Part shown: positions 1 to 64,000 of the stretch, piece by piece | Layout: each line of letters begins with the position of its first letter | Numbering within the stretch: position 1 is the stretch's first letter | From: Acidimicrobiia bacterium | GTDB lineage: Bacteria; Actinomycetota; Acidimicrobiia; Spongiisociales; JAENVV01 | Reading direction: 5' to 3' | Length of the DNA stretch: 64,000 nucleotides | Assembly (NCBI GenBank): GCA_041635475.1 | Contig: JBFKVA010000001.1 | Span: 64,794 to 128,793, forward strand | Made by a program: the position numbers and the translations under genes | Notes under the pieces: generated by a model | What the model saw: the letters and a program-made list of their open reading frames with translations, nothing else | Databases searched by the model: none | What the model was told of the DNA's origin: nothing

Positions 1-486
1 TCGGGACGTCATCTGGACCCGCCCGGCCCCGGCAAAGATGGTCCGCGAGATGAGGAACGGAATGAGCACGTCGAGGGTCGCCGCGAAATCGGTCGATCGG
101 CTCACGAGGTAGTTCTCGTGGCACCCGTAGGAGTTCCCGGCGGAATCCGTGTTGTTCTTGAACAGGTAGACCTCCCCCCGAATCCCCTCCTCCAGGAGGC
201 GGCGCTCCGCCGACCGCACGAGATCCCGCAGGATCCACTCCCCTGCCTTGTCGTGGGCGACGAGGTCGAGGAGATCGTCACACTCGGCGGTGGCGTACTC
301 GGGATGGGATCCGACGTCGAGGTAGAGACGGGACCCGTTCTCGAGGAAGACGTTCGAGGACCGCCCCCAGGTCACCACGCGCCGGAACAAGTACCTGGCC
401 ACCTCATCCGGGCTGAGTCGGCGTTGCCCCTGGAAGGTGCACGTGACACCGAACTCGCTTTCCAGGCCGAAGACGCGTCGCCTCAT
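1..486 (-). CDS. pafA: Pup--protein ligase PafA, N-terminal part (gene runs off window start)
   Basis: Manual minus-strand translation from ATG at ~486: [70 protein letters not shown]...[21 protein letters not shown]. This is the canonical PafA/Dop-family N-terminus without the Dop-specific insertion, and it lies downstream of the proteasome genes. Confidence 0.8.
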
Positions 487-514
487 GTGAGGAGCGTACC
501 GGGCGCTGCGAGAG

Positions 515-1309
515 CTACGCGGGAGGGGCGGCCAGCCGGCGCTGGGCCGCGGTCGGCGGGGCACTCGCCGGCATCATGACCGGCGTGATGGAGACCACCT
601 CGTCGTGGGCAGCCTCCACGTCCGATCCTTCCAGCGGCCCCCGCGCCACGAGCTTGCCGTCGTAGGAGTGGATGAACTCGCCGTCGCCGTTGGCGACAAG
701 CAAGCTGCCGTATCCCGTTCGAGCCACCGTGGTGAGGCGCCGCTCGGTGCCGTGGCCGGCATCGAAGGGGAGGTTGACGTTGACGATGTCGGCGGACTCG
801 TGGAGGCCGACGGCCACGATCTCGTCGAGGAGCCAGGCGCAGTACTCGGCGAGGCGCCGCCATGCGGTGGCCGACGAGGTCGCGTGGACGCGCGCTCTCC
901 ACCCCGGCCAGTCGACCATCGTCCCGGTGCTGAAGGCGACAGCCGGCAGGCCCAACGCCCAGGCCTCAACCGCGGCTCCGACGGTTCCCGACGACCACAG
1001 GTACCCGGCGCCGTGGTTGTAGCCGACGTTGATGCCGCTCACCACCAGTGACGGCGGATCGGCAGCCAGCGGCCCGGCACCGAGTTGTACCCCGTCGGCC
1101 GGGAGGCCGGTGTGGGCCCACCCGTACAAGCCGCCGTCGAGGGCACGGGCTTCGAGCGTCCCGAAGCGGGTGATCGCCTTCCCCGACCAGCTCCGCTCCC
1201 GCTCGGGCACGATCACCCTCACGTCGTGGCGGACGCTCAGCGCCGCCGCGAAGGGGTGGAGGGCGGGGCTGTCAAGGCCGTCGTCGTTGGTGAGGAGAAC
1301 CCAGCTCAC
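515..1309 (-). CDS. surE: 5'/3'-nucleotidase SurE
   Basis: ORF 515..1372(-) contains [12 protein letters not shown]...GINVGYN SurE motifs. Likely GTG start at ~1309, overlapping the prcA stop (GTGA). Confidence 0.75.
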
Positions 1310-1959
1310 GGCACCGGGAGACGCCGGAAGGTCCGACGGTCGCCGTTGCGCTCGAGGACAGCAGCCTCCCACGAGTCGACCTCGCGGTCGATGGCCTCAC
1401 CGAACACGGACACCGTGAAGGCGAGGGCGGCGTCGAGGTCCCGACCTTCCTCGAATCCCGCTGCGAGTGCACCGGCCAGCTCGTCGGATGGACCGCCGAT
1501 CGCCGCGAAGCGGCGTTCCTCGACCAGCGTGCCGTCGTAGGACACCCGATACAGCCGGTCGCCGGCCGAGTCCGGGCCCAGCTCGGCCACGAGCACCTCC
1601 ACCTCGAACGGCTTGACGTCGTGGGTGAAGATGTTCCCGAGCGTCTGGGCGAACGCGTTGGCGAGCGCCTTGGCCTGGACATCTGCCCGGCCGTAGAGAT
1701 AGCCCTTGAGGTCGGCGTGCCGGATCCCGGCCACACGCAACGATTCGAACTCGTTGTACCGGCCCACCCCGGCAAAGGCGATCCGATCGTAGATCTCGGC
1801 GATCTTGTGCAGCGTGGTGGAGGGGTTCTCTGCCACGAGCAGGATCCCGTTGTCGTACTGGGTGGCCACGATCGCCCGACCGCGCGCAATGCCTTTCCGG
1901 GCGAACTCTGCCCGGTCCTTGACCAGCTGCTCGGGGGGGACGTAGAAGGGAAGTGTCAT
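1306..1959 (-). CDS. prcA: proteasome subunit alpha
   Basis: 217-aa ORF MTLPFYVPPEQLVKDRAEFARKGIARGRAIVA...YDNGILLVAENPS, typical actinobacterial PrcA. Overlaps prcB by 4 nt. Confidence 0.9.
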   Translation of the reverse strand: MTLPFYVPPEQLVKDRAEFARKGIARGRAIVATQYDNGILLVAENPSTTLHKIAEIYDRIAFAGVGRYNEFESLRVAGIRHADLKGYLYGRADVQAKALANAFAQTLGNIFTHDVKPFEVEVLVAELGPDSAGDRLYRVSYDGTLVEERRFAAIGGPSDELAGALAAGFEEGRDLDAALAFTVSVFGEAIDREVDSWEAAVLERNGDRRTFRRLPVP

Positions 1960-2744
1960 CGGACCACCGTGGTGCGGGCGACCCGGGCGATCGTCTCGAC
2001 ATCTTCGTCGGGGATCTCCCGGTATCCGTCGGCATCGACGACCACCACCATGGGCATGATGGACCTGTCGAAGTCCGGGCCGGAGGTGGCGACATCCTGT
2101 TCGGCGGCCGCGATGAGGGCTCGGAGGCCGAGGTCGATCGCCGCGTCGGCGGTGAGGCCGGTGTCGTAGGCGGCCCGAAGGTACGACTTGGCCTCCCGGC
2201 CCCCGGACCCGGTCGCCCCGAAGGCGGTCTCTTCGTAGCGGCCGCCAACGACGTCGAACGTGAAGAGCCGTCCCTCGGCGGATCGAACGTCGTAGCCGGC
2301 GAACAGGGGAACCACGACGAGGCCTTGCATGGCCATCGGTAGCGCGCTCCGAACCATCCGGGAAAGGTAGTTGGCTTTCCCTTCGAGGCTGAGCCGGGTT
2401 CCCTCGAGCTTTTCGTAGTGCTCGAGTTCGGTCTGGAACAGGCGCACCATCTCCACGGCCAGGCCGGCCGTCCCCGAAACGGCCACCGCCGCGTAGTCGT
2501 CGGCTGCGAAGACTTTGCGCATGCGACGATTGGCCACCGACGATCCTTCCGTCGCCTGCCGATCGCCGATGATGACGACGCCCCCGGCGTGGCGTAGCGC
2601 CAGGACGGTGGTCGCCTCAGGGGCGGGCAGGGTGGTGGTGTCCCCGATCACGCCGACGAGTCGGCCGCCGTGGCCGGTTGCGGCGAGGAGCTCGGTGAAT
2701 CCCCCGGTGGTGTGTCCGGCGAGGCGCCTCAGGTCGTCGATCAT
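1956..2744 (-). CDS. prcB: proteasome subunit beta (with propeptide)
   Basis: 262-aa ORF with a propeptide followed by the catalytic Thr motif ...EATTVLALRHAGGVVIIGDRQAT. Start ATG overlaps the pup stop. Confidence 0.9.
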   Translation of the reverse strand: MIDDLRRLAGHTTGGFTELLAATGHGGRLVGVIGDTTTLPAPEATTVLALRHAGGVVIIGDRQATEGSSVANRRMRKVFAADDYAAVAVSGTAGLAVEMVRLFQTELEHYEKLEGTRLSLEGKANYLSRMVRSALPMAMQGLVVVPLFAGYDVRSAEGRLFTFDVVGGRYEETAFGATGSGGREAKSYLRAAYDTGLTADAAIDLGLRALIAAAEQDVATSGPDFDRSIMPMVVVVDADGYREIPDEDVETIARVARTTVVR

Positions 2745-2917
2745 TGCCCGCCCTTCTGGACGTAGTTGCGGACGAACTCCTCGGCGTTCTCCTCCAGGAC
2801 GGAGTCGATCTCATCGAGCAGTTCGTCGATCTCCTCGACCTGGCTCTGGATGGAGACGGTCTCGGACGACTCCTCTTCGGTTGATCGGGATCGCTGGATT
2901 CGTTCGCGGTCACTCAT
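2741..2917 (-). CDS. pup: prokaryotic ubiquitin-like protein Pup (58 aa)
   Basis: Not in the ORF track (<60 aa). Manual translation of the minus strand gives MSDRERIQRSRSTEEESSETVSIQSQVEEIDELLDEIDSVLEENAEEFVRNYVQKGGQ*. It has the C-terminal GGQ and acidic helix typical of Pup, and sits between dop and prcB. Its ATG overlaps the dop TGA (ATGA) and its TGA overlaps the prcB ATG. Confidence 0.85.
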   Translation of the reverse strand: MSDRERIQRSRSTEEESSETVSIQSQVEEIDELLDEIDSVLEENAEEFVRNYVQKGGQ

Positions 2918-4383
2918 TCGGCACCTCGCAGCGCTTCGAGCAAAGTGTTGACATCGTCTGCTTCGTCCAAGAGGTCCCCGACGTGGGCCCGGGTCCCCCT
3001 CAGCGGGTCAAGCATAGGCACCCGCTTGTAATGCCCCTGTTGGTCGTCGAAGATCATGGAGTCCCAGTTGGCCGAGACGAGGTCTCGGCCGAACTTCTCG
3101 ACGCACCGGCCCCGGAAGTACGCCCGGGTCGTCTCGGGCGGCGCCACCACCGCGGCCCGTACCTGCTCGGCGCTGAAGAGGCGCTGCATGGCGCCCTTGC
3201 CCACGAGACGCTGGTAGATGCCCCGGTCGTTGCGCAGGTCGTGGTATTGGAGGTCCATCGTCTTGATCCGGGCGTCGCTCCAGTCCGCTCCCCGCTCGAT
3301 GGCTCGCCGGTACAGGCGCAGCTTGGCTGCCCAGTCGAGGCGGTCGGCGACGTGATCCGGGCCCTGCTCGAGTCCCTCCAGCAGCGACGTCCAGGCCTCC
3401 AGCAACCCGCCGGCCCAGGCCAGGTCCGCGTGCTGGGCGTAGTCGGAGAGCCAGCGGTGGTACTGCCACTGCATGTCGAGCGCCGTGAGCTTCCTCCCAT
3501 CCGCCAACAGGAGGGGCTTGGCCAGGCCTGTGTCGCGGCTCACGTGCCGGGCGGCACCCACCGGGTGGGCCAGGGCGAGGTCGTCGGACAGGACACCATC
3601 CTCCAAGGCCGCCAGGAAGAGCGCCAGGCAGCCGAGTTTCACGTAGGTCTGCACCTCCGACCTCGTCGCATCGCCGAAGATGACATGCAGGCGTCGGTAG
3701 CGGTTGTCGGCGTGGGGCTCGTCGCGCGTGTTGACGATGGGACGTTTGAGGGTCGTCTCGAGCCCGACGACAACCTCGAAGAAGTCCGCCCGTTGCGTCA
3801 GCTGGAAGCCGATGTCGCCGTGCCCCGCCTCTCCACCCACCTTTCCACCACCCGAAATGAGCTGACGGGAGACGAGGAAGGCCGGGAGAGCCTCGACGAT
3901 GCGCTCGAACGGAAGGGACCGGGCAAGAAGGACGTTCTCGTGGTAGCCGTAGCTGTTGCCCTTGCCGTCGGAGTTGTTCTTGTAGAGGGCGAGTTCCTCA
4001 CCTTCCCGGAGCAGCTCCTGGGCGGAGGCCATCGCAATCCGGCAGACCTCTTCGCCGGCCACGTCGTAGAGCGCGGCGGTGAGTGGGTCGTCTGCTTCCG
4101 GGGAGCTGTACTCGGGGTGGGCGTGGTCGACGTAGAACCGAGCCCCGTTGCTCAGGACCGTGTTCACCGCAGCCGCCTCGTAGTCGGGTTGGAAGGCTTC
4201 GATGATGGTCTCGCGGGCGTCCCGCCGCGGGTGCTCGGTGTCGTACGACCACGAGAAGCGTCCTCGCGCCTGGCTCACCGAGTTGACGACGAGTGCCGAG
4301 GCCAGGGAGGGATTGAAGTCGATGGCGTTGCGGATGTGGATCCCGAACTCGGTTTCCGTACCGAGCACCTTCGGGATGGCCAT
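2914..4383 (-). CDS. dop: Pup deamidase/depupylase Dop
   Basis: 489-aa [22 protein letters not shown]...with the long Dop-specific insertion loop. Position is immediately upstream of pup. Confidence 0.85.
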   Translation of the reverse strand: MAIPKVLGTETEFGIHIRNAIDFNPSLASALVVNSVSQARGRFSWSYDTEHPRRDARETIIEAFQPDYEAAAVNTVLSNGARFYVDHAHPEYSSPEADDPLTAALYDVAGEEVCRIAMASAQELLREGEELALYKNNSDGKGNSYGYHENVLLARSLPFERIVEALPAFLVSRQLISGGGKVGGEAGHGDIGFQLTQRADFFEVVVGLETTLKRPIVNTRDEPHADNRYRRLHVIFGDATRSEVQTYVKLGCLALFLAALEDGVLSDDLALAHPVGAARHVSRDTGLAKPLLLADGRKLTALDMQWQYHRWLSDYAQHADLAWAGGLLEAWTSLLEGLEQGPDHVADRLDWAAKLRLYRRAIERGADWSDARIKTMDLQYHDLRNDRGIYQRLVGKGAMQRLFSAEQVRAAVVAPPETTRAYFRGRCVEKFGRDLVSANWDSMIFDDQQGHYKRVPMLDPLRGTRAHVGDLLDEADDVNTLLEALRGAE

Positions 4384-6089
4384 CAGAGGTAGTGGCCGGT
4401 TTGCACCGTTTCGACCGTACGCTGTTCCTCAGCCCTCCCACCGGCAACGGTGCGCACATACGCGATTCGCTCGCCCTTCCTCCCGGAGACCTTGGCCCAG
4501 TCATCGGGGTTGGTGGTGTTCGGGAGGTCCTCGTGCTCGGTGAACTCCTGGCGCACCGAGTCGGTGAGGTCCTCGGTGGTGATTCCGCCGTCGCCGCCGT
4601 CCAGGAGGCGCTTGATGGCGTTCTTCTTGGCCCGTCGAACGATGTTCTCGATCATCGCTCCCGAGGCGAAGTCCTTGAAGTAAAGGAGCTCCCGGTCACC
4701 CCCGGCGTAGGTGACCTCGATGAACTCATTGACGGGACTCTTGGCGTACATGCGCTCGACGACGTCCGCGATCCGGGCCTGGCGATGTTCGGCCTCCTCA
4801 CCGAACTGGTCGGTGTTGAACGGTAGGGAGGCGGGCAGGTAGATGGAGAAGATCTGGCGGGCCGCCTCCTCGTCGGGCCGGCTCACCTTGATTTTCACGT
4901 CGAGGCGTCCGGGCCGCAGGATGGCAGGGTCGATGAGGTCCTCGCGGTTGGAGGCCCCGATGACGATGACGTTCTTGAGGGCCTCCACCCCGTCGAGCTC
5001 CGACAAGAGCTGTGGGACGATGGTCGACTCGACATCCGAGGAGATCCCGGTGCCGCGGGTCCGGAAGAGGCTGTCCATCTCGTCGAAGAACACGATCACC
5101 GGCACGCCCTCCTCGGACTTCTCGCTCGCCCGCTGGAAGATGAGGCGGATCTGCCGTTCGGTCTCACCCACGTACTTGTTGAGGAGTTCCGGCCCCTTGA
5201 TGTTGAGGAAGTAGGAGCGGGCGTCCGTGTCGCCCGTCCGCTCCCTCACTGCGGCGGCCAGCGAACTCGCCACGGCCTTGGCGATGAGCGTCTTGCCGCA
5301 GCCGGGGGGCCCGTACAGGAGCACGCCCTTGGGCGCTTCGAGGGCGTAGTCGTCGAACAGGCTCTTGTGCACGTACGGCAGTTCGATGGCGTCCCGAATC
5401 GCCGTGATCTGGTCGGCCAACCCGCCGATGTCGTCGTAGCCGACGTCGGGCACCTCCTCCAGGACGAGTTCGTCCACGTCGGGGCGCGGGACCTTCTCGA
5501 GGGCGACCGATGACTTCCCATCGATGCGAACATGGTCGCCGACCCGCACGGGGACACCGGCGAGGGCACCGGAGATGAACACGACCCGTTCGTCGTCACC
5601 CCGCCCGAGGACGAGAAGTCGGTCCTCGTCGAGCCGGTCCTTGACGGTCACGACATCGCCCAAGCGGTCGTACTCGAGCACTCGCACGATGTTGAACGCC
5701 TCGTTGAGGAGAAGGTCCTGCCCCGGCTTGAGTTCCTTGACCTCGATCGAAGGTTGGGCGCTCACCCGCAGGCGCCGCCCACCGGTGAGCACGTCGACAC
5801 CGCCATCGTCTGCGACGCCGAGCACGATTCCGAAGGCGGACGGGGGGGCGGTGAGCCGATCCACCTCTGACCGGAGGAGTGCCAGCTGCTCCCGGGCCTC
5901 CTGGAGCAGGGACGCCAGCTTGTCGTTGCGATCGCGCAGGCGGTCCACCATGTCCTCGGCGTCGGACAGCTGTCGTTCGAACACGCGACGGTCGGGCGTC
6001 GTCGACAGCGCGTGGCGGAGCCGGGCGAGCTCGTCCTCGAGTCGCTGGATCTTCGCCTGGGCGAGCGGGTCGCCGTCGTCTCGTTCCAC
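4383..6089 (-). CDS. arc: proteasome-associated AAA ATPase ARC/Mpa
   Basis: 568-aa ORF with an N-terminal coiled coil, Walker A GPPGCGKT, and C-terminal ...GHYL (GQYL-like proteasome docking motif). Confidence 0.9.
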
Positions 6090-6162
6090 GGTCCTCTTCC
6101 TTGGTCAAGGCGCAGTATACGGGCGGGTCGGCTCGGGCACCCGGGGAATGAGTGCCCGGACG

Positions 6163-6198
6163 CGCCGAGTCCCCGGCCGGGAGACCGGGGACTCGGCG
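6163..6198 (-). terminator. perfect 14-bp stem hairpin downstream of ferredoxin / upstream of arc
   Basis: cgccgagtccccgg-ccgggaga-ccggggactcggcg. A second 7-bp hairpin (cgggcac...gtgcccg) lies at ~6133-6157. A TATACT -10-like box sits ~30 nt before the arc ATG. Confidence 0.4.
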
Positions 6199-6212
6199 AA
6201 GAGGTTGGGCAC

Positions 6213-6458
6213 CTACGGTTCGATGAAGATGCACTCCCCCGGGCACTCTTCGGCCGATTCGATGACGTCGGCTTCCATGCCGTCGGGGACCACGGCGAGA
6301 CCAGCGGCCCCCTGCGGGTTCCCGCTCGCTTCCGCGAAGACCCTGTCACCTTCTTTGACGTAGGCGAGACCGTCATCGAGGAGGACGAAGACATCGGGGG
6401 CGATCTCTTCGCACAGACCATCGCCGGTACAGAGATCCTGGTCGATCCAAACCTTCAT
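6213..6458 (-). CDS. ferredoxin (single-cluster Fe-S, FdxA-like)
   Basis: C-terminal 81 aa of ORF 6213..6920: MKVWIDQDLCTGDGLCEEIAPDVFVLLDDG...ECPGECIFIEP with CxxGxC...CP motifs. The upstream part of that long ORF overlaps trmI in another frame and is discarded. Confidence 0.7.
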   Translation of the reverse strand: MKVWIDQDLCTGDGLCEEIAPDVFVLLDDGLAYVKEGDRVFAEASGNPQGAAGLAVVPDGMEADVIESAEECPGECIFIEP

Positions 6459-6538
6459 CGTTTCTCCTGAATCGTTGCGCGAGCGGCAAGGATAGCCGAA
6501 CCCTGCTGGCGAGTGGAAGCGCCCCGGCGACCCCGGAC

Positions 6539-7348
6539 TCACTCCTCCTCGGGGCCGGCCTCGGCCATGCGGAGGTAGCGGCGACCGACGACGATGAACC
6601 CGGTGTGGGCCACCATGTCGTGGGTGGGGCGGACCGACCGTCCTTGGACGTGCCAGTCCCGATGGAGGACTTCGAACGCCGAGACATCGGAGAAGACTCC
6701 CGAGGACCGAAGCGTGTTCACCGATTGCTGGACCTGGGGCACCGTGGGAACGTAGGCACAGAGGATGGCGCCGCCCGGGAGCCGCTCGCCGACGGACTCG
6801 ATGACGGTCCAGGGCTCGGGGACATCGAGGACGACGCGTTCCGGCCCGGTCTCGGCGAGGACGTCGGTGACGTCTCCGGCCCTCATTTCGACGTATCCCG
6901 GGACCTCTCCGCCGAACCACGCCTCCAAGGAGGCGCGGGCCCCCGCCTGGTGGTCGTCGCGCAGTTCGACGGTGATGACGCGTCCCGTCGGGCCCACGGC
7001 ACGGGCCAGGGCCAGGGTCAGCGCCCCCGACCCGGTGCCGGCCTCAACGACGGTCATGCCGGCACCGATGTCGCCGTAGACGAGGATGGGGCCGATGTCC
7101 TTGGGGTAGACGACCTGGGCGCCCCTCTTCATCTTGAGGATGAAGTCGGCCAGGCGCGGTCGGAATGCCACGTACCTGGAGCCCCCGGTCGACTCGAACA
7201 TCTGGCCGTCCCCGGCCCCGATGATCGCGGCATGGGGAATGGTCCCGGCGTGGGTCGAGAACGTCCGGTCCGGGGTGAGCGTGAGCAGGAAGCGTCGGCC
7301 CTGCCGATCGATGAGGAGGCAGGCATCGCCGCGCTCGAACGTGCTCAC
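6539..7348 (-). CDS. trmI: tRNA (adenine58-N1)-methyltransferase TrmI
   Basis: 269-aa ORF with SAM-binding motif VVEAGTGSGALT. Rv2118c-like position next to arc, conserved in actinobacteria. Confidence 0.85.
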   Translation of the reverse strand: MSTFERGDACLLIDRQGRRFLLTLTPDRTFSTHAGTIPHAAIIGAGDGQMFESTGGSRYVAFRPRLADFILKMKRGAQVVYPKDIGPILVYGDIGAGMTVVEAGTGSGALTLALARAVGPTGRVITVELRDDHQAGARASLEAWFGGEVPGYVEMRAGDVTDVLAETGPERVVLDVPEPWTVIESVGERLPGGAILCAYVPTVPQVQQSVNTLRSSGVFSDVSAFEVLHRDWHVQGRSVRPTHDMVAHTGFIVVGRRYLRMAEAGPEEE

Positions 7349-7481
7349 GGGCCGAGGAGCGCCGCGATGGCGCCGACTCCGAGCGTGAGCACCATCCCGA
7401 TGACGAGGACGAGCACGACGGTCTTCACGAACTGCTGCTGGCGCATCGTCGCAGGGTACCCGGCCGGCACGGTAGGCCGAC

Positions 7482-7685
7482 CTAGATGTCCGGGTCGCGG
7501 TCCCGGAGCCTGATCGTCAACTCCTCGCCGGGCCGTAGTTCGTAGGCTCCCAGCAGCTCCCTCCGGCGCGGATGCCGGCGCAGCCACAGTGCCATCAGGG
7601 CCACCCCGGCTCCCAGGACGACCCCCGGCTCGCCGGAGCGGAGGCCGCGCCACACGCCGCGCCATGCCCGACCGGAGAGGTCCAT
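7482..7685 (-). CDS. small membrane protein (hypothetical)
   Basis: 67-aa ORF with a central TM segment VVLGAGVALMALWL. ATG overlaps the stop of the upstream small gene (TGATG). Confidence 0.35.
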   Translation of the reverse strand: MDLSGRAWRGVWRGLRSGEPGVVLGAGVALMALWLRRHPRRRELLGAYELRPGEELTIRLRDRDPDI

Positions 7686-7876
7686 CAGTCGCGGTAGACC
7701 TCGACGATGGCCCGCCGGGAGACACCCCGTCGCCGCCCCGTGACGAAGGCGACGAGGACCGCCAGGAGCACCAACCCGGCGACGATCATCATGCCTGTCT
7801 TGGCCTGGGCCCTCGTGTCGTCGAGGGTTGCGTCTATCTCAGCGGCCTTGGCCCTGAGCTCATCGATCGTTGCCAT
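7685..7876 (-). CDS. small membrane protein, DUF3618-like
   Basis: MATIDELRAKAAEIDATLDDTRAQAKTGMMIVAGLVLLAVLVAFVTGRRRG... Amphipathic N-terminus plus one TM. Sits between two other small membrane ORFs. Confidence 0.4.
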   Translation of the reverse strand: MATIDELRAKAAEIDATLDDTRAQAKTGMMIVAGLVLLAVLVAFVTGRRRGVSRRAIVEVYRD

Positions 7877-8168
7877 CACGTGTCGCCTTTCGCAGGAGCA
7901 GTCCAGCCACCATCGCCGCCAGGAGGCCCGTCCCCACGTAGCCCAGCGCCTGCCAGGTTTCGCCGTCCGGCAGCAGCATGAGCGCCAGGGCCAGGACTCC
8001 GGCGGCCAGGAGGACCCCGCCGACGGCGAACAGGATCCCGGCGCCGATCCCTTTGCCGGCGAACGCGCCGAGTTGCCGGGCAGGTTGGAGAATCTCCTCA
8101 TCGACGTACCGTTTGGAGAGGTCGACGAACTCCTTCGCCTGGTCGGGAAGCTCGCGTGGATCTGCCAT
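7860..8168 (-). CDS. phage-holin-family-like membrane protein (actinobacterial DUF1469/'holin-X' type)
   Basis: 102 aa, two TM segments (GILFAVGGVLLAAGVLALALML ... GLLAAMVAGLLL), charged termini. Confidence 0.5.
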   Translation of the reverse strand: MADPRELPDQAKEFVDLSKRYVDEEILQPARQLGAFAGKGIGAGILFAVGGVLLAAGVLALALMLLPDGETWQALGYVGTGLLAAMVAGLLLRKATRDGNDR

Positions 8169-8230
8169 GCCCGGAAGGCTACCTCGCTATCTTGTCTGGG
8201 CGGACGGCAGCCGATGGGAGCAGCACAACG

Positions 8231-9502
8231 ATGCATCGATCCGACCCCGGTGAGGCCAGCGCTGCTCGGTTCCGCTACCTGTGGTTCGGGCAGGCGGTCT
8301 CCCAACTCGGGGACTACGTCGCGTTGTTCGCCATCCCCTTCTACGTGTTCGATCAGATCACTGATGACCCGGCCTGGTTCGGTCGGATCTTCTTCGCCGA
8401 GACCATCCCGGCGGTGATCTTCGGGCTCTCGTCGGGCATCCTGCTGGACCGATGGCGACGCAAGCGGGTCATGATCGCCACCGACCTCATCCGAGCCGCA
8501 CTCTTCGCCGCCCTGGCCGCCCTCGCCGACGGTCGGGTTGAGGGCGGGGTGTGGGCCGTGGCGGTCCTGTCATTCCTGCTGGGAACCGCGGCGGCCGGCT
8601 TCACGTCGGCGCTCTACGCCTACGTCCCCGCCCTGGTCTCGCGGGCCGATCTCACCCAGGCGAACGCCCGGCTCCGGGTGACCCAACAGCTCTTCTTCAT
8701 CCTCGGGCCGGCCCTCAGCGGCGTCATCATCGCCGCGTTCGGATTCCCCCTTGCGTTCATGGTGAACGCCTCGACCTTCGTGATCTCAGCCCTCACGCTG
8801 CTGCCCCTCCCCCCCGACAGGGCGTCCGGTCAACCCGACCCCGGTGGGTACCGAAAGGGCACGATGGAAGGGATCAGGTTCATCTGGGAGCAACCGCTGC
8901 TGCGATACGTGACGATCGGGGCCTTCATGACCAACTTCCTCAACTCCTACGTCGAAGCCGTGCTCGTCCTGCTCAGCGACACGGTGTTCGGCGTGTCCGA
9001 CGCCCAGGGCATCTCGTACGTCTACGCCGCGTTCGGACTGGGCGGTGTCCTGGGTGCCCTCACCGCCAAGCGCGCGACGAAGCGGTTCGGACTCGGAAGG
9101 ACCTTCGTCCTGGGCATGTTCGTGTGGGGACTGGGCATCGAGGTCGCCACGTTCACGAGCGAGTACCTGGTGGCGCTCGCCGTCTTCGCGATCGCCGGGT
9201 TCGGCCTCCCCTGGGTGGTCGTCGCCCACACGACCACCCGCCAGGTCGTGACCCCGGCTCGCATCCTGGGCCGGGTCACCGCAGCCTCATCCGCGGTGGT
9301 CCTGGGTGCCCTGCCCATCGGGGCCCTGCTGCTCACGTCGATCGCCTCCGGGGCGGGGGTCGTCCTGGTGGCCCGGATCGTGCCCGCCCTCTTGCTGGCG
9401 ACCGGCGTCTACCTCGTGTTCACACCGCTGTGGCGCGAGAGCGACGAGACCATCGACCTCACCGCGCTCGAGGTCGACGCGCTGGCACCGGGCGCCGAGT
9501 AG
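8231..9502 (+). CDS. MFS transporter
   Basis: ORF 8156..9502 with 12 predicted TM segments and MFS-like loops. Start probably the M of MHRSDPGE.... Confidence 0.75.
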   Translation: MHRSDPGEASAARFRYLWFGQAVSQLGDYVALFAIPFYVFDQITDDPAWFGRIFFAETIPAVIFGLSSGILLDRWRRKRVMIATDLIRAALFAALAALADGRVEGGVWAVAVLSFLLGTAAAGFTSALYAYVPALVSRADLTQANARLRVTQQLFFILGPALSGVIIAAFGFPLAFMVNASTFVISALTLLPLPPDRASGQPDPGGYRKGTMEGIRFIWEQPLLRYVTIGAFMTNFLNSYVEAVLVLLSDTVFGVSDAQGISYVYAAFGLGGVLGALTAKRATKRFGLGRTFVLGMFVWGLGIEVATFTSEYLVALAVFAIAGFGLPWVVVAHTTTRQVVTPARILGRVTAASSAVVLGALPIGALLLTSIASGAGVVLVARIVPALLLATGVYLVFTPLWRESDETIDLTALEVDALAPGAE

Positions 9503-9507
9503 CCCGC

Positions 9508-11265
9508 CTACAGGGCGACGGCGGTCAGCTGCCCGATGCCGGCCGTGATCCCCGGGACGAGGCCGTACACCTGGGGCATCAGCTGGGTCGTGTAGAAGGT
9601 GGCGACGCCCACCTTGTCGGGGGCGACGTCCAGGTCCGCTTCCACGGCGGCCGCGGCCGCCGCCACGAGGTACGCCCCTCCCGCCACCTGCGCCAGGAGG
9701 CGGAGGAACGGAGTGGCGCCGGCGAGGACCGACGCGATGTCGTCCCTGCTCCCGGCGATCCACAGTGTCGCCTCCGTCACCTTGGCAACACCTTCGTCGA
9801 GGGACTTGCCCAGCTGTTCGAGCCCTACCGAGCGAGCCGAACCCGCCACCTCCGTCATCCATCCGATGAAGGCTCGAATCACCTCGCCCCCGGCCAGGGG
9901 GAGTTTGCGGCCGACCAGGTCCATGGCCTGGATCCCGTTGGTACCTTCGTAGATGGGGGCGATTCGGCTGTCTCGCCAGTGCTGGGCCACACCGGTCTCC
10001 TCCACATAGCCCATCCCGCCGTGGACCTGGATCGCCAGCGACGTGCACTCGACCCCGAGGTCTGTTCCCCACGCCTTGGAGAGGGGCGTGAGAAGTTGGG
10101 CCCGGCCGTCGGCCTCTTCCCGCACGTCGGGGTCAGGATGGTGGTGTGCGAGGTCGATGTGGGCGGCGTTGTCGTACATGAGGCACCGCATGGCCTCGAT
10201 GTAGGCGCGTTGGGTGAGGAGCATGCGGCGCACATCCGGGTGCTTGATGATGAGGGATTGTTCCCCCTTGGGGGCGCCGAGGGCCGTCCCTTGACGACGC
10301 TCCTTGGCGAATGCCAGCGACTGCTGGTACGCCCGCTCGGCAATGGAGAGACCCTCCACCCCGACGGCTAGGCGGGCCGCGTTCATCATGGTGAACATGT
10401 ACCGCATGCCCGCGTTCTCCTCCCCGACGAGGTAGCCGATGGCGCCCCCCTCCTCCCCAAACGAGAGGACGCACGTCGGCGAGGCGTGGATCCCGAGCTT
10501 GTGCTCGAGCGACACGACCCGGATGTCGTTGCGGTCGCCAAGTGAACCGTCGGGGTTCACGAGGTGTTTCGGAACGATGAACATCGAAATGCCCTTCGTC
10601 CCGGGCGGTGCGTCGGGGGTGCGGGCGAGGACGAGGTGGATGATGTTCTCGGCCATGTCGTGGTCGCCGTAGGTGATGAAGATCTTCTGGCCGGTCACCC
10701 GGTACGTGCCGTCCTCGACGGGTACGGCCTTGGTCGTCACGACCCCGAGATCCGACCCCGCCTGGGGCTCCGTGAGGTTCATCGTGCCGCTCCACTCGCC
10801 GGTGATCATCCGGGGCACGTAGTCGCCGTAGAGCTCCTCGGAGCCGTGGAGGGCGAGGGCCTCGATGGCACCGGCGGTCAACATGGGACACAACGAGAAG
10901 GCCATCGACGCCGAGGTGAGCATCTCCTGGACGGCGATCGAGACGACGTACGGGAAGGCGCCGCCGCCGATCGCCTCCGGGAAGGGCAGGGCGCCCCAGC
11001 CGGCGGCGACGTACTGGGCATACGCCTCCTTGAACCCGTCAGGCGTCACGACGGCACCGTCGACGAGCTTGCTCCCCTGCGTGTCACCAACACGATTGAG
11101 GGGCGCGACGACTTCCTCGAAGAAGCGCGCCGCTTCGAACAGGATGCCGTCGACCATGTCGGGCGTGGCGTGCTCGAAGCCCGGGAGGTCCGTGATACGG
11201 GGAAGGTCGGCAACATGCTCGAGCACGAACTTCATGTCCCCGACGGGTGCGGTGTAGTCGGCCAT
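9508..11265 (-). CDS. acyl-CoA dehydrogenase (long FadE type with C-terminal extension)
   Basis: ACAD motifs (...GTMNLTEPQAGSDLG..., ...YEGTNGIQAMDLVGRKL...). Start taken at MADYTAPVGDMKF. Confidence 0.85.
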   Translation of the reverse strand: MADYTAPVGDMKFVLEHVADLPRITDLPGFEHATPDMVDGILFEAARFFEEVVAPLNRVGDTQGSKLVDGAVVTPDGFKEAYAQYVAAGWGALPFPEAIGGGAFPYVVSIAVQEMLTSASMAFSLCPMLTAGAIEALALHGSEELYGDYVPRMITGEWSGTMNLTEPQAGSDLGVVTTKAVPVEDGTYRVTGQKIFITYGDHDMAENIIHLVLARTPDAPPGTKGISMFIVPKHLVNPDGSLGDRNDIRVVSLEHKLGIHASPTCVLSFGEEGGAIGYLVGEENAGMRYMFTMMNAARLAVGVEGLSIAERAYQQSLAFAKERRQGTALGAPKGEQSLIIKHPDVRRMLLTQRAYIEAMRCLMYDNAAHIDLAHHHPDPDVREEADGRAQLLTPLSKAWGTDLGVECTSLAIQVHGGMGYVEETGVAQHWRDSRIAPIYEGTNGIQAMDLVGRKLPLAGGEVIRAFIGWMTEVAGSARSVGLEQLGKSLDEGVAKVTEATLWIAGSRDDIASVLAGATPFLRLLAQVAGGAYLVAAAAAAVEADLDVAPDKVGVATFYTTQLMPQVYGLVPGITAGIGQLTAVAL

Positions 11266-11339
11266 GGCCCAAATGCTACCCAGCCGGTACGGTCGCGAGG
11301 ACGCACTCAAAGTTCGTCGACCGTGCCCCCGACCCCGGC

Positions 11340-11717
11340 TCAGCGCCGGATGACCGTCCCGGTGAACACGGCGACCAGCCGCTCCTCCGCGTTGCGCACG
11401 ACCACCCGGTAGGTGCCGAGCGTGCGGCCCAGGGTCATCTCTTCGCCGACCGCCACGAGGACATCACCCGGCCCTGCCCGACTGGTGGCCACGAGGTGCG
11501 AATCGATCATCAACGACGGTGACCCGGTCGTGTTGGAGGCCAGGGACAGAACGATGTCCGCCAGGCCGTAGACGACCGCCCCATGGGCGGTTCCTCGGAA
11601 GTTGCAGTGCTGCGGGCCAACGGTCATCCGCACGACGACCGGGTCGTCCGAGAGCAGCTCGGCGCCCAGGTGGGCGGCGAACGGGTCGCGGGCGAGGAGG
11701 TCGGCGGCGCTCGTCAT
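11340..11717 (-). CDS. PaaI-family hotdog thioesterase
   Basis: MTSAADLLARDPFAAHLGAELL...NFRGTAHGAVVYGLADI. The N-terminal 45 aa of the listed ORF is discarded. Confidence 0.7.
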   Translation of the reverse strand: MTSAADLLARDPFAAHLGAELLSDDPVVVRMTVGPQHCNFRGTAHGAVVYGLADIVLSLASNTTGSPSLMIDSHLVATSRAGPGDVLVAVGEEMTLGRTLGTYRVVVRNAEERLVAVFTGTVIRR

Positions 11718-11802
11718 GGCCAAACACCGTAGCCGTTCGCCGGTCCACAACGCACTGTCGCCCGGCCGGGGGCCGGGCGACAGGAATCCAACTCGGTGGC
11801 TG

Positions 11803-12099
11803 CTAGACGAACACCCGGTCCTTGAGGCCCTTGGCGGGTGAGAACTTCGCAACCGTGCGGGCCGCGATCTGGATCTCGGCCCCGGTCTGGGGGTTGCGGC
11901 CCTTGCGGGCGCTCAGGCGACGGGTGCTGAACGACCCGAACCCGGAGATGCTCACCTTGCGGCCGGCGTCCAACTCGACGGCGATGATCCCCTCGCCGTC
12001 CTTGGTCGAGAAGATGATGTCGATGATCTCTGCGGCCTTGGCCTTGCTGATGTCTGCCTTCTTGGCAAGCTTGTCAGCCATCTCGGTCTTGTTCACAGT
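11803..12099 (-). CDS. hup: HU family DNA-binding protein
   Basis: VNKTEMADKLAKKADISKAKAAEIIDIIF...GFGSFSTRRLSARKGRNPQTGAEIQI. GTG start. Confidence 0.85.
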   Translation of the reverse strand, partial: TVNKTEMADKLAKKADISKAKAAEIIDIIFSTKDGEGIIAVELDAGRKVSISGFGSFSTRRLSARKGRNPQTGAEIQIAARTVAKFSPAKGLKDRVFV

Positions 12100-12236
12100 C
12101 CGCCCCTCCATGTGGTCGGTCGGCTACTTCTGGGATCCGAACTCCGGATCGTATGGATGTAAGTTAGACGGAATCGCCCGAAATCATGGGCTTTCGCTTG
12201 ACCGGGGTCTCCGGCCGGTCCACCTACACTGCCAAG

Positions 12237-15200
12237 ATGGACCAGCTGGATCGATCGGCCGAGGAGATCATCACCCGACTGGCCGATCCGGCGATTACCC
12301 GGGGCAGCCTCGATGACCTCCTCGAGAGTGTTGTCACGACCACCAAGGGCAAGGTCGTCCTTGGGCGGCGGCTGGCCTCGATCCCGACCGGGGAGTCCAG
12401 CCTTCGCCGCCTGGCGGCCCTTGCCGGCAGCCCCCACTTGGCGGTGCACCTCACCGAGGTCGACGGAGAACGCCAGGCGGCGATCCTGCGGCGGGACGCG
12501 ATCCTCAACGCACTGCTCACCAACACCGCGACGATCGTCGTCGGGCTGGAGCCGAACGGTCGCATCGGGTTCTGCAACGCCGCCGCCACCGATGCCGCCG
12601 GTCTCGTCACCGGGGACTCCATCATCACGTTTGCCGCCTCCTTCAACCAGGCGGAGCTGAACCGGGTCCTTGGCGAGTTCGCCCAGGGTGCCGACCGGGC
12701 CCATTGGTCGGTCGAGTTGGACACGGCCAGTGCCGGGACGCGCTCGTTCGACTTCTCGATGATCGCCAACCGCGTCGACGACGACGTCGTGTCGTTCTCG
12801 GTGATCGGGTACGACGTCACGGAGCTGAGGGCAGTCGAACGGGCACTGGACGAGGGCCGAGCGTTCTTGCAGATGGTGCTCGACGCCTCCCCCGATGTCA
12901 TTCAGTTCACGGACCCGGACGGGCGCATGGTTCTCATGAACGCGGCAGCCAAGGCGCTCTTTCCCGAACCCGAGCAACGCCGCCTCTTCGCCTTGGACGG
13001 ACGTCCCCTCGAGCCGAGCGAATTCCCCTCTCGCATGACCCTCGCCACCGGCGAACCCGTGTTCGCCCGGGTCCTGACCGAGACCGACACCGGTGCTCGT
13101 CGGCTGTGGGAGGCACACGCCAGGCCCACGTACGCCGACAACGGCGAGCTGTTGGGATCGGTGACCGTGAGCCGCGACATGACCGAGGCGGCCGAGCTCA
13201 CCGCCGCCGACGTCGAACGCCAGGCGTTCGTTCGCTCTCTCCTCCGGTCGACGGCCGACGCGGTGGTGGCCGTCGACAGCAAGCTCAACGTCCAGTACGT
13301 CAACCCGCGCGCCTCCGAGTTCTTCGGGTACCTGGCCGAAGGGTCGAGCATTCTCGACGCCCCCTCCGACATCGTCGCCGTCGACGGTGCGGCGCCCTCT
13401 CCCGAGAACCTCCCGCTGGAGCGGGCGTTGCGGGGCGAGGAGAACGTCGTCGTCGAGTTGGAGGTGCGGGGCCCGGACCAGCGGCTCATCCTGGCGGGGC
13501 TCACCAACCCGATCCGCGACGCGGACGGCGACGTCATCGGGGCGGTGGGCGTCTACCGGGATGTGACGGAGCAGCAGAGGGCCACGAGACGGGAAGCAGC
13601 CCGCATCCAGTTCACGCTCCAGATGCTGGACTCCATGAGCGAGCCGCTGGCCGCGCTCAACATCCTCACCGACGAGGAGTACCTCAACTCGGCTGCCCGC
13701 AACCTCGGGATTCCCGGGCCCGGGTCGGACCTGCCCCTGCCGTTCACCCGCCCGGACGGCGCCCCTCTTGACGAGGGGATCCTCTTCGAGGCGATGAGCG
13801 GACGCCCACGGGAGCGATTCGAGATGGTGCACAAGGAGACGGGCCGGGTCTTCGTCGCCTCCGTTCGGGGCATCGAGACCGAGGACGGCGTCCTCGGCGG
13901 CGTGCTCACCGCCCGGGACATCACCGAGTTGCGCGAGGCGTTCCAACAGCTCGAGGTCCAGTCGGCGGCCATGGACGCCACGATCACGGCCATGTTCATC
14001 ACCGACGCCGAGGGCACGATCGAATGGGTCAACGCCGCCTTCACCCGTCTCACCGGCTACACGGCCGAGGAGGCGATCGGGGAGAACCCCCGCATCCTCA
14101 AGTCCGGTGTCCAGCCTCCCGAGCACTTCACGGAGATGTGGCAGACGATCCTCTCGGGTCGGGCCTGGCAGGGGCGGCTCACGAACCGCACCGCCGACGG
14201 TCGCAACGTCGTGGTGGACCTGTGGGTGACGCCCGTGGTGGACGCGAACGGCGACATCACCCATTTCGTGGCGGTGCAGGACGACGTCACGTCGGAGGTG
14301 GAGGCCGAGGAGATCATCCTCCACATGGCGACGCACGACGCCCTCACCGACCTTCCCAACCGCCGCCTCTTCCTCGAACACCTCGACCAGGCGATCGCCC
14401 GGGCCGAGCGGTCGAACGGATCGCTGGGGGTCCTCATGCTTGACCTCGACAAGTTCAAGGACGTCAACGACGCCCTCGGGCACCCGGCCGGCGACAGCCT
14501 GCTGCGTGAGGTGGCCAAGCGACTGCTGTCGCGGGTGCGTGGCACGGATGTCGTTGCGAGGCTCGGCGGGGACGAGTTCGCCATCATCGTCGACGACGCC
14601 GACCTTGAGGGCACCCGGGTCGTCGCCCGGGACATCATCGTGGCGCTGTCCAGGGAGTTCCAGATCCTTCGCCACGAGGTCCGGTCGGGAACCACGATCG
14701 GGCTGGCGATGTACTCCCCCGGCACGACCGCCGAACAACTCCTCGACCGGGCGGACCTGGCCCTCTACGCGGCGAAGGACAAGGAGCGGGGCACGTTGGA
14801 GGTGTATGTGCCCGAGATGGGCGAGCAGACCAGGCAGCGGGCCGAGATGGCATCGGAGTTGCGCCGAGCGATCGCCAACGAGGAGCTCACCCTCGAGTAC
14901 CAGCCGATCTTCGACATCGAAAGCGGGAGTGTCACGTCGATCGAGGCGCTCGTGCGTTGGGTGCGGGAGGACGGTTCCATCCTGTACCCCTCCGGCTTCC
15001 TGGGCCCGGCGGCGGAGTCGGGCCTTCTTCCCAGTCTCGGACGCTGGGTGCTCGACGCCGTGTGTTCGCAGGCGTCGGAGTGGGCGCGGGAGGGGCGCTC
15101 CCCACCCCCGATCGCCATCAACGTGTCCCCCCAGGAGCTGCGCAGCAAGGGCTGGGGGCGCCTGCTGTCCCAGGCCCTCACCCGGGCCAGGATCGGGCCG

Positions 15201-15632
15201 TCCGCCCTGGCCATCGAGGTGACCGAGGCGGGCCTCCTCGTCGCCGCCGATGACAACCTGGCGATGCTCTCGGACCTGCGGGCCCGGGGCCTCCATCTCA
15301 CGCTCGACGACTTCGGGACCGGGGCCTCATCCCTTCAGCACTTCCGCCGTCTCCCCGTCGACCGGATCAAGATCGACCGCCTCTTCGTCCACGACGTCAA
15401 CCGCGAAGTCTCCTCAGGAGCCATCGTCAAGGCGAGCGCCCTCCTGGCGGACTCGGTCGGGGCCAAGCTCGTGGCCAAGGGCGCCGAGTCGGTCGAACAG
15501 CTCTCGGCGGTGCGCCGGCTGGGCGCCAAGGAAGTGCAGGGTTTCGTCCTCGAGCGCCCCCTGAGTGCCTCGGAGATCGCGGCCCTCTTCCACGTCGACC
15601 ACCCGATCCTGTCCGCCGGTCTCCCCGACTGA
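12237..15632 (+). CDS. multi-PAS sensor diguanylate cyclase/phosphodiesterase (PAS x4-5, GGDEF, EAL)
   Basis: 1130+ aa with GGDEFAIIV and an EAL block (IEALVRW...). Multiple PAS/PAC repeats; several carry heme/FAD-like signatures. Confidence 0.85.
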   Translation: MDQLDRSAEEIITRLADPAITRGSLDDLLESVVTTTKGKVVLGRRLASIPTGESSLRRLAALAGSPHLAVHLTEVDGERQAAILRRDAILNALLTNTATIVVGLEPNGRIGFCNAAATDAAGLVTGDSIITFAASFNQAELNRVLGEFAQGADRAHWSVELDTASAGTRSFDFSMIANRVDDDVVSFSVIGYDVTELRAVERALDEGRAFLQMVLDASPDVIQFTDPDGRMVLMNAAAKALFPEPEQRRLFALDGRPLEPSEFPSRMTLATGEPVFARVLTETDTGARRLWEAHARPTYADNGELLGSVTVSRDMTEAAELTAADVERQAFVRSLLRSTADAVVAVDSKLNVQYVNPRASEFFGYLAEGSSILDAPSDIVAVDGAAPSPENLPLERALRGEENVVVELEVRGPDQRLILAGLTNPIRDADGDVIGAVGVYRDVTEQQRATRREAARIQFTLQMLDSMSEPLAALNILTDEEYLNSAARNLGIPGPGSDLPLPFTRPDGAPLDEGILFEAMSGRPRERFEMVHKETGRVFVASVRGIETEDGVLGGVLTARDITELREAFQQLEVQSAAMDATITAMFITDAEGTIEWVNAAFTRLTGYTAEEAIGENPRILKSGVQPPEHFTEMWQTILSGRAWQGRLTNRTADGRNVVVDLWVTPVVDANGDITHFVAVQDDVTSEVEAEEIILHMATHDALTDLPNRRLFLEHLDQAIARAERSNGSLGVLMLDLDKFKDVNDALGHPAGDSLLREVAKRLLSRVRGTDVVARLGGDEFAIIVDDADLEGTRVVARDIIVALSREFQILRHEVRSGTTIGLAMYSPGTTAEQLLDRADLALYAAKDKERGTLEVYVPEMGEQTRQRAEMASELRRAIANEELTLEYQPIFDIESGSVTSIEALVRWVREDGSILYPSGFLGPAAESGLLPSLGRWVLDAVCSQASEWAREGRSPPPIAINVSPQELRSKGWGRLLSQALTRARIGPSALAIEVTEAGLLVAADDNLAMLSDLRARGLHLTLDDFGTGASSLQHFRRLPVDRIKIDRLFVHDVNREVSSGAIVKASALLADSVGAKLVAKGAESVEQLSAVRRLGAKEVQGFVLERPLSASEIAALFHVDHPILSAGLPD

Positions 15633-15690
15633 CCGTCTGCGTACCCCGGGGGGTATAGACTGGGACGACCAGAACCTCCAGGAGAGCGAC

Positions 15691-16131
15691 ATGGACCCGT
15701 TTCCACATCACTACCGCGTTTCGGCCACCGGCGGACCCCAGGGGGCCATTTCGCACGGCGGCGATCTTCCGCCACTCCTTGGCAACGCCCCCGCCCAGTT
15801 CGGCGGTCCCGGCGATCAGTGGTCGCCGGAGGAACTCCTGGCGGCGGCCGTCGCCGACTGCTTCATCCTCACCTTCCGGGCGGTGGCAGCGGCATCGGGG
15901 CTGACCTGGACGTCGCTGTCGTGTCGGGCAGAGGGTCTCCTCGAGCGGATCGACAGGGTGACCCGCTTCACCCGTTTCGACGTCCACGTCGAACTCGAGG
16001 TGCTGGAAGGTTCCGACCCGGAGCGGGTTGCCCGCCTCCTCGAGAAGTCCGAGGCCGGCTGCATCATCACCAACTCGATGAACACCCAGGTGATCCTCCA
16101 CCCCACGGTCACGTACGCCGCCGCTGGGTGA
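15691..16131 (+). CDS. OsmC/Ohr family peroxiredoxin-like protein
   Basis: MDPFPHHYRV...DCFILTFR...GCIITNSM OsmC fold motifs with the two conserved Cys. Confidence 0.75.
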   Translation: MDPFPHHYRVSATGGPQGAISHGGDLPPLLGNAPAQFGGPGDQWSPEELLAAAVADCFILTFRAVAAASGLTWTSLSCRAEGLLERIDRVTRFTRFDVHVELEVLEGSDPERVARLLEKSEAGCIITNSMNTQVILHPTVTYAAAG

Positions 16132-16254
16132 TGGCCCCGGCGACCCGGAGACTGTCCCGGGACGCCGTGTCCCGGACGGATCGGGACGCCGTCATCTTCC
16201 CGGCATCCCCCGCATCATGGACCATCGCAGTCGAGCGAGAAGGTCTCGCGGGAG

Positions 16255-16968
16255 GTGAATGAGATGAGCACCCGTGTCCAGAAACCCGATCGGGACACCC
16301 ACAAACCGGACCGGTGGGGATCCATGGCCGGGATGCTGTGGTTCCTCGGCTTCGCCGCCGCGGTGGCCTTGGGGCCATCCGGCTCTCCCGTCGTTGAATC
16401 ACCGGTGGCAGAACTCCGCGCCTGGTACGGCGTCGTGCAGCCTGACAACCAGCTCGGTGGCGCCATTCTGATCCTCGCGATCGGCGCCCTCATCTGGTTC
16501 ACCGGGAGTCTCCGTCGGGCCATCGACCGCGTCGAGCCGGATGGGAGGCTGGCGGGCATTGCGGCCGTGGCCGGTGTGGTGGCAGCCACCCTGCTCCTTG
16601 CCGGAGTCGCCCACACCATCCAATGGGCCATGTTCGCCGACTCCTTGGCGGGGCTCGACGACGCCTCCCTGACGGTCTTTCACCTCGGCCTCATGAACTC
16701 CAGCGGACTCACGGGGGTGGCGACGATCGCCTGGGGCATCATGGCCCTGGCGGTGGCCGTGGCCGGCTTTCGTCACGGGTTCGGTTCGCGGTGGATGGCC
16801 TGGGTGGCAGCCGTCACTGCCGGCACGTCACTGCTCGGTGTGCTCAACGTCATCCAGCCGACCGAAGACAGTCTCGGTGCCATCTTCTGGTTTGCCGGCT
16901 TCCTTCTGTTCCCGATTTGGATCGGGCTCCTCAGCGTCCAGGTGACCCGGGAGAACCGGAGGACCTGA
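16255..16968 (+). CDS. hypothetical integral membrane protein (6 TM)
   Basis: Hydrophobic 237-aa ORF. Start ambiguous among three in-frame Met. Confidence 0.55.
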   Translation: MNEMSTRVQKPDRDTHKPDRWGSMAGMLWFLGFAAAVALGPSGSPVVESPVAELRAWYGVVQPDNQLGGAILILAIGALIWFTGSLRRAIDRVEPDGRLAGIAAVAGVVAATLLLAGVAHTIQWAMFADSLAGLDDASLTVFHLGLMNSSGLTGVATIAWGIMALAVAVAGFRHGFGSRWMAWVAAVTAGTSLLGVLNVIQPTEDSLGAIFWFAGFLLFPIWIGLLSVQVTRENRRT

Positions 16969-16977
16969 CCGCCGACG

Positions 16978-17024
16978 GGTGCGCCCCCGGCGACCACGAC
17001 CCTTTTCTCACGCGGGGGCGCACC
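16978..17024 (+). terminator. 12-bp perfect-stem hairpin after the membrane protein gene
   Basis: ggtgcgcccccg ...23 nt... cgggggcgcacc. Confidence 0.4.
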
Positions 17025-17305
17025 ACGACGACGAAGGTGCCCCTGGTCGCGCGACCGGCGACCGGTTGAACCGGGCTCATTCCTGACTTCGCATCCCCGT
17101 GCCTGACACCTGACGCGACTCAGCCGGGCCGAACATCTCCTCGACGCGGCCCGTGAGCGTGTCCATCGACGCCAGGGACCCGGCGTCCCGCCGGATCGGG
17201 ACGTCTGCATCTTCCCCGCCGTCCGCCGATCGGCGACAGTCCCGCCATGGGGTGGGAAGGACCGCCCCCGGGCATCCCGGCACGGCCGGGAGGAAAGGAT
17301 CGAAC

Positions 17306-17737
17306 ATGGGCAGGAGACTCACGACGGTCGGGGCACTGGTGGCGGCGTTCACGCTGCTCATCGCCGTCCCCGCCTCAGCCGACCACTGCATCAACCTCAA
17401 CAAGAAGCCGTTGGCCGGGGCGCAGATCGTCTTCGGCCCGGAGGGCGATCCGATCACCGGTATCGTCTGGATGACCAACGGGCTCGAGAAGCGGGCCGCC
17501 AAGGGCCTCGTCGACTTGGTGACCGGGGAGGGGTTCAACGGCCTGATCGGGTTGATGCCGGGGTCCATCCCGGGCGTTGACGACGCGATCACGATCTACA
17601 TCGTCGGCCCGGACACCGGCGTGGACTACCCGGAGCGGGCCCTCCCCCACCAGGCGATGGAGCGCGGCTCGCCCGACCACGGCATCGTCGACATCTGCGA
17701 CCACTACGCAGGATTGTGCGAGCCTCCGCCGGAGTAG
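17306..17737 (+). CDS. secreted hypothetical protein (signal peptide, 4 Cys)
   Basis: MGRRLTTVGALVAAFTLLIAVPASA signal peptide. Good GGAGGA RBS upstream. Confidence 0.6.
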   Translation: MGRRLTTVGALVAAFTLLIAVPASADHCINLNKKPLAGAQIVFGPEGDPITGIVWMTNGLEKRAAKGLVDLVTGEGFNGLIGLMPGSIPGVDDAITIYIVGPDTGVDYPERALPHQAMERGSPDHGIVDICDHYAGLCEPPPE

Positions 17738-17889
17738 CCCGGACCACGGTGCCCGAGACACCAGTGGGCCCCCCGCTGCCGGGGGGCCTACTCGTGGAAC
17801 GCCACTCTCCGGCCACGGCGTGGCCCACGTGTCCCATCTGCCATGGCGGGACCCGGCCCCGGTCGCTCCGGAAACCCGCAGCTGGGGTG

Positions 17890-18117
17890 CTAGCGGCTCC
17901 CGTAGGCCTTGGCGCAGGAACGCTTGCCCTTGGCCGAGTCCAGGTAGCCCTCGGGCTGCTCGTAGGGGATGGGAACGCCGAGTCCCAGGGAGGTGTGGGC
18001 CAGGGCCACCTCCTCCTGGTGGGTGGCGCACCACTGGCGCTCCTCCTCGGACAGTGCGGTGTCGCCGCACGCGGCGAGCATGACGACGCAGGCAATGATC
18101 ACGGTGACTCTTCGCAT
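17890..18117 (-). CDS. small lipoprotein (hypothetical)
   Basis: MRRVTVIIACVVMLAACGD lipobox, 75 aa. Confidence 0.5.
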   Translation of the reverse strand: MRRVTVIIACVVMLAACGDTALSEEERQWCATHQEEVALAHTSLGLGVPIPYEQPEGYLDSAKGKRSCAKAYGSR

Positions 18118-18296
18118 GCCCCCAACCTAATCAGGCATCGTGGAGGACGTCGTCCGCGGAGGGGTACTCGCGCCTATCCGGTCCACCGTCGCCGTCGTTG
18201 CCGGTCAGTCGGCCATCCGCTCGTCGGAACCACCCCGAGCGCGCAGGCGCCAGCCCTGCACGGCTGAAGGAGCGCATCGCGTCTCGCGCGTGATCG

Positions 18297-18740
18297 ATGG
18301 ATGGCTCCACGTTCGGGTTGAATGGGGGCGTGACTGTCAGGATGCTGGATCGAGGGGACGAGGCGATGGTCCGGTCCGTGCTGACTCGCTTCAAGGCATA
18401 CCCGACGACCGATCCCGAGGAGTTCCTCGCCGATCCGCGAACCCTCCTGTTCGTGGCCGACGACGGCGGGACACCGGTCGGCTGGCTCTACGCCTACGAG
18501 CTGGTCCGACCGGAAGGGCGACGTGCCATGCTTCTGTACGAGCTGGAGGTGGCCCCCGAAGCTCGCAGGCGTGGTCACGGGCGGGCGCTGTTGGAGGCGC
18601 TGCTCACAGAAGCCCGGGCACGAGGCCATCTGCGGGTCTGGGTGCTCACCGAGCCGGACAACGAAGCAGCAGCGGCCCTCTACGCCGCAACGGGAGGTGC
18701 AGGATCGACGCGGGTGATGTTCACCTGGGCCCTGCCGTAG
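18297..18740 (+). CDS. GNAT family N-acetyltransferase
   Basis: Acetyl-CoA binding motif RRRGHGRALLEAL. Confidence 0.75.
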   Translation: MDGSTFGLNGGVTVRMLDRGDEAMVRSVLTRFKAYPTTDPEEFLADPRTLLFVADDGGTPVGWLYAYELVRPEGRRAMLLYELEVAPEARRRGHGRALLEALLTEARARGHLRVWVLTEPDNEAAAALYAATGGAGSTRVMFTWALP

Positions 18741-18767
18741 AGAACTGGCCGGGACAGGCGCGAGCCG

Positions 18768-18823
18768 CCGTGCGGGAACTCGAACGCCTCGCCCGCAGGC
18801 AAGCAACCAAGCCAGCCGGAAGC
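18768..18823 (-). repeat. decayed tRNA-Leu 3'-half-like repeat (copy A of family X)
   Basis: Minus-strand reading ...ttgcctgcgggcgaggcgttcgagttcccgcacggcgg resembles the variable-arm plus T-arm of tRNA-Leu(CAA). Similar to copies at 21531-21637. Confidence 0.5.
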
Positions 18824-18873
18824 GCCGGCGATGGTGCAGGAGTGAAGTACCGTCGTTCGACGCCGAACGGCCC

Positions 18874-20040
18874 TCAGGCCTCGGGCTCCGCGTGCAGACC
18901 GAGGCGTTGGATGCGGCGATGCTCGATGACCAGCACCGCGAACATCACAACGACGACAAGCGTCAACAGGTTCAGGCCCTCGAGCGGCGCTCCCACGAAG
19001 ATCAGGCCGGCAATGACCAAGGCACCCACCAGCCGCTCCCGCGCCTGGGCCCGAAAGGCACGCCAGACTGCAAGGTAGACCCCGATCAAGAAGAGGAACA
19101 GGCCGGCGGCCATCATGAGTCGGAACTCGAGAGGGACGGCGTCGCGCGGGTGCAGCACGATCTCCTCGAGCGCGGCCGCAGCCAGGATGACGCCTGCGAC
19201 GATGGGGGCATGGGCCCAGGTGTACACGTCTCGGATGAACCGACCAGCCGTTCGGCTATCGAGGTTGGTTGCGGCATACTCGAGCCCGGGGCTGGGCCGA
19301 TCGAAGTAGGCCCACCACAACGCCCCGGCGAATGCGCCGGACGCAAGCAGCGCCGAAACCGATGCCAGCGACAGGCTGTCGTTCTTCTCCAGGGCGGCAA
19401 CGACGGGAATACCGATGGCAACGATGACTTCGCCCAGCGCGACGATGATGATCAGCCCGTGACGCTCGGCGAAGTGGCCTGGACGCACCAGCCACTCGCT
19501 GTCGGCGGCCCTGACCATGGCCCACAGCACGATGGCTACGGTGCCAAGCCAGAACGCCAGCCGAGAAGTGCCGTCGTAGAAGGACCCCACGACCAGCACC
19601 AGGATGGCAACGACATTGGGAGCGATCCAGGTGAGAGCCGCAGAGCGATAGTCGACCTCATCGGTCGTGCCCATCGTCTGCATACGGAACCCAATGAGCA
19701 TGATGCCAGTGAGAGCGATCGCAAACACTGGTCCGCCCCCAGCGAACGCGGTCGAAGTGGAAGCCGCCATCGGGATACTGACCACCGTGGCAATGAGAAA
19801 AAGGATGCGCACCGGCCGCCCGTTGCCCGATATTGCGTTCGCCGCCCAGGTCAGCTGCTGCCACGGCAGCCACAGCAAAGCAAACAGCAACGCGGCCTTG
19901 CCCGCCCCCGCCCATGTGGGCTCGTCGATGAGAAGGGCCACGAGTTGCGAGAACGCGAATACGTAGGCCAGGTCGAAGAAGAGCTCAACGGGATCTGCCG
20001 TGAAATCCTCGGTGAGCGGAGGGAGTTCTATGCCCTTCAT
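18874..20040 (-). CDS. low-temperature-requirement LtrA family membrane protein
   Basis: ~388 aa with multiple TM segments. Motifs ELFFDLAYVFAFSQL and ERHGLIIIVALGE typical of the LtrA family. Confidence 0.75.
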   Translation of the reverse strand: MKGIELPPLTEDFTADPVELFFDLAYVFAFSQLVALLIDEPTWAGAGKAALLFALLWLPWQQLTWAANAISGNGRPVRILFLIATVVSIPMAASTSTAFAGGGPVFAIALTGIMLIGFRMQTMGTTDEVDYRSAALTWIAPNVVAILVLVVGSFYDGTSRLAFWLGTVAIVLWAMVRAADSEWLVRPGHFAERHGLIIIVALGEVIVAIGIPVVAALEKNDSLSLASVSALLASGAFAGALWWAYFDRPSPGLEYAATNLDSRTAGRFIRDVYTWAHAPIVAGVILAAAALEEIVLHPRDAVPLEFRLMMAAGLFLFLIGVYLAVWRAFRAQARERLVGALVIAGLIFVGAPLEGLNLLTLVVVVMFAVLVIEHRRIQRLGLHAEPEA

Positions 20041-20315
20041 GTGCCGGGTGTCCAGCTGACGGTCACGTCCCGATTGGCGCGGACATTGTGGAACCAATGG
20101 GGGTGATTCGGTGCACCGCCCTTGGTTGCGGCGACCACGGAGCTTCCGTCCTGAAGGGCAGAGACGAACGGGTTCATGAGCAGCTTCCCTGTCTTGGCGC
20201 CCGTGCCGTGGAGGATCACTAGGGGCTTGCCCTTGAAGAACCCGCCCACAGCCTGGTCGACTGCGCCGCCGTTGGCACGAGACTCCTCTATCACCGGCGC
20301 ATTGATGTCATTCAT
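20037..20315 (-). pseudogene. truncated Ddn-like F420H2-dependent reductase (DUF385) fragment
   Basis: 93 aa MNDINAPV...GKPLVILHGTGAKTGKLLMNPFVSALQDGSSVVAATKGGAPNHPHWFHNVRANRDVTVSW then stop. Family members continue ~50 aa further. Stop overlaps the LtrA start (ATGA). Confidence 0.45.
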
Positions 20316-20715
20316 TCGTTTGCCTTTCGTCGGGACCGGAGCCGTAGGGTCGCGTGAGGATCTCCCACCCGACGTCGGTGTGCGGATCGCTGAAGTAGAC
20401 ACCTCGTCCTCCATCGTGATGGTTGATCCGACCCGGTTGTGTCCGGCGAGGGTCGGCCCAGTATGGGAGCTCCCGTTCCTTGATCCGGTTCAAGGCCTGG
20501 TCGAACTGACGCTCGGTCACCAGGAACGCGAGGTGCATGCGGCTCGGGGTTCCGTTGGTGTCGGCGAAGTCGAGGGTGACGCCGTTTCCGGTCTCGACTT
20601 GGGTGAAGTGCCCGAACTCGCTCGGCGGTCCCATCCCTGCGATGTCCGCGAAGGATTCGGCGGCGGCCTGGCGGTCTTTCGCCCACACGATCAGGTGGTT
20701 CAGCTGTGGCTTCAT
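20308..20715 (-). CDS. VOC (glyoxalase/bleomycin-resistance) family protein
   Basis: MKPQLNHLIVWAKD...HLAFLVTE motifs. Confidence 0.7.
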   Translation of the reverse strand: MKPQLNHLIVWAKDRQAAAESFADIAGMGPPSEFGHFTQVETGNGVTLDFADTNGTPSRMHLAFLVTERQFDQALNRIKERELPYWADPRRTQPGRINHHDGGRGVYFSDPHTDVGWEILTRPYGSGPDERQTNE

Positions 20716-20817
20716 GTTCTGACTCCTATTGCGCGCCGTTTCCCTGGCCGGCCTAAGCCAGAGCGGCCGTACCGGCCCAACACGAGCCGAGCCTGGTGAC
20801 CCGGGGATACGCGTTGG

Positions 20818-21348
20818 CTAATAGCTGAGGGTGCCCTTGATGGTTGCGCTGAAGGCCCAGGGAACCGTGAGATCGAAGCAAGCGAACGAACCGGCTGGTG
20901 TGCACCCCGGGATGAACACCTGTTCAACCGCGTAGCTCAAGGTGGCGTCGCCACTGGCCCCTGCAAACTTCCCTGTGCCCCCGTCAACGGTGATCGGGAA
21001 CGATGTCGTGCCCGTATCGTCTGTGTAGGTGACGTGGAGTTCGTCTCCGTCGTCGGCAACGATGGTCATGATTCCGTTTTTGTGGCCGCCAACCACGGGG
21101 CAGTGAGTCACCGTGCTCTGGACTTGACCCATGTGGGAGGCTTTGCCGGTCGACACTGCCCGAGTCATGATGCCCCCGTTGTAGGGCACACACGAAACGT
21201 CGAAGCCGAACTCGGCCTCACCGACGAACGAGCCTTTGAATGGCCGGTCCGTGCCACCCCGGCCTGCGAAGGCCGGACTGACAGTCAGCGCCAGAAGTGC
21301 CGTCACCGCAGCGACGGTCGACCAACGTCTCAGCACGCGGACCTCCAA
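20818..21348 (-). CDS. secreted hypothetical protein (signal peptide, Cys-rich)
   Basis: Signal peptide ...VAAVTALLALTVSPAFA. Six Cys. No recognisable domain. Confidence 0.55.
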   Translation of the reverse strand: MEVRVLRRWSTVAAVTALLALTVSPAFAGRGGTDRPFKGSFVGEAEFGFDVSCVPYNGGIMTRAVSTGKASHMGQVQSTVTHCPVVGGHKNGIMTIVADDGDELHVTYTDDTGTTSFPITVDGGTGKFAGASGDATLSYAVEQVFIPGCTPAGSFACFDLTVPWAFSATIKGTLSY

Positions 21349-21530
21349 AGGGTTGGACTGGGGAGCGATGCCACCCTAGGTGGCGGTCGGGTGGGCGTAA
21401 AGGGAAAGAAACCGGTCTCGCTCGGGTCCGGGGGTGGCACCATCGACAAGGGCTACCGACCCGCACGCTCGGAGCGACAACCCCCTGGTGGGTATGTATC
21501 CGATCCGAAACTGCCGGGTACCGTGCCGGG

Positions 21531-21637
21531 GCCGCTACCGGGCCGCCTCGGCCGCAGGCAAGGGACCATGCCAGCCGGGACCAGCATGAGTTTCCGCCGT
21601 GCGGAAACTCGAACGCCACGGCCGCAGGCCGAGGCGC
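21531..21637 (-). repeat. two tandem decayed tRNA-Leu 3'-half-like repeats (family X copies B1, B2) directly downstream of tRNA-Leu(GAG)
   Basis: B1 (minus) gcctgcggccgtggcgttcgagtttccgcacggcgg and B2 (minus) ccggctggcatggtcccttgcctgcggccgaggcggcccggta. The region also forms a 10-bp hairpin gagtttccgc-cgt-gcggaaactc at ~21588-21610. Confidence 0.5.
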
Positions 21638-21723
21638 GGTGTCGGAGAAAGGACTTGAACCTTCACGAGCTTGCGCTCACTAGGCCCTCAACCTAGCGCG
21701 TCTACCAATTCCGCCACTCCGAC
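21638..21723 (-). tRNA. tRNA-Leu (anticodon GAG)
   Basis: Manual fold of the minus strand: 7-bp acceptor stem GTCGGAG/CTCCGAC, D-arm GCGGAATTGGTAGACGC, anticodon stem CTAGG/CCTAG with loop TTGAGGG, long variable arm, T-arm AAGGTTCAAGTCCTT. Sits downstream of secG, as in many actinobacteria. Confidence 0.85.
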
Positions 21724-21766
21724 GTGACAGCGGCGGGAGTATACCCACCACCCCTGGACGAGAACC

Positions 21767-22006
21767 TCAGCCGAGGAGGATCGTGAGGATGATCGTCGTC
21801 ACCGCGAAGATGCTCGAGGTGATGACCGTCAGCCGATCGAGGTTGCGCTCCACGACCGTTGAGCCCTGGAACTGCTGCGGCCCCATCCCGCCCCCGAACA
21901 TGTCCGACAGCCCCCCGCCTCGACCGGCGTGCAGGAGGATGAGCGCGATGAGTCCCAGGGAGACGATGATGTGGATGCCGATGAGGATGTTCTGAACGAT
22001 CTGCAT
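21767..22006 (-). CDS. secG: preprotein translocase subunit SecG
   Basis: MQIVQNILIGIHIIVSLGLIALILLHAGRGGGLSDMFGGG... (79 aa). Confidence 0.85.
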   Translation of the reverse strand: MQIVQNILIGIHIIVSLGLIALILLHAGRGGGLSDMFGGGMGPQQFQGSTVVERNLDRLTVITSSIFAVTTIILTILLG

Positions 22007-22067
22007 GAGCCTTGGGTCCTCGGAGGTACGGGAAGTGTAGAGGGAGGGGACGACTACGGCGAGACGA

Positions 22068-22811
22068 TCAGCCCGCCTGACGGGCCACGGCATCGGCAGC
22101 GGCGGCGATGTCGGCGGCGTCCCCGAGGTAGTAGGCGTCCTCCACCTCGAACGCTGACGACAGGTGGTAGACACGGGGTACGCCGGTCGGGATGTTGAGC
22201 GATGGGATCTCCTCGTCCGAGATCCCTTCGAGGTGCTTGGCGAGGGCCCGCAGGCTGTTGCCGTGGGCCACCACGAGCAGCTTCCGTCCCGCCCGCAGGT
22301 CGGGGACCATCCGGTCGTGCCAGAACGGCATCATCCGCTCGACCACGTCCTTGAGGCACTCCGTCGCCGGCAGGAGGTCGGGGGCGAGGGAGGCATAGCG
22401 AGGGTCGTGGGCCGGGTGCCGCTCGTCCATCGGATCGAGCGCCGGTGGTGGCGTGTCGTAGGAACGGCGCCACTCGAACACCCGGTCGGCTCCGTGGCGG
22501 TCGGCGGTCTCCTTCTTGTCGAGTCCTTGGAGGGCGCCGTAGTGCCGCTCGTTGAGGCGCCAGTGACGCACCACCTCGATCCACTCGAGGTCCATCTCCT
22601 CGAGGGCCAGGTTGGCCGTCTGGATCGCCCGCTTGAGGAGTGACGTATGGAGCAGGTCGAACGTGAGCCCGGCCGCGGCCATGACCCGCCCGGCTTCCCT
22701 GCCCTCGGCCACTCCCAGGTCGGTGAGGCCCACGTCGGTCCAACCGGTGAACCGATTCTCGAGGTTCCAGGTGCTCTGGCCGTGGCGCACCACGACGAGG
22801 GTGTACGTCAT
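22068..22811 (-). CDS. gpmA: 2,3-bisphosphoglycerate-dependent phosphoglycerate mutase
   Basis: [19 protein letters not shown]... His-phosphatase motif. Confidence 0.9.
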
Positions 22812-22944
22812 TGCTCTCCAGGGGCTCCGGTCAACCCAGCCTATCGGGCAGGAGAGGGACGAGCGTCAAGCGTCAACGGGGCCCCTCGTACCTCTCTCCT
22901 CGTACCTCTCTCCTCGTACCTCTCACCTCGTACCTCGTACCTCC

Positions 22945-23706
22945 CTACACCCAGTACCGCACGACGGAAGCGAACGTGTCCGGGTCGAGTGAGGCTCCCC
23001 CGACGAGGGCGCCGTTCACATCGCGCTTGGCCATGATCCCGGCCACGTTGCCGGGGTTGACGCTGCCCCCGTAGAGGATGCGGAGTTGCGCGGCGCCCGC
23101 CCCCCACATCGACGTGCACGATTGGCGAATGACGGTCGCCATCCCACCGGCGTCGTCGGGGCCGGCGCTCCGACCGGTCCCGATCGCCCAGACCGGCTCG
23201 TACGCCACCACGAGGTGAGGGATGTCGTCCGACGACAGCCCCCGCAGGCTCGCCCGCACCTGGCCGACGACGACGTCCTCTGCCCGACCGGATTCGCGCT
23301 CGTCCAGTGTTTCACCGACGCACACGACCGCCGTCATGCCGGATGCCAGCACCGCCTTGGCCTTCTTGTTCACGACCTCGTCGTCCTCGGCGAACTGGGC
23401 CCTGCGCTCCGAGTGCCCGACGATGACCGACGACACATTCAACTTGGCGAGCATGGCGGCCGAGACTTCGCCGGTGAACGCACCGGCCGGCGACCAGTGC
23501 ACGTTCTGGGCTGCCAGCCCGATCCGCATGCGGTCGGCTTCGATGATCGTTTGGATCGACCGCAGCGACGTGAAGGGCGGTGCCACCACCACCTCCACCC
23601 GATCGAAGTCGTCGCTGTCGAGCCGGTAGTGGAGCTTCTGGACCATCTGGATCGCCTCGAGGTGGGTGGCGTTCATCTTCCAGTTGCCCATCATGAGGGG
23701 CTTCAT
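22945..23706 (-). CDS. tpiA: triosephosphate isomerase
   Basis: GNWKMN...VAYEPVWAIGTG motifs. Start overlaps the pgk stop (ATGA). Confidence 0.9.
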   Translation of the reverse strand: MKPLMMGNWKMNATHLEAIQMVQKLHYRLDSDDFDRVEVVVAPPFTSLRSIQTIIEADRMRIGLAAQNVHWSPAGAFTGEVSAAMLAKLNVSSVIVGHSERRAQFAEDDEVVNKKAKAVLASGMTAVVCVGETLDERESGRAEDVVVGQVRASLRGLSSDDIPHLVVAYEPVWAIGTGRSAGPDDAGGMATVIRQSCTSMWGAGAAQLRILYGGSVNPGNVAGIMAKRDVNGALVGGASLDPDTFASVVRYWV

Positions 23707-24887
23707 TCGTCGTCCTCCATGAGCGCGGCGATCCCCGGTAGCACCCGGCCCTCCAACATCTCCAGGCCGGCTCCGCCACCCGTCGACACGTGCGATGGGA
23801 GCTCTTCGAGGCCCAGCAGGCGAATCGCGGCCACCGAGTCCCCACCCCCGACCACGGTGAACCCGTGGGCCTGGGCGACGGCCCGGCCCACAACCTCGGT
23901 TCCCTGCCGGAATCGCTCCCATTCGAAGACGCCCATCGGGCCGTTCCAGAACACCGAGCCACTGCCGGCGACGGCTTCGGCGAACCGGGTGGCGGTCCGG
24001 GGGCCGATGTCGAGGCCCATCCAACCCTTCGGCACCTCGCCGAAGGCCAGGGTCCGGGTCTCGGCGTCGGCCGCGAACCGGTCGGCGACGACGAGGTCGA
24101 CCGGGAGTTCGATCTTCGAGCCGTCGGGGGACGCCAGGAGGGCACCCACGATCGGGATCAGGTCGGGTTCGACCAGGGACTCCCCCACTTCCCGTCCCTG
24201 GGCGGCGAGCAGCGTGAAGCACATGCCGCCACCGATGAGCATTTGGTCCACCTTGGGCAGGAGCGACTCGAGGACGGCAAGCTTGTCCGACACCTTGGCG
24301 CCCCCGAGGACCACGGTGAACGGCCGTGGCGGGTCCACGAGGAGCGCGTTCAACGCCTCGACCTCCGCCAACAGAAGCGGTCCGGCGGCGCTCGGGAGCA
24401 CCCGGGCGATCCCGGTGGTGGTGGCATGCGCTCGGTGGGCGGTTCCAAAGGCATCGAGCACGAACACGTCGGCGAGGCGGGCCAGGGCTCGCACGAGGGC
24501 GGGGTCGTTGGCGGTCTCGCCCGGCTCGAAGCGGGTGTTCTCGAGCATGAGGACGTCGCCGGCGGCGGCCCGACCCACCGCGGCCTCGACCTCGGGGCCG
24601 ACGACGCCGTCCAGCTTCGTCACCGGGAACCCGCCCAAGTCCGCGAGGCGGGCAGCCACCGGGTCGAGACGAAGGGCGAGATCCACGCCCTTGGGGCGGC
24701 CGAGGTGGCTACAGACGATGACGATGGCTTCCCCACGCAGACGGCGAATGGTTGGAAGTGCGGCCCTGACGCGGAAGTCGTCGACGACGACGCCATCGCG
24801 GACCGGCACGTTGAGGTCGGCCCGGAGCAGCACACGTTGTCCGGCCAAATCGAGCTCATCGATCGTGGGAAGACGCATGTCCGTCAC
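23703..24887 (-). CDS. pgk: phosphoglycerate kinase
   Basis: RADLNVP...SHLGRPKG motifs. Confidence 0.9.
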   Translation of the reverse strand: MTDMRLPTIDELDLAGQRVLLRADLNVPVRDGVVVDDFRVRAALPTIRRLRGEAIVIVCSHLGRPKGVDLALRLDPVAARLADLGGFPVTKLDGVVGPEVEAAVGRAAAGDVLMLENTRFEPGETANDPALVRALARLADVFVLDAFGTAHRAHATTTGIARVLPSAAGPLLLAEVEALNALLVDPPRPFTVVLGGAKVSDKLAVLESLLPKVDQMLIGGGMCFTLLAAQGREVGESLVEPDLIPIVGALLASPDGSKIELPVDLVVADRFAADAETRTLAFGEVPKGWMGLDIGPRTATRFAEAVAGSGSVFWNGPMGVFEWERFRQGTEVVGRAVAQAHGFTVVGGGDSVAAIRLLGLEELPSHVSTGGGAGLEMLEGRVLPGIAALMEDDE

Positions 24888-25849
24888 GACGTGGCGAGCG
24901 CGGAGAGGGCGTTGCCGAGTCGGATCGGATCATGCTGGGGCCACGCCGCCGCCCGGTCGGCGAGATCGGCTCCCACCGCCACCCATCCCCACTCCATGGC
25001 GTCGATCACGTCCAGCTCCACTCGTTCCACGATCCCCGGCACCTCGAGGGGACCTTCGTGGTGGAGAATGGTACCGCCCCGCCTGAGCCCGCCCACCTCT
25101 CGCAGCGCCGCCACATGGTCGACTCCCGCCATGCCGAGCGTCTCCCGGTGCTGGGTGACGAGGTTCATGACCCAGGTGATTCCCGCCCGCGACTCGTCGA
25201 TGGCCTCGGCCACACCCGGCGCCCGCAGCGCGGCGATGAGCGACGTGTAGAGGCTGCCCGGTGCCAGGACGATTTCGTCGGCTGCGCGGATCGCCGCCAC
25301 GACGTCGGGATGCGGCTCGCCCCTGTCGGGAACCAGGTCCAACCGTTCGATCGATCCGTCCGCCATGGCGATGGCGGCCTGTCCTCGGACCCGCGCACCG
25401 TCGACGATGGCTTCCAGGCGGAGCCGGTGCCGGGCCACCGGCAGGACCCGCCCCACGGCGTCCAGCATCTCGCCCGCCACGTCCAGGGCCCGCGTGAAGT
25501 CCCCCGTGATGTCGGTGAGCGCAGCCAGCAGGAGGTTGCCGAGGGAGTGACCGGCCACGTCGGCACCCTCGAAGCGGTACCCGAACAGCTCCCTGGCGAC
25601 CGTCGCATCGGCCGCGAGCGCCAGAAGCGCCCTCCGCACGTCCCCGGGGGGTGGCATGTCGAGGTCATCGATGAGACGACCACTGGATCCACCGTCATCG
25701 GCGATGCTCACGACCGCCGTGATCTCCCCGGCATACGTGCGCACGGCCTGGAGCAACTGGGAGAGCCCGTGTCCGCCCCCGACGGCGACCACCCGGGGGC
25801 CGTCCTCCGCCAGGGAGAGCAGGGCCGTCTCCACTTCGGGCAGTGTCAC
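24884..25849 (-). CDS. yvcK: gluconeogenesis factor YvcK/CuvA (CofD-like, UPF0052)
   Basis: VVAVGGGHGLS...IADDGGSSGRL motifs (Rv1422 homolog). Confidence 0.85.
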   Translation of the reverse strand: MTLPEVETALLSLAEDGPRVVAVGGGHGLSQLLQAVRTYAGEITAVVSIADDGGSSGRLIDDLDMPPPGDVRRALLALAADATVARELFGYRFEGADVAGHSLGNLLLAALTDITGDFTRALDVAGEMLDAVGRVLPVARHRLRLEAIVDGARVRGQAAIAMADGSIERLDLVPDRGEPHPDVVAAIRAADEIVLAPGSLYTSLIAALRAPGVAEAIDESRAGITWVMNLVTQHRETLGMAGVDHVAALREVGGLRRGGTILHHEGPLEVPGIVERVELDVIDAMEWGWVAVGADLADRAAAWPQHDPIRLGNALSALATS

Positions 25850-26718
25850 CGTCCGAGATCCCGGTGTTGGACGGAAACGGCGGCCCCGCCGTCGCCCAGG
25901 CGGCGTCCGACCTCCTCGGCGATCGCCACCGACCGATGGCGTCCCCCGGTGCAGCCGATGCCCAAGGACAGGTAGGTCTTTCCCTCGGCCTCGTATCGGG
26001 GCAGGAGGAAGCCGAGCAGATCCTCGACCCGATCGAGAAAGGCGATCGTGTCCGGGTTGGAGAGGACGAACTCGCGCACGGGTGCATCGAGGCCGCTGAG
26101 GGGGCGGAGGGCCGGGTCCCAGTGGGGGTTGGGCAGGAACCGAACGTCAAAGAGCATGTCGACATCGTGCGGATGCCCGTGCTTGAAACCGAACGACCGG
26201 ATCGAGACCCGAAGTCGCCTCGGCTCGGCGGCGCGGCTGAACTCGGCCTCCATGCGCTTGCGGAGGTCATGCACCGTGTACTCGGTGGTGTCGATGACGA
26301 CGTCGGCCGCCTCTCGCACCTCCGTGAGGGCACGCCGCTCCGCCTCGATCGCCTCGGACACCGTGCCGCCCCCGAGGGGATGGGGGCGGCGCACCTCGTC
26401 GTACCGGGTGGCGAGGACGCCGTCGTCGGCGTCCAGGAACACCACCATCGGTGTCAGGCCATGGCCGCGGAGCGTGTGAAGCGTGGCCCGCAGCACCCCG
26501 CTGTCGATCCCGGTCCGGACGTCGACCGTCACCGCCAACCGGGTGTCGCCTTCCTCCACGTCGTGGAGATGGGCGACGTCGTCGATGAGGGACAGCGGCA
26601 GGTTGTCGATGACGACGTAGCCGATGTCCTCGAGCACCTTCCCGGCCGTCGATCGGCCCGCCCCCGACATGCCCGTCACCAGGAGCACCTTGGGGCCGGG
26701 AATCGACTGGCGAGGCAT
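25846..26718 (-). CDS. rapZ: RNase adapter protein RapZ (P-loop ATPase)
   Basis: LLVTGMSGAGRSTAGKVLEDIGY Walker A (Rv1421 homolog). Confidence 0.85.
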   Translation of the reverse strand: MPRQSIPGPKVLLVTGMSGAGRSTAGKVLEDIGYVVIDNLPLSLIDDVAHLHDVEEGDTRLAVTVDVRTGIDSGVLRATLHTLRGHGLTPMVVFLDADDGVLATRYDEVRRPHPLGGGTVSEAIEAERRALTEVREAADVVIDTTEYTVHDLRKRMEAEFSRAAEPRRLRVSIRSFGFKHGHPHDVDMLFDVRFLPNPHWDPALRPLSGLDAPVREFVLSNPDTIAFLDRVEDLLGFLLPRYEAEGKTYLSLGIGCTGGRHRSVAIAEEVGRRLGDGGAAVSVQHRDLGR

Positions 26719-26722
26719 GGTC

Positions 26723-28555
26723 CTACTCGGAATCGGGATGGAGCGAATCGTACAGCGTCTCGGCCACCCCGCTCGGAACGACCACGGCCAGGTCGGCCAC
26801 GGTGGCCGCTTTGATTCGCTTCACGGACCCGAAGGCCCGCATGAGCGCCTTCTTGCGGGCGGGACCGATGCCGGGCACCTCGTCGAGCACCGAGTCCACC
26901 ATGCGCTTGCCCCTGAGCTTGCGGTGGTACGCGACCGCGAACCGGTGTGCCTCGTCCCGGGCCCGCTGGAGCACGTGCAGGGCCGGTGCGTCCCGGGGGA
27001 TGCGCAGCGTTTCGGGTTCCCCCGGCCGGTACACCTCCTCCATCTTCTTGGCGAGCCCGACGACGGGAATGTCGAGCCCGAACTCGCCAAGCACCTTGAC
27101 CGCCCTTCCCAGCTGGCCCGCTCCCCCATCGATGACGACGAGCGACGGCGGGTAGGCGAACCGTCTCGACTCGTCCGGCGCCTTGGCGAGGTCGGCGACG
27201 TAGTTGGCGAACCGGCGCCGGAGCACCTCCTCCATCGCCGCGAAGTCGTCCTGGCCGACCAGGGTACGTATCTTGAATCGTCGATAGTCGGAGCGCTTGG
27301 GGAGGCCGTCCTCGAGAACCACCATCGACCCCACCGTGTGCCGGCCCTGGATGGTCGAGATGTCGTAGCACTCGATCCGCAGCGGCGGGTCGGGCAGGTC
27401 CAGTTCTGCCTGGAGGGAGCGCAGCGCCTGGGCCCTTTGGTTGGGGTCCGATGTGTGGCGGAGCTTGTGGCGGGTGAACGACTCGGCCGCGTTGGTGGCG
27501 GTCGTCTCCAGGAGGCGCCGCTTGGATCCGCGCTGGGGAACACGGAGCGACACCCGGCCCCCCCTCACACCCTCCAGCCACTCGGTCAACACGTCGAGGT
27601 CCGGCGGTGCGTCGCCGACGAGGACCTCGGGGGGTGGCTTCTCGTCCGAGTAGCGACCCACGATCACCCGAGCCACGAGTTGCCCCGGGGTGAGGTCCTC
27701 CACCTTGTCGACGACGGTCCCGTAGCGGCCGGTGACCCGTCCCTTGCGCACGATGAGCACCTCCACCGCGGCTTCAAGCTCCCCGTCGTGCACGGCGATG
27801 AGGTCGAAGTCCTCCCGGCGCGACGACACCATCTCCTGGCGGGCGAGCGCCCGTTCCACGTCGTTGATCCGGTCCCGGGCGCGGGCCGCTCGTTCGAACT
27901 CGAGGCGATCCGAGGCGGCCATCATCTCGGCCGTGAGGTGCTCGAGAGCGCTCGATCCGTCTCCCTCGAGGAAGGCCGCCAGGCCATCCACAAAGGCACC
28001 ATAGGCGGCCGGTTCGACCGTGCCGATACACGGCGCGGAGCACTTCTCGATGTCGGCCAGGAGGCAGGCCCGGCCCCGTTGTACGTGCTCCCGGAACTTG
28101 CCGTTCGAACACGTGCGGACGGGGAACGTCTTGAGGAGCAGGTCCAGCGTGTTGCGGATGGCGTAGGCGTGGGCGTAGGGGCCGAAGTACTCGTCACCCT
28201 TCTTCCGGCGACCGCGCACGACCTTGGCGGCCGGCCACTCCTCGCTCCGGGTGAGGGCCAGGAACGGGAACGACTTGTCATCCCGGAGGCGCACGTTGAA
28301 GCGAGGTTGATGACGCTGGATGAGCGTGTACTCGAGCAGGAGGGCGTCCACCTCCCGGTCGGTGACGATCCACTCCACCGATGCGGCCTGCGCGACCATC
28401 TCCCGGGTGCGGGACGAGGCCCGCTTCGTGAAGTAGCTACCCACTCGCGTCCGCAGCGACTTGGCCTTGCCGACGTAGATGATCCGGCCGTGGGCGTCTC
28501 GGAACTGGTACGAGCCTGGACGGTCGGGTATCTCCGAGGAGCGGGGCTTGTTCAC
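26723..28555 (-). CDS. uvrC: excinuclease ABC subunit C
   Basis: GIY-YIG motif GSYQFRDAHGRIIYVGKAKSLRTRV near the N-terminus and a C-terminal HhH. GTG start at ~28555 preferred over the listed 28675. Confidence 0.85.
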   Translation of the reverse strand: MNKPRSSEIPDRPGSYQFRDAHGRIIYVGKAKSLRTRVGSYFTKRASSRTREMVAQAASVEWIVTDREVDALLLEYTLIQRHQPRFNVRLRDDKSFPFLALTRSEEWPAAKVVRGRRKKGDEYFGPYAHAYAIRNTLDLLLKTFPVRTCSNGKFREHVQRGRACLLADIEKCSAPCIGTVEPAAYGAFVDGLAAFLEGDGSSALEHLTAEMMAASDRLEFERAARARDRINDVERALARQEMVSSRREDFDLIAVHDGELEAAVEVLIVRKGRVTGRYGTVVDKVEDLTPGQLVARVIVGRYSDEKPPPEVLVGDAPPDLDVLTEWLEGVRGGRVSLRVPQRGSKRRLLETTATNAAESFTRHKLRHTSDPNQRAQALRSLQAELDLPDPPLRIECYDISTIQGRHTVGSMVVLEDGLPKRSDYRRFKIRTLVGQDDFAAMEEVLRRRFANYVADLAKAPDESRRFAYPPSLVVIDGGAGQLGRAVKVLGEFGLDIPVVGLAKKMEEVYRPGEPETLRIPRDAPALHVLQRARDEAHRFAVAYHRKLRGKRMVDSVLDEVPGIGPARKKALMRAFGSVKRIKAATVADLAVVVPSGVAETLYDSLHPDSE

Positions 28556-29247
28556 ACCGATCCCCGCCTCCAGGCGACGCCCAACAGCCGCGGGATGTGC
28601 TCGTGGCCGGCGTATCCCGGGTCGCGCTCGATCATCCCGGCCGAGACACCGTGCTCGGTGAGGCGCTGAAGGCACCAGCCGGCGCCGGCCGCCGTTTCGA
28701 GGAGCTCACCGAGTGGCCGATGGTGGAACCGGACCGACGTGGGTCCGGCCGGCTCCAGGATGGAACCACCCCCGAAGTACCCCCCCGGGCGCAGGAACAC
28801 CTCGCCGTCGGTGGGGTCGGTCACGGGAGCGGCCCCGGGGGCGGTGAGCAGCGGGTGGTTGACGACGAGCACGCAGCGGCCGCCATCGCGGGTCACGCGG
28901 GCCAGCTCCTCGAAGACACCTTCCAGGCTGGGGAGGTGTTCGAGGACCAGGGAGACCACGACTGCGTCGACCGACCGGTCGCGCACCGCCGCCAGCGAGG
29001 GAAGGCGACCCACGAACGACCCGCCGGCCATCGCCGCCAGCCGCGGGGACAGGTCCATGCCCACTGCCTCAGCCCCCCGGCCTCGGAGAAGCCGAAGCAC
29101 GCGTCCCTCACCGGCGCCCACCTCCAGCACCCGGAGGCTGGTGACGGGGCCGAGGAGGTCGATGAGCACCGGCTCGACCTCCTCGGCGTAGGCCGGATCG
29201 GCTGCCTCGCCGATCCACCACTCGGCGAGCCGGTCCCACTCGCTCAC
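28552..29247 (-). CDS. class I SAM-dependent methyltransferase
   Basis: [10 protein letters not shown] motif I. 231 aa. Confidence 0.65.
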
Positions 29248-32063
29248 GGGAGGACCCGCGCCAGGAACGTGCCGGTGTAGGAGTCGGGGTGGGCGGCCAG
29301 GGACTCGGGCGTACCTTCGGCGATGACCTTGCCTCCGGCGTCCCCGCCTTCGGGACCCAAGTCGATGATCCAGTCCGCAGACTTGATCACGTCGAGGTTG
29401 TGTTCGATGACCACGACGGTGTTCCCGGCGTCGGCGAGGCGGTGGAGCACCCCCAGGAGTTTGCGGACGTCCTCGAAGTGCAGCCCGGTGGTCGGCTCGT
29501 CGAGGATGTAGAAGGTCCGGCCGGTGGACCGCCGCCCCAGCTGCTCGGCCAGCTTGACCCGCTGTGCCTCCCCACCCGAGAGCGTGGGGGCCGGTTGGCC
29601 GAGACGCACGTAGCCGAGCCCGACGTCGAAGAGGGTCTGCACGGTGCGGGCGATCGTGGGTTGGTTCTCAAAGAAGCCCAAGGCCTCCTCCACGGACATG
29701 TCGAGCACGTCCGCGATCGACCGCCCCTTCCACAGGATCTCGAGTGTCTCACGGTTGTACCGACGCCCGCCACAGTCCTCGCACGGAACGTAGACATCGG
29801 GCAGGAAGTGCATCTCGATCTTGATCGTCCCATCCCCTTTGCAGGCCGCACACCGGCCGCCCGCCACGTTGAACGAGAAGCGTCCGGGCTTGTATCCGCG
29901 GATCTTCGACTCGCCAGTGGCCGCGAACAGCGTGCGGATCTTGTCGAAGACACTCGTGTACGTGGCGGGGTTGGACCGGGGGGTCCGCCCGATCGGAGAC
30001 TGATCGATGTTGATGACCTTGTCGATCAACTCGACCCCCTCGATCCGCTTGTGGCGGCCGGGGACCACCCGGCTGCGGGCCACCTTGGCATGGAGACCCT
30101 TGGAGAGGATCTCCTCGACGAGTGACGACTTTCCCGACCCGGAGACGCCGGTCACGGCGATGAACCTTCCCAGCGGGAACGCCACGGTGAGGTTGGCGAG
30201 GTTGTTCTCGGTGGCGCCCACGATCGTGATCACCTCGCCGCTGCCGTTGCGTCGCTCCGACGGGACCGAGATCGCCCGTCGCCCGGAGAGGTAGTCCCCG
30301 GTGAGCGATCCCTTGGCAGCCATGATGGCGTCGGGTGGGCCGGCCACCACGATCTCGCCACCGTGCTCCCCGGCCCCCGGTCCAATGTCGACGACGTGGT
30401 CGGCGACCCGGATGGTCTCCTCGTCGTGCTCGACAACGATGAGTGTGTTGCCGAGATCCCGAAGCCGCAGGAGCGTCTCGATAAGACGGCGGTTGTCTCG
30501 CTGGTGGAGGCCGATCGACGGTTCGTCGAGGATGTAGAGGACGCCCACGAGTCCCGACCCGATCTGGGTGGCGAGCCGGATCCTCTGGGCTTCTCCTCCC
30601 GACAGGCTGGCCGCTCCCCGGGCCAGGGTGAGGTAGCTGAGTCCCACGTCGAGCAGGAAGCGAAGGCGTTCCACGACCTCCTTGAGCACCTGCTCGGCGA
30701 TCGTCCGTTCGCGGGGGTCGAGGTCGAGTTCGAGGAGCGTCTCGTGGGCCCGGTCGAGCGGGAGCGACTCGAGCTCGTGCAGCGAATGCCCGCCCACGGT
30801 GACGGCCCGCGACACCGGGTTGAGTCGGGCGCCACCGCAGGCGTCACACGGCACTTCCCGCATGAACTCCTGGTAGTACTCCCGGGCCCCTTCCGACTCG
30901 CTGTCCTCGTGGCGTCGCCGCACGAAGGGGACGACCCCCTCGTACCCGGTCTGGTACGTGCGGCGCCGACCGAAGCGGTTCGTGTACGTGACCTTCACCT
31001 GACGATCCCCCGCGCCGTACAGGAGAAGGTGCCGGGTCTCCTCGCTCAGCTCGGCGAACGGGGCATCGATGTCGAACCCGATGTCCTCGGAGAGGCCCGC
31101 CAGGAGACGCTGGAAGTACTTGCCCCGATGCCCGCTCCACGGGGCGATCGCTCCCTCGGCCACCGAGCGGTCGTGGTCGGGCACGAGGAGGTCCGGATCG
31201 ACCTGGAAGCGAGTTCCAATCCCGGAGCACTCCGGACACGCCCCGTACGGGCTGTTGAACGAGAAACTGCGAGGTTGGAGTTCCTCGAACGAGGCATGGC
31301 CGTTGGGGCAGGCGAAGGCCTGCGAGAAGCGCAGTTCCTGGCCCCCCTCCACCGCCACGATTACAACACCGTCGGCGAGACGGAGGGCCGTGTCGAGCGA
31401 CTCGGCCAGGCGCTGTTCCATGCCGGGCCGGCGGACGAGGCGGTCGACGACAACCTCGATCGTGTGTGTGAAGTACCGGTCGAGCCTGATCTCCTCGGAG
31501 AGATCCATGACGTCCCCGTCGATCCGCGCCCGAGAGAAGCCCTCCGTGTTCAACTCGGCCAGGAACTGCTCGTACTCGCCCTTGCGGCCCTCCACCACGG
31601 GGGCCAGGAGCTGGAAGCGGGCATCCTCGGGGAGATGCGCGATCTGGTCGGCGATCTGCTGGGGGGTCTGACGGGCCACCACCGACCCGCACGTCGGGCA
31701 GTGTGGGGTGCCGATACGGGCAAACAGCAGCCTCAGGTAGTCGTGGATCTCGGTGACCGTTCCCACGGTCGATCGGGGGTTGCGCGACGCCGTCTTCTGG
31801 TCGATCGAGATGGCGGGTGAAAGCCCGTCGATGTGGTCGACGTTGGGCTTCTCCATTTGGCCCAAGAACTGGCGGGCGTAGGCCGACAGCGACTCGACGT
31901 AGCGACGCTGGCCCTCCGCGTAGATGGTGTCGAAGGCGAGGCTCGACTTCCCCGACCCCGAAAGGCCGGTGAAGACGATGAGGCGGTCCCGCGGGAGGAC
32001 GAGGTCAATGTCCTTGAGGTTGTGTTCACGGGCGCCACGAATGACGATCTCGTCGGCTGCCAT
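29244..32063 (-). CDS. uvrA: excinuclease ABC subunit A
   Basis: Starts [58 protein letters not shown]. Two ABC ATPase modules. The 115-aa N-terminal extension of the listed ORF is discarded. Confidence 0.9.
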
Positions 32064-32287
32064 GGGGACGGCGAGTGTAGGAGGAGCGAGGTCGGTAGCC
32101 GGGAACGACACCTCGAAAGCGTAGTCGAACAGGTGTTCGTGTCCTGGATGCTTCAGCCTCGTCCATCGCTGATCTCCCACCGGGACATCCCGTCCCGGCC
32201 GAATCGTGATGGCTGCCCCTCGACAGGCACCGGCGTTTCGTGGATCTTGGGTCGTGCCGGCCGTCCGCGCCGCTGGAGGTGACCAGA

Positions 32288-33106
32288 ATGTCCGCACCAC
32301 CCACTTCGCCCACGAGGCGGGATGTTCGAGTCGGTGTCTACCGGGGGGTGGCGGGGCTCGTCGCGCTGTTCCTCCTGGCGGTGAGTTCGCTCTGGTTGCT
32401 GTGGCCATTCGGGATCTACGTGATCAAGGACCTCGCCGAACCCGAGAATGCACGGTGGCTGGGCGGGAGTTGGGGAGCACTCGGGACCTTCATGCTGGCA
32501 CTCCCCCTCGTCGCGACGCTCCGCCGTCCGCGGGAAGCCGCCGGAATCCTCCAGTTCCACCTCGCCGGATACGCCGTCATCACGGTCGGATCCATGTTCG
32601 TCCTGGCGGAGCCGCTGACCATCGACCAGGTGATCCCCTTCGTCCTTCTCATCGCGAGCTACCCGGCACCGAGGGCCCTGCTGAAGGTCCCGAGATCGGT
32701 CGACCGGCGCCTGCTCGGTGTCACCGTCGTCGCCGCCCTGGCCGCCGTCCCGATCGTCACCACCGGCAGCGCCGACAACGCCGCGCACCTCGGTAGCGAA
32801 GCCCAGGCAATCGGAGCGTTCCACCACGCGGGCTGGATCGCGACACTTGCCATCCTGGCCCTGCTGTTCGCAGCGCTTCGAGTCGACGGTGCCGCCGTTC
32901 CCGTGCGCCTGGCCGGCATCGCCGTGGCCTACCTCGGGATGGCCTCGATGATCGTCCCCGACCAGGCCGGGAGCTGGGGGTTCTACCCCGGCCTGGCAGC
33001 CCTCGTCGGCGGCGGCCTCGTCGCCATGCTGCCGAGATTCATGGCCAACTCCGACGCAGCGTCGTCACGCCGACAATACCCTCGCGGGCACCGACCCCCG
33101 GTGTAG
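32288..33106 (+). CDS. hypothetical polytopic membrane protein
   Basis: ~8 TM segments. Ends 3 nt before the histidine kinase start. Confidence 0.5.
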
Positions 33107-33108
33107 GT

Positions 33109-35181
33109 GTGCAGCAGTTCGTCAGGCGATCCGCTCAGCCCTTCTCCCCCACGTCCATGGGTGGGAGGAAACTCGTCCGGGCCGGCTGGTCGGCCGGGGT
33201 TCTCGCCATCATGGCCGTCGCCATCGGCCGGATCGAACGGCCGCTGAGCGGCCCGCGACACACCCTCATGGACCCGGAACTGGTCACCCAAGGCCTTGAG
33301 GAACTGGGGATCACGGCCGGCACGTACACGTTCGTCAGCATCGGGCGAATCGTCCTCCTTGCCGCGTTCCTTCTCGGAGTTGCCCTCACCATCACGTGGC
33401 GGGCTGCGGAGACAAGGGGGGGTGGCGTCTTCGCGCTGGTCCTCAGCGGCTTCGGGGCGGTGCTCCTGCTCGATGTGCTCGGTCCGTCGGCGGGACCGGG
33501 CAGATGGGGGATGGTCGTGGGGACATCGGTGTTCACCTCGGCGTTCTTCGCGTTCTACCTCTTTCCTGACGGTCGGTTCGTGCCGCGCTGGACCGTGTGG
33601 CTCATGCCGCTGTGGGGAGTGGCGATCATCGCATCGGGGTTCCCGGAAGCGACAGCAGTCACCGACCGCGTGCCGTCGCCGGTGACCGAGGTGTTCTTCG
33701 GGGCCCTGTTCTTGAGCTGTCCGGCGGCACTGGTCCTTCGGTATCGGAACCACTCGGACCCTGCCCAGCGCCAGCAGGTCAAGTGGGTCGCCTTCGGCCT
33801 CGGGATCATGGTCGTCGCCTACCTGGCCTTCTGGGTCGGGCCCGAGCTCGTCCCCGGCTCCCTCGACAGCCCCCGCGCGGTCGCCTTCCACGATCTCGTC
33901 GGAGGCACCCTCCTCGTCGCCGGCTTCGGAGCCCTCCCCGCCGGGTTGGCCATGGCGCTCCTTCGCCTCCGGCTGTGGGGGGTCGACCCGATCATGGGGC
34001 GAACACTCGTCTTCGGCGGCCTGACCGCGGCCGTGGTCATGATCTACATCGGCGTGGTGAGTTACCTCGGAGCCGTTCTCGGACTCGAGGAGGGGAGAGC
34101 CGTCTCGCTCGTGGCCACCGGCATCGTTGCCGTGGCGGTCCAACCGATGCGCTCGTCGCTCCAACGTGGCGTGAACCGGCTTCTCTACGGCCGCCGCAGC
34201 GAACCGTACGAGGCGATCACGCAGCTGGGGCGGAGTCTCGAAGTCAGCGGCTCCCCCGAGGACATGCTCGAGGTGGTCGTCGACACCGTCCGCAGCGTGC
34301 TTCGGCTCCCGTACGCCGCGATCCAGGTGGAGGACGGTGACCGCGTCGTTCGCCGGGCGGAGTCGGGACGGGTCATCGGGGACCTCGTCGTCTTTCCACT
34401 CGTGCACGGCTCGGAGCGGGTGGGGGCGATGACCCTGTCCCCCCGATCCCCCGATGGGCACTTCACCCAACCCGAGGTCCGCCTCCTCACCGATCTTGCC
34501 CGTCACGCGGGCGGGGTGGCGCGGGCGGTCGGCCTCACCGCTCAACTGCAACACGCCAGGGAGAGCCTCGTCCAGGCCCGGGAGGAGGAGCGCCGATGGC
34601 TGAGCCAGGAGCTTCATGACGGCCTGGGGCCACTCCTGGCCAGCCAAACGCTCACGATCGCCGCGGCGCACAGGGCCATCTCCAGCGACCCCGGGGTGGC
34701 CGGCCACTACCTGGAGGACGCCATCGGCCAGGCGCAGTGCGCCATCGAGGACGTCAGACGCATCGTCCTGGGCCTTCGACCGCCGATCCTCGACTCGCTC
34801 GGGATCGAGGGAGCGCTCGGTGCCCTTGCCTCCGACCTCGGCGCCGGCGGCCTTGCCATCGAGGTGTCGATCATGGCCCCGCCATCCACCCTCCCGGCGG
34901 CGACTGAAGTGGCGTGCTACCGGATCGCCCAGGAAGCACTCACCAACGTCGTCCGTCACTCTGGTGCGTCCTCGTGCCGACTCAGCCTCACCGTGAATGA
35001 TCGGATCGTGCTCTCGGTCGAGGACGACGGCCGGGGCATACGGCCCGACACGCCGGACGGGGTCGGGCTCACCTCGATGCGCAATCGAGCGGAGGAGTTG
35101 GGAGGCACCCTGGACGTCACGTCGACGGCGGACCGTGGGACGATCGTTCGGGCGTCCCTTCCCCGCCTGGGGGCCCAATGA
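33109..35181 (+). CDS. sensor histidine kinase (multi-TM N-terminus, GAF-like, HisKA_3 + HATPase)
   Basis: H-box EERRWLSQELHDGLGPLLA (NarL-type partner). HATPase ...EDDGRGI...GVGLTSMRNRAEELGG. Confidence 0.8.
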   Translation: MQQFVRRSAQPFSPTSMGGRKLVRAGWSAGVLAIMAVAIGRIERPLSGPRHTLMDPELVTQGLEELGITAGTYTFVSIGRIVLLAAFLLGVALTITWRAAETRGGGVFALVLSGFGAVLLLDVLGPSAGPGRWGMVVGTSVFTSAFFAFYLFPDGRFVPRWTVWLMPLWGVAIIASGFPEATAVTDRVPSPVTEVFFGALFLSCPAALVLRYRNHSDPAQRQQVKWVAFGLGIMVVAYLAFWVGPELVPGSLDSPRAVAFHDLVGGTLLVAGFGALPAGLAMALLRLRLWGVDPIMGRTLVFGGLTAAVVMIYIGVVSYLGAVLGLEEGRAVSLVATGIVAVAVQPMRSSLQRGVNRLLYGRRSEPYEAITQLGRSLEVSGSPEDMLEVVVDTVRSVLRLPYAAIQVEDGDRVVRRAESGRVIGDLVVFPLVHGSERVGAMTLSPRSPDGHFTQPEVRLLTDLARHAGGVARAVGLTAQLQHARESLVQAREEERRWLSQELHDGLGPLLASQTLTIAAAHRAISSDPGVAGHYLEDAIGQAQCAIEDVRRIVLGLRPPILDSLGIEGALGALASDLGAGGLAIEVSIMAPPSTLPAATEVACYRIAQEALTNVVRHSGASSCRLSLTVNDRIVLSVEDDGRGIRPDTPDGVGLTSMRNRAEELGGTLDVTSTADRGTIVRASLPRLGAQ

Positions 35182-35813
35182 GCACAACCGTGTCCATTCT
35201 CCTGGTGGACGACCATCCGTTGTTCCGCCTCGGGCTGCGGAACCTCCTCGAGGGCCTCCCGGATCTCGCCGTCGTCGGGGAGGCTGCCGACGGCGCCGAG
35301 GCGGTGGGGTTGGTGGAGGAGCTCGAACCGACGCTCGTCATCATGGACATCGCCATGCGCGGCCTCAACGGCGTGGAGTCGACGCGCCAGATCCTCGAGC
35401 GGAGGCCCGGGACCCGGGTGCTCATCGTCACGATGTTCGACGACGACTCCGTGTTCGACGCCGTGAAGGCCGGCGCCCTCGGCTACATCCTCAAGGGCGC
35501 CGACCCCGACGAGATCATCAGGGCGATCCGGTCGGTGGCCAACGGCGAGGCGATCTTCAGTCCCAACACCGCCCGGCGTCTCTCGGCGTTCTTCTCCCGG
35601 TCCAAACCGGCCACACCCTTCCCGGAACTCACCGAACGCGAGCAGCAGGTGCTCCAGCGCATCGCCCGCGGGCTCACGAACGCCGCGATAGCCGACGAGC
35701 TGTACCTCTCCGACAAGACGGTGCGGAACCACGTGTCGAACATCTTCTCCAAGCTCCACGTCGCCAGCCGGGCCGAGGCCGTGGTTCGGGCCCGTGATGC
35801 CGGGGTCGGCTGA
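35178..35813 (+). CDS. LuxR/NarL-family response regulator
   Basis: Receiver ILLVDDHPLFR...MDIAM plus HTH LTEREQQVLQRIARGLTNAAIADELYLSDKTVRNH. 4-nt overlap with the kinase. Confidence 0.9.
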   Translation: MSTTVSILLVDDHPLFRLGLRNLLEGLPDLAVVGEAADGAEAVGLVEELEPTLVIMDIAMRGLNGVESTRQILERRPGTRVLIVTMFDDDSVFDAVKAGALGYILKGADPDEIIRAIRSVANGEAIFSPNTARRLSAFFSRSKPATPFPELTEREQQVLQRIARGLTNAAIADELYLSDKTVRNHVSNIFSKLHVASRAEAVVRARDAGVG

Positions 35814-35815
35814 GG

Positions 35816-37816
35816 TCACTCGACGGTCTGGTGCCTGAGGTCGCGTCGAAGCTCGGTGATCTCGTCGCGGAGGCGGGCGGCGTACTCGAAGCGAAGCTCC
35901 TTGGCGGCTTCGTGCATCTCCTCCTCGAGGGTGAGGATGAGGCGTTCGAGGTCGTCTCCCTCCAGTTGCAGCGGTTCGCGCCTCACTTCGCGTCGACGGC
36001 GGCCGGGACCTGCCACATCGGATTGGACGAGCTCGAGGATGTCGGAGACCTGTTTGCGGATCGTCTGGGGGTCGATCCCGTGCTCGACGTTGTACGCCTC
36101 CTGCAGGGAGCGGCGTCGGTTGGTCTCGCCGATGGCGAAGCGCATGGAGTCGGTGACGTTGTCGGCGTACATGAGGACCTGCCCGTCGACATTGCGGGCG
36201 GCCCGTCCGATGGTCTGGATGAGTGACGTCGACGAGCGCAGGAAGCCTTCCTTGTCGGCATCGAGGATCGCCACGAGGCTGACCTCCGGCAGGTCGAGCC
36301 CCTCCCGGAGGAGGTTGATCCCGACAAGGCAGTCGAACTCCCCCAGCCGCAACTCACGCAGGATCTGGACCCGCTCGAGGGTGTCGACCTCGGAGTGGAG
36401 GTACCGGGCGCGGACACCCATCTCAAGGAGGTACTCGGTGAGGTCCTCGGCCATCTTCTTCGTGAGCGTGGTCACGAGCACCCTCTGGTCGGCCTCGGCC
36501 CGCTCGTTGATCTCGGCTAGGAGGTCGTCGATCTGCCCCTTGGTCGGCCGGATCACCACCTCAGGGTCGATGAGGCCGGTGGGGCGGATGATCTGCTCGA
36601 CCATGTTCGTCGAGTGTTCACGTTCGAACGGGCCGGGCGTGGCGGACAGGAACACGACCTGCCCCGCCTTGTCGAGCCACTCATCGAACCGCAGGGGGCG
36701 GTTGTCCATGGCCGAGGGCAGCCGGAACCCGTGCTCGACGAGGGTCTCCTTGCGGGTTCGGTCACCGTGGTACTGGCCGCCGAGCTGGGGGATGGTCACG
36801 TGGGACTCGTCGATGATGGTGAGGTAGTTGCGGGGGAAGTAGTCGAGGAGGGTGTACGGGGCTTCCCCGGCCTCGCGGCCATCGAGGTAGCGGGAGTAGT
36901 TCTCGATCCCGTTGCAGTAGCCCAGTTCCCGCATCATCTCGAGGTCGTAGTGGGTCCGCATGCGCAGTCGCTGGGCCTCGAGCAGCTTCTGGCTGCCTTC
37001 GAGTTCCGTGAGCTGGTCACCGAGTTCGGCCTCGATGCCATCGATCGCCACCCGGAGCCGTTCCTGGCTCGTGACGTAGTGGCTCGCCGGGTAGATGAAC
37101 ACCTCGTTGAGTTCGTCGAGTACTTCTCCGGTGAGCGGGTTCATGCGCAGGATGCGCTCGACCTCGTCGCCCCAGTACTCGATGCGAAGGATCGTCTCGT
37201 CGTAGGCCGGGAAGACCTCGAGCGTGTCCCCTTTGGCCCGGAACGAACCACGGATGAGGTTCATGTCGTTGCGGTCGTATTGGATGTCGACGAGGCGCCG
37301 TTTGGCGTCGCCCATCGGGAACTCGACGCCACGGACGAGCCGGAGGAGTTGGCCCTCGTACTGCTCGGGGGACCCGAGCCCGTAGATGGCCGAGACCGAG
37401 GCGACGATGATCACGTCGTCCCTGGTGAGAAGCGCAGACGTCGCGGCGTGGCGGAGACGGTCGATCTCGTCGTTGACGCTGGAGTCCTTCTCGATGTACG
37501 TGTCACTCGACGGGATGTACGCCTCCGGTTGGTAGTAGTCGTAGTAGGAGACGAAGTACTCGACGCGGTTCTCAGGGAAGAACTGCCGGAACTCGTTGGC
37601 GAGTTGGGCGGCGAGGGCCTTGTTGGGGGCCAGGACGATCGCCGGTCGCTGCGTGCGTTCGATGAGCCAGGCCACCGTGGCGGACTTGCCCGACCCGGTG
37701 ATGCCCATGAGCGTCTGGAAGCGCTCGCCTCCCAGGACACCATCGGCCAACGCCGTGATGGCCTCTGGCTGGTCGCCGGCTGGGTCGAAATCGGAGTGGA
37801 CGGTGAAGGTCGGCAC
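35816..37816 (-). CDS. uvrB: excinuclease ABC subunit B
   Basis: [11 protein letters not shown] Walker A and the beta-hairpin region [10 protein letters not shown]. Confidence 0.9.
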
Positions 37817-37845
37817 GGGGAGGCGACGCTACCAGTGTGGGGGGG

Positions 37846-38448
37846 TCAGCCGGGGGGTGACGCACCCTCGGGCGACTCGCCGAGGCGGCTCCACAGGTGA
37901 TCGACGGCCGCCTCCAGGTCGGTGAGGTCGCCGTCGTTGGCAACGACCTCGTCGGCGAGGGCTCGCCACTCGGCACGCGACGGCTGAGCGGCCATGCGGG
38001 CCTCGATGTCGGCGGCCTCCATGCCTCGGCCGGCCAGGCGGGACCGGCGCGCCAAATCGTCCACGTCGACCACGACCCGGGGCCACGCCGGGTCGAGCCA
38101 GCGGGCGGGGATCGGGATCTCGACGACCACCACCGAGGCGTCGCTGTCGTCGATCCGGCGATGGATGAGGCGGCTGATCTCCGGGTGGGTCATGGCCTCC
38201 AACTCGCTGAGGGCGCCCGGTTCGGCGAACACGATGCGACCAAGCGCTCCCCGATCGATCCGGCCGTCGACGACGACGGACGGCCACCGCTCGGCCACGG
38301 GTCCGAACGCCGCCCCACCGGGCTCAAGGACGGCATGACCGAGGCGGTCCGCCTCGATGACGTCGGCGCCGCGGGCGGCGAGGAGGCGGGCGACGGTTGA
38401 CTTGCCGGTGCCGATGCCGCCGGTGAGGACGACGACGGCTGGGATCAG
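37846..38448 (-). CDS. coaE: dephospho-CoA kinase
   Basis: VVLTGGIGTGKSTVARLL P-loop. The start abuts the CBS gene stop, so a non-ATG start is likely. Confidence 0.7.
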   Translation of the reverse strand: MIPAVVVLTGGIGTGKSTVARLLAARGADVIEADRLGHAVLEPGGAAFGPVAERWPSVVVDGRIDRGALGRIVFAEPGALSELEAMTHPEISRLIHRRIDDSDASVVVVEIPIPARWLDPAWPRVVVDVDDLARRSRLAGRGMEAADIEARMAAQPSRAEWRALADEVVANDGDLTDLEAAVDHLWSRLGESPEGASPPG

Positions 38449-38822
38449 CTCATCTCCTCGACGACTCCCCACAGAACGTCCTTCATGGACGCCACCCCGA
38501 CGAGCTCGCCGTTCTCGGTGATGGGCAGATGCCGGTAGCCGACGGCCAGCATCCAGGCGGCCGCATCGTCGACGTCCACCTCGACGTCCACCGTGTCGGG
38601 ATCCGGGGTCATCCAACGCTCGACCGGTTCGGCGTGCGTGTCCCCGACGTCGGCTGCGGCCCGCACGACGTCGCGCTCGGTGAAGATCCCGATCATCCGA
38701 CCGTCCTTGTAGACGGCGAGCGAACCGATGGCGAGGTCGACCATCATCTGGGCCGCCGCCGTCACCGTGGTGGAGGGCGCGCAGCCCGCGGGCGTGCCTT
38801 GCACAAGTTCGCGTACCTGCAT
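38445..38822 (-). CDS. CBS domain pair protein
   Basis: 125 aa with two CBS motifs. Confidence 0.7.
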   Translation of the reverse strand: MQVRELVQGTPAGCAPSTTVTAAAQMMVDLAIGSLAVYKDGRMIGIFTERDVVRAAADVGDTHAEPVERWMTPDPDTVDVEVDVDDAAAWMLAVGYRHLPITENGELVGVASMKDVLWGVVEEMS

Positions 38823-38944
38823 GTGGCCCTCCGTCGGTTGGCGTCGCCATCAGTTTACGCCGACCGGAGGGAGCCCTCGCCAAAAGCGGACGCGGAGAGG
38901 TCCCGGCCGGGGCCGGGACCTCTCAATCCTCGCGGGGGCGGCGG

Positions 38945-40522
38945 TCAGCGACGGCCGATACCGCGCTCCTTGAGTTCTTGGAGGATGGCCTCGAGTGAGG
39001 CATCACCGGCGAACGACGGCTCACTCTCCTTCTCCTTCTCGTCCTCGCGCTCGAACTCGCGGGTGCGGGGACGGCGGCGCCGGGGCCGATCCTCCGAGGG
39101 TGCGGCCGACTCCGGCCGAGGACGCGGTGACGGCCGGCTCGACGGCTCCACGACGCGCTCCTGGTAGCCGGGTGCGGCTTGCTTGATCGACAGCGACACC
39201 CGTCGGCGCTCACCGTCCATCTCGGTGATCTTGACCTTCACCACCTGTCCCAGCGAGAGCTCCAGCTCGGGTGACTCGACCCGATGCATGGCGATCTCCG
39301 AGACATGGACGAGTCCTTCGACGCCGTCACCCACGGTGACGAACGCCCCGAACGGGACCGTCTTGGTGACGGATCCGTCCACGATGTCGCCCACGCCGTT
39401 GGCCTCGGCAAACGCCTCCCACGGGTCCTTCTGGGTCTGCTTGATCGAAAGCGAGATGCGTTCCCGGTCGCGGTCGACCTCGAGCACCTTGACGGTGACC
39501 TTGTCGCCGACCTTCACGACCTCCGACGGGTGGTTGACGTGCTGGTACGACAGCTCGGAAACGTGGACGAGTCCATCCATGCCGCCGAGGTCGACGAACG
39601 CACCGAAGTTCACGACCGACGAGACCACGCCCTCGGCGATGTTGCCTTCGGCCAGGTCGTCGAGGAACGCCTGGCGCTGCTCGGCCTGCTCCTCCTCCAA
39701 GTAGGCGCGGCGGGAGAGGACGACGTTGTTCCGATTGCGGTCGATCTCGATGACCTTGGCCTCGATCGTCTCGCCGATGTACGGGTCGAGGTCACGGACC
39801 CGGCGCAGTTCGACGAGCGATGCCGGGAGGAACCCGCGCAGCCCGATGTCCACGATGAGCCCACCCTTGACAACCTCGATCACCGGGCCGCTCACGGTCT
39901 CGTGGGCAGCGGCGATCTGTTCGATGCGGCCCCAGGCGCGCTCGTACTGGGCCCGCTTCTTGGACAGGATGAGGCGACCTTCCTCGTCCTCCTTGTCGAG
40001 GACGAGCGCTTCGATCTCGTCCCCCTCGGAGACGACCGTGCGCGGATCGACGGCCTTGCGGATCGACAGTTCGTTGAGAGGAATGACCCCTTCGGACTTG
40101 AAGCCGATGTCGACGAGGACCTCGTCGCGGCCAATGGCGACGACAACCCCTTTGACGATGTCACCCTCCTCGAAGTTGAGCATCGTGAGCGAGAGCGCCT
40201 CCTCGAAGTCCACGTCGTCGGGCAGGGCGCTCAGGTCCTGGGCTTCGATGGCGGGGCGGAGGGTGGCGGGCACCACGATCGCGGGGTCCGCATCGGGCGG
40301 TGCCGCCGCCTCGGGAGCCGGCGCGGGGGCCGTCTCGGCTTCGGCGGCCGGGGCCTCGATCTCGGTCTCTGCCGTCTCGGCCGGCTCCGGGTCGCCGGTC
40401 TCGGTCACCTCGGTGACGGGGTCCGGGGTCGGGGTCTCGGCTGCTTCGGTGTCGGCGGACGCCTGGGCGGTGTCTGCCGTCTCGGGCGCTGGATCCTCCA
40501 GCGCGTGGTCGTGTTCTGACAT
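38945..40522 (-). CDS. rpsA: 30S ribosomal protein S1 (with ~90-aa acidic low-complexity N-terminal extension)
   Basis: Four S1 domains (GDIVKGVVVAIGRDEVLVDIGFKSEGVIP..., etc.). Starts MSEHDHALEDPAPETADTAQ.... The listed ORF's further N-terminus overlaps polA and is discarded. Confidence 0.85.
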   Translation of the reverse strand: MSEHDHALEDPAPETADTAQASADTEAAETPTPDPVTEVTETGDPEPAETAETEIEAPAAEAETAPAPAPEAAAPPDADPAIVVPATLRPAIEAQDLSALPDDVDFEEALSLTMLNFEEGDIVKGVVVAIGRDEVLVDIGFKSEGVIPLNELSIRKAVDPRTVVSEGDEIEALVLDKEDEEGRLILSKKRAQYERAWGRIEQIAAAHETVSGPVIEVVKGGLIVDIGLRGFLPASLVELRRVRDLDPYIGETIEAKVIEIDRNRNNVVLSRRAYLEEEQAEQRQAFLDDLAEGNIAEGVVSSVVNFGAFVDLGGMDGLVHVSELSYQHVNHPSEVVKVGDKVTVKVLEVDRDRERISLSIKQTQKDPWEAFAEANGVGDIVDGSVTKTVPFGAFVTVGDGVEGLVHVSEIAMHRVESPELELSLGQVVKVKITEMDGERRRVSLSIKQAAPGYQERVVEPSSRPSPRPRPESAAPSEDRPRRRRPRTREFEREDEKEKESEPSFAGDASLEAILQELKERGIGRR

Positions 40523-40667
40523 AGGGTGTGGGTTACCTCCGGGGGGAACTCCTTGCGGCGCGCGCCGAGCGCTGCCGAAGGGCGAGTGGAGCATACCGGT
40601 GCCGGGCGAGAAACACCAACGGCGTGGGCCGCCGGGCCCCGGATCGCGCTCACCCGACCCGGTCGGG

Positions 40668-43265
40668 TCAGCCCTTGGCAGCCGCCAGGTCGGCGCCACT
40701 GGCCGTGTCGACGACGAGGGGCACGTCGAGCTGGGCGACAGCCGACATCGTCTCGGCGAGGAGCGCGGCGGTGGCGTCCACGTCGGCCTCCGGGCACTCG
40801 ACGACGAGCTCGTCGTGGACCTGGAGCAGCATGACGGCTTCGGAGTCCCGCAGGCGTTGGTCGACCGCCACCATCGCCAGTTTGATGATGTCGGCCGCGG
40901 TTCCCTGGATGGGGGCGTTGAGGGCCATCCGCTCCCCCATCTGACGTACCCTCCAGTTGTCCGATCGCAACTCGGCGAGGTAGCGGCGCCGCCCGAACAG
41001 GGTCTCCGTGTAGCCGCGCTGCTTGGCCTCCTCCACGACCCCTCCCAGGAACGCCTTGACCGACCCGAACCGGCCGAAGTAGGCGTCGATGAGCTCCTGG
41101 GCCTCCCCCCGCGGGATCTCGAGCCGATCGGCGAGCCCAAAGGCCTCCATGCCGTAGAGGAGCCCGAAGTTGACCGCCTTGGCTCGGTTGCGCATCTCGG
41201 TGGTCACCTCGTCGAGGCGGACGCCGTTGACGGCGGCCGCGGTTGCCGCATGGATGTCGAGGTTCTCCCGGAAAGCCTGCGTGAGGCCGGGATCGCCGCT
41301 CATGTGGGCCAGGATCCTCAGCTCGATCTGTGAGTAGTCGGCGAGGACGAAGCGCCAGCCGGGGCGGGGTATGAAGGCCTGCCGCACCGTCCGCCCGGAC
41401 TCGGACCGGATCGGGATGTTCTGCAGGTTCGGGTTGTCGGAGCTGAGCCGCCCGGTGGCCGAGCCCATCTGGTTGAAGGTCGTGTGGATTCGTCCGTCGG
41501 GACCGATGAGCGGCAGGTAGCCGTCCACGTACGTGGAGCGGAGCTTCTCCAGCTCCCGGTAGCGGAGGAGCCCGTCGACGATGGGATGGTCGAGCTTGGC
41601 CAGGACCGAGGCGTCGGTGGACGGCACCCCCTTGGACGTCTTCTTGACGACGGGGAGGCCGAGTTGGTCGAACAGGACCTCCCGCAACTGCTGGGTCGAG
41701 TTGACGTTGAAGGGCCCCCCGGCCGCGGCGTGGATGGCGACTTCGAGGCCGGCCAACTCTTCCCGGAGTTCGTCGCCGAGGGCTTCGAGGTAGGCCCGGT
41801 CGACCCCGATGCCCTCCTGTTCCATCCCGGCCAGGACCGGGATGAGCGGAAGCTCCGTCCGGTCGAGGATGTCACGGCCGCCCTGCTCGTCGATCTGTTC
41901 GGCGAAGGCGTCGGCCAAGCGGCGGATGGCGATCGCTTCCGCACCAGCCGTGTCCAGGTCGGGCCCTCCCGCGAAGTCCAGTGTGCCTTGTTCGGCGGCC
42001 CCCTCTCCCTCGGGAGCGAGTTCCACCCGCAGGTGCCGGCTGGCGAGGTCGCGGAGGTCGAAGCTCCGCGTGGCCGGGTTGAGGACGTAGGCCGCAAGCG
42101 CAGTGTCCATGCTGATGCCCTCAAGGGCGACCCCCAGCTCCAGCAGGGCCCGGACGACCGGCTTGAGATGGTGGCCGACGACCCGTACCGAGGGGTCCTC
42201 GAGGCGGCCGGCAAGGGCGTCGAGGAACTCGATGCCCACGAAGGTCGGCGTGTCGTCGTGCACGATGAAACCGGCCAGGTCGTCCAGGTCCCACACCGGG
42301 TGGAGGACGAACTCGGCCGCCCCCGCCGCCGCCAGGACAGCGCCGCCGGAGGTGGCGGTGGTGACCGTGGCCTCGATGGTCTCTTCGTGGTAGTCGATCT
42401 CGGGGTGGAGCCGTTTGAGGTCCTCCCAGATCGAGTGGAACTCGAGGGTGTCGACGAGCTCGGTCATGGCGTCTTCGTCCCAGTTCGTCCACGCCAGGCC
42501 GTCGGGGCTGGGGACCTCGAGGTCGGTGACGATGCGCATGAGGTGCCGGTTGCGGAAGGCGGCGTCCCGGTGCGTCGAGAGGTTCTCCCGCAGCTTCGGG
42601 GTGAGTTCGTCGAGGTGCTCGTAGATCCCATCGATGCTCCCGTGGTCGGCGAGGAGCCGCGACGCGGTCTTCTCCCCCACCCCGGGCACCCCGGGGAGGT
42701 TGTCGGAGGTGTCGCCCCGCAGGGCCGCGAACTCGAGGTACCGCTCGGGGGCCAGGCCGTACTTCTGCTCGATGTAGGCCGGGTCGGCCACGACTGACTC
42801 GGACACGCCGCGGATCGGGTAGAGCACCGTGACCCGATCGTCGACCAGTTGGAACGTGTCGCGGTCGCCGCTGACGATGAGGACGTCCCAACCCTCGCCT
42901 TCGGCCCGCCGGGCCAGGGACCCGATGAGGTCATCGGCCTCGAAGCCGCTTCGGCTCAGCTGGGTGACCCCCATGGCGTCGAGGAACTCCCGGATGAGCG
43001 GGAGTTGCGCCTTGAAGGTGTCCGGTGTGGGCTTGCGCTGCGCCTTGTAGTCGGGGTACTCGTCGCGCCGGAACGTGTTACGCGACTCATCCCAGGCCAC
43101 CGCCATCCGGTCGATGTCCTGGTCGGCGAGGAGCTTCACGAGCATGCGGGCGAAGCCGAACGCGGCGTTCGTCACCTGGCCCGAGGCGGTCATGAGCGTG
43201 TCGGGAAGGGCGAAGAAGGCCCGATACGCCATCGAATGGCCGTCAACGAGGGCGAGGGTCGGCAT
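40668..43265 (-). CDS. polA: DNA polymerase I
   Basis: 5'-3' exonuclease N-terminus. Polymerase motifs RRAAKAVNFGLLYGM and QVHDELVVE. Confidence 0.9.
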   Translation of the reverse strand: MPTLALVDGHSMAYRAFFALPDTLMTASGQVTNAAFGFARMLVKLLADQDIDRMAVAWDESRNTFRRDEYPDYKAQRKPTPDTFKAQLPLIREFLDAMGVTQLSRSGFEADDLIGSLARRAEGEGWDVLIVSGDRDTFQLVDDRVTVLYPIRGVSESVVADPAYIEQKYGLAPERYLEFAALRGDTSDNLPGVPGVGEKTASRLLADHGSIDGIYEHLDELTPKLRENLSTHRDAAFRNRHLMRIVTDLEVPSPDGLAWTNWDEDAMTELVDTLEFHSIWEDLKRLHPEIDYHEETIEATVTTATSGGAVLAAAGAAEFVLHPVWDLDDLAGFIVHDDTPTFVGIEFLDALAGRLEDPSVRVVGHHLKPVVRALLELGVALEGISMDTALAAYVLNPATRSFDLRDLASRHLRVELAPEGEGAAEQGTLDFAGGPDLDTAGAEAIAIRRLADAFAEQIDEQGGRDILDRTELPLIPVLAGMEQEGIGVDRAYLEALGDELREELAGLEVAIHAAAGGPFNVNSTQQLREVLFDQLGLPVVKKTSKGVPSTDASVLAKLDHPIVDGLLRYRELEKLRSTYVDGYLPLIGPDGRIHTTFNQMGSATGRLSSDNPNLQNIPIRSESGRTVRQAFIPRPGWRFVLADYSQIELRILAHMSGDPGLTQAFRENLDIHAATAAAVNGVRLDEVTTEMRNRAKAVNFGLLYGMEAFGLADRLEIPRGEAQELIDAYFGRFGSVKAFLGGVVEEAKQRGYTETLFGRRRYLAELRSDNWRVRQMGERMALNAPIQGTAADIIKLAMVAVDQRLRDSEAVMLLQVHDELVVECPEADVDATAALLAETMSAVAQLDVPLVVDTASGADLAAAKG

Positions 43266-43322
43266 CGGTGCGGAGCGTAGCTCCCCACCGGGCGGGAGCG
43301 ATAGGTGCGCCTGACGCCGTCG

Positions 43323-43598
43323 TCAGTCGTCGAAGGAGGCGAGGAGACGTTCGAGCTCGGCCTCCCGTGCCCGGAGGCGGTCCCGCGTCCTGGCCAGCGC
43401 CTTCTCGAACCGTGGAAGGTCGCCCTTCACCTCGCCGTAGAAGGCGCGATCGTCGGCGTTCCCGGCGATGGCGTCCCGATGGGCGTCGTCGTGGATGTGG
43501 CGATGGTAGTCGACCTCGGCGGCCAGGCGACCTTCATCCGCGCGCAGGACGTCGATCTCGTCCCGGAGTCGAAATGCCTTGCGCTCGATGCGTCCCAT
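43323..43598 (-). CDS. hypothetical protein (charged, His-rich; 91 aa)
   Basis: ORF between polA and the tRNA. Reasonable codon bias, no recognised domain. Confidence 0.4.
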   Translation of the reverse strand: MGRIERKAFRLRDEIDVLRADEGRLAAEVDYHRHIHDDAHRDAIAGNADDRAFYGEVKGDLPRFEKALARTRDRLRAREAELERLLASFDD

Positions 43599-43638
43599 TG
43601 GTGTGGTGGTCCGACTCCAGGTCGCCTACGATGCCGAC

Positions 43639-43721
43639 CGCGTGCCCGGCCGGGATGGCGGAATGGTAGACGCGACGGACTCAAAATCCGTTGCCCGCAA
43701 GGGCGTGCGGGTTCGAGTCCC
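43639..43721 (+). tRNA. tRNA-Leu (anticodon CAA)
   Basis: Manual fold: acceptor GCCGGGA/TCCCGGT, D-arm GCGGAATGGTAGACGC, anticodon stem ACGGA/TCCGT with loop CTCAAAA, long variable arm, T-arm GCGGGTTCGAGTCCCGC. Confidence 0.85.
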
Positions 43722-43883
43722 GCTCCCGGTACGAAGTGAGGTCGGCCTTGTGCCGGCCTCGATTCGTCTTGGCGTGGGACACACGAGCCCGTCGGCGAAG
43801 CCGCGGGTTCGCTACGACGAGCGCAGCGAGGAGTGCCGAGCACCGGCGCAGCCGGGCGCAGGCCGTCCCGCTCCCGGTACGAA
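43722..43883 (+). repeat. decayed tRNA-Leu 3'-end copies, including a 19-bp exact direct repeat of the tRNA 3' end
   Basis: gtcccgctcccggtacgaa occurs at ~43707-43725 (genuine tRNA 3' end) and again at ~43865-43883. Between them lies a T-arm-like gaagccgcgggttcgctacgac fragment. Confidence 0.6.
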
Positions 43884-43885
43884 AC

Positions 43886-43945
43886 CCCGTTTTCCCCCGC
43901 GGTAGGTCCGCCCTGGACGGACAACGGGCGGGGGAAAACGGGTCG
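43886..43945. repeat. ~58-nt hairpin-forming repeat, copy 1
   Basis: cccgttttcccccgc-ggtaggtccgccctggacggacaacg-ggcgggggaaaacggg. 15-bp outer stem plus inner stem. Paralogous to 46141-46200. Confidence 0.6.
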
Positions 43946-43948
43946 CGG

Positions 43949-44200
43949 TCAGGAGTACTCGCTCACCGGATAGATCTCGTCGGCTACGAGGCCGTGGGCT
44001 TCCCGATGAACCGTGTGTGCCGCGTCGGCGTCGGGAGCGTCGACCAGGCAGAAGATCCTTCCAGCCTCTTCATCCACCCAGTACCGCAGGTAGCTCACCG
44101 CGTACTTGTCCTGCGTGGCCAGATCGGCTTGATGGGCACCGGCCACATCACTCGCCGAGACTCCGCCTTCGATGTTGTGGACATCCATGAACAGGGGCAT
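43949..44200 (-). CDS. DUF4242 family protein
   Basis: MPLFMDVHNIEGGVSASDVAGAHQADLATQDKYAVSYLRYWVDEEAGRIFCLVDAPDADAAHTVHREAHGLVADEI, typical DUF4242. Confidence 0.65.
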   Translation of the reverse strand: MPLFMDVHNIEGGVSASDVAGAHQADLATQDKYAVSYLRYWVDEEAGRIFCLVDAPDADAAHTVHREAHGLVADEIYPVSEYS

Positions 44201-44274
44201 TGCGTGTTCCTCCATCTGTCTCTGGCCCCGGCGGATTCCGGGGCCTTCCGCGGATGAAAGCCGACGGCTGTTTG

Positions 44275-46114
44275 ATGGGGCGTTTGATGAGTCCTATCGT
44301 TGGTGGCATCCCGTCGTCCAGCCTCACCATTCACCTCCTCGGACGTCCCGCCATCGTCCAAGGGGACGGGGAGCCGTATCGCATTCGCAGCCAGAAGAGC
44401 TGGGGGCTCCTCGCCTACCTCATCCTGGCCGAACGCCCGCCCAGTCGCCCACAGCTCGCGACGCTGCTGTTCTCCGAGGCGAATGATCCACTCCGAGCAC
44501 TCCGCTGGAGCCTGGCTGAGATCCGCCGGGCACTCGGCGATTCGGCTCGGCTGGAGGGCGACCCGGTCGAACTCCATCTCGCCGAGGGCACGATCGTGGA
44601 CATCGATGTGGTGACTCGCGGTGCGTGGACCGACGCGGTCCTCCTGCCCGGCCTGGGCCAGGATCTCCTGGAAGGCACGAACATCAGGAGCGCCGCAGCG
44701 TTCGAGTCCTGGCTCGTGTCGCAGCAGCACCACTTCGGCGCAGGCTCGGAGGCCATACTCCACGAGGCGTCTCTGGCTGCCTTGACGCGGGGCGCCGTCC
44801 AGGACGCCACCGACTACGCCGTGCGACTCGTCTCGATGAAGCCGTTCGACGAGAACCACCAGGCCCTGCTCATCAGGTCGTATGAGGCGGCTGGGGACCA
44901 CGAGGCAGCCCTCAGACAACTCGCCATCTGCACCGAGCTGTTCGAGCGGGAGCTTGGCGTTTCTCCAGGCGTCGCCGTTCACGACGCCGCCCAGGCACCA
45001 CCGACTCACGACCACACGCCGACAGACGCGACATCCATCGAGGCCCTCCTCGAGGCCGGATCGGCCGCGGTGGGGGCCGGTGCCATCGAGGCCGGGGTCC
45101 GATCGTTGCGCGCCGGTGTCGGCCTCTCCGACGCCGGCGGCGTCGGAGAGGCTGCGGGTGAGGTCGCGCCTCGCCCTGGCGGAGGCATTGATCCACTCAC
45201 TGCGCGGCAGGGACGAGGAGGGAATCGCCGCGCTGCACCAAGCCGGTGAGATTGCGCTTGTCCACGGCGAGAACGACCTGGCCGCGGCAGTCAGGGCTGA
45301 GCTCGGCTATGTCGACTTCCTCAGGGCCCGGTACGACAGGGCCGAGCGCTGGCTGCTCGACGCACTCCGACTCGGTGGCCGGACGGCTCCCACCGCGGCG
45401 AAGGCCGCCATGTACCTCGGTTCGGTGGAGAGCGATCGAGGCAACTACCTCCGGGCCATGAACCACTTGACGGAGGCCCTGGCAGCGACGAAGACCACCG
45501 GTGACCGGCGAGGCGAGGCGTACGCGTCGTCCATGGTCGGCCGGATCCACCTCCTGCGAGGGGACCTGGATGGGGCCGCTCGTGAGCTCGAGACGTCGAT
45601 CGAGCTCGCCGAGTCCGATCACTGGCTGGCCTTCCTGCCTTGGCCACAAGCTCTCCGGGGGGAGGTGGAACTCGTCCACAACGACCTCGATGGTGCATCC
45701 GAGCGCCTGGAACAGGCATTCGCCCGCGCCTGCCAACTCGGGGATCCGTGCTGGGAGGGAATCGCCGCTCGCGGGATCGCCCTTGCCACCGAGATGGCCG
45801 GGGAACCGGCGCGGGCGCTCGAACTCCTGGGCGACGCTCGTGCCCGGTGCAACCGCCTGTCGGACCCGTATGTGTGGCTCGACGGCTACATCCTGGACTC
45901 GCAGTGCACGCTCGGCCTCCGCCACGGGCATCCCGAAACCTCCCGCTGGATCGGACAGCTCCACGAACTGGCGTCGCGGACCGGGATGCGGGAACTCGTC
46001 GTTCGATCGCTGGTGCATCGGGCCGCCATGGGTGGCGTCGGAGACCTGGAGGCTGCCGCGTTGCTGAGGGCGGAGATCGACAACCCCGCCCTCGATCGGG
46101 TCGTCCCGACGTAG
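44275..46114 (+). CDS. SARP/AfsR-family transcriptional regulator (OmpR-type wHTH + BTAD + TPR), interrupted by an apparent frameshift near 45140-45170
   Basis: ORF 44200..45249 holds the wHTH/BTAD region (LTIHLLGRPAIVQGDGEPYRI...LRALRWSLAEIRRAL...YEAAGDHEAALRQLAICTELFERELGVSPG). ORF 44882..46114, in the +1 frame, continues from the junction with TPR-like repeats (RLRSRLALAEALIHSL...). No plausible independent start for the second part. Confidence 0.6.
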
Positions 46115-46140
46115 GCGGCGCGGGTCCGGTCCCCAACCTC

Positions 46141-46200
46141 TCGTTTTCCCACGCGATATGTCCGCCCTGGGCGGACAACGGGCGTGGGAAAACAGGAATG
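46141..46200. repeat. ~58-nt hairpin-forming repeat, copy 2
   Basis: ctcgttttcccacgc-gatatgtccgccctgggcggacaacg-ggcgtgggaaaacagg. ~85% identical to copy 1, with a compensatory c:g to a:t stem change. Confidence 0.6.
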
Positions 46201-46252
46201 GGAGTGGGGGCACGCTCAGGTTTCGCGGGCGACCGACCGATGCCATATACGT

Positions 46253-47443
46253 ATGTCAGGCATCACCGTCGTCTCGCCATCGTCCGAGTTCACCGAGCGG
46301 CTCACCCTGGTGCTCCTCGGCGAAGCCCATCTCACCATCACATCGTGGTGGGACGAGTTGGTGGCCGCCCAACCCGAGTACGCCACCGAGGTGATCCAGG
46401 AGACCGAACCCTCTCTCATCGTGCTCGGACCGGGACTCGACCGCGACACCGTGCTGGACCTGGCAGCCGAGCTGCACCACAGGATGCCCGAGGTGTCCGT
46501 GGTGGAGATCGCCGAGCCCGACCCATCCCTGTTCCCCCAGGCGATGAGCGTCGGCATCAAGGACATCATCGCCGAGGATGCCCCGTTCGACGTGCTCCGA
46601 GACCGGATCAACCGGGGGCTGGCGGTCTCCGAACGCCTCAGCGCCCGCCGCACGTCCATCAAGGACGTCGAGCGGGGGTCACTCGTGGTCGTGGTCGCCC
46701 CCAAGGGTGGCACCGGCAAGACCTCCACCATCACCAACCTGGCGATCGTCTTGAGCCAGCAGTACCCCGGTGAGGTGGTGCTCGTCGACCTGGACCTCCA
46801 GTTCGGGGGGGTCTGCGAGACCCTGCTCCTCGAACCGTCGTACACCATCTCCGACGCCGCCCAGGTCCGGGGTCCCCTCGACGCCACCACGGTGAAGGCG
46901 ATGCTCACCCCCCGTGAAGGACTGTTCGTCCTGGCCGCCCCCGGCTCCCCCGAAGAGGCCGATGTGATCGACTCGGCCCTCGTGGAGACCGTCGTCTCAT
47001 CGCTCACCGCGGCGTTCACGTGGGTGCTCGTCGACACCGCGGCCGGCATCAGCGAGGAAGCGATCTGGGTGATCGAGAACGCGTCCGACATGCTTCTCCT
47101 CGTGTCGGAGGACGTCCTCTCGCTCACCTCGATGCGCAAGACGATGGGGCTCCTCGATCAGCTGGGGTTCACCGCATCGGCCCGCACCCTCATCCTCAAC
47201 CGGGCCAACAGCAAGGTGGGCCTCGACACCCAGTCGGTCGAACGGTCCCTCGGCGCCCGCGTCGACGTCGAACTGCCATCCACCCGCCTCGTGCCGATCA
47301 GCCTCAACCGGGGTGAGCCGTACGTGGAAGCCCGACCCGACTCGACCATCTCCCGCCGGATCGCCGACATCGCCGTCCGGCTCACCAACTCGCGGGAGCG
47401 ACGCCGGTCCTCCCTCGTGGGGGGGACGTCGGCCGGACACTGA
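46253..47443 (+). CDS. TadZ/CpaE-like protein: N-terminal pseudo-receiver + ParA/MinD-type ATPase
   Basis: Deviant Walker A VVVAPKGGTGKTSTITNLA. N-terminal ~130-aa receiver-like fold lacking the phospho-acceptor Asp. No other tad/flp genes in the window. Confidence 0.7.
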   Translation: MSGITVVSPSSEFTERLTLVLLGEAHLTITSWWDELVAAQPEYATEVIQETEPSLIVLGPGLDRDTVLDLAAELHHRMPEVSVVEIAEPDPSLFPQAMSVGIKDIIAEDAPFDVLRDRINRGLAVSERLSARRTSIKDVERGSLVVVVAPKGGTGKTSTITNLAIVLSQQYPGEVVLVDLDLQFGGVCETLLLEPSYTISDAAQVRGPLDATTVKAMLTPREGLFVLAAPGSPEEADVIDSALVETVVSSLTAAFTWVLVDTAAGISEEAIWVIENASDMLLLVSEDVLSLTSMRKTMGLLDQLGFTASARTLILNRANSKVGLDTQSVERSLGARVDVELPSTRLVPISLNRGEPYVEARPDSTISRRIADIAVRLTNSRERRRSSLVGGTSAGH

Positions 47444-47566
47444 AGCCCCGGCCGGCCAGACGGAGCCTCTCTTGTCCCACGAATGGTGGGTGAACAAGGA
47501 CCAAGAGTGATAGCCTGTGGACCCGGCCCATGCAGGGTGAGGCTGGCCCAACGCTCGGAGGGTGGT

Positions 47567-48568
47567 ATGACCTTGCCTGAATGGCTCAACGGAAGCGACC
47601 GCCATACCGGGCTGTGGCTCGTCCTGGGCCTCTCGCTCCTGCTGATCCCGGCCGCGGCGTGGGCGGCGGGAGGGACCACGACCGGCGTCGTGATCCTCCT
47701 GGCGGTCCCGGTGGCGGTGGCCGGTGCCGCCCTCGGCACACGGGCGGGGGCCTGGACCGGGCTGGCCGCCGGCGCCCTGGCTGCGCTCGTTCCGTTCTCG
47801 GTGGACCTGGGAACGGCCCAGTCGCCAACCCGGGCGGTGCTACGCCTGGTGACGTTCGTCCTCGTGGGCTGGTTCGTCGGCTACGTGAGAGCCGGCCTCC
47901 TCGAACTGTCCCGCTCCCGATCCCGCTTCCTCTCCACGGTGAGCCATGAGCTGCGGACCCCCCTCACGTCGATCGTCGGGTACTCGGAGATCCTCCACGA
48001 GCGTCGCCATGAACTCGGCGACCCGGCGGTCGTGGAGATGGTCGAGCACCTGCACCGCGAGAGCTTCCAGATGAGCCACACCCTCGACCAGATGCTCGTG
48101 GCGGCCCGAATCGACACGGGTTCCCTGCCGGTCGACGCCCGGCCGGTCGACCTGCGGGCAACCCTTCAGGAGGTCCTTGAGCACCTTCCACCCATCGGCC
48201 TCCCGTTAGACGTCGACGTCGAGGGAACGGCCGTGGCCGTCGCCGATCGCCTCCGGGTGACACAGATCTTCCGCAACCTCCTGGTTCACGTGAGCGAGGT
48301 GACGGAGAGCGCGACAGCCGAGGTTGCCATCTCGTCCAACGGCGAGGCCGTCGTCGAACTCACCTACACCGGCGACTCCCTCCTCGCCGACCCCACCTTC
48401 CGCCTCTTCGCCCCGCTGTTCAGCCAGGGACCCCGGGTGGACATGGGGGTCGAGCGGTGGCTCCCGCTCGCGGTCTCCAAGCAGCTGGCCCGTCTCATGG
48501 GCGGGGACCTGGACCATTTCTCCCACGGTCCGACCTCGACGTTCCGGCTCCTCCTGCCCGCGTCCTGA
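47567..48568 (+). CDS. membrane histidine kinase with intact HisKA but degenerate ATP-binding domain
   Basis: 3 TM segments. H-box STVSHELRTPLTSIVGYSE. N-box RNLLVHV (Asn replaced by His). G1/G2 glycine boxes not recognisable. Confidence 0.65.
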   Translation: MTLPEWLNGSDRHTGLWLVLGLSLLLIPAAAWAAGGTTTGVVILLAVPVAVAGAALGTRAGAWTGLAAGALAALVPFSVDLGTAQSPTRAVLRLVTFVLVGWFVGYVRAGLLELSRSRSRFLSTVSHELRTPLTSIVGYSEILHERRHELGDPAVVEMVEHLHRESFQMSHTLDQMLVAARIDTGSLPVDARPVDLRATLQEVLEHLPPIGLPLDVDVEGTAVAVADRLRVTQIFRNLLVHVSEVTESATAEVAISSNGEAVVELTYTGDSLLADPTFRLFAPLFSQGPRVDMGVERWLPLAVSKQLARLMGGDLDHFSHGPTSTFRLLLPAS

Positions 48569-48602
48569 GCGCGAAACACTTCCCGACGCGACGTTGACGA
48601 AC

Positions 48603-49382
48603 ATGTGTTCGATGTCGTATCGTCCCCGGATGGACGACCTCAGGGCAGAACTCGACCTCCTCGAGCGGCGGTACGGGTCCGTCGCGGACGTCGCGGACGT
48701 CACCCGGCTCCAGATCGCCCGCCAGCGTCATAACCACGAGTTGGACCGTGTCAACGCGGAGTTGGACGAGCTGTTGGTACGGCGGCGGGTGACCGTCGAC
48801 TCGATCGAGCGCCTCATCGCGCTGGAGCGCGAGATCCTGCGACGGGCCATCGACGGGGAACGCCGGCGTCGACGGGAGGGCTGGTCCCCCACGCCGATCC
48901 TGGGGTTCCGGGCGTGGACCATCGAGCGCGGCCGCCTCCACGGAGCCGTCGAACCGTGGCTCGGTCTCACGATGGAAGCGACATGCCGGACGGTCACCGC
49001 CCAGGACGAGGTTCCCCACTCCGACGGTCGGTGCGGGGCCCCGGCGTGCGGTATCTACGCCCTCAAGCGGGCCATCGACATCCAGGACGTCACCGGCTGG
49101 CCCACCGAACACCTGGCCCTGGGGATGGTGGCGCTCACCGGCAAGGTCGTCGAGCACGCCCTCGGGTACCGCGCCCAGCGGGCCCAGGTCGTCGCCCTGG
49201 CCGTCCAGCACCCGGACGGCGTCGTGTTCGTCCCCCACCCGGTCGACCTGTGGCCGATCCTGGACGGGGCCGGTCCAACCCGGGACGTCTTCGGCGCCAT
49301 CGACCCCTACCCAGCCATGTGCCAATGGTTGGAGGTACAGAAGGAGACGCACGAATGGACATCGGTGAACAGGACCGCGTGA
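48603..49382 (+). CDS. hypothetical protein: N-terminal coiled coil + C-terminal Cys/His-containing domain
   Basis: Start ambiguous (48603 MCSMS / 48630 MDDLRAEL). Charged heptad-like N-terminus. C-terminal ...GRCGAPACGIYALK...HPDGVVFVPHP.... No known domain recognised. Confidence 0.5.
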   Translation: MCSMSYRPRMDDLRAELDLLERRYGSVADVADVTRLQIARQRHNHELDRVNAELDELLVRRRVTVDSIERLIALEREILRRAIDGERRRRREGWSPTPILGFRAWTIERGRLHGAVEPWLGLTMEATCRTVTAQDEVPHSDGRCGAPACGIYALKRAIDIQDVTGWPTEHLALGMVALTGKVVEHALGYRAQRAQVVALAVQHPDGVVFVPHPVDLWPILDGAGPTRDVFGAIDPYPAMCQWLEVQKETHEWTSVNRTA

Positions 49383-49472
49383 TCATCGTCGAGCCGCTGG
49401 CCGACCCCACCCCCGCACCCGTCACGACCCCGGCACCGGCCAAGGAACCGGTGCCCAGCGACCGGTGATCGA

Positions 49473-50267
49473 TCAGCGACCGGCGGCGGCCATCGCCGCC
49501 GTGTAGCCGCCCACTTCGACGGCGGCGGCCGCGGCGTCGGGGGCCTCGAGGACGCGGCGCACGACGGCCGATCCCACGATGACACCGTCGGCGGTTCCCC
49601 GCAACGCCCCCACCTGCTCCGGGCGGCTGATCCCCACCCCCATGACGAGGGGGGCGTCGGTTCGAGCCCGGATCCGGTGGGCGAGCGCCACTCCCCGGTC
49701 GGTGGCGCCGGTTCGCTCCCCGGTCACCCCCAGGTCGTTGACCCCGTAGATGAAGGCCGGCCCACTGGCCGCGATCGCGTCGAGGCGGCGGTCATCGGTC
49801 GTCGGGGCTGCGAACAGAACCACCCCGAGGCCGTACCCCTCCAGGGCGGGCTTGAGCGGGAGGGCCTCCTCGAGGGGGATGTCGGCGATGATGACGCCAT
49901 CGGCCCCGGCGCCGGCCACGGCCCGCCCGAAGGCGTCGACCCCCTTGGCCAGCACCACGTTCACGTACGTCATGACGACGACCGGCTTGCCGGTCTCCGC
50001 CACGACGCCGGCCACCACATCCAGGGCACGGTCGAACGTCGTCCCAGCCCGAAGGGCCCGCCGCCCACCCTCCTGGATGACGGTGCCGTCCATGAGCGGA
50101 TCCGAGTAGGGGATCCCCACCTCGAATCCGTCGGCGGCCTCCATGGCGGCAAACAGGGCAACCGACTGCTCAGGCGTCGGGAGACCGGCGGTGAGGTAGG
50201 GCAAGAGCGCCAACCGCCCCTCGGCCCGGGTGGCGGCGAAGAGCGTGGCCAGGCGGTCGGCACTCAT
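49473..50267 (-). CDS. trpA: tryptophan synthase alpha chain
   Basis: [28 protein letters not shown].... Overlaps the trpB stop (ATGA). Confidence 0.9.
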
Positions 50268-51427
50268 GGGTGCTCCAGGATCTGGGTGACGTCCTTGTCG
50301 CCTCGTCCGGAGAGGTTCACGAGCACGGTCTTGCCGGCAAGGTGCTCGGCGTGGTTGGCCACCCAGGCGATGGCGTGGGCCGACTCGAGCGCAGGGAGGA
50401 TCCCTTCGGTCCGGGCCAGCAGCTTCACACCCCCGAGGGCGTCCTCGTCGGTGACCGACTCGTAGCGGGCCAACCCGGCATCGGCCAGGTAGGCGTGCTC
50501 GGGACCCACGCCGGGGTAGTCGAGCCCGGCCGAGATCGAGTACGCCTCGAGCACCTGGCCATCGGCGTCCTGGAGCATGTACGTGTTGCTGCCGTGGAGC
50601 ACCCCGTGGCTCCCAGCGCCGATGGAGGCACCGTGGTGACCGGTGCCGATGCCGAGCCCGGCCGCCTCCACCCCCACGAGTTCGACCCCCGTGTCGAGGA
50701 ACGGGTGGAACATGCCGATGGCGTTGGACCCCCCACCGACGCAGGCGACGACGACGTCGGGAAGGACGTCCAGTTGCGCCAGGGACTCCTCGCCGATCAC
50801 CTTCTGGAACTCGCGCACGATCCAGGGGAACGGGTGGGGGCCGACCACCGACCCAATGACGTAGTGGGTGGTCTCGACGGTCGCCACCCAGTCCCGGAAC
50901 GCCGCCGACACGGCGTCCTTGAGGGTCCCGGCCCCGGTTGTCACCGGCTCGACGTGCGTTCCGAGCAGCCGCATGCGTTCGACGTTGAGGGCCTGGCGCT
51001 CCATGTCCTTGGTCCCCATGAACACGACGCATTCGAGTCCGAGGTAGGCGGCGGCGGTGGCGGTGGCCACCCCGTGCTGGCCGGCACCGGTCTCGGCGAT
51101 GACCCGGGGCTTGCCCATGCGCACGGCGAGCAGTCCCTGGCCGATCGCGTTGTTGATCTTGTGGGCCCCGGTGTGGGCAAGGTCCTCGCGCTTGAGGAGG
51201 ACCCGAACCCCCAATTCCTCCGAGAGTCGAGCGGCCGGGTGCAGCGGCGTCGGACGACCGACGTAGGTGGTGAGGATCTGCCGATACTCGGCGACGAACC
51301 CGGGGTCGGCCCATGCCTCCTCGAAGGCCTCCGCCAGGGCTGCCAGGGCGGGCATGAGGGTCTCCGGCGCGTAGATCCCTCCAAAGGTGCCGAAGCGGCC
51401 CCGGTCGTCGGGTCGGTCGAGTTTCAT
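50264..51427 (-). CDS. trpB: tryptophan synthase beta chain
   Basis: PLP motif [10 protein letters not shown]. Confidence 0.9.
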
Positions 51428-52011
51428 GCGGATTTGGCTCGTTCCACGAAGCGACGGATGAGGGAGGGGTCCTTGCGCCCCGGCTCGGATTCTACGCCCG
51501 AGGACACGTCAACCCCCCACGCCCCGGTGGCGGCCACGGCGGCGCCGACGGTGGCGGGAGTGAGGCCGCCGGCCAGGATGAACCGCCGATCGGCGCGGGG
51601 CACGACGGACCAGTCGAAGGGCCGGCCCGACCCGGGACGGTCGGCGTCGAGGAGCGGTGTGACACCGTCGGGAACCGAGGTCCAGTCCACCCCCTGGTTC
51701 GCCGGGATCGGGAGCAGGACCTGCACCCCGGCTCGGAGGGCGGCCGCCACGACACCGGCCTGGTGGTTGCCGTGGGGCTGGAGCGCCCCCACCCCGGTCC
51801 GGGCGACGAGGTCGGGGACGTCGACAGCATGCAGGTCGACGGTCACGAGCACTGCGAGGACGTTGGTCCGCTCGACGAGCGCGCGAGCCTCTGCGACCTC
51901 GAGACGGCGTACCGAGGGGGCCACCACGAACCCCACCGCGTCGGCTCCCGCCTCCTCGGCCGCCGCCACGTCTTCGACGGTGCGCAGCCCGCAGATCTTG
52001 ACCCAGGTCAC
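51424..52011 (-). CDS. trpF: phosphoribosylanthranilate isomerase
   Basis: [30 protein letters not shown].... Confidence 0.8.
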
Positions 52012-52775
52012 GCGCCGGAGAACTCGGCGATGAGCGAGCCCGGGTCTGCTGACCGGACGAGCGCCTCACCGACGAGGACTGCGTCGTAGCCGGCGTCGCC
52101 CATCCGCTGGGCGTCCTCCGGGGACCAGATCCCCGACTCCGCCACCCGGGCATCACACCCGTCAAGGAGCGGTGCGATCGACTCGGCGACCGCCAGGTCG
52201 ACCTCGAAGGTGGCCAGGTCTCGGTTGTTGACCCCGATGATCCTCGCCCCGGCCTCGAGGGCGGCCCTCGCTTCGTCTGCCGAATGCACCTCCACGATGG
52301 CGTCGACGTGGGCGTTGTCCGCCACGTCGAGGAAGCGGCGCAACTCCCGAGGGGTGACGGCGGCGACGATGAGCAGCACCGCCGCCGCTCCCAGGGCGCG
52401 GGCCTCCCACACCTGGGCCTCGTCGACGGTGAAGTCCTTGCGCAGGATGGGCCGGCCGGTGGCGGCGGCCACCGCCTCCAGGTCGGCGTCACTGCCTCCG
52501 AAGTGGACCGGTTCGGTGAGCACGGAGATGGCCACCGCTCCCCCAGCCGTGTACCGACGGGCCTGGAGGGCCGGGTCCAGTCCGAGGTCGATGGCTCCCC
52601 GAGACGGCGAACGCCGCTTGACCTCGGCCACCACGCCCAGGCCCGGCCTGATGAGCGCATCGAGGAAGGAGCGGGGTCGCACCTGGCGCTCCGCCCGCTC
52701 ACGGACGGCCCGGGCATCGAGTCGGGCCGCCCGGGCCCGGGTGTCGGTGAGGATGGTGTCGAGGATGGAGGTCAC
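52008..52775 (-). CDS. trpC: indole-3-glycerol phosphate synthase
   Basis: VVAEVKRRSPSRG...ILRKDF motifs. Confidence 0.9.
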   Translation of the reverse strand: MTSILDTILTDTRARAARLDARAVRERAERQVRPRSFLDALIRPGLGVVAEVKRRSPSRGAIDLGLDPALQARRYTAGGAVAISVLTEPVHFGGSDADLEAVAAATGRPILRKDFTVDEAQVWEARALGAAAVLLIVAAVTPRELRRFLDVADNAHVDAIVEVHSADEARAALEAGARIIGVNNRDLATFEVDLAVAESIAPLLDGCDARVAESGIWSPEDAQRMGDAGYDAVLVGEALVRSADPGSLIAEFSGA

Positions 52776-52778
52776 GTG

Positions 52779-53606
52779 CTACTCCCCGAAATCGTAGACC
52801 GTCCCGGCCACCGCCCCACCTCCGGCGTGGATCGTGACCACCGATCCGCCGGCGATCTCCCGGCGGACGCTGGCGAGGCCGACCGTCCCCGCCGGGACGT
52901 CCGCCGCCGATGTGACCGTCGTCGTCCGACCTTCGGCCTCGATGGCGTCGCCCGCGGCGAAGCCCTCCGTCGACTCGACCAGCATGAGACGCTCGTTGAC
53001 GTGGCCCCGGGTGTCGATGCGGGCGACGAGTTCCTGGCCCAGGTAACAGCCCTTCGTGAAGGAGACGGCTTCCGGCACGAGGCCCGTCTCCTGGGGGATC
53101 GTTCGCTCATCGACGTCTCGACCGACGACGGGCTCACCTTGGCGGATTCGGTGCGCCTCGTACTCGTCGGCCGCCATCGGCGCGCCACCCGGGGGCGGCC
53201 CGATGACGATTGTCCGCTCCACGCCCAGCCGCGAAACGTCGGCGAGGAGCGACCCGTCGTCCCGAGCCCAGCGGCCGGGCGGCGCCCGGCGCTCCCCGAC
53301 GACGAGCCGGACCGGGTCGGTGGCGACCTCGAGTTCGGCCGCCACCCTGATCCGGAAGCGATTGAGCGCCGCCGCGACCTCCTCCACGATGGCGTGGTCA
53401 CACACCATGCCCACCTCGTCCTCACCGACGAGCAGCCACAGGACCGCCGTGAGCTTGCCCTGGGGCGTCAGTAGGAACGAACGCACGACGGAGCCGGCCG
53501 GCACCTCGAGGTCGGCGCTGAGGAGGCCTTGGAGGAACGTCACGGCATCCTGGCCCCGGCACCACGCCACGCCCCAGCCCGGGTCGGCCACGCGCGGCTC
53601 AGACAT
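52779..53606 (-). CDS. ygfZ: YgfZ/CAF17-family folate-binding protein (GcvT-like)
   Basis: Signature TKGCYLGQE. 275 aa. Confidence 0.75.
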   Translation of the reverse strand: MSEPRVADPGWGVAWCRGQDAVTFLQGLLSADLEVPAGSVVRSFLLTPQGKLTAVLWLLVGEDEVGMVCDHAIVEEVAAALNRFRIRVAAELEVATDPVRLVVGERRAPPGRWARDDGSLLADVSRLGVERTIVIGPPPGGAPMAADEYEAHRIRQGEPVVGRDVDERTIPQETGLVPEAVSFTKGCYLGQELVARIDTRGHVNERLMLVESTEGFAAGDAIEAEGRTTTVTSAADVPAGTVGLASVRREIAGGSVVTIHAGGGAVAGTVYDFGE

Positions 53607-55077
53607 CGGACGCCCTCTGGACGGCAGCGAGGGCAGCGGCAGCCTTGTTCATGGATTCCTCCCACTCGAGGGTTGGGTCCGAGTCGTACACGAGCCCGGC
53701 GCCGGCCTGGACCCAGGCCTTGCCGTTGGCCACGACCACCGTTCGCAGGCAGATCGCGGTGTCCACGTTGCCGGAGAAGTCGAGGTACCCGACAGCGCCG
53801 GCGTACGGTCCTCGGGACACCGGTTCCAGTTCGTCGATGATCTCCATCGCCCGCACCTTGGGTGCCCCACTCACCGTGCCGTGCGGGAACGTCGCCCGCA
53901 CCACGTCGACCGGGCCGATCCCGTCGCGGACGGTTCCGCTCACGCCGGACACGATGTGCACGACATGGGAGTAGCGCTCGATCACCATGAGTTCATCCAC
54001 GGTGACCGAGCCGAATTCGCAGACCCGCCCGAGATCGTTGCGGGCAAGGTCGACGAGCATGACGTGCTCGGCCCGCTCCTTGGGGTCGGCGAGCAGCTCG
54101 GCTTCGAGGGCCGCGTCCTGCTCGGGGGTCGCTCCCCGCGGACGCGTACCGGCGATTGGTCGCGAGTAGGCGATCCCGTCCCGCACCCTGGTCATGAGCT
54201 CGGGTGACGACCCGACCACCGACACCGCCTCGTCTCGTACGAAGAACAGGTACGGCGACGGGTTGATGTGGCGCAGGGCCCGGTACACGGCCAGGTCGGA
54301 TCCTGCGAAGTCCATACCGAGCCGCTGCGACAGCACCACCTGGAATGCGTCGCCGGCCCGCACGTAGCGCTTGGCCCGCTCGACGCCGTCCTCGAACGCT
54401 TCCTTCGACAGCGACGATGAGACCCCCACCATCGACGGCTGGGCTCGGCGGTCCAACGACCCGCGGAGCCGGTAGCGGTGCGTTTCGCCGAGGCGTTCGA
54501 CCGTCCGTTTGAGGCGGGCCACCGCCGCCCGGTACTGGGCGCCCGGGTCGGGACCGACCACGACGTTGCGCACCAGGACGATCTCCTGGCGGACGGCGTC
54601 GAGGGCCGCCAGCGAACCGACCATCTGCCACACCATGTCGGGAAGGCCCCTGTCATCCGGGGGTCGGTCCGGGAGGTGTTCGATGAACCGCACGCAGTCG
54701 TACCCGAGGTAGCCGACGAGTCCCGAGTGCAGTGGGGGGAGGTCCGGCAGGTTCGGTGACCGGAACGACGAGATGAGACGCTCGAGCACGGCCAGGGGGT
54801 CCCCGTCCCCCAGTGGCGGCGCGATGGATCCGTCTGCGCGGGTGACCCCACCGACGCTGCGCAGGGTGAACAGGTGATCCCAGCCGACGAAGCTCCACCT
54901 CGCCCACTGCTCACCGCCCACCAGCGACTCGAGGAGGAACCCGGGCTGGTCGCCCACGAGCTTTTCGAAGACACTCACCGGTGTCTCGCGATCCGCCATG
55001 ACCCGCGCGACGACAGGGACCACGTCGTGGTCCTCGGCGAGGGCTACGAACTCGTCGAGCGAGAGGTTCGGCTGCAT
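53599..55077 (-). CDS. trpE: anthranilate synthase component I
   Basis: Chorismate-binding motifs (...RGPYAGAVGYLDFSGNVDTAICLRT...). Confidence 0.9.
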   Translation of the reverse strand: MQPNLSLDEFVALAEDHDVVPVVARVMADRETPVSVFEKLVGDQPGFLLESLVGGEQWARWSFVGWDHLFTLRSVGGVTRADGSIAPPLGDGDPLAVLERLISSFRSPNLPDLPPLHSGLVGYLGYDCVRFIEHLPDRPPDDRGLPDMVWQMVGSLAALDAVRQEIVLVRNVVVGPDPGAQYRAAVARLKRTVERLGETHRYRLRGSLDRRAQPSMVGVSSSLSKEAFEDGVERAKRYVRAGDAFQVVLSQRLGMDFAGSDLAVYRALRHINPSPYLFFVRDEAVSVVGSSPELMTRVRDGIAYSRPIAGTRPRGATPEQDAALEAELLADPKERAEHVMLVDLARNDLGRVCEFGSVTVDELMVIERYSHVVHIVSGVSGTVRDGIGPVDVVRATFPHGTVSGAPKVRAMEIIDELEPVSRGPYAGAVGYLDFSGNVDTAICLRTVVVANGKAWVQAGAGLVYDSDPTLEWEESMNKAAAALAAVQRASDV

Positions 55078-55119
55078 CGTTCCATGAGGGTACCGAGGGC
55101 CGCCGTCGCGGGCGGCGGC

Positions 55120-55893
55120 TCAGACGACCGTGATCTCTTCGAGGCCGATCCGGATGAGGAGGTCGGAGAACCACCCGGAGATGAGACCGAGCTGCCCGGT
55201 GACCATGACGATGCCGAACGCGATGAGCAACGCGCCGGAGACGACGTTGATGGGTCGCAGCCACCGCTTGAGCCGGCGGAACAGACGGGCCATCCCCAGG
55301 CCGCTCAGCACGAACGGGATCCCGAGACCGAGCGAGAAGGCACCCAGGAGGACGACGCCGTTGCCGATCGAGCCGCTGGAGCCGGCCACCGCCAGGATCG
55401 CCGCCAGGATCGGCCCGACGCACGGGGTCCACCCGAATCCGAACGCGAAGCCCATGACCGCCGGGGTTGCCATGCCGAAGCGATCGGGGCGCATGTGGAG
55501 GCGACGCTCCCGCATGAGGTTCTGGAGCCACGGCAGGTTCCACACGGCGGTCACCAGGATGACGGCCCCGAAGACGATCACGAGCCAGCCGGCCCAGATC
55601 GACGCCCGCTGGAGCAGGGTTCCCAACGACCTCCCGACGCCGGCCGCCACCACCCCGAGGAGGATGAACACCACCGAGAACCCGGCCACGAAGAGCAGCG
55701 TGACCCGCAGCATCTTGCGGCGATCCGAAGCGCCCGACTCGAGGTCCGCCACCGAGTACCCCGACATGAGGCTGAGGTAGCCGGGGAGAAGCGGGAGCAC
55801 GCACGGCGAGACGAACGCGAACACACCGCCGAACAGGGCCACCGCCACACCTGCCAACAGACTTCCGTCGGTGATGAGTTGGGAGAGGTCCAT
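55120..55893 (-). CDS. ccdA: cytochrome c biogenesis protein CcdA (DsbD-family thiol:disulfide transporter)
   Basis: Cys in TM1 (FVSPCVLPLLPGY) and TM4 (GWTPCVGPIL). The N-terminal 121 aa of the listed ORF is discarded. Confidence 0.8.
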   Translation of the reverse strand: MDLSQLITDGSLLAGVAVALFGGVFAFVSPCVLPLLPGYLSLMSGYSVADLESGASDRRKMLRVTLLFVAGFSVVFILLGVVAAGVGRSLGTLLQRASIWAGWLVIVFGAVILVTAVWNLPWLQNLMRERRLHMRPDRFGMATPAVMGFAFGFGWTPCVGPILAAILAVAGSSGSIGNGVVLLGAFSLGLGIPFVLSGLGMARLFRRLKRWLRPINVVSGALLIAFGIVMVTGQLGLISGWFSDLLIRIGLEEITVV

Positions 55894-55963
55894 TGGTCCC
55901 CTTGAACCGGCCGGCACTGGTGTTTCTTCCCGGAACGGTAATAGCCTGCTCGACGAACCCCTC

Positions 55964-57184
55964 ATGCGCCGTCTCCTCTCCCCCATCCTCGATCTCGACC
56001 GCCCGGCCCGCCGGGCCCTCATCGCGTTCTGGGTGGTCGGCGTCGCCCAGGGCTTCGCCCAGTCGCATGCAACGAACACGCTCCCGTTCATCCGGCTGTC
56101 CCTCGGCCTGACCGAGGGCGAAATGGCCGGGGTCATGGCCCTCACCCGGGTCGGCGCGTTGGCGGCGGTGGTCATCTCGTTCCTCTCCGACCGCCGGGGG
56201 CGGCGGGGCATCTTCCTGTCGATGACCGGCCTCATGGTGGTGGCCTCGGGCGCCACCGGCTGGGTCGCCGACGCCGGTCATTTCACGATCGCCCAGGGGG
56301 TGATGCGGGGGGCAGCCACGACGGCGGGGGTGCTGGCCGTCGTCCTCCTCACCGAACTGCTTCCCGCCGGCAGCCGGGCGCTGGGGATGGGCATCTATGC
56401 GGCGGCGGCGTCGTTGGGAGCGGGCTCGAGCGTGCTCATGCTCCCGCTGGCCGAGGCCGAACCCGAGGGTTGGCGCATCCTCCTGCGGGCGTCACTCGTC
56501 GGCCTGATCGCCCTCCCCCTGGCGTTTCGGTGGATCCCCGAACCGGAGCGCGAAGCGGGCCGCCGCCGGTTCGCCATCTGGCGGCCCCTCGTCACCCCCT
56601 ACGCTGCGTACTTCTGGCCGCTGGCCGCCGCCTCCCTGCTGTTCGCGGCCTTCATGTCCACGCAGGTCACGTTCGCCTCCGAACGTCTCATCAACGACCT
56701 CGGGCATCCGGCCTCCGTCATCGTCCCCATCATGCTCGTCGGCGGAACCCTGGGGGGCGCCGGGTACTTCATCGGCGGTCACCTCGCCGACACCCTTGGT
56801 CGGCGCTCCGTCACGATGGGCGGCTTCGCCGTGGCCGCGGTGGGGGGCGTCGGCCTCTACTGGACCGAGGCAGTCCCTCTCCTGGCCACCTCCGTCTTCC
56901 TGGCGGCGCTGGGCACCTTTGCCGCGGCCCCCGCCACCGCCGCCCACCGCAACGAGCTGTTCCCGTCTCCCATCCGGGCCTCGGCCGTGTCCTGGTTGGC
57001 CGGCTTCACGGTGCTCGGCACGATCGGTGGCCTGTGGGTCGGCAACCGCATCATCGACACCGCCGGCCTCCCCACGACAATCCTGCTCCTGGGTGCGGGA
57101 GTGCTCATGGCGATCGCATTCACCGCCGCCCTTCCCGAGACCCGGATTCAGTCCGTCGAGACGGACGCTCCCGCCCTGGCGTAG
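55964..57184 (+). CDS. MFS transporter
   Basis: 12 TM segments. Motif LSDRRGRRG. Confidence 0.75.
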   Translation: MRRLLSPILDLDRPARRALIAFWVVGVAQGFAQSHATNTLPFIRLSLGLTEGEMAGVMALTRVGALAAVVISFLSDRRGRRGIFLSMTGLMVVASGATGWVADAGHFTIAQGVMRGAATTAGVLAVVLLTELLPAGSRALGMGIYAAAASLGAGSSVLMLPLAEAEPEGWRILLRASLVGLIALPLAFRWIPEPEREAGRRRFAIWRPLVTPYAAYFWPLAAASLLFAAFMSTQVTFASERLINDLGHPASVIVPIMLVGGTLGGAGYFIGGHLADTLGRRSVTMGGFAVAAVGGVGLYWTEAVPLLATSVFLAALGTFAAAPATAAHRNELFPSPIRASAVSWLAGFTVLGTIGGLWVGNRIIDTAGLPTTILLLGAGVLMAIAFTAALPETRIQSVETDAPALA

Positions 57185-58452
57185 GCAAGCGCCTGGGGAA
57201 CACCCCGCAGGACGATGAGCACCAGCATGGCGGCCCACACCTGGTGGATCCCCGCCCCGAACGGGAACGACGGCAGCGCGGCGAGGTAGAGCGTGGCCAC
57301 GATGGCCGCTGCCAGGGTCGTCACGGCCAGGAACCGGAACCGGCTCGCTCCGAGGTAGAGGCCGTCCCACACGAACACGAGGGCCCCCGGGACGAGGAGG
57401 ATCGCCACCCACTCGAGGAAGACCTGCGTCGCCGCGTTCGTGTCCCCCTCCGCCGCGAACACACCGGCCACCGCCCCTCGGGACAACCACAGGAGGGCCC
57501 CCAGGAGCACTCCCGTCACCGCCCCCCACACCAACAGCCTGCGACCGACGCGATCGGCACCGAGCCGGTCGCCGGCACCGAGCCGGACCGAGACCATCGC
57601 CTGGCCAGCGATCGCCAGCCCATCGATCGCCAACCCCAGTGTGAGGAACACCTGGGCTGCCACCTGGTGGGCGGCGATCACGGCGGCGCCCATCGCCGCC
57701 GCCACCCTCGCCGCGAACGTCAGCGTGAAGACGAGGGCGGCCGTCCGCACGACGAGATCCGCACCCACCGCCAGCAGGGCTCGAAGCTCGCCTGCGTCGA
57801 TCGGTCCGACGAGTCCGATCCCCTCCTTGCGGATGGCCCCGATGAACAGCGTTGCTCCGACCGCCTGGGCCGCCAATGACGCCCACGCCGCCCCTCCGAT
57901 CCCGAGGTCGAGGCCGAAGATGAGGAGGGGGTCGAGGACCAGGTTGACCGCGTTGAACCCCAGCGTGATGACGAGCGGCGTCCTCGTGTCCTGGAGCCCG
58001 CGGAACAGGCCGTGGCCGACCATGATCGTCATGACGGCCGGCCCGCCCCCGGCCCGGATCCGCAGGTAGCGAAGGGCGTCGGGCACGACTTCGTCCGGCG
58101 TCGCCATGAGCCGAAGCAGCGTGGGCGCCAGCACGATGATGAAGGTCGCCGTGGTCAGTCCGATGAGCCACCCGAGGAGGAGTGCGTGGCGTGTTCCCCG
58201 CTCGATGGCCGCGTGGTCGCCCCGGCCGCGGGCCCGGCCGATGAGCGGGGTGACGCCGTATTGCAGGAAGTTGAACGCCACGAACGCCAGCCCGAAGATC
58301 GCGGCGTCGATCCCCAGCGCTGCCAAGGGCACGGTGCCGAGCCGCGAGACGAAGCCCGTGTCGACGAGGCTGACAAGGGGGTCGGCCGCCAGCGCACCAA
58401 GGGCCGGGAGCGCAAGCCGCAGGATCTCCCGTCGTTCGTCTGTCGGGTTCAC
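57148..58452 (-). CDS. MATE family efflux transporter
   Basis: 12 TM segments, DinF/NorM-like. GTG start overlaps the nth stop (GTGA). Confidence 0.8.
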   Translation of the reverse strand: MNPTDERREILRLALPALGALAADPLVSLVDTGFVSRLGTVPLAALGIDAAIFGLAFVAFNFLQYGVTPLIGRARGRGDHAAIERGTRHALLLGWLIGLTTATFIIVLAPTLLRLMATPDEVVPDALRYLRIRAGGGPAVMTIMVGHGLFRGLQDTRTPLVITLGFNAVNLVLDPLLIFGLDLGIGGAAWASLAAQAVGATLFIGAIRKEGIGLVGPIDAGELRALLAVGADLVVRTAALVFTLTFAARVAAAMGAAVIAAHQVAAQVFLTLGLAIDGLAIAGQAMVSVRLGAGDRLGADRVGRRLLVWGAVTGVLLGALLWLSRGAVAGVFAAEGDTNAATQVFLEWVAILLVPGALVFVWDGLYLGASRFRFLAVTTLAAAIVATLYLAALPSFPFGAGIHQVWAAMLVLIVLRGVPQALAYARAGASVSTD

Positions 58453-59153
58453 GGCTTCCCCGGCCACGCACAGGAACGCCGCAGAGGGCACTCCCGGCAG
58501 CGAGGCGCGCGGGCGTCACACACGTCGCGTCCGAACTGGATGATCCGCATGGAGAGCTTGTTCCATGCGGGCCTCGGGACCAGGGCCCTGAGGTCCTTCT
58601 CGATCTTCACGGGGTCCGACTCCGAGGTGAGCCCGAGGCGGTTCGACACACGGTTCACGTGGGTGTCGACGGCAATCGCCGGGCGCCCGAACGCCTCGGC
58701 CAGGACCACCGAGGCGGTCTTCCTGCCGACGCCTGGGAGCGACACGAGGTCGTCCATGTCGGCCGGGACCACGCCGTCGTGGTGTTCCACGATGGCCGCC
58801 GCCAACCCGATGATCGACTTCGTCTTCTGCCGGTAGTACCCGGTGGAGTAGATGAGCCGCTCCACCTCCTCGGGGTTCGCCCCCGCCAGGTCCTCTGGGT
58901 CAGGGAACTGCGCGAACAGCCCGGGAGCGGCCCGATTGACGTTCTCATCGGTGGTCTGGGCCGACAGCACCGTCGACACGAGCAGTTCCCAGGGGTTCCG
59001 GTGGTCGAGGGCGGTGGAGATCTCCGGGTAGAGATCGGCCAGCTTGGCGGCGAGGCGACGGGCCCGGGCCTTTTCGGACCGAGTCGGGACGGACCCGTCG
59101 GCACGGGTGGGCGGCGGCATCCGGGGATCGTAGCCCTCCGGTGGTGTCGGCAC
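58449..59153 (-). CDS. nth: endonuclease III
   Basis: HhH-GPD motif LVSLPGVGRKTA. C-terminal 4Fe-4S Cys cluster CDARAPRCRECPLRRSC. Confidence 0.9.
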   Translation of the reverse strand: MPTPPEGYDPRMPPPTRADGSVPTRSEKARARRLAAKLADLYPEISTALDHRNPWELLVSTVLSAQTTDENVNRAAPGLFAQFPDPEDLAGANPEEVERLIYSTGYYRQKTKSIIGLAAAIVEHHDGVVPADMDDLVSLPGVGRKTASVVLAEAFGRPAIAVDTHVNRVSNRLGLTSESDPVKIEKDLRALVPRPAWNKLSMRIIQFGRDVCDARAPRCRECPLRRSCAWPGKP

Positions 59154-59177
59154 CGATGCTGGCTACGCTCCCGGACG

Positions 59178-59747
59178 ATGTCGGTCCTCCTCACCGCGCT
59201 CCGCACCGACGGCACCGTCACCGGCGGCTTCGTCAAGGTCGATCGGTTCCTCAACCATCGGGTTCGACCCGACGTCCTCGCCGAGGTCGGCGATCGCATC
59301 GCCGGTCTCCTCACTGCGTGGAACGTCGACGTCCTTCTCACGGCGGAGGCGTCGGGCATCCCACCGGCGACGGCCGCCTCGCTCGTGGCCGGTCTCCCGA
59401 TGGTGTACGCCAAGAAGTACCCCCGTGCCGGTCAACGCGACAGCCATGGCCGGGACGTGTCGTCGCCGACGAAAGGAGTCGAGTACCGGGTGGAGATAGC
59501 CCGCCACGTGCTCGATCCGGGTGCCCGGGTTGCCATCGTCGACGACTTCCTGTCGGGCGGCCGCACGGCCGCCGCCCTCGTCGAGTTGGCTCGAGAAGCA
59601 GGCTGTGAGGTCGTTGGCGCGGTGTTCGTGATCGAGAAGGCCTGGATGTCGGGACGCGCCCTGGTGGAAGCACTCGGCTGTCCGGTCCACGCCCTGGCCA
59701 CCGTCACGTCGATCGAGAACGGAGTGCTCGAGATTGCCGAAACCTGA
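59178..59747 (+). CDS. xpt: xanthine phosphoribosyltransferase
   Basis: FVKVDRFLNHRV... PRPP motif VAIVDDFLSGGRT. Confidence 0.8.
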   Translation: MSVLLTALRTDGTVTGGFVKVDRFLNHRVRPDVLAEVGDRIAGLLTAWNVDVLLTAEASGIPPATAASLVAGLPMVYAKKYPRAGQRDSHGRDVSSPTKGVEYRVEIARHVLDPGARVAIVDDFLSGGRTAAALVELAREAGCEVVGAVFVIEKAWMSGRALVEALGCPVHALATVTSIENGVLEIAET

Positions 59748-60186
59748 CGACGACCTCGTCGACCGGCTGCGGGCTTCGTTCGACGACCTGTGCTTCGCCT
59801 GCGGCCGGGACAACCACCTCGGCCTGGGCCTCGACGGCTTCGAGTACGACGGCGCCGAGGCGCGGGCCACCTTCCATCCCCGGCCGTTGCACCGTGGCCT
59901 GCTGAGCCGCCTCCACGGGGGCCTGTCGGCGACTGCGCTGGACGAGATCCTCGTGTGGGCCGGGATCCTTGCAGAGGGGGTCATGTCGGTGACCGGCACC
60001 CTCGCTCTGCGGTATCGCCGACCGGTGCCGGTCGCCGAACCGCTTCTCGTACGCGGACGAGTGGAGGAACGACGTGGCCGGCGCCTGTCCGTCTCCGGTT
60101 CGCTCGACGACGCCGGCGGACCCTGCGTCACGGCTACCGGCCTCTACCTCGTGACCGACTCCGTCGCCGACCTCCTCCAGCGATGA
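59734..60186 (+). CDS. hotdog-fold thioesterase (PaaI/DUF4442-like)
   Basis: 150 aa with HGGL motif region RLHGGLSATALDE. Confidence 0.6.
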   Translation: MPKPDDDLVDRLRASFDDLCFACGRDNHLGLGLDGFEYDGAEARATFHPRPLHRGLLSRLHGGLSATALDEILVWAGILAEGVMSVTGTLALRYRRPVPVAEPLLVRGRVEERRGRRLSVSGSLDDAGGPCVTATGLYLVTDSVADLLQR

Positions 60187-61031
60187 CCCGGACCACGGCG
60201 ATCGCGATCGCAGTCAACACCGCCTCGGGCGCCTCACTCGCCCTCGTGGCCCTGGTCGTCGACGCCCTCGGCCCGTCGGCGGGCATCGGGTGGTGGGCGC
60301 TCGGCTCGGGCCTCATCCTTGCGATCCTGGCTCCTCCCACCCTCCGCAGCCTTAGGGATGCCTTGGTCCCGGGTGCCCTCGCCGCCCTCGCCCTGGGGTC
60401 GGCGGCGTTGGCCTTGGGCAGCGCCGGCCCGGCACGTGTTGGTTCGATGGTCGTCCTGGCCCTGGCGATCGCCCCCGCCGTCGCCTCGTTCGCCCGGCTC
60501 CGGATGCCACCGGCGCCTCACCTCGGCGGCCTGTCAGGCGGGGTCCTCGGCGTCGTCGTGCTCGTCTCACTGGGCGAGGTGGACGCCGGTACGGTGCTGG
60601 CGATCGGGGCCGGCCTGGCCCTCGCCGCCCAGGCACTCGTCACGAGCCGCACGGTGGGTCTCCACCGGGTCATCGGGTTCAACGCGGTCGTCATGCTCGT
60701 CGCCGGCCTCCTCCTCACCGGCGGGAGCTTCACCACCGGGGGGTTCGGCCTGCCATCGAGGAGGGATGTCGCGGTGCTCGTTGCCGCGATCGTCCTGGCC
60801 GGTGTCGCCCTCCCGCTGGCACGGGTGCGCGTCGGTGAGCGCCTCGGTCCGTCGGCCGCACGTCACCACCTGCCGTGGTTCACGGTGGGAGCGGCGGCGG
60901 CCGGATGGTGGGACGTGCCACCCACCCGGGTGGCGGTCGCCGGCATCGCGGTCCTCCTCGTCTCGGCCTGGGTGGCGGGCCGGGGAGCCTCCGAGGTCAC
61001 CGAGGCCGAGGTACTCAGGACCGGCCCATGA
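60183..61031 (+). CDS. hypothetical polytopic membrane protein (DMT/EamA-like, 9-10 TM)
   Basis: Ala/Leu/Gly-rich TM segments. ATGA overlap with the upstream gene. Confidence 0.55.
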   Translation: MTRTTAIAIAVNTASGASLALVALVVDALGPSAGIGWWALGSGLILAILAPPTLRSLRDALVPGALAALALGSAALALGSAGPARVGSMVVLALAIAPAVASFARLRMPPAPHLGGLSGGVLGVVVLVSLGEVDAGTVLAIGAGLALAAQALVTSRTVGLHRVIGFNAVVMLVAGLLLTGGSFTTGGFGLPSRRDVAVLVAAIVLAGVALPLARVRVGERLGPSAARHHLPWFTVGAAAAGWWDVPPTRVAVAGIAVLLVSAWVAGRGASEVTEAEVLRTGP

Positions 61032-61281
61032 TCCGTTCGACCCGGGCGTACACCTTGACGGCGAGCCGTATCGCACCGACGAACGCGAAGAGGGCGAGCG
61101 CCAGGTAGGCAGTGAGCTCCATCGGTCGGAGATAGCCGAAGTCGCACGCCGTCACCCCGCCCGGGCACAGTCCGTAGCCGGAGCCGCCGGAGGCCAAGTC
61201 GAGGAGGACGAGGAGGGGAATCACGGCGATGGCGAACGCCCCCAGCAGGAGGACGGCGACGATGAGCCGGAGCCAGATCAT
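61015..61281 (-). CDS. small two-TM membrane protein with CxxxxxC between helices
   Basis: MIWLRLIVAVLLLGAFAIAVIPLLVLLDLASGGSGYGLCPGGVTACDFGYLRPMELTAYLALALFAFVGAIRLAV.... The 3' end overlaps the convergent gene by 17 nt. Confidence 0.5.
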   Translation of the reverse strand: MIWLRLIVAVLLLGAFAIAVIPLLVLLDLASGGSGYGLCPGGVTACDFGYLRPMELTAYLALALFAFVGAIRLAVKVYARVERIMGRS

Positions 61282-61368
61282 GGGAGACAGTATGCCGCGG
61301 GCCGCGGTATCCAGTGTCCTCCCCGCGGTTCTCGCACCCGCCCACCCCCTCCTTCTAGGCTGCCGTCC

Positions 61369-62958
61369 ATGCCGTACGTCGAGGAGTCCTTCACCGAAGA
61401 AGAGCGGGCCCTCCTCTCCCAGTACGTGTCCAACACCGACAAGCCGGTCTTCGCCCTCACGAACCTGCCGGAGGTGGTGAAGGGTGCGCTGTTCGCCCGG
61501 TACTCGCGGTCTCCCAAGTCGGTCCGACGACTCCTCCTCGACGAGTTCATCACGGATGTCGGTGAGGTGCCGGCCGTCCCCGGCGACCACGTCGACGCCC
61601 AGCGCGCCGCCCAACTCTACGACCGGATGTTCCTCGAGTACGGGGATGACTCGGTGGCGCAACTCGGCGGCGTTCACCTCGCCTGTGAGCAGGCCTCGAA
61701 CCTCCTCACCAAGGTCCTGGAGTGGGGTCGCCTCGCGGCCTACCTCGAGCAGTCCACCCGGTACATCTTCTACGACCAGCCCCTGGGAGGACGGTACCGG
61801 TACCACACACCGGGCGAGATCGCGGACTCTCGCCATGCCGCGGCGTACGAGACGTTCCTCGAGGAGGTGTTCGGCGCCTACTCCGAGTTCGTCACCGTCC
61901 TGATGCCGTGGTTCGAGGAGCGGTTCCCAAAGGAGGAGTCCGACTCGAACTGGGTGTGGCGTTCGACAATCCGGGCCAAGGCGTGTGACACGATCAGGGG
62001 CATGCTCCCGGCCGCAACCACCTCCAACCTGGGGATCTACGCGTCGGGTCAAGCGTTCGAGCAGGCCCTCATTCGCATGCGGGCCCATCCCCTGGGGGAA
62101 GTCCGGGCCTACGCCGACCTCATGCTCGAGGAGCTGCGCACGGTCATCCCCGAGTTCCTGACCCGCGTCGACCGCGCCGATCGGGGCGACGCGTGGTCCG
62201 CCTACCTGGACGGCACCCGACGCGCCACCGAGGCGATCGCCACCTCGCTCCCGCTGAGCGCGCCTCCCCGGGACGAGGTGACCCTCGTCGAATGGGACCC
62301 CGACGCCGAACTCAAGCTGGCGGCCGCCGCGCTCTACCCGGCATCCGACCTTCCCGACGACGTCCTCCTCGACTACGTGCGGACGCTTCCGACCTCGCAG
62401 GTCGACGCCCTCTTCGGGGCGATGGTGGGCGATCGCACGAACCGGCGACACAAGCCGGGGCGCGCCGCCGAACGGTCGTTCTACCGGTTCGACGTCCTCT
62501 CCGACTACGGCGCGTTTCGTGACCTGCAGCGTCACCGCATGCTCACCATCGAGTGGCAGCGCCTCACCACCCGCCACGGATACGTCACCCCGGACATCCT
62601 CGGCGAGACGGGGCTCGCCGATCGCTGGCACGACCTCATGGCCAGGGCCGCCGAACACTACGAGGCCATCCGCGGCGACCTGGGCAGTGACGTCGCCCAG
62701 TACGTCGTCCCGTTCGCGTATCGGATCCGGTACATGATGCAGTTCAACGCCCGCGAAGCGTTCCACCTCCTCGAACTCCGCACCCAGCCGGCGGGCCACC
62801 CGGACTACCGACGCGTCTGCCAGGAGATGCATCGCCAGATCGGCTCGGTCGCCGGCCACCACCGCGTCCACGAGGCCATGGAGTACGTCGACTACTCGGA
62901 CCCGGACCTCGAACGCCTGGAGGAAGCTCGGCGGGTCGAACGCCGAAGGGCTCAGTAG
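61369..62958 (+). CDS. thyX: tandem-domain FAD-dependent thymidylate synthase ThyX-like protein (N-terminal half degenerate, C-terminal half with RHR motif)
   Basis: The C-terminal half has the ThyX motif FRDLQRHRMLTIEWQRLTTRHGY. The N-terminal half keeps DSVAQLGG...STRY and RAKACDTIRGMLPAATTSN...IRMRA but lacks RHR. Confidence 0.6.
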   Translation: MPYVEESFTEEERALLSQYVSNTDKPVFALTNLPEVVKGALFARYSRSPKSVRRLLLDEFITDVGEVPAVPGDHVDAQRAAQLYDRMFLEYGDDSVAQLGGVHLACEQASNLLTKVLEWGRLAAYLEQSTRYIFYDQPLGGRYRYHTPGEIADSRHAAAYETFLEEVFGAYSEFVTVLMPWFEERFPKEESDSNWVWRSTIRAKACDTIRGMLPAATTSNLGIYASGQAFEQALIRMRAHPLGEVRAYADLMLEELRTVIPEFLTRVDRADRGDAWSAYLDGTRRATEAIATSLPLSAPPRDEVTLVEWDPDAELKLAAAALYPASDLPDDVLLDYVRTLPTSQVDALFGAMVGDRTNRRHKPGRAAERSFYRFDVLSDYGAFRDLQRHRMLTIEWQRLTTRHGYVTPDILGETGLADRWHDLMARAAEHYEAIRGDLGSDVAQYVVPFAYRIRYMMQFNAREAFHLLELRTQPAGHPDYRRVCQEMHRQIGSVAGHHRVHEAMEYVDYSDPDLERLEEARRVERRRAQ

Positions 62959-63007
62959 CCACCGGCGCGGGGTCGTAGACTCCGCCCTCCGCTACCCAGG
63001 ATCCCAC

Positions 63008-63229
63008 ATGGCTGCTCTCGACGTAGACGCAATGATCTCCCGCTTTGCCGACCGCGCCCAGGCGGTGAAGGACCGCCCCCTGCCACCGGTCGCGGGCAAC
63101 GAGCGCAAGCTGTTCCTCGAGGCCAAGGAGCGCGACTACCTCGACTTCAATCTCATCGGCAGCGCCCGATGGGCAGTGGAGGGCGACGACCTCGTCCTGC
63201 GCATTCCCCTGCGCCCACCCGGTGCCTGA
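63008..63229 (+). CDS. small hypothetical protein (73 aa)
   Basis: Good codon bias. Precedes the ArsA-like gene by 23 nt. Confidence 0.4.
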   Translation: MAALDVDAMISRFADRAQAVKDRPLPPVAGNERKLFLEAKERDYLDFNLIGSARWAVEGDDLVLRIPLRPPGA

Positions 63230-63252
63230 GACCCGGGTGCCGGCTGCCCCGC

Positions 63253-64000
63253 ATGCGTGTTGAGTTCGTCTCGGGCAAGGGTGGCGTCGGCAAGTCGGCC
63301 GTGGCTGCCGCCCTCGCCCGGCTGCACGCCCGACGGGGCGAGCGGGTCGTCGCCGCCGCCATGCTCCCCAACGGGGGCCTCGGCGCCCACCTGGGCCTGA
63401 CCACGTTGGGCCCGACGCCCCTGGCAGGGGTCGACGGAACGTTCGGTTTCGAGGTGCATCGGGTTGCCGCGCTGGAGGAGTACGTCCGGCTCCACTCCCC
63501 CGTGCCTCTCCTCGCCCGCCTCGGGGGCGCGATCCGGGCCTTCGACGCGTTGGCGACCGCCGCCCCCGGTGTGCGGGAGCTCATCACCATCGGCAAGATC
63601 CTCCACGACGCCGGGGACTGGGACCGGGTCATCGTCGACGCGGTCCCCACCGGGCAGCTGGGGTCGTACCTCGCCGCCCCGGATGTCATCCGGGGCCTCA
63701 TTCCCTCCGGCCGGGTGGCCGAACAGGCCACCAGGCTCATCGGCGACTTGCGACACTCGTCAACCGTGCACTTCGTCACGATCGCCGAGGAGCTCCCGAT
63801 CACCGAGACCCTGGAGGCGATCGAGGAGTTGAAGGGCCTCCCGTCGCCCCTGGGGACCGTGTTCGTGAACCGCACCCTCCTTCCCCTGCCTACGATCCCG
63901 CCCACCGGTGGTCCGGTGCGCGAGGCAGCCCTCCTCCAACAGTCCCTCGCCGAGCACCAAGCCGCGTGGCGGGCCAGGGTTCCTCCCGGTCCGGTGCTTC
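63253..64000 (+). CDS. ArsA/Get3-like anion-transporting ATPase family protein (partial, runs off window end)
   Basis: MRVEFVSGKGGVGKSAVAAALA deviant P-loop. Not in the ORF track because there is no stop inside the window. Confidence 0.7.
   Translation, partial: MRVEFVSGKGGVGKSAVAAALARLHARRGERVVAAAMLPNGGLGAHLGLTTLGPTPLAGVDGTFGFEVHRVAALEEYVRLHSPVPLLARLGGAIRAFDALATAAPGVRELITIGKILHDAGDWDRVIVDAVPTGQLGSYLAAPDVIRGLIPSGRVAEQATRLIGDLRHSSTVHFVTIAEELPITETLEAIEELKGLPSPLGTVFVNRTLLPLPTIPPTGGPVREAALLQQSLAEHQAAWRARVPPGPVL

Follow-up and report, generated by a model that had tools for sequence, protein, structure and literature searches.

A patchwork of gene fragments next to a tRNA-Leu gene in an Acidimicrobiia genome, and its short flanking repeat, which bears no mark of a tRNA-derived integration site

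Downstream of the tRNA-Leu(GAG) gene of an Acidimicrobiia bacterium lies an ordinary tRNA-adjacent accessory islet. Its cargo is no element but has been stitched together from truncated pieces by microhomology, and nothing marks the short repeat found on both sides of part of this islet (X) as an integration site of tRNA origin. The locus was analysed within a window of 64 kb, by which we mean the whole stretch of 64,000 nucleotides, and its features are listed in Table 1. A sequence-only reading had interpreted the X copies as att-like remains of a tRNA-Leu attachment core at which an element had repeatedly integrated and been excised. We favour, with moderate confidence, a different origin, in which the bracketed interval makes up the half nearer the tRNA of a ~5.5-kb segment that varies between species, X started out as native spacer DNA and the patchwork entered it by ordinary recombination.

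Table 1. Features of the locus, in window coordinates.
Feature	Position	Strand	Evidence or remark
osmC, far-side conserved anchor	15691..16131	+	Pfam OsmC
Rest of variable segment	16132..18296	.	absent from L086; GC 0.687, genome-typical
Membrane protein	16255-16968	+	no Pfam family
Secreted protein	17306-17737	+	no Pfam family
Small lipoprotein-like gene	17890-18117	-	no Pfam family
GNAT acetyltransferase gene	18297..18740	+	Pfam Acetyltransf_1 E 3.4e-17; in variable segment, outside the bracket of the sequence-only reading
X locus 2 (copy A), a single complete unit, l-O-r-sp	18748..18819	-	between convergent LtrA and GNAT genes
LtrA module	18852..20051	-	88.8% nucleotide identity to L095-L100, 85% to L094
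LtrA gene	18874-20040	-	Pfam LtrA E 1.5e-66
Ddn fragment	20037-20315	-	F420H2_quin_red/Ddn profile positions 14-80 of 130
VOC + truncated Ddn (F420H2_quin_red) module	20046..20740	-	Pfam; nucleotide homology
VOC gene	20308-20715	-	weak Glyoxalase/VOC Pfam match; 90% homologues named VOC
Orphan gene, 172-aa protein, signal peptide, four Cys	20818..21336	-	RBS + GTG start by sequence; no Pfam family
X locus 1, rearranged, O-r-sp-l-O on minus strand	21544..21629	-	alignments to locus 2
X locus 1 element C (l + core O)	21544-21578		
X locus 1 spacer	21579-21593		
X locus 1 element B (core O + r)	21594-21629		
tRNA-Leu(GAG), intact	21638-21723	-	ARAGORN; Rfam tRNA 53.6 bits
secG, conserved anchor upstream of tRNA	21767..22006	-	Pfam SecG E 6.6e-18

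The tRNA-Leu(GAG) gene was confirmed on the minus strand beside X, where it had been placed from sequence, and its order after secG is kept across Acidimicrobiia relatives. In the closest long relative, L086, the syntenic SecG is 92% identical at the amino acid level, OsmC is 65% identical, and synteny extends beyond osmC through PAS-GGDEF, HU, 4HBT, ACAD and MFS genes. The order in L086 is secG-tRNA-terminator-osmC, an empty site with a tRNA-osmC gap of 123 nt, and because L086 has nothing between the terminator and osmC, the variable segment comprises ~5.5 kb (16132-21637, from the tRNA to osmC) and not the 18820-21543 interval between the repeats. The far break relative to L086 is at osmC, and copy A, which had been taken for a border of the variable region, is internal to it. 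L089 and L007 carry other cargo at the same site, bearing out the view that the bracketed interval is accessory and not core. The GNAT gene is not at the L086 site; its closest JGI relative (62%) lies after dnaE instead, and an empty-site search in metagenomes through this neighbour returned just the 62% homologue in its dnaE context. Polymorphism suggested by contig ends in other assemblies was discarded, as these ends lie in the D-arm of the tRNA, a stretch that tRNA-Leu(CAA) has as well, and are an assembly artefact. In a TIM-based genome scan, relatives reached at most 67% identity among the matches listed.

The 2.7-kb block bracketed by X differs from its surroundings in composition, with a GC content of 0.642 compared to 0.687 and a GC3 of 0.75-0.80 compared to 0.86-0.91 in flanks and core genes. 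It contains LtrA, a Ddn fragment, a VOC protein and a secreted protein, as described from sequence, except that the last, called Cys-rich, has four cysteines. The orphan secreted protein (GC3 0.75) has its exact sequence on record in one 1.1-kb Logan contig only. The VOC-Ddn module is 83-87% identical at the nucleotide level to L101-L103, where it belongs to a MarR / GFO_IDH-VOC-Ddn operon with a Ddn of 140 aa, and the homology begins 25 nt before the VOC ATG and ends at Ddn codon ~90. The homology of LtrA to relatives is limited to -11 to +22 around the gene, and the neighbourhoods in these relatives are unrelated. The breakpoints of the mosaic are sharp (20740, 20046/20051 and 18852), and the junction between LtrA and the Ddn fragment falls at a CAC(T)CCC microhomology of 5-7 nt. 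The possibility that copy A is the lost 3' coding part of the truncated Ddn was rejected, since inspection of the three minus-strand frames by eye revealed no Ddn C-terminal motif.

X is a non-coding unit of ~70 nt with four parts, l (19 nt), O (16 nt), r (20 nt) and sp (12-15 nt). Locus 2 holds one full unit, whereas locus 1, 86 nt long and just 3' of tRNA-Leu(GAG), is a 1.2-unit form; the order of parts in the one locus is a circular permutation of that in the other. The homology on which the proposal of three tRNA-Leu-like copies was based is real and in one orientation throughout: within copy A (18765-18819), 33/36 positions agree with 21594-21629 and 31/35 with 21544-21578. When gaps are allowed, one alignment covers 56 nt at 82% identity (18748-18800 with 21574-21629, E 1e-10) and another 35 nt at 89% (E 5e-8). 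What lies next to the tRNA is, however, not the pair of tandem ~40-nt repeats that it had seemed to be; B corresponds to the right part of A and C to the left part, they have only the 16-nt core in common (15/16), and TRF finds no tandem repeat. Divergence is alike across the parts of X (82-92% identity). X locus 1 contains a perfect 10-bp palindrome (21588-21610), whose stem copy A has lost through a deletion of 3 nt with no compensation. A candidate fourth partial copy at the secreted-gene/VOC junction (20744-20775) was discarded, as 72% identity over 32 nt cannot be told apart from chance in DNA this rich in GC.

The repeat is confined to this locus in everything we searched. With up to 3 mismatches allowed, a pattern search recovered the known X copies only in the 64 kb, where 0 are expected by chance, and no further copies were found in the window or in 105 related loci (1.37 Mb) by pattern search, blastn-short and nhmmer, which speaks against a ubiquitous REP element. 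Viral contigs and JGI metagenomes gave no match to X, and plasmid and phage collections gave chance-level matches only (best E 2e-3). X is identical in the window and in L001 and L003, all of which represent the same strain; because one strain alone has X, its pre-insertion state is never seen.

Our preferred reading of the locus is as follows. The lower-GC core (18852-21543) is a patchwork of pieces found in other contexts in relatives: the orphan secreted-protein gene, a VOC gene with the first two thirds of a Ddn-type gene, and a tightly trimmed LtrA. The VOC and partial Ddn were cut from a MarR/GFO_IDH-VOC-Ddn operon, and LtrA is fused to the broken Ddn at the microhomology. X would most likely be native spacer DNA that had previously undergone a small local duplication, and the patchwork would then have been inserted inside X through ordinary recombination, requiring neither a dedicated integrase nor a tRNA-derived attachment core. 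This could have happened by a single crossover between looped or circular DNA carrying the 35-nt l-O and the resident l-O, or by insertion into a short X array, and either route would leave l-O as imperfect direct repeats on both sides. The anatomy of the repeat and the joints of the mosaic are observed directly, as are the lack of the segment in relatives and the lack of both an integrase and a tRNA fragment in the window. We infer the order of events and the recombination route, the choice between crossover and array insertion being read from the anatomy alone.

The same permuted anatomy could also mean that X was a bystander, left over when a little spacer DNA was duplicated in tandem or as a segment, and that the pieces were gathered independently by illegitimate recombination, in which case the flanking position of X would say nothing about mechanism. 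Circular permutations of a ~70-nt unit are what a short array would leave behind, the similar divergence of the X parts fits such an origin, and at least one internal joint of the mosaic was made by microhomology with no X required. We nonetheless regard this as doubtful, since the change in GC content that sets off the 2.7-kb block falls at the two l-O copies and the 35-nt imperfect direct repeat lies exactly around the block, as expected of a homology-guided insertion; moreover, TRF detects no array today.

The sequence-only reading proposed that X represents decayed attL/attR remnants carrying a tRNA-Leu(CAA)-like 3' half, with the integrase lost or encoded elsewhere. It took a stretch of X (...GTTCGAGTTCCCGCACGGCGG) for the variable arm and T-arm of a tRNA-Leu(CAA)-like gene, and copy A does align with positions 42-75 of tRNA-Leu(CAA) at 27/34 positions, with three gap openings and four gapped columns. 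The resulting score of 28 compares with a shuffle mean of 14.3 and makes copy A the best non-tRNA match to tRNA-Leu(CAA) among the 55-mers of the window, but it is only one match above the genomic background, the best unrelated 55-mers scoring 26. Against tRNA-Leu(GAG), X scores 13, the shuffle mean, in agreement with the earlier observation that it does not match the resident tRNA; X is not cognate, and blastn-short revealed no displaced fragment of tRNA-Leu(GAG) of at least 13 nt in the window, only 12-nt chance matches. The tRNA covariance model and the T-arm models of the tRNA clan returned nothing at E<=10 on either X locus with truncation allowed, even when the stretch searched began at the putative tRNA fragment. 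By contrast, the genuine 3' half of tRNA-Leu(CAA), used as a positive control, was picked up by the tmRNA T-arm model (E 0.0013) as well as by Y-RNA and mascRNA tRNA-like arms. X has neither a T-arm that can fold nor an acceptor strand of tRNA type; the five bases on each side of TTCGAGT do not pair, and the would-be acceptor strand ACGGCGG would need a C1 tRNA. Based on the covariance models and stem inspection, we rejected X as a tRNA pseudogene or 3' half. Since copy A is the top non-tRNA match and X shares the orientation of the tRNA, a very decayed tRNA origin is still conceivable.

The surroundings of X also bear on an attachment-site origin, which we consider unlikely. Direct repeats in the tRNA's orientation around lower-GC cargo, a site that is variable among relatives and a true displaced tDNA fragment at the window's other tRNA-Leu gene count in its favour. 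In addition, two relatives, L094 and L101, have their closest homologues of LtrA and VOC 2-6 kb from orthologous tyrosine recombinases of 307 aa, making recombinase-mediated movement of LtrA/VOC in the clade conceivable. No integrase, transposase or recombinase was found, however, among the called ORFs of the 64-kb window, including those of the interval (no Phage_integrase match), and tblastn with the relatives' integrases against the window was negative. The cargo consists of truncated fragments, and the segment that L086 lacks has copy A in its interior and not at its edge.

Each X locus directly follows the 3' end of a minus-strand gene (tRNA-Leu in one case, LtrA in the other), locus 1 has two strong hairpins, one with the perfect 10-bp stem, and L086 and L089 carry a terminator hairpin at the same post-tRNA position, which raises the possibility that X is a functional 3'-end element (a terminator lacking a U-tract, or RNA-processing hairpins) copied for its usefulness after minus-strand units. 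We judge this very unlikely: the folding energies are no better than those of shuffled sequences (z -0.3 to -1.7, minus strand), the 10-bp stem is disrupted in copy A without compensation, and X matches no Rfam family. An intrinsic terminator was rejected because the hairpins have no T-run and a terminator scan of 15500-22500 finds 0 sites. Other known arrangements were likewise set aside. An integron attC is incompatible with GTTCGAG and CTCGAAC, which by inspection break the R'/R'' consensus (R''=RYYYAAC, R'=GTTRRRY), and an integron cassette with the homology of LtrA, which stops 22 nt past the stop codon so that no site travels with the gene, and with the lack of an integrase in the window. 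A CRISPR array would require regularly spaced repeats of at least ~23 nt, whereas here a 16-nt core recurs only twice at 70-nt spacing.

Finally, Acidimicrobiia might have a small cassette-like mobilisation system whose recombination site is X and whose enzyme, a tyrosine recombinase of the L094/L101 type, acts in trans; a circular intermediate that recombined at the 16-nt core would then have left the permuted ~70-nt copies. We give this hardly any credence, but if true it would point to an undescribed gene-shuffling route in Actinomycetota.

The locus has little importance past annotation; it adds to the known plasticity spots beside tRNA genes one from an uncultured lineage of Acidimicrobiia. 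It illustrates that accessory DNA at such a spot can amount to a scrapyard in which microhomology has joined fragments of genes, and not to an integrated element, and that a short flanking repeat bearing TTCGAG should not be called a tRNA-derived att site before cognate-fragment and integrase tests.

Islands targeted to tDNA, as catalogued by Islander, are tyrosine-integrase islands lying between an intact tRNA gene and its displaced fragment (PMC4383910). The locus described here resembles them in its position directly 3' of an intact tRNA gene, in its lower-GC accessory cargo, in repeats that follow the tRNA's orientation and in a site that is empty or otherwise filled in relatives. Unlike in these islands (PMC4383910), the repeat is no piece of the tRNA beside it, nor demonstrably of any tRNA, there is no tyrosine integrase within the interval, the repeats span 2.7 kb of a 5.5-kb variable segment whose break is not at the repeat, and truncated pieces of genes, stitched together by microhomology, make up the cargo. 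Within the same window, tRNA-Leu(CAA) has a displaced 19-nt 3' fragment at 43865-43883 (E 1.7e-5), which resembles X in being directly repeated downstream of a tRNA-Leu gene that has no integrase close to it; that fragment reproduces the cognate 3' end and 4 adjoining bases without a mismatch, whereas X stands in no such relation to either tRNA, and therefore the notion that the same repeat logic operates at both tRNA-Leu genes fails. With REP/BIME or MITE sequences X shares being short, GC-rich, hairpin-capable, intergenic and 3' of genes, but it occurs as one pair of loci in 64 kb and nowhere in the 1.37 Mb of related loci, with no terminal inverted repeats or target duplications evident. 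Integrase-less variable islets, or plasticity spots, are built by illegitimate and short-homology recombination. Whereas such islets need no flanking repeat and a ~70-nt spacer repeat surrounds the youngest block here, the locus is like them, as they are generally known, in its patchwork of fragments, its sharp breakpoints, its microhomology joint, its freedom from mobility genes and its relative-specific content.

The window is GC-rich (0.687), and its genes and nearest relatives assign it to uncultured Acidimicrobiia (phylum Actinomycetota). The conserved minus-strand run uvrA-uvrC-rapZ-cofD-pgk-tpiA-PGM-secG-tRNA-Leu(GAG) lies upstream of the islet, and ARAGORN and Rfam place two tRNA genes in the window. 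The closest long relative, L086 (L labels denote loci fetched from related contigs), has a PGM identity of 85% and a 1.34-Mb contig that is syntenic on both sides; there, secG and tRNA-Leu(GAG) are followed by a canonical terminator hairpin and, at 123 nt, by osmC. Relative to L086 the window carries ~5.5 kb of extra DNA (16132-21637), so that copy A of the repeat X lies inside the variable segment and not on its edge. At the same site L089 (78% PGM) encodes a membrane protein as well as an unrelated Ddn-family protein of full length, and L007 a VapBC-like pair. X is present in none of these three relatives, and as the content of the site differs among them, it is a plasticity spot. The matches listed by a scan of one genome collection were all distant relatives, and none of the relatives examined was a same-genus genome showing an intermediate state. 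The accessory islet proposed at tRNA-Leu(GAG) is thus supported by variability in relatives, but in enlarged form, with copy A no longer its border.

Coordinates of tRNA genes, repeats and recombinase genes
Feature	Sequence	Position	Strand	Remark
tRNA-Leu(GAG)	window	21638-21723	-	ARAGORN, Rfam
tRNA-Leu(CAA)	window	43649-43732	+	ARAGORN, Rfam
3'-end copy of tRNA-Leu(CAA)	window	43865-43883		19 nt
~50-nt block, first copy	window	16150-16205	+
~50-nt block, second copy	window	17165-17220	+
14-nt tandem repeat	window	22884-22939		~4 copies
LtrA gene	window	18874-20040
307-aa tyrosine recombinase	L094	2834-3757		next to PemK toxin gene
307-aa tyrosine recombinase	L101	2895-3818		next to PemK toxin gene
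tRNA-Val(CAC) 3' end and its copy	L094	16920-16949; 19771-19801		17-31 nt

Inside the variable segment, a conserved ~50-nt block (consensus CCnGGGAC..GTCCC..CGGATCGGGACGyCnnCATCTTCCC) precedes two plus-strand genes that are unrelated and whose functions are unknown, one for a membrane protein and one for a secreted protein; it occurs twice in the window, with 0 copies expected by chance, and may serve the two genes as a common leader or operator. The spacer separating the tpiA and PGM genes is not of the same length as in contig L002 of the same species and holds the 14-nt tandem repeat CCTCGTACCTCTCT. The tRNA-Leu(GAG) D-arm (window ~21697-21716), 19/20 identical to that of tRNA-Leu(CAA), is the breakpoint of contigs in four independent assemblies (the ends of L002, L004 and L005, the start of L001); these stops reflect assembly breakage at a short segment that the two tRNAs share and are no evidence of strain polymorphism.

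The repeat itself is real. Copy A (18765-18819) matches 21594-21629 at 33 of 36 positions and 21544-21578 at 31 of 35, all in the same orientation, and gapped alignment joins 18748-18800 to 21574-21629 over 56 nt (82%, E 1e-10), with a second alignment of 35 nt (89%, E 5e-8). The next-best match to X in the window has an E value of 0.07, and degenerate patterns allowing up to 3 mismatches recovered only the known copies there (shuffles expect 0). In minus-strand reading, copy A forms a single unit of the parts l (19 nt), O (16 nt), r (20 nt) and sp (12 nt), and the tRNA-proximal locus reads O-r-sp-l-O; the two elements at the latter thus represent different halves of this unit, with only the 16-nt core in common. 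They do match copy A, but they are not the tandem ~40-nt copies first described, and Tandem Repeats Finder reports no tandem repeat at this locus. X was not found in viral contigs or JGI metagenomes, plasmid and phage collections gave nothing above chance level, and nhmmer over 1.37 Mb of fetched loci returned only L001 and L003, both identical to the window there. In the available data, X is specific to this strain.

The genes between the X loci are accessory, as had been proposed, and their pieces occur in other contexts in relatives. L101-L103 match the VOC-Ddn piece (20740-20046 of the window) at 83-87% identity and carry it as the central part of a MarR / GFO_IDH-VOC-Ddn (140 aa) operon; homology runs from 25 nt before the VOC start to about Ddn codon 90. 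The LtrA piece (20051 to 18852) shares 88.8% DNA identity with the LtrA genes of L095-L100 (ADC neighbour) and 85% with L094, in an integrase/Fic/PemK region, the homology with relatives being confined to -11 to +22 around the gene. The Ddn/LtrA joint falls within CAC(T)CCC microhomology. The secreted-protein gene matched no family and, apart from the window, is on record only in a single short contig from the same strain. The block 18852-21543 has a GC content of 0.642 and a GC3 of 0.75-0.80, compared with a GC of 0.687 in the remainder of the variable segment and in the window, and a GC3 of 0.86-0.91 for core genes. Given this patchwork content and shifted composition, the 2.7-kb block is a younger, foreign-looking mosaic nested in an older variable segment, with 35-nt l-O repeats on its flanks.

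LtrA is unusually conserved: 90%-identity clusters by the dozen show amino acid identities of 87-92%, whereas the housekeeping PGM next to it does not exceed 85% with its nearest non-self match. The neighbourhoods of LtrA are nevertheless unrelated between genomes, a pattern that suggests frequent transfer within the clade. Two different relatives, L094 with the closest homologue of LtrA and L101 with that of VOC, each encode a 307-aa tyrosine recombinase 2-6 kb from the homologue; the two recombinases are orthologues with 87% identity, with homology limited to about -40 to +60 around the gene, so their contexts differ. At a distance of 2.8 kb from its tRNA-Val(CAC) gene, L094 also holds a copy of that gene's 3' end; together they enclose DUF2254 genes as a small tRNA-anchored islet.

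The anatomy of the locus is tRNA-b1-O-r-sp-[l-O]-mosaic-[l-O]-r-sp-GNAT. From it we favour a short-homology insertion at X, although for the whole statement, route and order of events included, we see roughly even chances. DNA in circular or looped form, with l-O on it, would have entered by a single crossover within l-O, the recipient chromosome already holding ~1.7 units of X; insertion into a three-unit X array would have the same outcome. A purely bystander duplication of X is possible but distinctly less probable.

A decayed tRNA attachment site is improbable. The sequence-only reading saw in X the variable arm and T-arm of a tRNA-Leu(CAA)-like gene, and over these arms copy A does align with tRNA-Leu(CAA) at 27/34 positions (three gap openings, four gapped columns), scoring 28 against 14.3 +/- 2.5 for mononucleotide shuffles. 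When every 55-mer on either strand of the window served as an empirical background, copy A came out as the top non-tRNA segment, but unrelated segments score up to 26, so that its excess amounts to a single match; against tRNA-Leu(GAG) it scores at background. The 5 bases flanking TTCGAGT on each side are unpaired, and the would-be acceptor strand, ACGGCGG, requires a tRNA with first base C. Rfam covariance models gave no tRNA-clan match at E<=10 for either X locus, even when the search began at the putative fragment to allow truncated matches, whereas the genuine tRNA-Leu(CAA) 3' half, searched alike, matched the tmRNA T-arm (E 0.0013) and the tRNA-like arms of Y RNA and mascRNA. The resemblance thus amounts to a faint similarity of sequence that lacks the structure. 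Least probable is a functional 3'-end element, for although the tRNA-proximal locus folds into two strong hairpins, one with a perfect 10-bp stem, X has no U-tract, its folding energies are no better than those of shuffles and in copy A the 10-bp stem is not intact.

Some 133 nt downstream of tRNA-Leu(CAA) lies GTCCCGCTCCCGGTACGAA (19 nt), which repeats the 3' end of that gene plus 4 flanking bases perfectly (E 1.7e-5). It is a classic displaced tDNA fragment, with almost nothing between fragment and tRNA (43649-43883 for the pair); polA, a small ORF and an SCO4226-like gene adjoin it, with no integrase nearby. Since tRNA-Leu(GAG) has no such cognate copy, the two tRNA-Leu genes do not share the repeat logic that had been suggested. 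None of the ORFs called in the interval or elsewhere in the 64 kb matched integrase, recombinase or transposase families, and tblastn of the relatives' tyrosine recombinases against the window was negative. The first observation is partly confirmed, but its reading of X as attachment-core debris from repeated integration and excision is not supported. The accepted signature of tDNA islands is an intact tDNA, a fragment of it displaced without change of orientation, and an integrase gene lying between the two (PMC4383910). Here the window contains no displaced fragment of tRNA-Leu(GAG), and no integrase gene was found among the ORFs called in its 64 kb; the locus is a plasticity spot of an ordinary kind beside a tRNA gene, and its spacer repeat is specific to the locus.

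Follow-up and report, generated by a model that had tools for sequence, protein, structure and literature searches.

Insertion at tRNA genes is a well-known route by which bacteria acquire accessory DNA. Genomic islands in tRNA and tmRNA genes have their ends marked by a regenerated gene and a displaced 3' fragment (Islander concept, PMC4383910). Integration occurs at several sublocations within tRNA genes, described after Williams 2002 and including a 3'-end sublocation (bioRxiv 10.1101/2020.11.02.365908). CIMEs and tandem accretion are known for ICESt1-related elements (review, PMC5704250), and the ssrA islands of Dehalococcoides are arranged in tandem with 3'-end repeats, 15 of them being without an integration module (PMC3146451).

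We looked into the 3' flank of tRNA-Leu(CAA) in a 64-kb stretch of DNA (the window, meaning the whole stretch analyzed) and compared it with related loci, among them L001 (CAVOQP01), L002 (CP070681), L093 (GCA_041624815.1), L091, L087, and L086. The window, which is from the same species as GCA_041637055.1 and GCA_041624325.1, belongs to the Acidimicrobiia, a group known almost only from metagenome-assembled genomes (MAGs). We found tRNA-Leu(CAA) beside polA in 17 related loci, in a hyp91/polA neighborhood conserved across Acidimicrobiia (the hyp91 protein, P0001, is identical in L086 to L088, while exact look-ups of the DUF4242 and polA proteins found no record). The 3' flank of the tRNA gene showed at least five distinct states among close relatives, and the gene content between the conserved anchors came in three different sets in the window, L001, and L002. 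L086, from the same species as the window, carries other mobile DNA (Fic/Doc and IS481) at the same tRNA-Leu. We propose, with a probability of about 60%, that this flank is a recombination hot spot holding two tandem, decayed, integrase-less, CIME-like insertions.

Table 1. Features of the tRNA-Leu(CAA) 3' flank (window positions)
Feature	Coordinates	Strand	Evidence or remark
tRNA-Leu(CAA)	43649..43732	+	ARAGORN; Rfam RF00005, 61.2 bits; intact, anchor of the locus
Direct repeat copy 1	43717..43735	+	T-stem 3' strand, acceptor 3' strand, discriminator, plus GAA
132-nt non-coding insert (unit)	43733..43864	+	Exact insertion relative to L093; 148-nt period with the next repeat
Terminator-like hairpin, T-rich tail	43737..43771	+	Just 3' of the tRNA; 5' part of the unit
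Conserved hairpin A and T-arm-like GCGGGTTCG	43787..43811	+	Three-species alignment; RNAalifold
Direct repeat copy 2	43865..43883	+	Displaced tRNA 3' end; attR-like for the unit; ancestral flank (hairpin) follows
Hairpin 1	43886..43942	.	Left repeat of the islet; repeat runs to ~43970, into the DUF4242 3' end
DUF4242 / SCO4226-like nickel-binding protein gene	43949..44215	-	Pfam PF14026, 7.8e-26; NCBIfam NF033706
SARP-type regulator, BTAD + TPR	44287..46114	+	Pfam BTAD, 3.3e-09; C-terminal TPR, 1.1e-11
Perfect 15+1+15 palindrome at the SARP frameshift	45122..45152	.	Comparison with L093
Decayed tRNA 3'-end remnant	46120..46133	+	Left of hairpin 2 (GCGGGTCCGGTCCC); 40/1000 shuffles in the window
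Hairpin 2	46142..46196	.	Right repeat of the islet; repeat runs to ~46225
Ssd/CpaE-like MinD-family ATPase (TadZ-like)	46253-47443	+	Pfam, NCBIfam
Histidine kinase (HisK)	47483-48568	+	Pfam, NCBIfam

A 132-nt unit behind tRNA-Leu(CAA)

The 19-mer GTCCCGCTCCCGGTACGAA was found in exactly two copies in the 64-kb window. Since only ~0.03 matches are expected with 3 mismatches allowed and none of 100 shuffles contained two or more copies, this repeat is not due to chance. An earlier note on this DNA had reported that the exact 3' end of tRNA-Leu(CAA) recurs downstream, and the two copies bear it out; their start-to-start spacing is 148 rather than the ~158 bp that it gave, and most of the 19-mer is indeed tRNA 3' end, except for the last 3 to 4 nt (GAA), which lie beyond the tRNA. 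The T-arm-like fragment that it had seen between the copies is GCGGGTTCG, at 43803-43811. The note had further taken the second copy for the left edge of the gene cargo; this copy instead marks the far end of another, 132-nt non-coding insert (the unit), and the cargo is bounded by repeats that contain a hairpin.

Alignment of the window with L093 by blastn broke exactly at 43732/43865. L093 and L091 lack exactly this unit, which is present once in the window and in L087, forms 3.1 tandem copies in L001 (period of 155, 99% matches), and is decayed in L002. L087 is an independent MAG contig, 99.7% identical to the window, and shows the tRNA, the insert, the hairpin, and the DUF4242 gene in the same order, so the arrangement is not an assembly artefact. 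In a terminator scan, 43737-43761 was the only passing site, and it sits between the tRNA and the unit core. The first 13 nt of the unit hairpin (GAAGTGAGGTCGG) recur unchanged in the L001 flank downstream of its repeat array (2/1000 shuffles). This correspondence between the sequence behind the L001 array and that behind the tRNA in the window fits a series of insertions at the tRNA.

The region of hairpin A resembles a tRNA variable arm, the 5' strand of a T stem, and half a T loop, and ~50 nt separate hairpin A and the T-arm-like segment from the remaining tRNA 3'-end copy. Across three species with nearly saturated synonymous sites, the unit core keeps ~75% identity, and both CGGGTTCG and GTCCCGCTCCC stay unchanged; RNAalifold yielded two compensatory pairs for hairpin A among the three species, with a covariation term of ~0. 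An nhmmer search over the fetched loci showed the unit to be specific to this locus and not dispersed. A core conserved to this degree, together with a covarying hairpin, could mean function instead of a scar, which speaks against the two-insertion view. In that case the 132- to 155-nt unit might function as a structured RNA (a trailer resembling a tRNA, or a small RNA, transcribed together with tRNA-Leu or after it), kept by selection, with a 3' end that mimics the tRNA acceptor and T stem and a copy number that varies by slippage. We find this very improbable. Only three independent sequences were aligned, the fold of the whole unit is weak (z of -2.2), and the terminator separates the tRNA from the core; no promoter-like site was found for the unit, and L093 and L091 dispense with it. 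An Rfam scan of the region and of the whole window returned tRNAs only, neither the unit nor the hairpin being a known family. A metagenome scan for the unit gave five hits, each of them a random match to coding DNA that contained no tRNA.

The DUF4242-SARP islet and the variable region

We then analyzed the islet between the two hairpins, which measures 2.25 kb and contains two genes. As the earlier note had stated, these encode a DUF4242 protein and a SARP/AfsR-type regulator. The first is related to SCO4226, a characterized Ni-binding protein with a ferredoxin fold (PMC4186839), and probably starts at 44200, which would give 83 aa as in its homologues. The regulator showed no winged helix at E<0.01, and its homologues are named SARP by JGI. 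Its intact L093 orthologue has 608 aa, and a +1 frameshift near 45148-45149 makes the window copy a pseudogene. All 4 of the differences between the window and L093 within the palindrome at this site serve to perfect it.

The repeat on both sides of the cargo is real, with a length of 55 nt in place of the 58 nt previously reported (89% identity, 43888-43942 versus 46142-46196, no third copy in the window). Each hairpin folds at ~-40 kcal/mol (z of -3 to -6.7) and lacks a U tract; considered as RNA, the hairpin has one compensatory pair and a covariation not above that of shuffles. It stands directly 3' of the tRNA in L091 and L093 and is the sequence that normally follows tRNA-Leu(CAA), not an element-specific one. 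In L093, the islet repeats reach 85 to 93 nt (92% identity); they begin within the acceptor stem of the tRNA (CCCGGTAC) and extend across the hairpin. The islet repeat spans just 6 to 8 nt of the tRNA plus ~85 nt downstream, of which ~25 nt belong to the 3' end of DUF4242. Such an extent is atypical for tRNA att sites and fits a RecA-dependent Campbell insertion equally well, a point against the two-insertion view. The L093 counterpart of the decayed tRNA remnant beside hairpin 2 retains CCCGGT..ACAACCCCG (1/1000 shuffles). As the earlier note had described, the copies of the tRNA 3' end are iterated, and they are partly decayed. The two hairpin copies of a given genome resemble each other more than they resemble those of other genomes.

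A palindromic sequence with two nested inverted repeats might belong to a dispersed REP/MITE-like or attC-like family and have been placed here by coincidence; it might also be a product of chance or of assembly, as repeats can be collapsed or doubled in short-read MAG assemblies. We consider all of this extremely unlikely. A dispersed REP or MITE was rejected, as no further hairpin copy was detected in the 64-kb window or, by nhmmer, in ~1.5 Mb of fetched loci, which include those of L001, L002, L093, and L094. The same layout occurs in the independent assemblies L087 and L093, and the shuffle tests exclude chance. The cores of attC sites read 5' RYYYAAC ... GTTRRRY 3', are accompanied by a nearby intI/attI, and delimit co-oriented promoterless cassettes. 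An attC or integron origin was likewise rejected: the hairpin, 5'-GTTTTCCC...GGGAAAAC-3' (5'-GTTTT...AAAAC-3'), has a polarity opposite to that of the attC R''/R' boxes, the cargo genes are divergent, and there is no intI. In viral scans, strict patterns of the hairpin and the unit gave 0 hits, a relaxed hairpin pattern matched unrelated palindromes only, and the tRNA 3' end retrieved low-GC phage tRNA-Leu(TAA) genes only.

The islet shows no bulk shift in GC; the GC or codon-usage anomaly that the earlier note had suggested looking for is confined to the third codon position. GC3 was 0.742 for DUF4242 and 0.81 to 0.82 for SARP (z of -4.3 and of -1.6 to -2.1, respectively), against a background of 0.871 ± 0.030 in 41 genes of the window. 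At synonymous third positions, the window and L093 have an identity of 0.744 in the islet and of 0.599 in the core genes that flank it (Fisher p = 1.6e-9); otherwise, the three lineages are about equidistant. This excess similarity is graded (0.84 for DUF4242, 0.72 to 0.76 for SARP, and 0.67 for TadZ), with no step at hairpin 2. The gradient counts against two insertions, and exchange of the whole variable region by homology could explain it.

L001 and L002 have neither the TadZ-like gene nor HisK at the locus, and L093 also lacks HisK; the TadZ-like gene is therefore not part of the core flank to which it had been assigned. Both genes lie outside the repeat-bounded islet and inside a lineage-specific variable region that extends to ~48.6 kb, where the conserved backbone resumes at orf48324/trpA. 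No repeats flank HisK, which is an indel. The locus might accordingly be seen as a RecA hot spot where, without any site-specific integration, lineages exchange the region that lies between the tRNA/polA and orf48324/trp anchors; the hairpin would be a post-tRNA terminator or palindrome duplicated as the SARP terminator, and the repeats would be by-products of Campbell-type insertion, unequal crossing-over, or gene conversion. The excess similarity to L093, which reaches TadZ (p = 0.03) and, at the amino acid level, orf48324, argues for such exchange, as do the three gene contents between the same anchors, the HisK indel without flanking repeats, the entry of the islet repeat into the DUF4242 coding end, and the finding of an integrase nowhere nearby. 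However, this leaves unexplained why repeats start inside the tRNA acceptor stem and gives no account of a 132-nt insert that ends in an exact tRNA 3'-end copy and brings a replacement terminator. Features of this kind are the signature of tRNA-targeted site-specific integration (PMC4383910; PMC9897764). Overall, we regard RecA-mediated exchange without such integration as unlikely.

DUF4242 and SARP are both missing at the tRNA-Leu locus in L001 and L002, as the earlier note had proposed to check in relatives; the L001 genome has the pair elsewhere, adjoining tRNA-Asn. DUF4242-SARP is a widespread conserved pair with more than 1640 homologues, and the module was also found in L094, L095, L096 to L099, and L100 (identities of 56 to 69% for SARP and 78 to 87% for DUF4242). 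In 4 of the 5 contexts sampled, the pair lies within 400 nt of a tRNA gene, four different tRNA genes in all. Att-like repeats around the pair beside other tRNAs (L094 and L096) were not significant. That so widespread a pair has other contexts without att-like repeats is a further observation against the two-insertion view.

Proposed origin of the two inserts

No integrase was found within ~10 kb, all genes in 35.8-55 kb being in non-recombinase families or without a family hit, and there are no recombinase or transfer genes between the hairpin repeats. Viral, plasmid, and metagenome searches returned no attP-bearing element, circular junction, or cognate element, and blastn of the unit and the hairpin against phages and plasmids gave nothing besides tRNA ends. 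The absence of an integrase gene within ~10 kb is borne out but is no proof of loss; the enzyme may act in trans, or homologous recombination may have been at work. Of the integration scar in a tRNA gene that the earlier note had recognized, the tRNA-anchored accessory region and the clean empty sites in relatives (L093 and L091 for the unit, L001 and L002 for the islet) are upheld.

For the two-insertion reading, we infer site-specific recombination as the inserting mechanism, with circular intermediates and mobilization in trans. In a first event, a small element would have recombined into the tRNA 3' end, regenerating the tRNA and bringing its own terminator. The original tRNA 3' end would have been displaced downstream, leaving a 132-nt non-coding remnant whose core resembles a copy of the variable arm and T arm. 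Recombination or slippage between the flanking repeats may then have altered the number of units (0 in L093 and L091, 1 in the window, and 3 in L001). In a second event, circular DNA with DUF4242 and SARP would have entered the extreme tRNA 3' end and the hairpin behind it, Campbell-fashion, doubling a segment of ~55 to 93 nt into attL/attR-like repeats. The recombinase may have been lost or have acted in trans, so that the remnants would be CIME-like. Later, gene conversion could have homogenized the hairpin copies, the tRNA remnant beside hairpin 2 would have decayed, and SARP would have been inactivated in this strain.

A bolder view, which we think quite unlikely, is that neither module is a dead scar and that both represent a type of non-autonomous mobile DNA yet to be described. 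The 132- to 155-nt unit would act as a miniature integrative element (or a tRNA-like RNA gene), inserting and amplifying at tRNA-Leu(CAA), and DUF4242-SARP would be an IMEX- or cassette-like module in which the palindrome behind the tRNA serves as the recombination site for an enzyme encoded by the host. Mobility of such a cassette would explain the presence of the pair near different tRNA genes. On this view, the unit would carry nothing but a terminator, a mimic of the tRNA variable arm and T arm, and the 3' end of the tRNA. If either module were mobile in trans, a minimal kind of integrative element would be added to those described.

With two insertions as the preferred reading, the tRNA-Leu(CAA) beside polA is an insertion hot spot that varies by strain and species in the poorly studied Acidimicrobiia, and very small remnants without an integrase can survive and vary in copy number. 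The exact boundaries help annotation: the tRNA 3' fragment is not a gene, the regulator is a pseudogene, and an accessory segment lies between the core polA and trp genes.

Comparison with described systems

Like integron cassettes (attC) and Xer-exploiting IMEX, the islet is integrase-less cargo flanked by palindromes that are imperfect, contain nested inverted repeats, and have a spacer at the center. Unlike these, it has hairpins of a polarity opposite to that of attC core sites, no intI/attI, and divergent genes with their own intergenic control region, and its hairpin sequence does not resemble dif and is anchored at a tRNA. The other DUF4242-SARP pairs (L094, L095, L096 to L099, and L100) are the same two-gene module, whereas the window pair is divergent, flanked by repeats, relocated to tRNA-Leu, and frameshifted in its regulator.

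As in tRNA islands, there is an intact tRNA at one end and a displaced 3'-end direct repeat at the other, relatives have empty sites, and the cargo has deviant codons, with signals in GC3 and in synonymous identity. As in such islands, the start of the repeat is the 3' strand of the T stem for the unit and the asymmetric 3' end for the islet. The differences are that the islet encodes DUF4242 and SARP only, with no tyrosine or serine recombinase or other integrase, that one insert is a mere 132 nt of non-coding DNA, and that the islet repeat lies mostly downstream of the tRNA (hairpin and flank), with only 6 to 8 tRNA nt. In contrast to CIMEs, no functional partner element or integrase was seen in any relative sampled, and the sizes of 0.13 and 2.25 kb are far below those typical of CIMEs. 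Like CIMEs and the ssrA islands, the locus has tandem repeat-bounded modules 3' of one target gene and a strain-variable content, and att-like repeats have been kept between which integration and transfer genes are missing. On present evidence, it is an ordinary and well-illustrated case of island decay and accretion, of a kind already known.

Organization of the tRNA-Leu(CAA) flank

The window, Acidimicrobiia DNA of high GC content (0.687), has its nearest polA loci in Acidimicrobiia MAGs. On the 5' side the gene order is uvrB, CBS, rpsA, polA, hyp91 (a 91-aa gene), and tRNA-Leu(CAA), followed by the repeats and the islet, the ~2.25-kb segment carrying DUF4242 and SARP genes; 3' of the islet come an Ssd/CpaE-like MinD-family ATPase gene (MinD-like ATPase), a histidine kinase gene, orf48324, and trpA-B-F-C...E. 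The exact copy of the tRNA 3' end reported in an earlier note was found, at a start-to-start spacing of 148 rather than ~158, as was the T-arm-like fragment between the two copies. This 19-mer, whose final GAA falls just past the tRNA end, has a chance expectation of ~0.03 matches even at 3 mismatches. The hairpin repeats described on both sides of the cargo are indeed paired around DUF4242/SARP, each with a folding energy of about -40 kcal/mol, but they measure 55 nt instead of 58 and are 89% identical.

Features of the tRNA-Leu(CAA) flank, in window coordinates
Feature	Position	Strand	Remarks
tRNA-Leu(CAA)	43649-43732	+	ARAGORN, Rfam
19-mer GTCCCGCTCCCGGTACGAA	43717-35 and 43865-83		two exact copies
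132-nt unit	43733-43864		noncoding
Terminator-like hairpin with T-rich tail	43737-43771		between 19-mer copies; sole site passing terminator scan
T-arm-like GCGGGTTCG	43803-11		between 19-mer copies
Palindromic repeat (hairpins 1 and 2)	43888-43942 and 46142-46196		two copies
DUF4242/SCO4226-like gene		-	between hairpins; PF14026, 7.8e-26
SARP-type gene, BTAD + TPR	44287-46114	+	between hairpins
Palindrome at SARP frameshift	45122-45152		perfect, 31 nt (15+1+15)
MinD-like ATPase gene	46253-47443		
Histidine kinase gene	47483-48568		
Palindrome CGAACATGTGTTCG	48598-48611		TTGAC just before; upstream of orf48324
orf48324	~48627-49382		true start ~48627; 251 aa

No further copy of the hairpin repeat was found in the 64-kb window, and the tRNA-insert-hairpin-DUF4242 arrangement recurs in an independent MAG contig (L087; 99.7% identical). 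A dispersed repeat, an attC site, or an artefact is a very improbable source of these structures. The L087 tRNA (L087:430-513) has two base differences in the anticodon arm (ACGGC CTCAAAT vs ACGGA CTCAAAA in the window), which would unpair the last base pair of the anticodon stem; they may reflect variation between strains or an error in sequencing.

The flank in related genomes and the 132-nt unit

The tRNA-Leu gene beside hyp91/polA is kept across Acidimicrobiia (class-wide order, trp operon -> <- tRNA-Leu, hyp91 -> polA), and the lineages of the window, L093 (GCA_041624815.1), and L001 (CAVOQP01) are about equidistant in core genes (polA identity: window-L093, 0.77; window-L001, 0.81; L093-L001, 0.79). 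These lineages and further relatives show five states of the flank. In L091, the tRNA is followed by 11 nt, the hairpin, and an unrelated minus-strand gene. L093, which lacks the 132-nt insert, has tRNA, hairpin, DUF4242 (minus strand), an intact 608-aa SARP (plus strand), hairpin, MinD-like ATPase, orf48324, and trpA; the window and L087 add the insert and the histidine kinase gene to this layout. In L001, the tRNA precedes 3.1 tandem 155-nt units (99% matches), GAAGTGAGGTCGG, ~3.3 kb of other cargo encoding LamG-domain and M73-like secreted proteins, orf48324, and trpA, and in L002 (CP070681) orf48324 and trpA are preceded by a single unit, its repeat decayed (GTCCCGCTCCCaac), and a partial second core. 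A sixth variant, L086 (GCA_041624325.1), from the same species and 98% identical to window 39654-43657, diverges at nucleotide 9 of the tRNA; past this point, and as far as the contig end, L086:1-2100 encodes a 64-aa product, a Fic/Doc protein, and an IS481-family transposase, with no tRNA detected by ARAGORN. It may represent an island at a 5'/D-arm sublocation or a chimeric contig.

The comparison with relatives proposed in the earlier note showed that DUF4242-SARP is not at the tRNA-Leu flank in L001 and L002. The TadZ gene (MinD-like ATPase), taken there as core along with trp, is itself variable: it and the histidine kinase gene are missing at this locus in L001 and L002, and the latter gene also in L093 (an indel, window 47444-48592 vs L093:5683-5758, with no direct repeats flanking it), so that the accessory region extends from 43733 to ~48.6 kb. 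Nor is the hairpin specific to the islet, since it directly follows the tRNA in L091 and L093 and is ancestral flank sequence.

By blastn, window 43604-43732 matches the L093 tRNA and 43865-47443 matches L093 2106-5682, making the intervening 132 nt an exact insertion relative to L093. One edge of this unit is the tRNA 3' end and the other the 19-mer copy, after which the ancestral flank (hairpin) resumes; downstream of the functional tRNA lies DNA of the insert itself, starting with the terminator-like hairpin. This is how attL and attR would be expected to lie. Of the scar proposed earlier (tRNA, att copy, cargo, and repeat), a tRNA-anchored, integrase-less accessory region with iterated att-like copies is supported, but the 19-mer closes a separate mini-insert. 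The unit core (~100 nt preceding the repeat) is ~75% conserved in an alignment of the window, L001, and L002, and holds a hairpin with two compensatory pairs, then CGGGTTCGMTACG, 42-51 nt before GTCCCGCTCCC. The hairpin and CGGGTTCGMTACG together resemble the variable arm, the T-stem 5' strand, and half the T-loop of the tRNA. That the unit is a functional tRNA-like RNA seems unlikely to us. The window tRNA and the L001 array are followed by the same 13 nt (2/1000 shuffles), which suggests that insertions at the tRNA came one after another, displacing older DNA distally.

Between the trpA 3' end and tRNA-Leu(CAA), 14 more distant Acidimicrobiia loci (L004-L009, L011, L013, L015-L018, L020, and L073; e.g., L008:7412-7524, minus strand) carry a ~100-nt element that is strongly conserved and absent from the window. 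It combines a 13-bp closing helix (GCAACGGCCACCG/CGGTGGCCGTTGC; compensatory changes at six pairs) with an invariant C-rich loop (CCGCATCCCCACTCCCCCCACTCCCTGG), shows double changes in 11/24 predicted pairs, has no Rfam match, and is a candidate for an undescribed structured RNA. Palindrome CGAACATGTGTTCG is kept upstream of orf48324 and its homologues in the window, L093, L001, and L002. It matches the Gram-positive/actinobacterial LexA (Cheo) box, and orf48324, which is uncharacterised and lies not far from polA and uvrB, would thereby be a likely SOS gene. Similar genes directly follow hyp91 in L089 and L092.

The DUF4242-SARP islet

The pairing of DUF4242 with SARP is conserved and widespread (>1640 SARP homologues at ~60% identity). 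SCO4226-like and BTAD-TPR genes are paired in L094:9212-11812, L095:5050-8104, L096:1-2395 (L096-99), and L100:4691-6824, and the L001 genome has its own copy 285 kb away, adjoining tRNA-Asn. The pair lies <400 nt from a tRNA gene in 4/5 sampled contexts (Leu, Asn, Arg, and a fourth tRNA); no att-like repeats were found around it outside the islet. Four Logan contigs each start inside the T-arm of the fourth tRNA.

Of the compositional shift anticipated for the islet, the codon part is visible: GC3 is 0.742 for DUF4242 (z, -4.3) and 0.81-0.82 for SARP (z, -1.6 to -2.1), against 0.871 +/- 0.030 over 41 window genes, and is typical of the window in the MinD-like ATPase, histidine kinase, and orf48324 genes. 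Bulk GC does not shift across the islet. As a synonymous proxy we compared the third codon positions of residues that are identical in the window and L093. Their identity reaches 0.744 in the islet (n = 578) vs 0.599 in core genes of the flanks (n = 1164; Fisher p = 1.6e-9), so that the two lineages shared the islet at a later time than their core genomes split. The MinD-like ATPase is intermediate (0.667, p = 0.03), and similarity shows no clean step at hairpin 2; a longer tract may thus have been exchanged by homologous recombination. That homologous exchange alone, with duplication of a terminator, explains the whole locus is to our mind rather unlikely, although this gradient speaks for it.

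The repeats around the L093 islet (2122-2206 and 4373-4457) span 85 nt at 92% identity. On the left they extend to the acceptor-stem CCCGGT (1/1000 shuffles), and on the right they take in ~25 nt of the 3' end of DUF4242. Next to hairpin 2, the window retains a decayed tRNA remnant (46120-46133; 40/1000 shuffles). The two hairpins of a genome resemble each other more than they resemble those of another genome, a sign of concerted evolution, and covariation in the hairpins is no higher than in shuffles, implying that the palindrome is conserved as sequence. It could be a recombination site, a protein-binding site, or a terminator. Four IMG/VR viral contigs (L111, L113, L118, and L121; ~64% GC) share a near-identical palindrome, CCGTTTTCCCCTGGGGGGCATAAGTCAATTACCCGGCGCAGGGGAAAACGG, whose interior is unrelated to that of the window hairpin.

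The window SARP, apparently a pseudogene, carries an extra nucleotide at ~45148 that is missing from 5/5 intact homologues. This window-specific +1 frameshift coincides with the 31-nt palindrome: the insertion and three substitutions relative to L093 turn an imperfect inverted repeat perfect (4/4 differences). Quasi-palindrome template switching yields such changes, and the frameshift, known from one assembly, may be a mutation of this kind or an assembly error.

Origin of the locus

The observation in the earlier note was confirmed and its interpretation borne out in part. We favor, at a probability of about 0.6, the view that integrative elements, now decayed, accreted in tandem at a tRNA acting as a hot spot. 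Two Campbell-type insertions would have occurred, one at the T-stem/3' end and the other at the extreme 3' end together with the hairpin, by a recombinase whose action we infer and which today would be absent or act in trans. Later changes would have come from decay, gene conversion, and unequal crossing-over, the last giving 0, 1, or 3 units. The viral, plasmid, and metagenome collections searched yielded no integrase, no attP, and no circular form.

The described behavior of tRNA/tmRNA islands and CIMEs agrees with accretion at this locus. Integration gives rise to tRNA gene fragments (PMC9897764), and Islander maps islands by means of the gene that is regenerated and the fragment that is displaced (PMC4383910). 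Both 3'-end and D-loop sublocations are known (bioRxiv 10.1101/2020.11.02.365908), 15 Dehalococcoides ssrA islands are without integration modules (PMC3146451), and CIMEs and their accretion have been described (PMC5704250).

Follow-up and report, generated by a model that had tools for sequence, protein, structure and literature searches.

The attL and attR sites of tRNA-linked islands, and the integrase-less derivatives of such islands (CIMEs, cis-mobilizable elements), have been reviewed (PMC5704250). In the high-GC Actinobacteria, GC-rich 3' hairpins that lack a U-tract ("I-shaped" hairpins) have been discussed, and whether these terminate transcription or merely stabilise 3' ends is disputed; mycobacterial RNA polymerase requires a U-tract for intrinsic termination in vitro (PMC3993855). 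The correction of quasi-palindromes by template switching has likewise been described (PMC8794818, PMC8604942, PMC7202029). Here we analysed a 64-kb stretch of an Acidimicrobiia chromosome (the window), in which an earlier reading of the letters (the sequence-only reading) had noted a pair of hairpin repeats and proposed that they were functional RNAs. We hold with moderate confidence that a direct repeat with palindromic cores brackets a cassette of two genes, SCO4226-like and SARP, at a variable tRNA-Leu(CAA) hot spot.

As in tRNA-linked islands and CIMEs, the insertion lies directly 3' of a tRNA gene, both in the window and in a second genome (L042). The distal repeat appears to hold a copy of the tRNA 3' tail, though a short one. 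Again as in these systems, occupancy varies among relatives, which show an empty site, other islands or tandem tRNA 3'-end units, the cargo is younger than its flanks, and the repeats flank DNA without mobility genes; a CIME would in addition be mobilised in trans by a cognate element. Indeed, by Pfam, no integrase, recombinase or transposase was found in 43.9-49.4 kb of the window or in the other scanned open reading frames, and no integrase gene accompanies the candidate att site. Unlike in these systems, only 7-19 nt of tRNA are repeated, the greater part of the repeat being downstream of the tRNA and taking in a gene fragment. The locus also has a microhomology junction and no known cognate integrase or ICE, and its excision is hypothetical.

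The hairpins resemble I-shaped hairpins in that a strong, GC-rich stem-loop without a U-tract follows a stop codon by a few nucleotides, in the style of four other post-stop hairpins of the window. They differ in being nested, in their unusually long stem (ancestrally, it appears, 22 bp), in being duplicated within a larger repeat and in carrying a T-run inside the 5' arm and an A-run inside the 3' arm. Like integron attC sites, they are 50-to-60-nt imperfect palindromes in direct orientation that bound a promoter-poor cassette, with structure conserved over interior sequence. However, the R''/R' cores of attC (RYYYAAC...GTTRRRY) are absent and the arrangement found here, 5'-GTTTTCC...GGAAAAC-3', is the opposite one; there is no intI or attI, the two genes are divergent, and the repeat reaches into the flanking genes. 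Membership among integron attC sites was rejected on the reversed core arrangement and on the lack of an IntI-like frame among the scanned open reading frames. REP/BIME sequences, MITEs and IS200/IS605-derived PATEs are similar as extragenic imperfect palindromes at gene ends, but the present hairpins are not multicopy, have no terminal inverted repeats or target-site duplications, and are flanked by sequence from a tRNA and a host gene. With two copies in 64 kb at one locus rather than many dispersed ones, they do not belong to the REP/BIME or MITE families; IS200/IS605 membership was also rejected, since the element is not multicopy and no terminal inverted repeats, target-site duplications, RAYT gene or TnpA gene were seen.

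Anatomy of the direct repeat and its hairpins

The hot spot is anchored by the tRNA-Leu(CAA) gene at 43649..43732 on the + strand (ARAGORN; Rfam, 61 bits). It is followed on the same strand by a ~148-nt unit (43733..43883) that contains the tRNA's own canonical terminator hairpin (43737-43761), a T-arm-like sequence (GCGGGTTCG) and a 19-nt stretch (43865-43883) that copies the tRNA 3' end at 43717-43735 without a mismatch. Hairpin 1 begins 5 nt past this unit and its 19-nt copy. The left direct repeat (43865..43965, +; orthologous to 2114-2206 of L042) is made up of this copy of the tRNA 3' end, a linker, hairpin 1 and the last codons and stop of the SCO4226-like gene. In the right direct repeat (46118..46218, +), hairpin 2 stands between degenerate remnants of the tRNA tail and of the SCO4226-like 3' end. 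The repeat is ~93-100 nt long and the bracketed cassette 2.25 kb; the repeated unit comprises the last 7-19 nt of tRNA-Leu, an 8-nt linker, the palindrome and ~21 nt of the SCO4226-like 3' end. Similarity between the window copies runs past the hairpin on both sides. Outside its hairpin, the right repeat of the window is degenerate, and the evidence on the origin of these parts comes mainly from L042.

In L042, the same hairpin pair surrounds the same cassette, and the hairpin begins 9 nt past the tRNA itself. The repeat there (85-93 nt, 92% identity) includes CCCGGT(AC)ACAACCCC from the tRNA end and 26 nt over the SCO4226-like stop region. The string CCCGGT..ACAACCCC recurs before hairpin B, so that 6-8 nt of tRNA plus the linker are repeated, which is short for a classical att core; the equivalent in the window is degenerate. 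The right repeat of the window ends at GCTCA, the start of the native region upstream of a ParA-like gene, and from GCTCA onwards to the right the sequence aligns with what lies upstream of the ParA-like ortholog in L053, an unrelated locus. On both sides of the cassette, the junctions are the same in the window and in L042, which rules out independent duplication in each lineage.

The hairpins are nested palindromes of 51-55 nt in direct orientation, copy 1 at 43888-43942 (+; 51-nt core, 43889-43939) and copy 2 at 46142-46196 (+; 51-nt core, 46143-46193). They match at 49 of 55 positions (89%), or 46 of 51 in the cores, and hence are 89-90% identical rather than ~85% as first estimated. In both copies, a perfect 12-bp outer stem (GTTTTCCCNCGC/GCGNGGGAAAAC) encloses the second, inner stem that had been described, GTCCG(CC)/(GG)CGGAC, of 5-8 bp. 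The 15-bp outer stem of the sequence-only reading is present in copy 1, where flanking CCC/GGG adds to the 12 bp; copy 2 has 12 bp with a partial extension. The pair and its one compensated stem change were confirmed: 43897 C:43931 G in copy 1 corresponds to 46151 A:46185 T in copy 2, and this is the single such difference. The 7-nt centre of the palindrome is CCCTGGA in one window copy and CCCTGGG in the other. A degenerate 51-nt pattern matched twice in the window and never in 100 shuffles, and the predicted folding energies were -39 to -43.5 kcal/mol (z-scores of -3.0 to -6.7, either strand). G-U pairs do not settle the strand, since they favour the - strand in window copy 1 and the + strand in L042 copy B. 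The ancestral palindrome probably had perfect 22-nt arms, and in one arm five central nucleotides have decayed freely in each lineage.

Cargo genes and gene ends

The hairpins flank cargo, as had been suggested, and this cargo consists of two divergent genes. The first (43949..44200, -) encodes an SCO4226-like (DUF4242) protein of the small nickel-binding family (Pfam PF14026, E = 8e-26; a match to NCBIfam NF033706 was under the cut-off), which is 83 aa long from MPLF, with the open reading frame reaching 44215. Its C-terminus, PVSE(H/Y)S, is kept in homologs that have no hairpin; therefore, the repeat copied gene sequence and the gene end did not come from a mobile element. A MITE insertion that supplied the C-terminus was rejected on the same ground. 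The second gene (44287..46114, +) encodes a SARP/BTAD-TPR transcriptional regulator, of which intact homologs have 598-608 aa; the window gene has a +1 frameshift near 45149. Within it lies a perfect 15+1+15 palindrome (45122..45152, unstranded). Three changes, the +1 nt among them, separate it from the quasi-palindrome of L042, and each of the three perfects the palindrome. These changes are a signature of template switching and the cause of the frameshift. Directly after hairpin 2, with 56 nt between the hairpin and the start codon, is the gene for a ParA/MinD/CpaE-like ATPase (46253..47443, +; profile match), which is older island content. Exact-protein look-ups of the window's SCO4226-like protein, of its polA and of P0241, a ParA-like protein 100% identical to that of the window, returned no record.

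Hairpin 1 lies 7 nt past the SCO4226-like stop, between the convergent tRNA-Leu and SCO4226-like genes, and hairpin 2 lies 29 nt past the SARP stop, between the SARP and ParA-like genes. The window has six further perfect hairpins of 11 bp or more; four sit 10-57 nt past stop codons and none of the six has a U-tract. Downstream of the two hairpins, the + strand reads TCGCGGTCAG and AGGAATGGGA, and the - strand GTTTCGTACC and GAGAGGTTGG; no U-tract follows either hairpin on either strand, and a consensus terminator scan found only the tRNA's own terminator. A canonical intrinsic terminator, with a hairpin and an immediate 7-to-9-nt U-tract, was thereby ruled out, and because the U-tract needed by the mycobacterial polymerase in vitro is missing, true termination here is doubtful. 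The earlier proposal of terminators or insulators thus does not hold in its canonical form, but the 3'-end position and the conservation of the stems beyond neutral sites make such a role plausible, and the hairpins most likely act as 3'-end or terminator-type hairpins. It counts against this account that tRNA-Leu already has a canonical terminator at 43737-43761.

Stem conservation and concerted evolution

The stems of window copy 1 and L042 copy A were identical at 34 of 34 positions, compared with 0.72 at 4-fold sites (P about 1e-5), whereas the interior and loop matched at only 6 of 17 positions. The stems were conserved across three genomes, and GTCCG-N7-CGGACAA was invariant in all five copies. 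The sequence-only reading had taken the compensated pair as a sign of selection on RNA structure and had suggested a covariation analysis. That analysis, of 20 pairs in five sequences, was not significant: it gave one double change and two one-sided G-U changes, and at least one double change also occurred in 158 of 500 shuffles (the chance expectation being ~0.05 compensated pairs). One event in five copies, equalled so often in shuffles, did not bear out the proposed selection. Moreover, template switching at the DNA level gives the same signature and has visibly been active inside the cassette, so the pair is weak evidence for selection on RNA. Template switching accounts for the compensated change and for arm homogenisation without selection, with the perfected palindrome at 45122-45152 as a further product and the frameshift as its cost. 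However, template switching is a way in which mutations arise rather than a functional class, and it does not explain the invariance of the stems between genomes.

Copies within a genome were more alike than copies at orthologous positions. The paralogs were identical at 46 of 51 core positions in the window and 49 of 51 in L042 (copy A versus copy B), whereas the orthologs were identical at 40 of 51 (window copy 1 versus L042 copy A) and 37 of 51 (window copy 2 versus L042 copy B). The two copies have therefore evolved in concert (90-96% within genomes versus 73-78% between them). The cassette is also younger than its flanks: between the window and L042, identity at 4-fold sites was 261/364 (0.72) in the cassette and 350/724 (0.48) in the flanks (Fisher P = 2e-13), with an intermediate value of 0.59 for the ParA-like gene. 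Synonymous identity fell gradually away from the cassette, with no sharp drop at the hairpins, so that import by homologous recombination fits at least as well as mobility specific to the cassette.

The locus in related genomes and searches for further copies

In L049 the site is empty, with tRNA-Leu and the ~148-nt unit followed by trpA. The tRNA-Leu position is occupied by a different island in L041 and by IS481 and Fic content in L039. The ~148-nt unit occurs once in L040, once in L049 and three times in tandem in L041. The contig of L040 ends exactly at the hairpin. The genome of L041 has a ParA-like ortholog at another locus, without the hairpin. The two-gene module adjoins a tRNA in three contexts: it is next to tRNA-Leu at this locus, to a tRNA 3' end where L043 starts and to tRNA-Asn in L048; no repeats flanking the module were found in L043 or L048.

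A covariance model of the hairpin found no further copy in the window (also with filters off) or, apart from orthologous positions, in ~200 kb of related loci. In the window, the tRNA was the only Rfam match, and Rfam has no family for the hairpins. No homologous copy came from the scans that covered the GTDB species representatives, the JGI metagenomes, IMG/VR and PLSDB, although the GTDB and JGI scans demanded exact matches, which diverged copies could escape. Two pattern scans of IMG/VR gave zero matches. An inner-stem pattern matched 11 times among the GTDB representatives, never with the outer stem; five of these 11 matches represent a different conserved element of Acidimicrobiia. An outer-stem pattern matched 27 JGI metagenome loci, which comprise several unrelated hairpin families that share only the required 12-mer; no tRNA lies near any of the 27, and Rfam matches none of them. 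When the hairpin and the complete cassette were compared with plasmids and phages by BLAST, the only similarity was in DUF4242 coding sequence. The small structured RNA or MITE family envisaged by the sequence-only reading is thus not in evidence, since the hairpin has two copies at one locus and none elsewhere in the window, in ~200 kb from relatives or in the public pattern scans.

Discussion

On balance, we favour the view that the hairpins are the palindromic cores of a larger direct repeat, that is, an ordinary recombination scar that carries gene-end hairpins, and not a new RNA family. Because the repeat holds fragments of the tRNA and of the neighbouring gene, it originated by segmental duplication or integration. 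Because the L042 repeat contains the tRNA tail, the palindrome and the last SCO4226-like codons, copy 2 appears to be a vestige of a duplicated or integrated unit. The mode of duplication and the role at RNA 3' ends are what we infer from these features. Copy 2 would be the remnant of a second or older copy of the unit, joined through the 5-nt microhomology GCTCA to the region upstream of the ParA-like gene, either by Campbell-type integration or by tandem duplication followed by deletion at the tRNA-proximal site. With no integrase or transposase in the island or the scanned open reading frames, an integration event would lack an identified enzyme; it also counts against this account that only 7-8 nt of tRNA are clear in the distal repeat, whereas a classical tRNA att core is longer. 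The likeness of the copies may be maintained by gene conversion or recombination between them. The hairpins belong to a larger duplicated segment. Processes at the DNA level, namely gene conversion and template switching, account both for the resemblance of the copies and for the compensated pair. Around the stems, which stay constant, the repeat decays, most likely because the stem-loop marks gene 3' ends; its role would be that of a terminator-type hairpin without a U-tract or of a block to 3' exonucleases, in line with the other hairpins that follow stop codons in this genome. The repeat may also permit recombination of the cassette.

Alternatively, the palindromes could be true recombination sites (att cores, or attC-like folded single strands) served by a recombinase encoded elsewhere, with GTCCG-N7-CGGAC forming inverted binding arms around a 7-bp overlap and the two genes forming an integrase-less, CIME-like mobilizable cassette that targets the tRNA 3' flank. 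Direct repeats with a tRNA 3' tail flanking a cassette beside a tRNA, the youth of that cassette, the empty or alternative sites in relatives and the three tRNA settings of the module are all consistent with such sites, as are the unchanged GTCCG-N7-CGGACAA in five copies, the homogenisation of the two copies within each genome and the L040 contig that stops at the hairpin. However, no recombinase gene was found in the island or the scanned frames, and the module in L043 and L048 has no flanking repeats. Moreover, the SCO4226-like fragment and the microhomology junction are signs of illegitimate or homologous recombination and not of precise site-specific exchange, the 7-nt centre differs between the window copies, viral contigs, plasmids and phages gave no match, and synonymous identity declines without a sharp boundary at the hairpins. 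We regard true recombination sites as unlikely.

It is more doubtful that the palindrome is a DNA operator for a dimeric protein (a regulator of the cassette or of the ParA-like gene, or one that binds a parS-like site), for which sequence and not structure would matter. Both arms are conserved in sequence with almost no covariation, the ancestral form was apparently a perfect palindrome with 22-nt arms, and hairpin 2 is just 56 nt upstream of the ParA-like start, all of which would suit an operator. But hairpin 1 lies between two convergent 3' ends, where a promoter is not expected, the ParA-like ortholog of L053 has no such site upstream, and the five nucleotides at the centre of one arm could decay in each lineage. 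SARP regulators recognise direct heptamer repeats and are not known to bind palindromes, which also counts against an operator.

We give little credence to the idea that the palindrome is the site of an undescribed cassette system, in which integrase-less modules with one ~50-nt foldable palindrome are inserted at tRNA 3' ends in Acidimicrobiia by a recombinase encoded elsewhere. Such a system would be analogous to integron attC cassettes, but aimed at tRNA flanks, and it would fit the locus in view of the three tRNA settings of the module, the concerted evolution of the copies and the young cassette. Finally, a dispersed family (REP, MITE or PATE type) or a small structured RNA under structural selection is most improbable, for although the nested structure folds stably, shows one compensated pair and one G-U change and has stems conserved across three genomes, there are only two copies in 64 kb at one locus, none in ~200 kb of relatives' DNA outside orthologous positions, none in the GTDB, JGI, IMG/VR and PLSDB scans, no Rfam match and no significant covariation, and the repeat contains host-gene fragments.

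The locus cautions that, when two repeat copies differ by one compensated pair, a functional RNA is only weakly indicated. It is also a clear case, from the little-studied Acidimicrobiia, of a variable region linked to a tRNA, in which a conserved two-gene regulatory module has been exchanged at a tRNA-Leu hot spot more recently than the surrounding chromosome. If the cassette were found to be excised via its repeats, it would represent a minimal mobilizable unit without an integrase.

Two hairpin repeats bracket a cassette beside tRNA-Leu(CAA)

A repeat search of the window returned a single 55-nt direct-repeat family (43888-43942 and 46142-46196, 89% identity), both copies of which are also inverted repeats; this confirmed the two hairpin repeats of the sequence-only reading, which had put their identity at about 85%. 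The 51-nt core of hairpin 1 (43889-43939) reads GTTTTCCCCCGC-GGTAG-GTCCGCC-CTG-GACGGAC-AACGG-GCGGGGGAAAAC, and that of hairpin 2 (46143-46193) reads GTTTTCCCACGC-GATAT-GTCCGCC-CTG-GGCGGAC-AACGG-GCGTGGGAAAAC. The outer stem of the cores is a perfect 12 bp (15 bp in copy 1 once CCC/GGG is added), and the inner stem is 5 to 8 bp. Predicted folding energies on either strand were -39 to -43.5 kcal/mol, with z-scores of -3 to -6.7, and a degenerate hairpin pattern occurred in none of 100 window shuffles. The compensated stem change reported earlier was also present (43897 C / 43931 G in copy 1 versus 46151 A / 46185 T in copy 2).

Among named polA homologs, those of Acidimicrobiia MAGs were closest, which identifies the source as an Acidimicrobiia bacterium. 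To the left of the hairpins lie, on the minus strand, rpsA and then polA (to 43265) and a 91-aa gene (43323-43598), followed on the plus strand by tRNA-Leu(CAA) (43649-43732), with its own canonical terminator (43737-43761), and by a unit of approximately 148 nt (43733-43883) whose last 19 nt (43865-43883) exactly repeat the tRNA 3' end. The cassette between the hairpins consists of an SCO4226-like gene (minus strand, 43949-44200) and a frameshifted SARP/BTAD-TPR regulator gene (plus strand, 44287-46114). Beyond hairpin 2 are plus-strand genes for a ParA/MinD/CpaE-like ATPase (46253-47443), a histidine kinase (47483-48568), and an uncharacterised product (48624-49382), and then trpA and trpB on the minus strand from 49473.

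The hairpins resemble other gene-end hairpins of the window

Hairpin 1 is located 7 nt past the SCO4226-like stop codon, and hairpin 2 is located 29 nt past the SARP stop codon and 56 nt ahead of the ParA-like start codon. A scan of the window for perfect stems (11 bp or longer) found eight: the two hairpins, a palindrome at the SARP frameshift, an intergenic hairpin (6163-6198), and four long, GC-rich, perfect hairpins lying 10 to 57 nt after stop codons (11755-11783, 16978-17024, 29149-29187, and 38895-38924). A U-tract was absent from all eight. From the scan, 3' hairpins without a U-tract seem to be the ordinary mark of gene ends in the source genome, a mark that hairpins 1 and 2 match in position and style. 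Since mycobacterial RNA polymerase did not terminate in vitro at hairpins without a U-tract (PMC3993855), we infer a role that may be either terminator-type or 3'-end protecting. The earlier proposal of terminators flanking the cargo thus held insofar as the hairpins bracket the cassette at gene 3' ends, but the lack of a U-tract places them outside the canonical intrinsic terminators. A canonical bidirectional terminator was likewise excluded, since on either strand the T-run falls in the 5' arm and the A-run falls in the 3' arm.

Occupied, empty, and alternative sites in related genomes

Three informative contigs were reached through polA homologs, and a related genome with an equivalent hairpin pair (L042, GCA_041624815.1) was reached through a SARP homolog search. 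In L042, whose SARP is 85% identical to that of the window, the order is the same: tRNA-Leu, hairpin A, SCO4226-like gene, intact 608-aa SARP, hairpin B, ParA-like gene, and trpA. The L040 contig (polA 96% identical) remains colinear with the window across the tRNA and its 148-nt unit, then stops exactly at the end of hairpin 1, providing a third hairpin copy; a break there would be expected from a repeat longer than the assembly k-mer. In L041 (polA 82%), three tandem 155-nt units come after tRNA-Leu, the hairpin is absent, and the shared genes and trpA are preceded by a different island with a Laminin_G_3 protein. L049 (polA 72%) is an empty site, in which tRNA-Leu, a terminator, and one unit are followed directly by the trpA stop codon.

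Several other features of these loci were recorded. The histidine kinase gene, between the ParA-like gene and a shared 251-aa gene, is missing from the otherwise colinear L042, which reads as a further indel within the hot spot. In contig L039 (1-2082; GCA_041624325.1; polA 100% identical), homology to the window ends 9 nt into tRNA-Leu (window 43657 onward) and gives way to an antitoxin-like 64-aa gene, a Fic/Doc gene, and an IS481-family transposase; either IS-mediated tRNA disruption or a chimeric contig would account for the break. The unit of approximately 148 to 155 nt (window 43733-43883; L041 9071-9535, three in tandem; L049 9425-9569; L040 63-209) comprises a terminator, a T-arm-like GCGGGTTCG, about 55 nt more, and the tRNA 3'-end copy. 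It is conserved between genomes with saturated synonymous sites, RNAalifold predicted 47 pairs in it, 13 with double changes, and it may represent a fossil att site or a structured RNA not yet described. The conserved SCO4226-like and SARP-TPR gene pair adjoins a tRNA in each of three genomic contexts that are unrelated (L043 1-60, the L043-L047 contigs beginning with a tRNA 3' end; L048 5212-5285, tRNA-Asn; and window 43649-43732, tRNA-Leu), and SARP homologs of about 598 aa are very widespread among Acidimicrobiia, at about 60% identity.

Age of the cassette and origin of the repeat

Identity at 4-fold sites between the window and L042 was 0.86 for the SCO4226-like gene, 0.74 and 0.66 for the N- and C-terminal parts of SARP, 0.59 for the ParA-like gene, 0.49 for polA, and 0.45 for both trpA and trpB (pooled, cassette 261/364 versus flanks 350/724; P = 2e-13). 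Since the flank values are near the approximately 0.41 expected at saturation under C/G bias at these sites, the higher values in the cassette show that the two genomes have a more recent common ancestry there than in the surrounding chromosome. Synonymous identity drops gradually on either side of the cassette, with no abrupt step at the hairpins.

In L042 the direct repeat is longer than 51 nt, extending over 85 nt ungapped at 92% identity (2122-2206 versus 4373-4457) and about 93 nt with a 2-nt indel allowed. Its 5' side, CCCGGT(AC)ACAACCCC, is the tRNA-Leu end plus linker, and its 3' side takes in 26 nt at the end of the SCO4226-like gene, with the last codons and the stop codon. The SCO4226-like proteins of L043 and L048, whose genes have no nearby hairpin, share the conserved C-terminus PVSE(H/Y)S; thus, the repeat copied gene sequence, and a mobile element as the source of this gene end was ruled out. 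To the right of the repeat, from GCTCA onward, the window and L042 sequences both align to DNA upstream of a ParA-like ortholog that, in the L041 genome, occupies a different locus (L053) with no hairpin. Given this junction and the content of the repeat, hairpin 2 is probably the vestige of a second or older unit (tRNA tail, palindrome, and SCO4226-like 3' end), with a 5-nt microhomology at its junction to the ParA-like gene. In window repeat 2, the non-hairpin parts are down to roughly 50% identity and the hairpin is still at 90%.

Within-genome copies are identical at 46/51 (window) and 49/51 (L042) positions versus 40/51 and 37/51 for positional orthologs, and the junctions on both sides are common to the two genomes, which together imply one ancestral event followed by concerted evolution. 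The window 3' arm (CGGACAACGGGCGGGGGAAAAC), when reverse-complemented, gives exactly the 5' arm of hairpin A in L042 (GTTTTCCCCCGCCCGTTGTCCG). The ancestral palindrome was therefore probably perfect, with arms of 22 nt; five nucleotides of one arm have probably degraded since then in each lineage, so that the nested look would reflect decay. The 34 stem positions are identical between the window and L042 at 34/34 and 31/34, versus 6/17 for the other positions (copy 1 stems against the neutral-site identity of 0.72 in the cassette, P = 1.4e-5), indicating stems that are constrained or homogenised at the level of sequence.

Selection on RNA structure, which the sequence-only reading had drawn from the compensatory change, was not supported by the covariation analysis that it had proposed: the five copies from the window, L042, and L040 contained two one-sided G-U changes and a single double change, the latter equalled in 158/500 shuffles. 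Five random substitutions would be expected to give about 0.05 compensated pairs. Template switching homogenises inverted-repeat arms and yields compensated hairpin changes (PMC8794818, PMC8604942), and such a nonselective source appears to be visible in the SARP gene of the cassette. There, a +1 insertion near 45149 splits the gene into two reading frames and, with two substitutions relative to L042, converts a quasi-palindrome into a perfect 15+1+15 palindrome (45122-45152), a textbook mark of template switching, with an assembly artefact at a palindrome as the alternative.

Alternative readings and known systems

We considered it unlikely that the palindrome is a true recombination site on which a recombinase acts in trans. 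Such a site would agree with the linkage to a tRNA, the invariance of GTCCG-N7-CGGACAA, the homogenised copies, the youth of the cassette, and the occurrence of the module beside three different tRNA genes, but the distal repeat carries a gene fragment and microhomology, the module occurs elsewhere without flanking repeats, the age boundary is not sharp, and neither the island nor the other ORFs scanned yielded a recombinase, integrase, or transposase. A protein operator is more doubtful still, for it fits the sequence-level conservation but not the position of a hairpin between convergent 3' ends. The dispersed RNA, REP, or MITE family, proposed earlier as a small structured RNA/MITE family, is very improbable and is contradicted both by the composition of the repeat (tRNA tail, SCO4226-like 3' end) and by copy-number searches.

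In those searches, a 3-mismatch search of the 64-kb window found the two copies only, a covariance model of the five copies gave no additional match above noise in the window with filters off, and the same model found orthologous copies only in about 200 kb of related DNA. No homologous copy was returned by BLAST against plasmids and phages or by pattern scans of public collections (two of IMG/VR, one of GTDB species representatives, and one of JGI metagenomes), and an Rfam search matched the tRNA only. The absence of further copies is therefore strong, although not absolute, because the pattern scans required exact matches and, of the source genome, the searches covered the 64-kb window. The JGI metagenome matches were unrelated hairpins, having in common with the window hairpins only the 12-mer required by the pattern.

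The JGI and other metagenome contigs (L012-L038) hold several unrelated, well-conserved long hairpins with the outer 12-mer GTTTTCCCNCGC/GCGNGGGAAAAC, among them GAGCAGTTTTCCCTCGCG...CGCGAGGGAAAACTGCTC in soil contigs of 61-66% GC and a low-GC family with two tandem copies in L025; no tRNA lies close to any of these hairpins, and the subset searched (L012, L017, and L025) had no Rfam match. Separately, five Acidimicrobiia and Actinomycetes MAGs share a near-identical noncoding stretch, GGAACGGAGACCCGGTCCGACGGAGTCGGACAACGGGCGAGTACCGCAGAGTCT (L005 at about 3340-3450 and matching parts of L007-L010), which had no Rfam match in the two loci searched (L005 and L008) and may be a regulatory element or a conserved RNA not yet described.

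The hairpins belong to no Rfam family, and the locus is neither an integron attC site nor a REP/MITE and agrees only in part with a classical integrase-borne island. Rather, it behaves as a CIME-like islet: small, linked to a tRNA, lacking an integrase, and with att-like direct repeats that include a putative 3'-end hairpin. Together, these results give no support to a novel structured RNA; the observation itself is real, and the history of the repeat is of interest.
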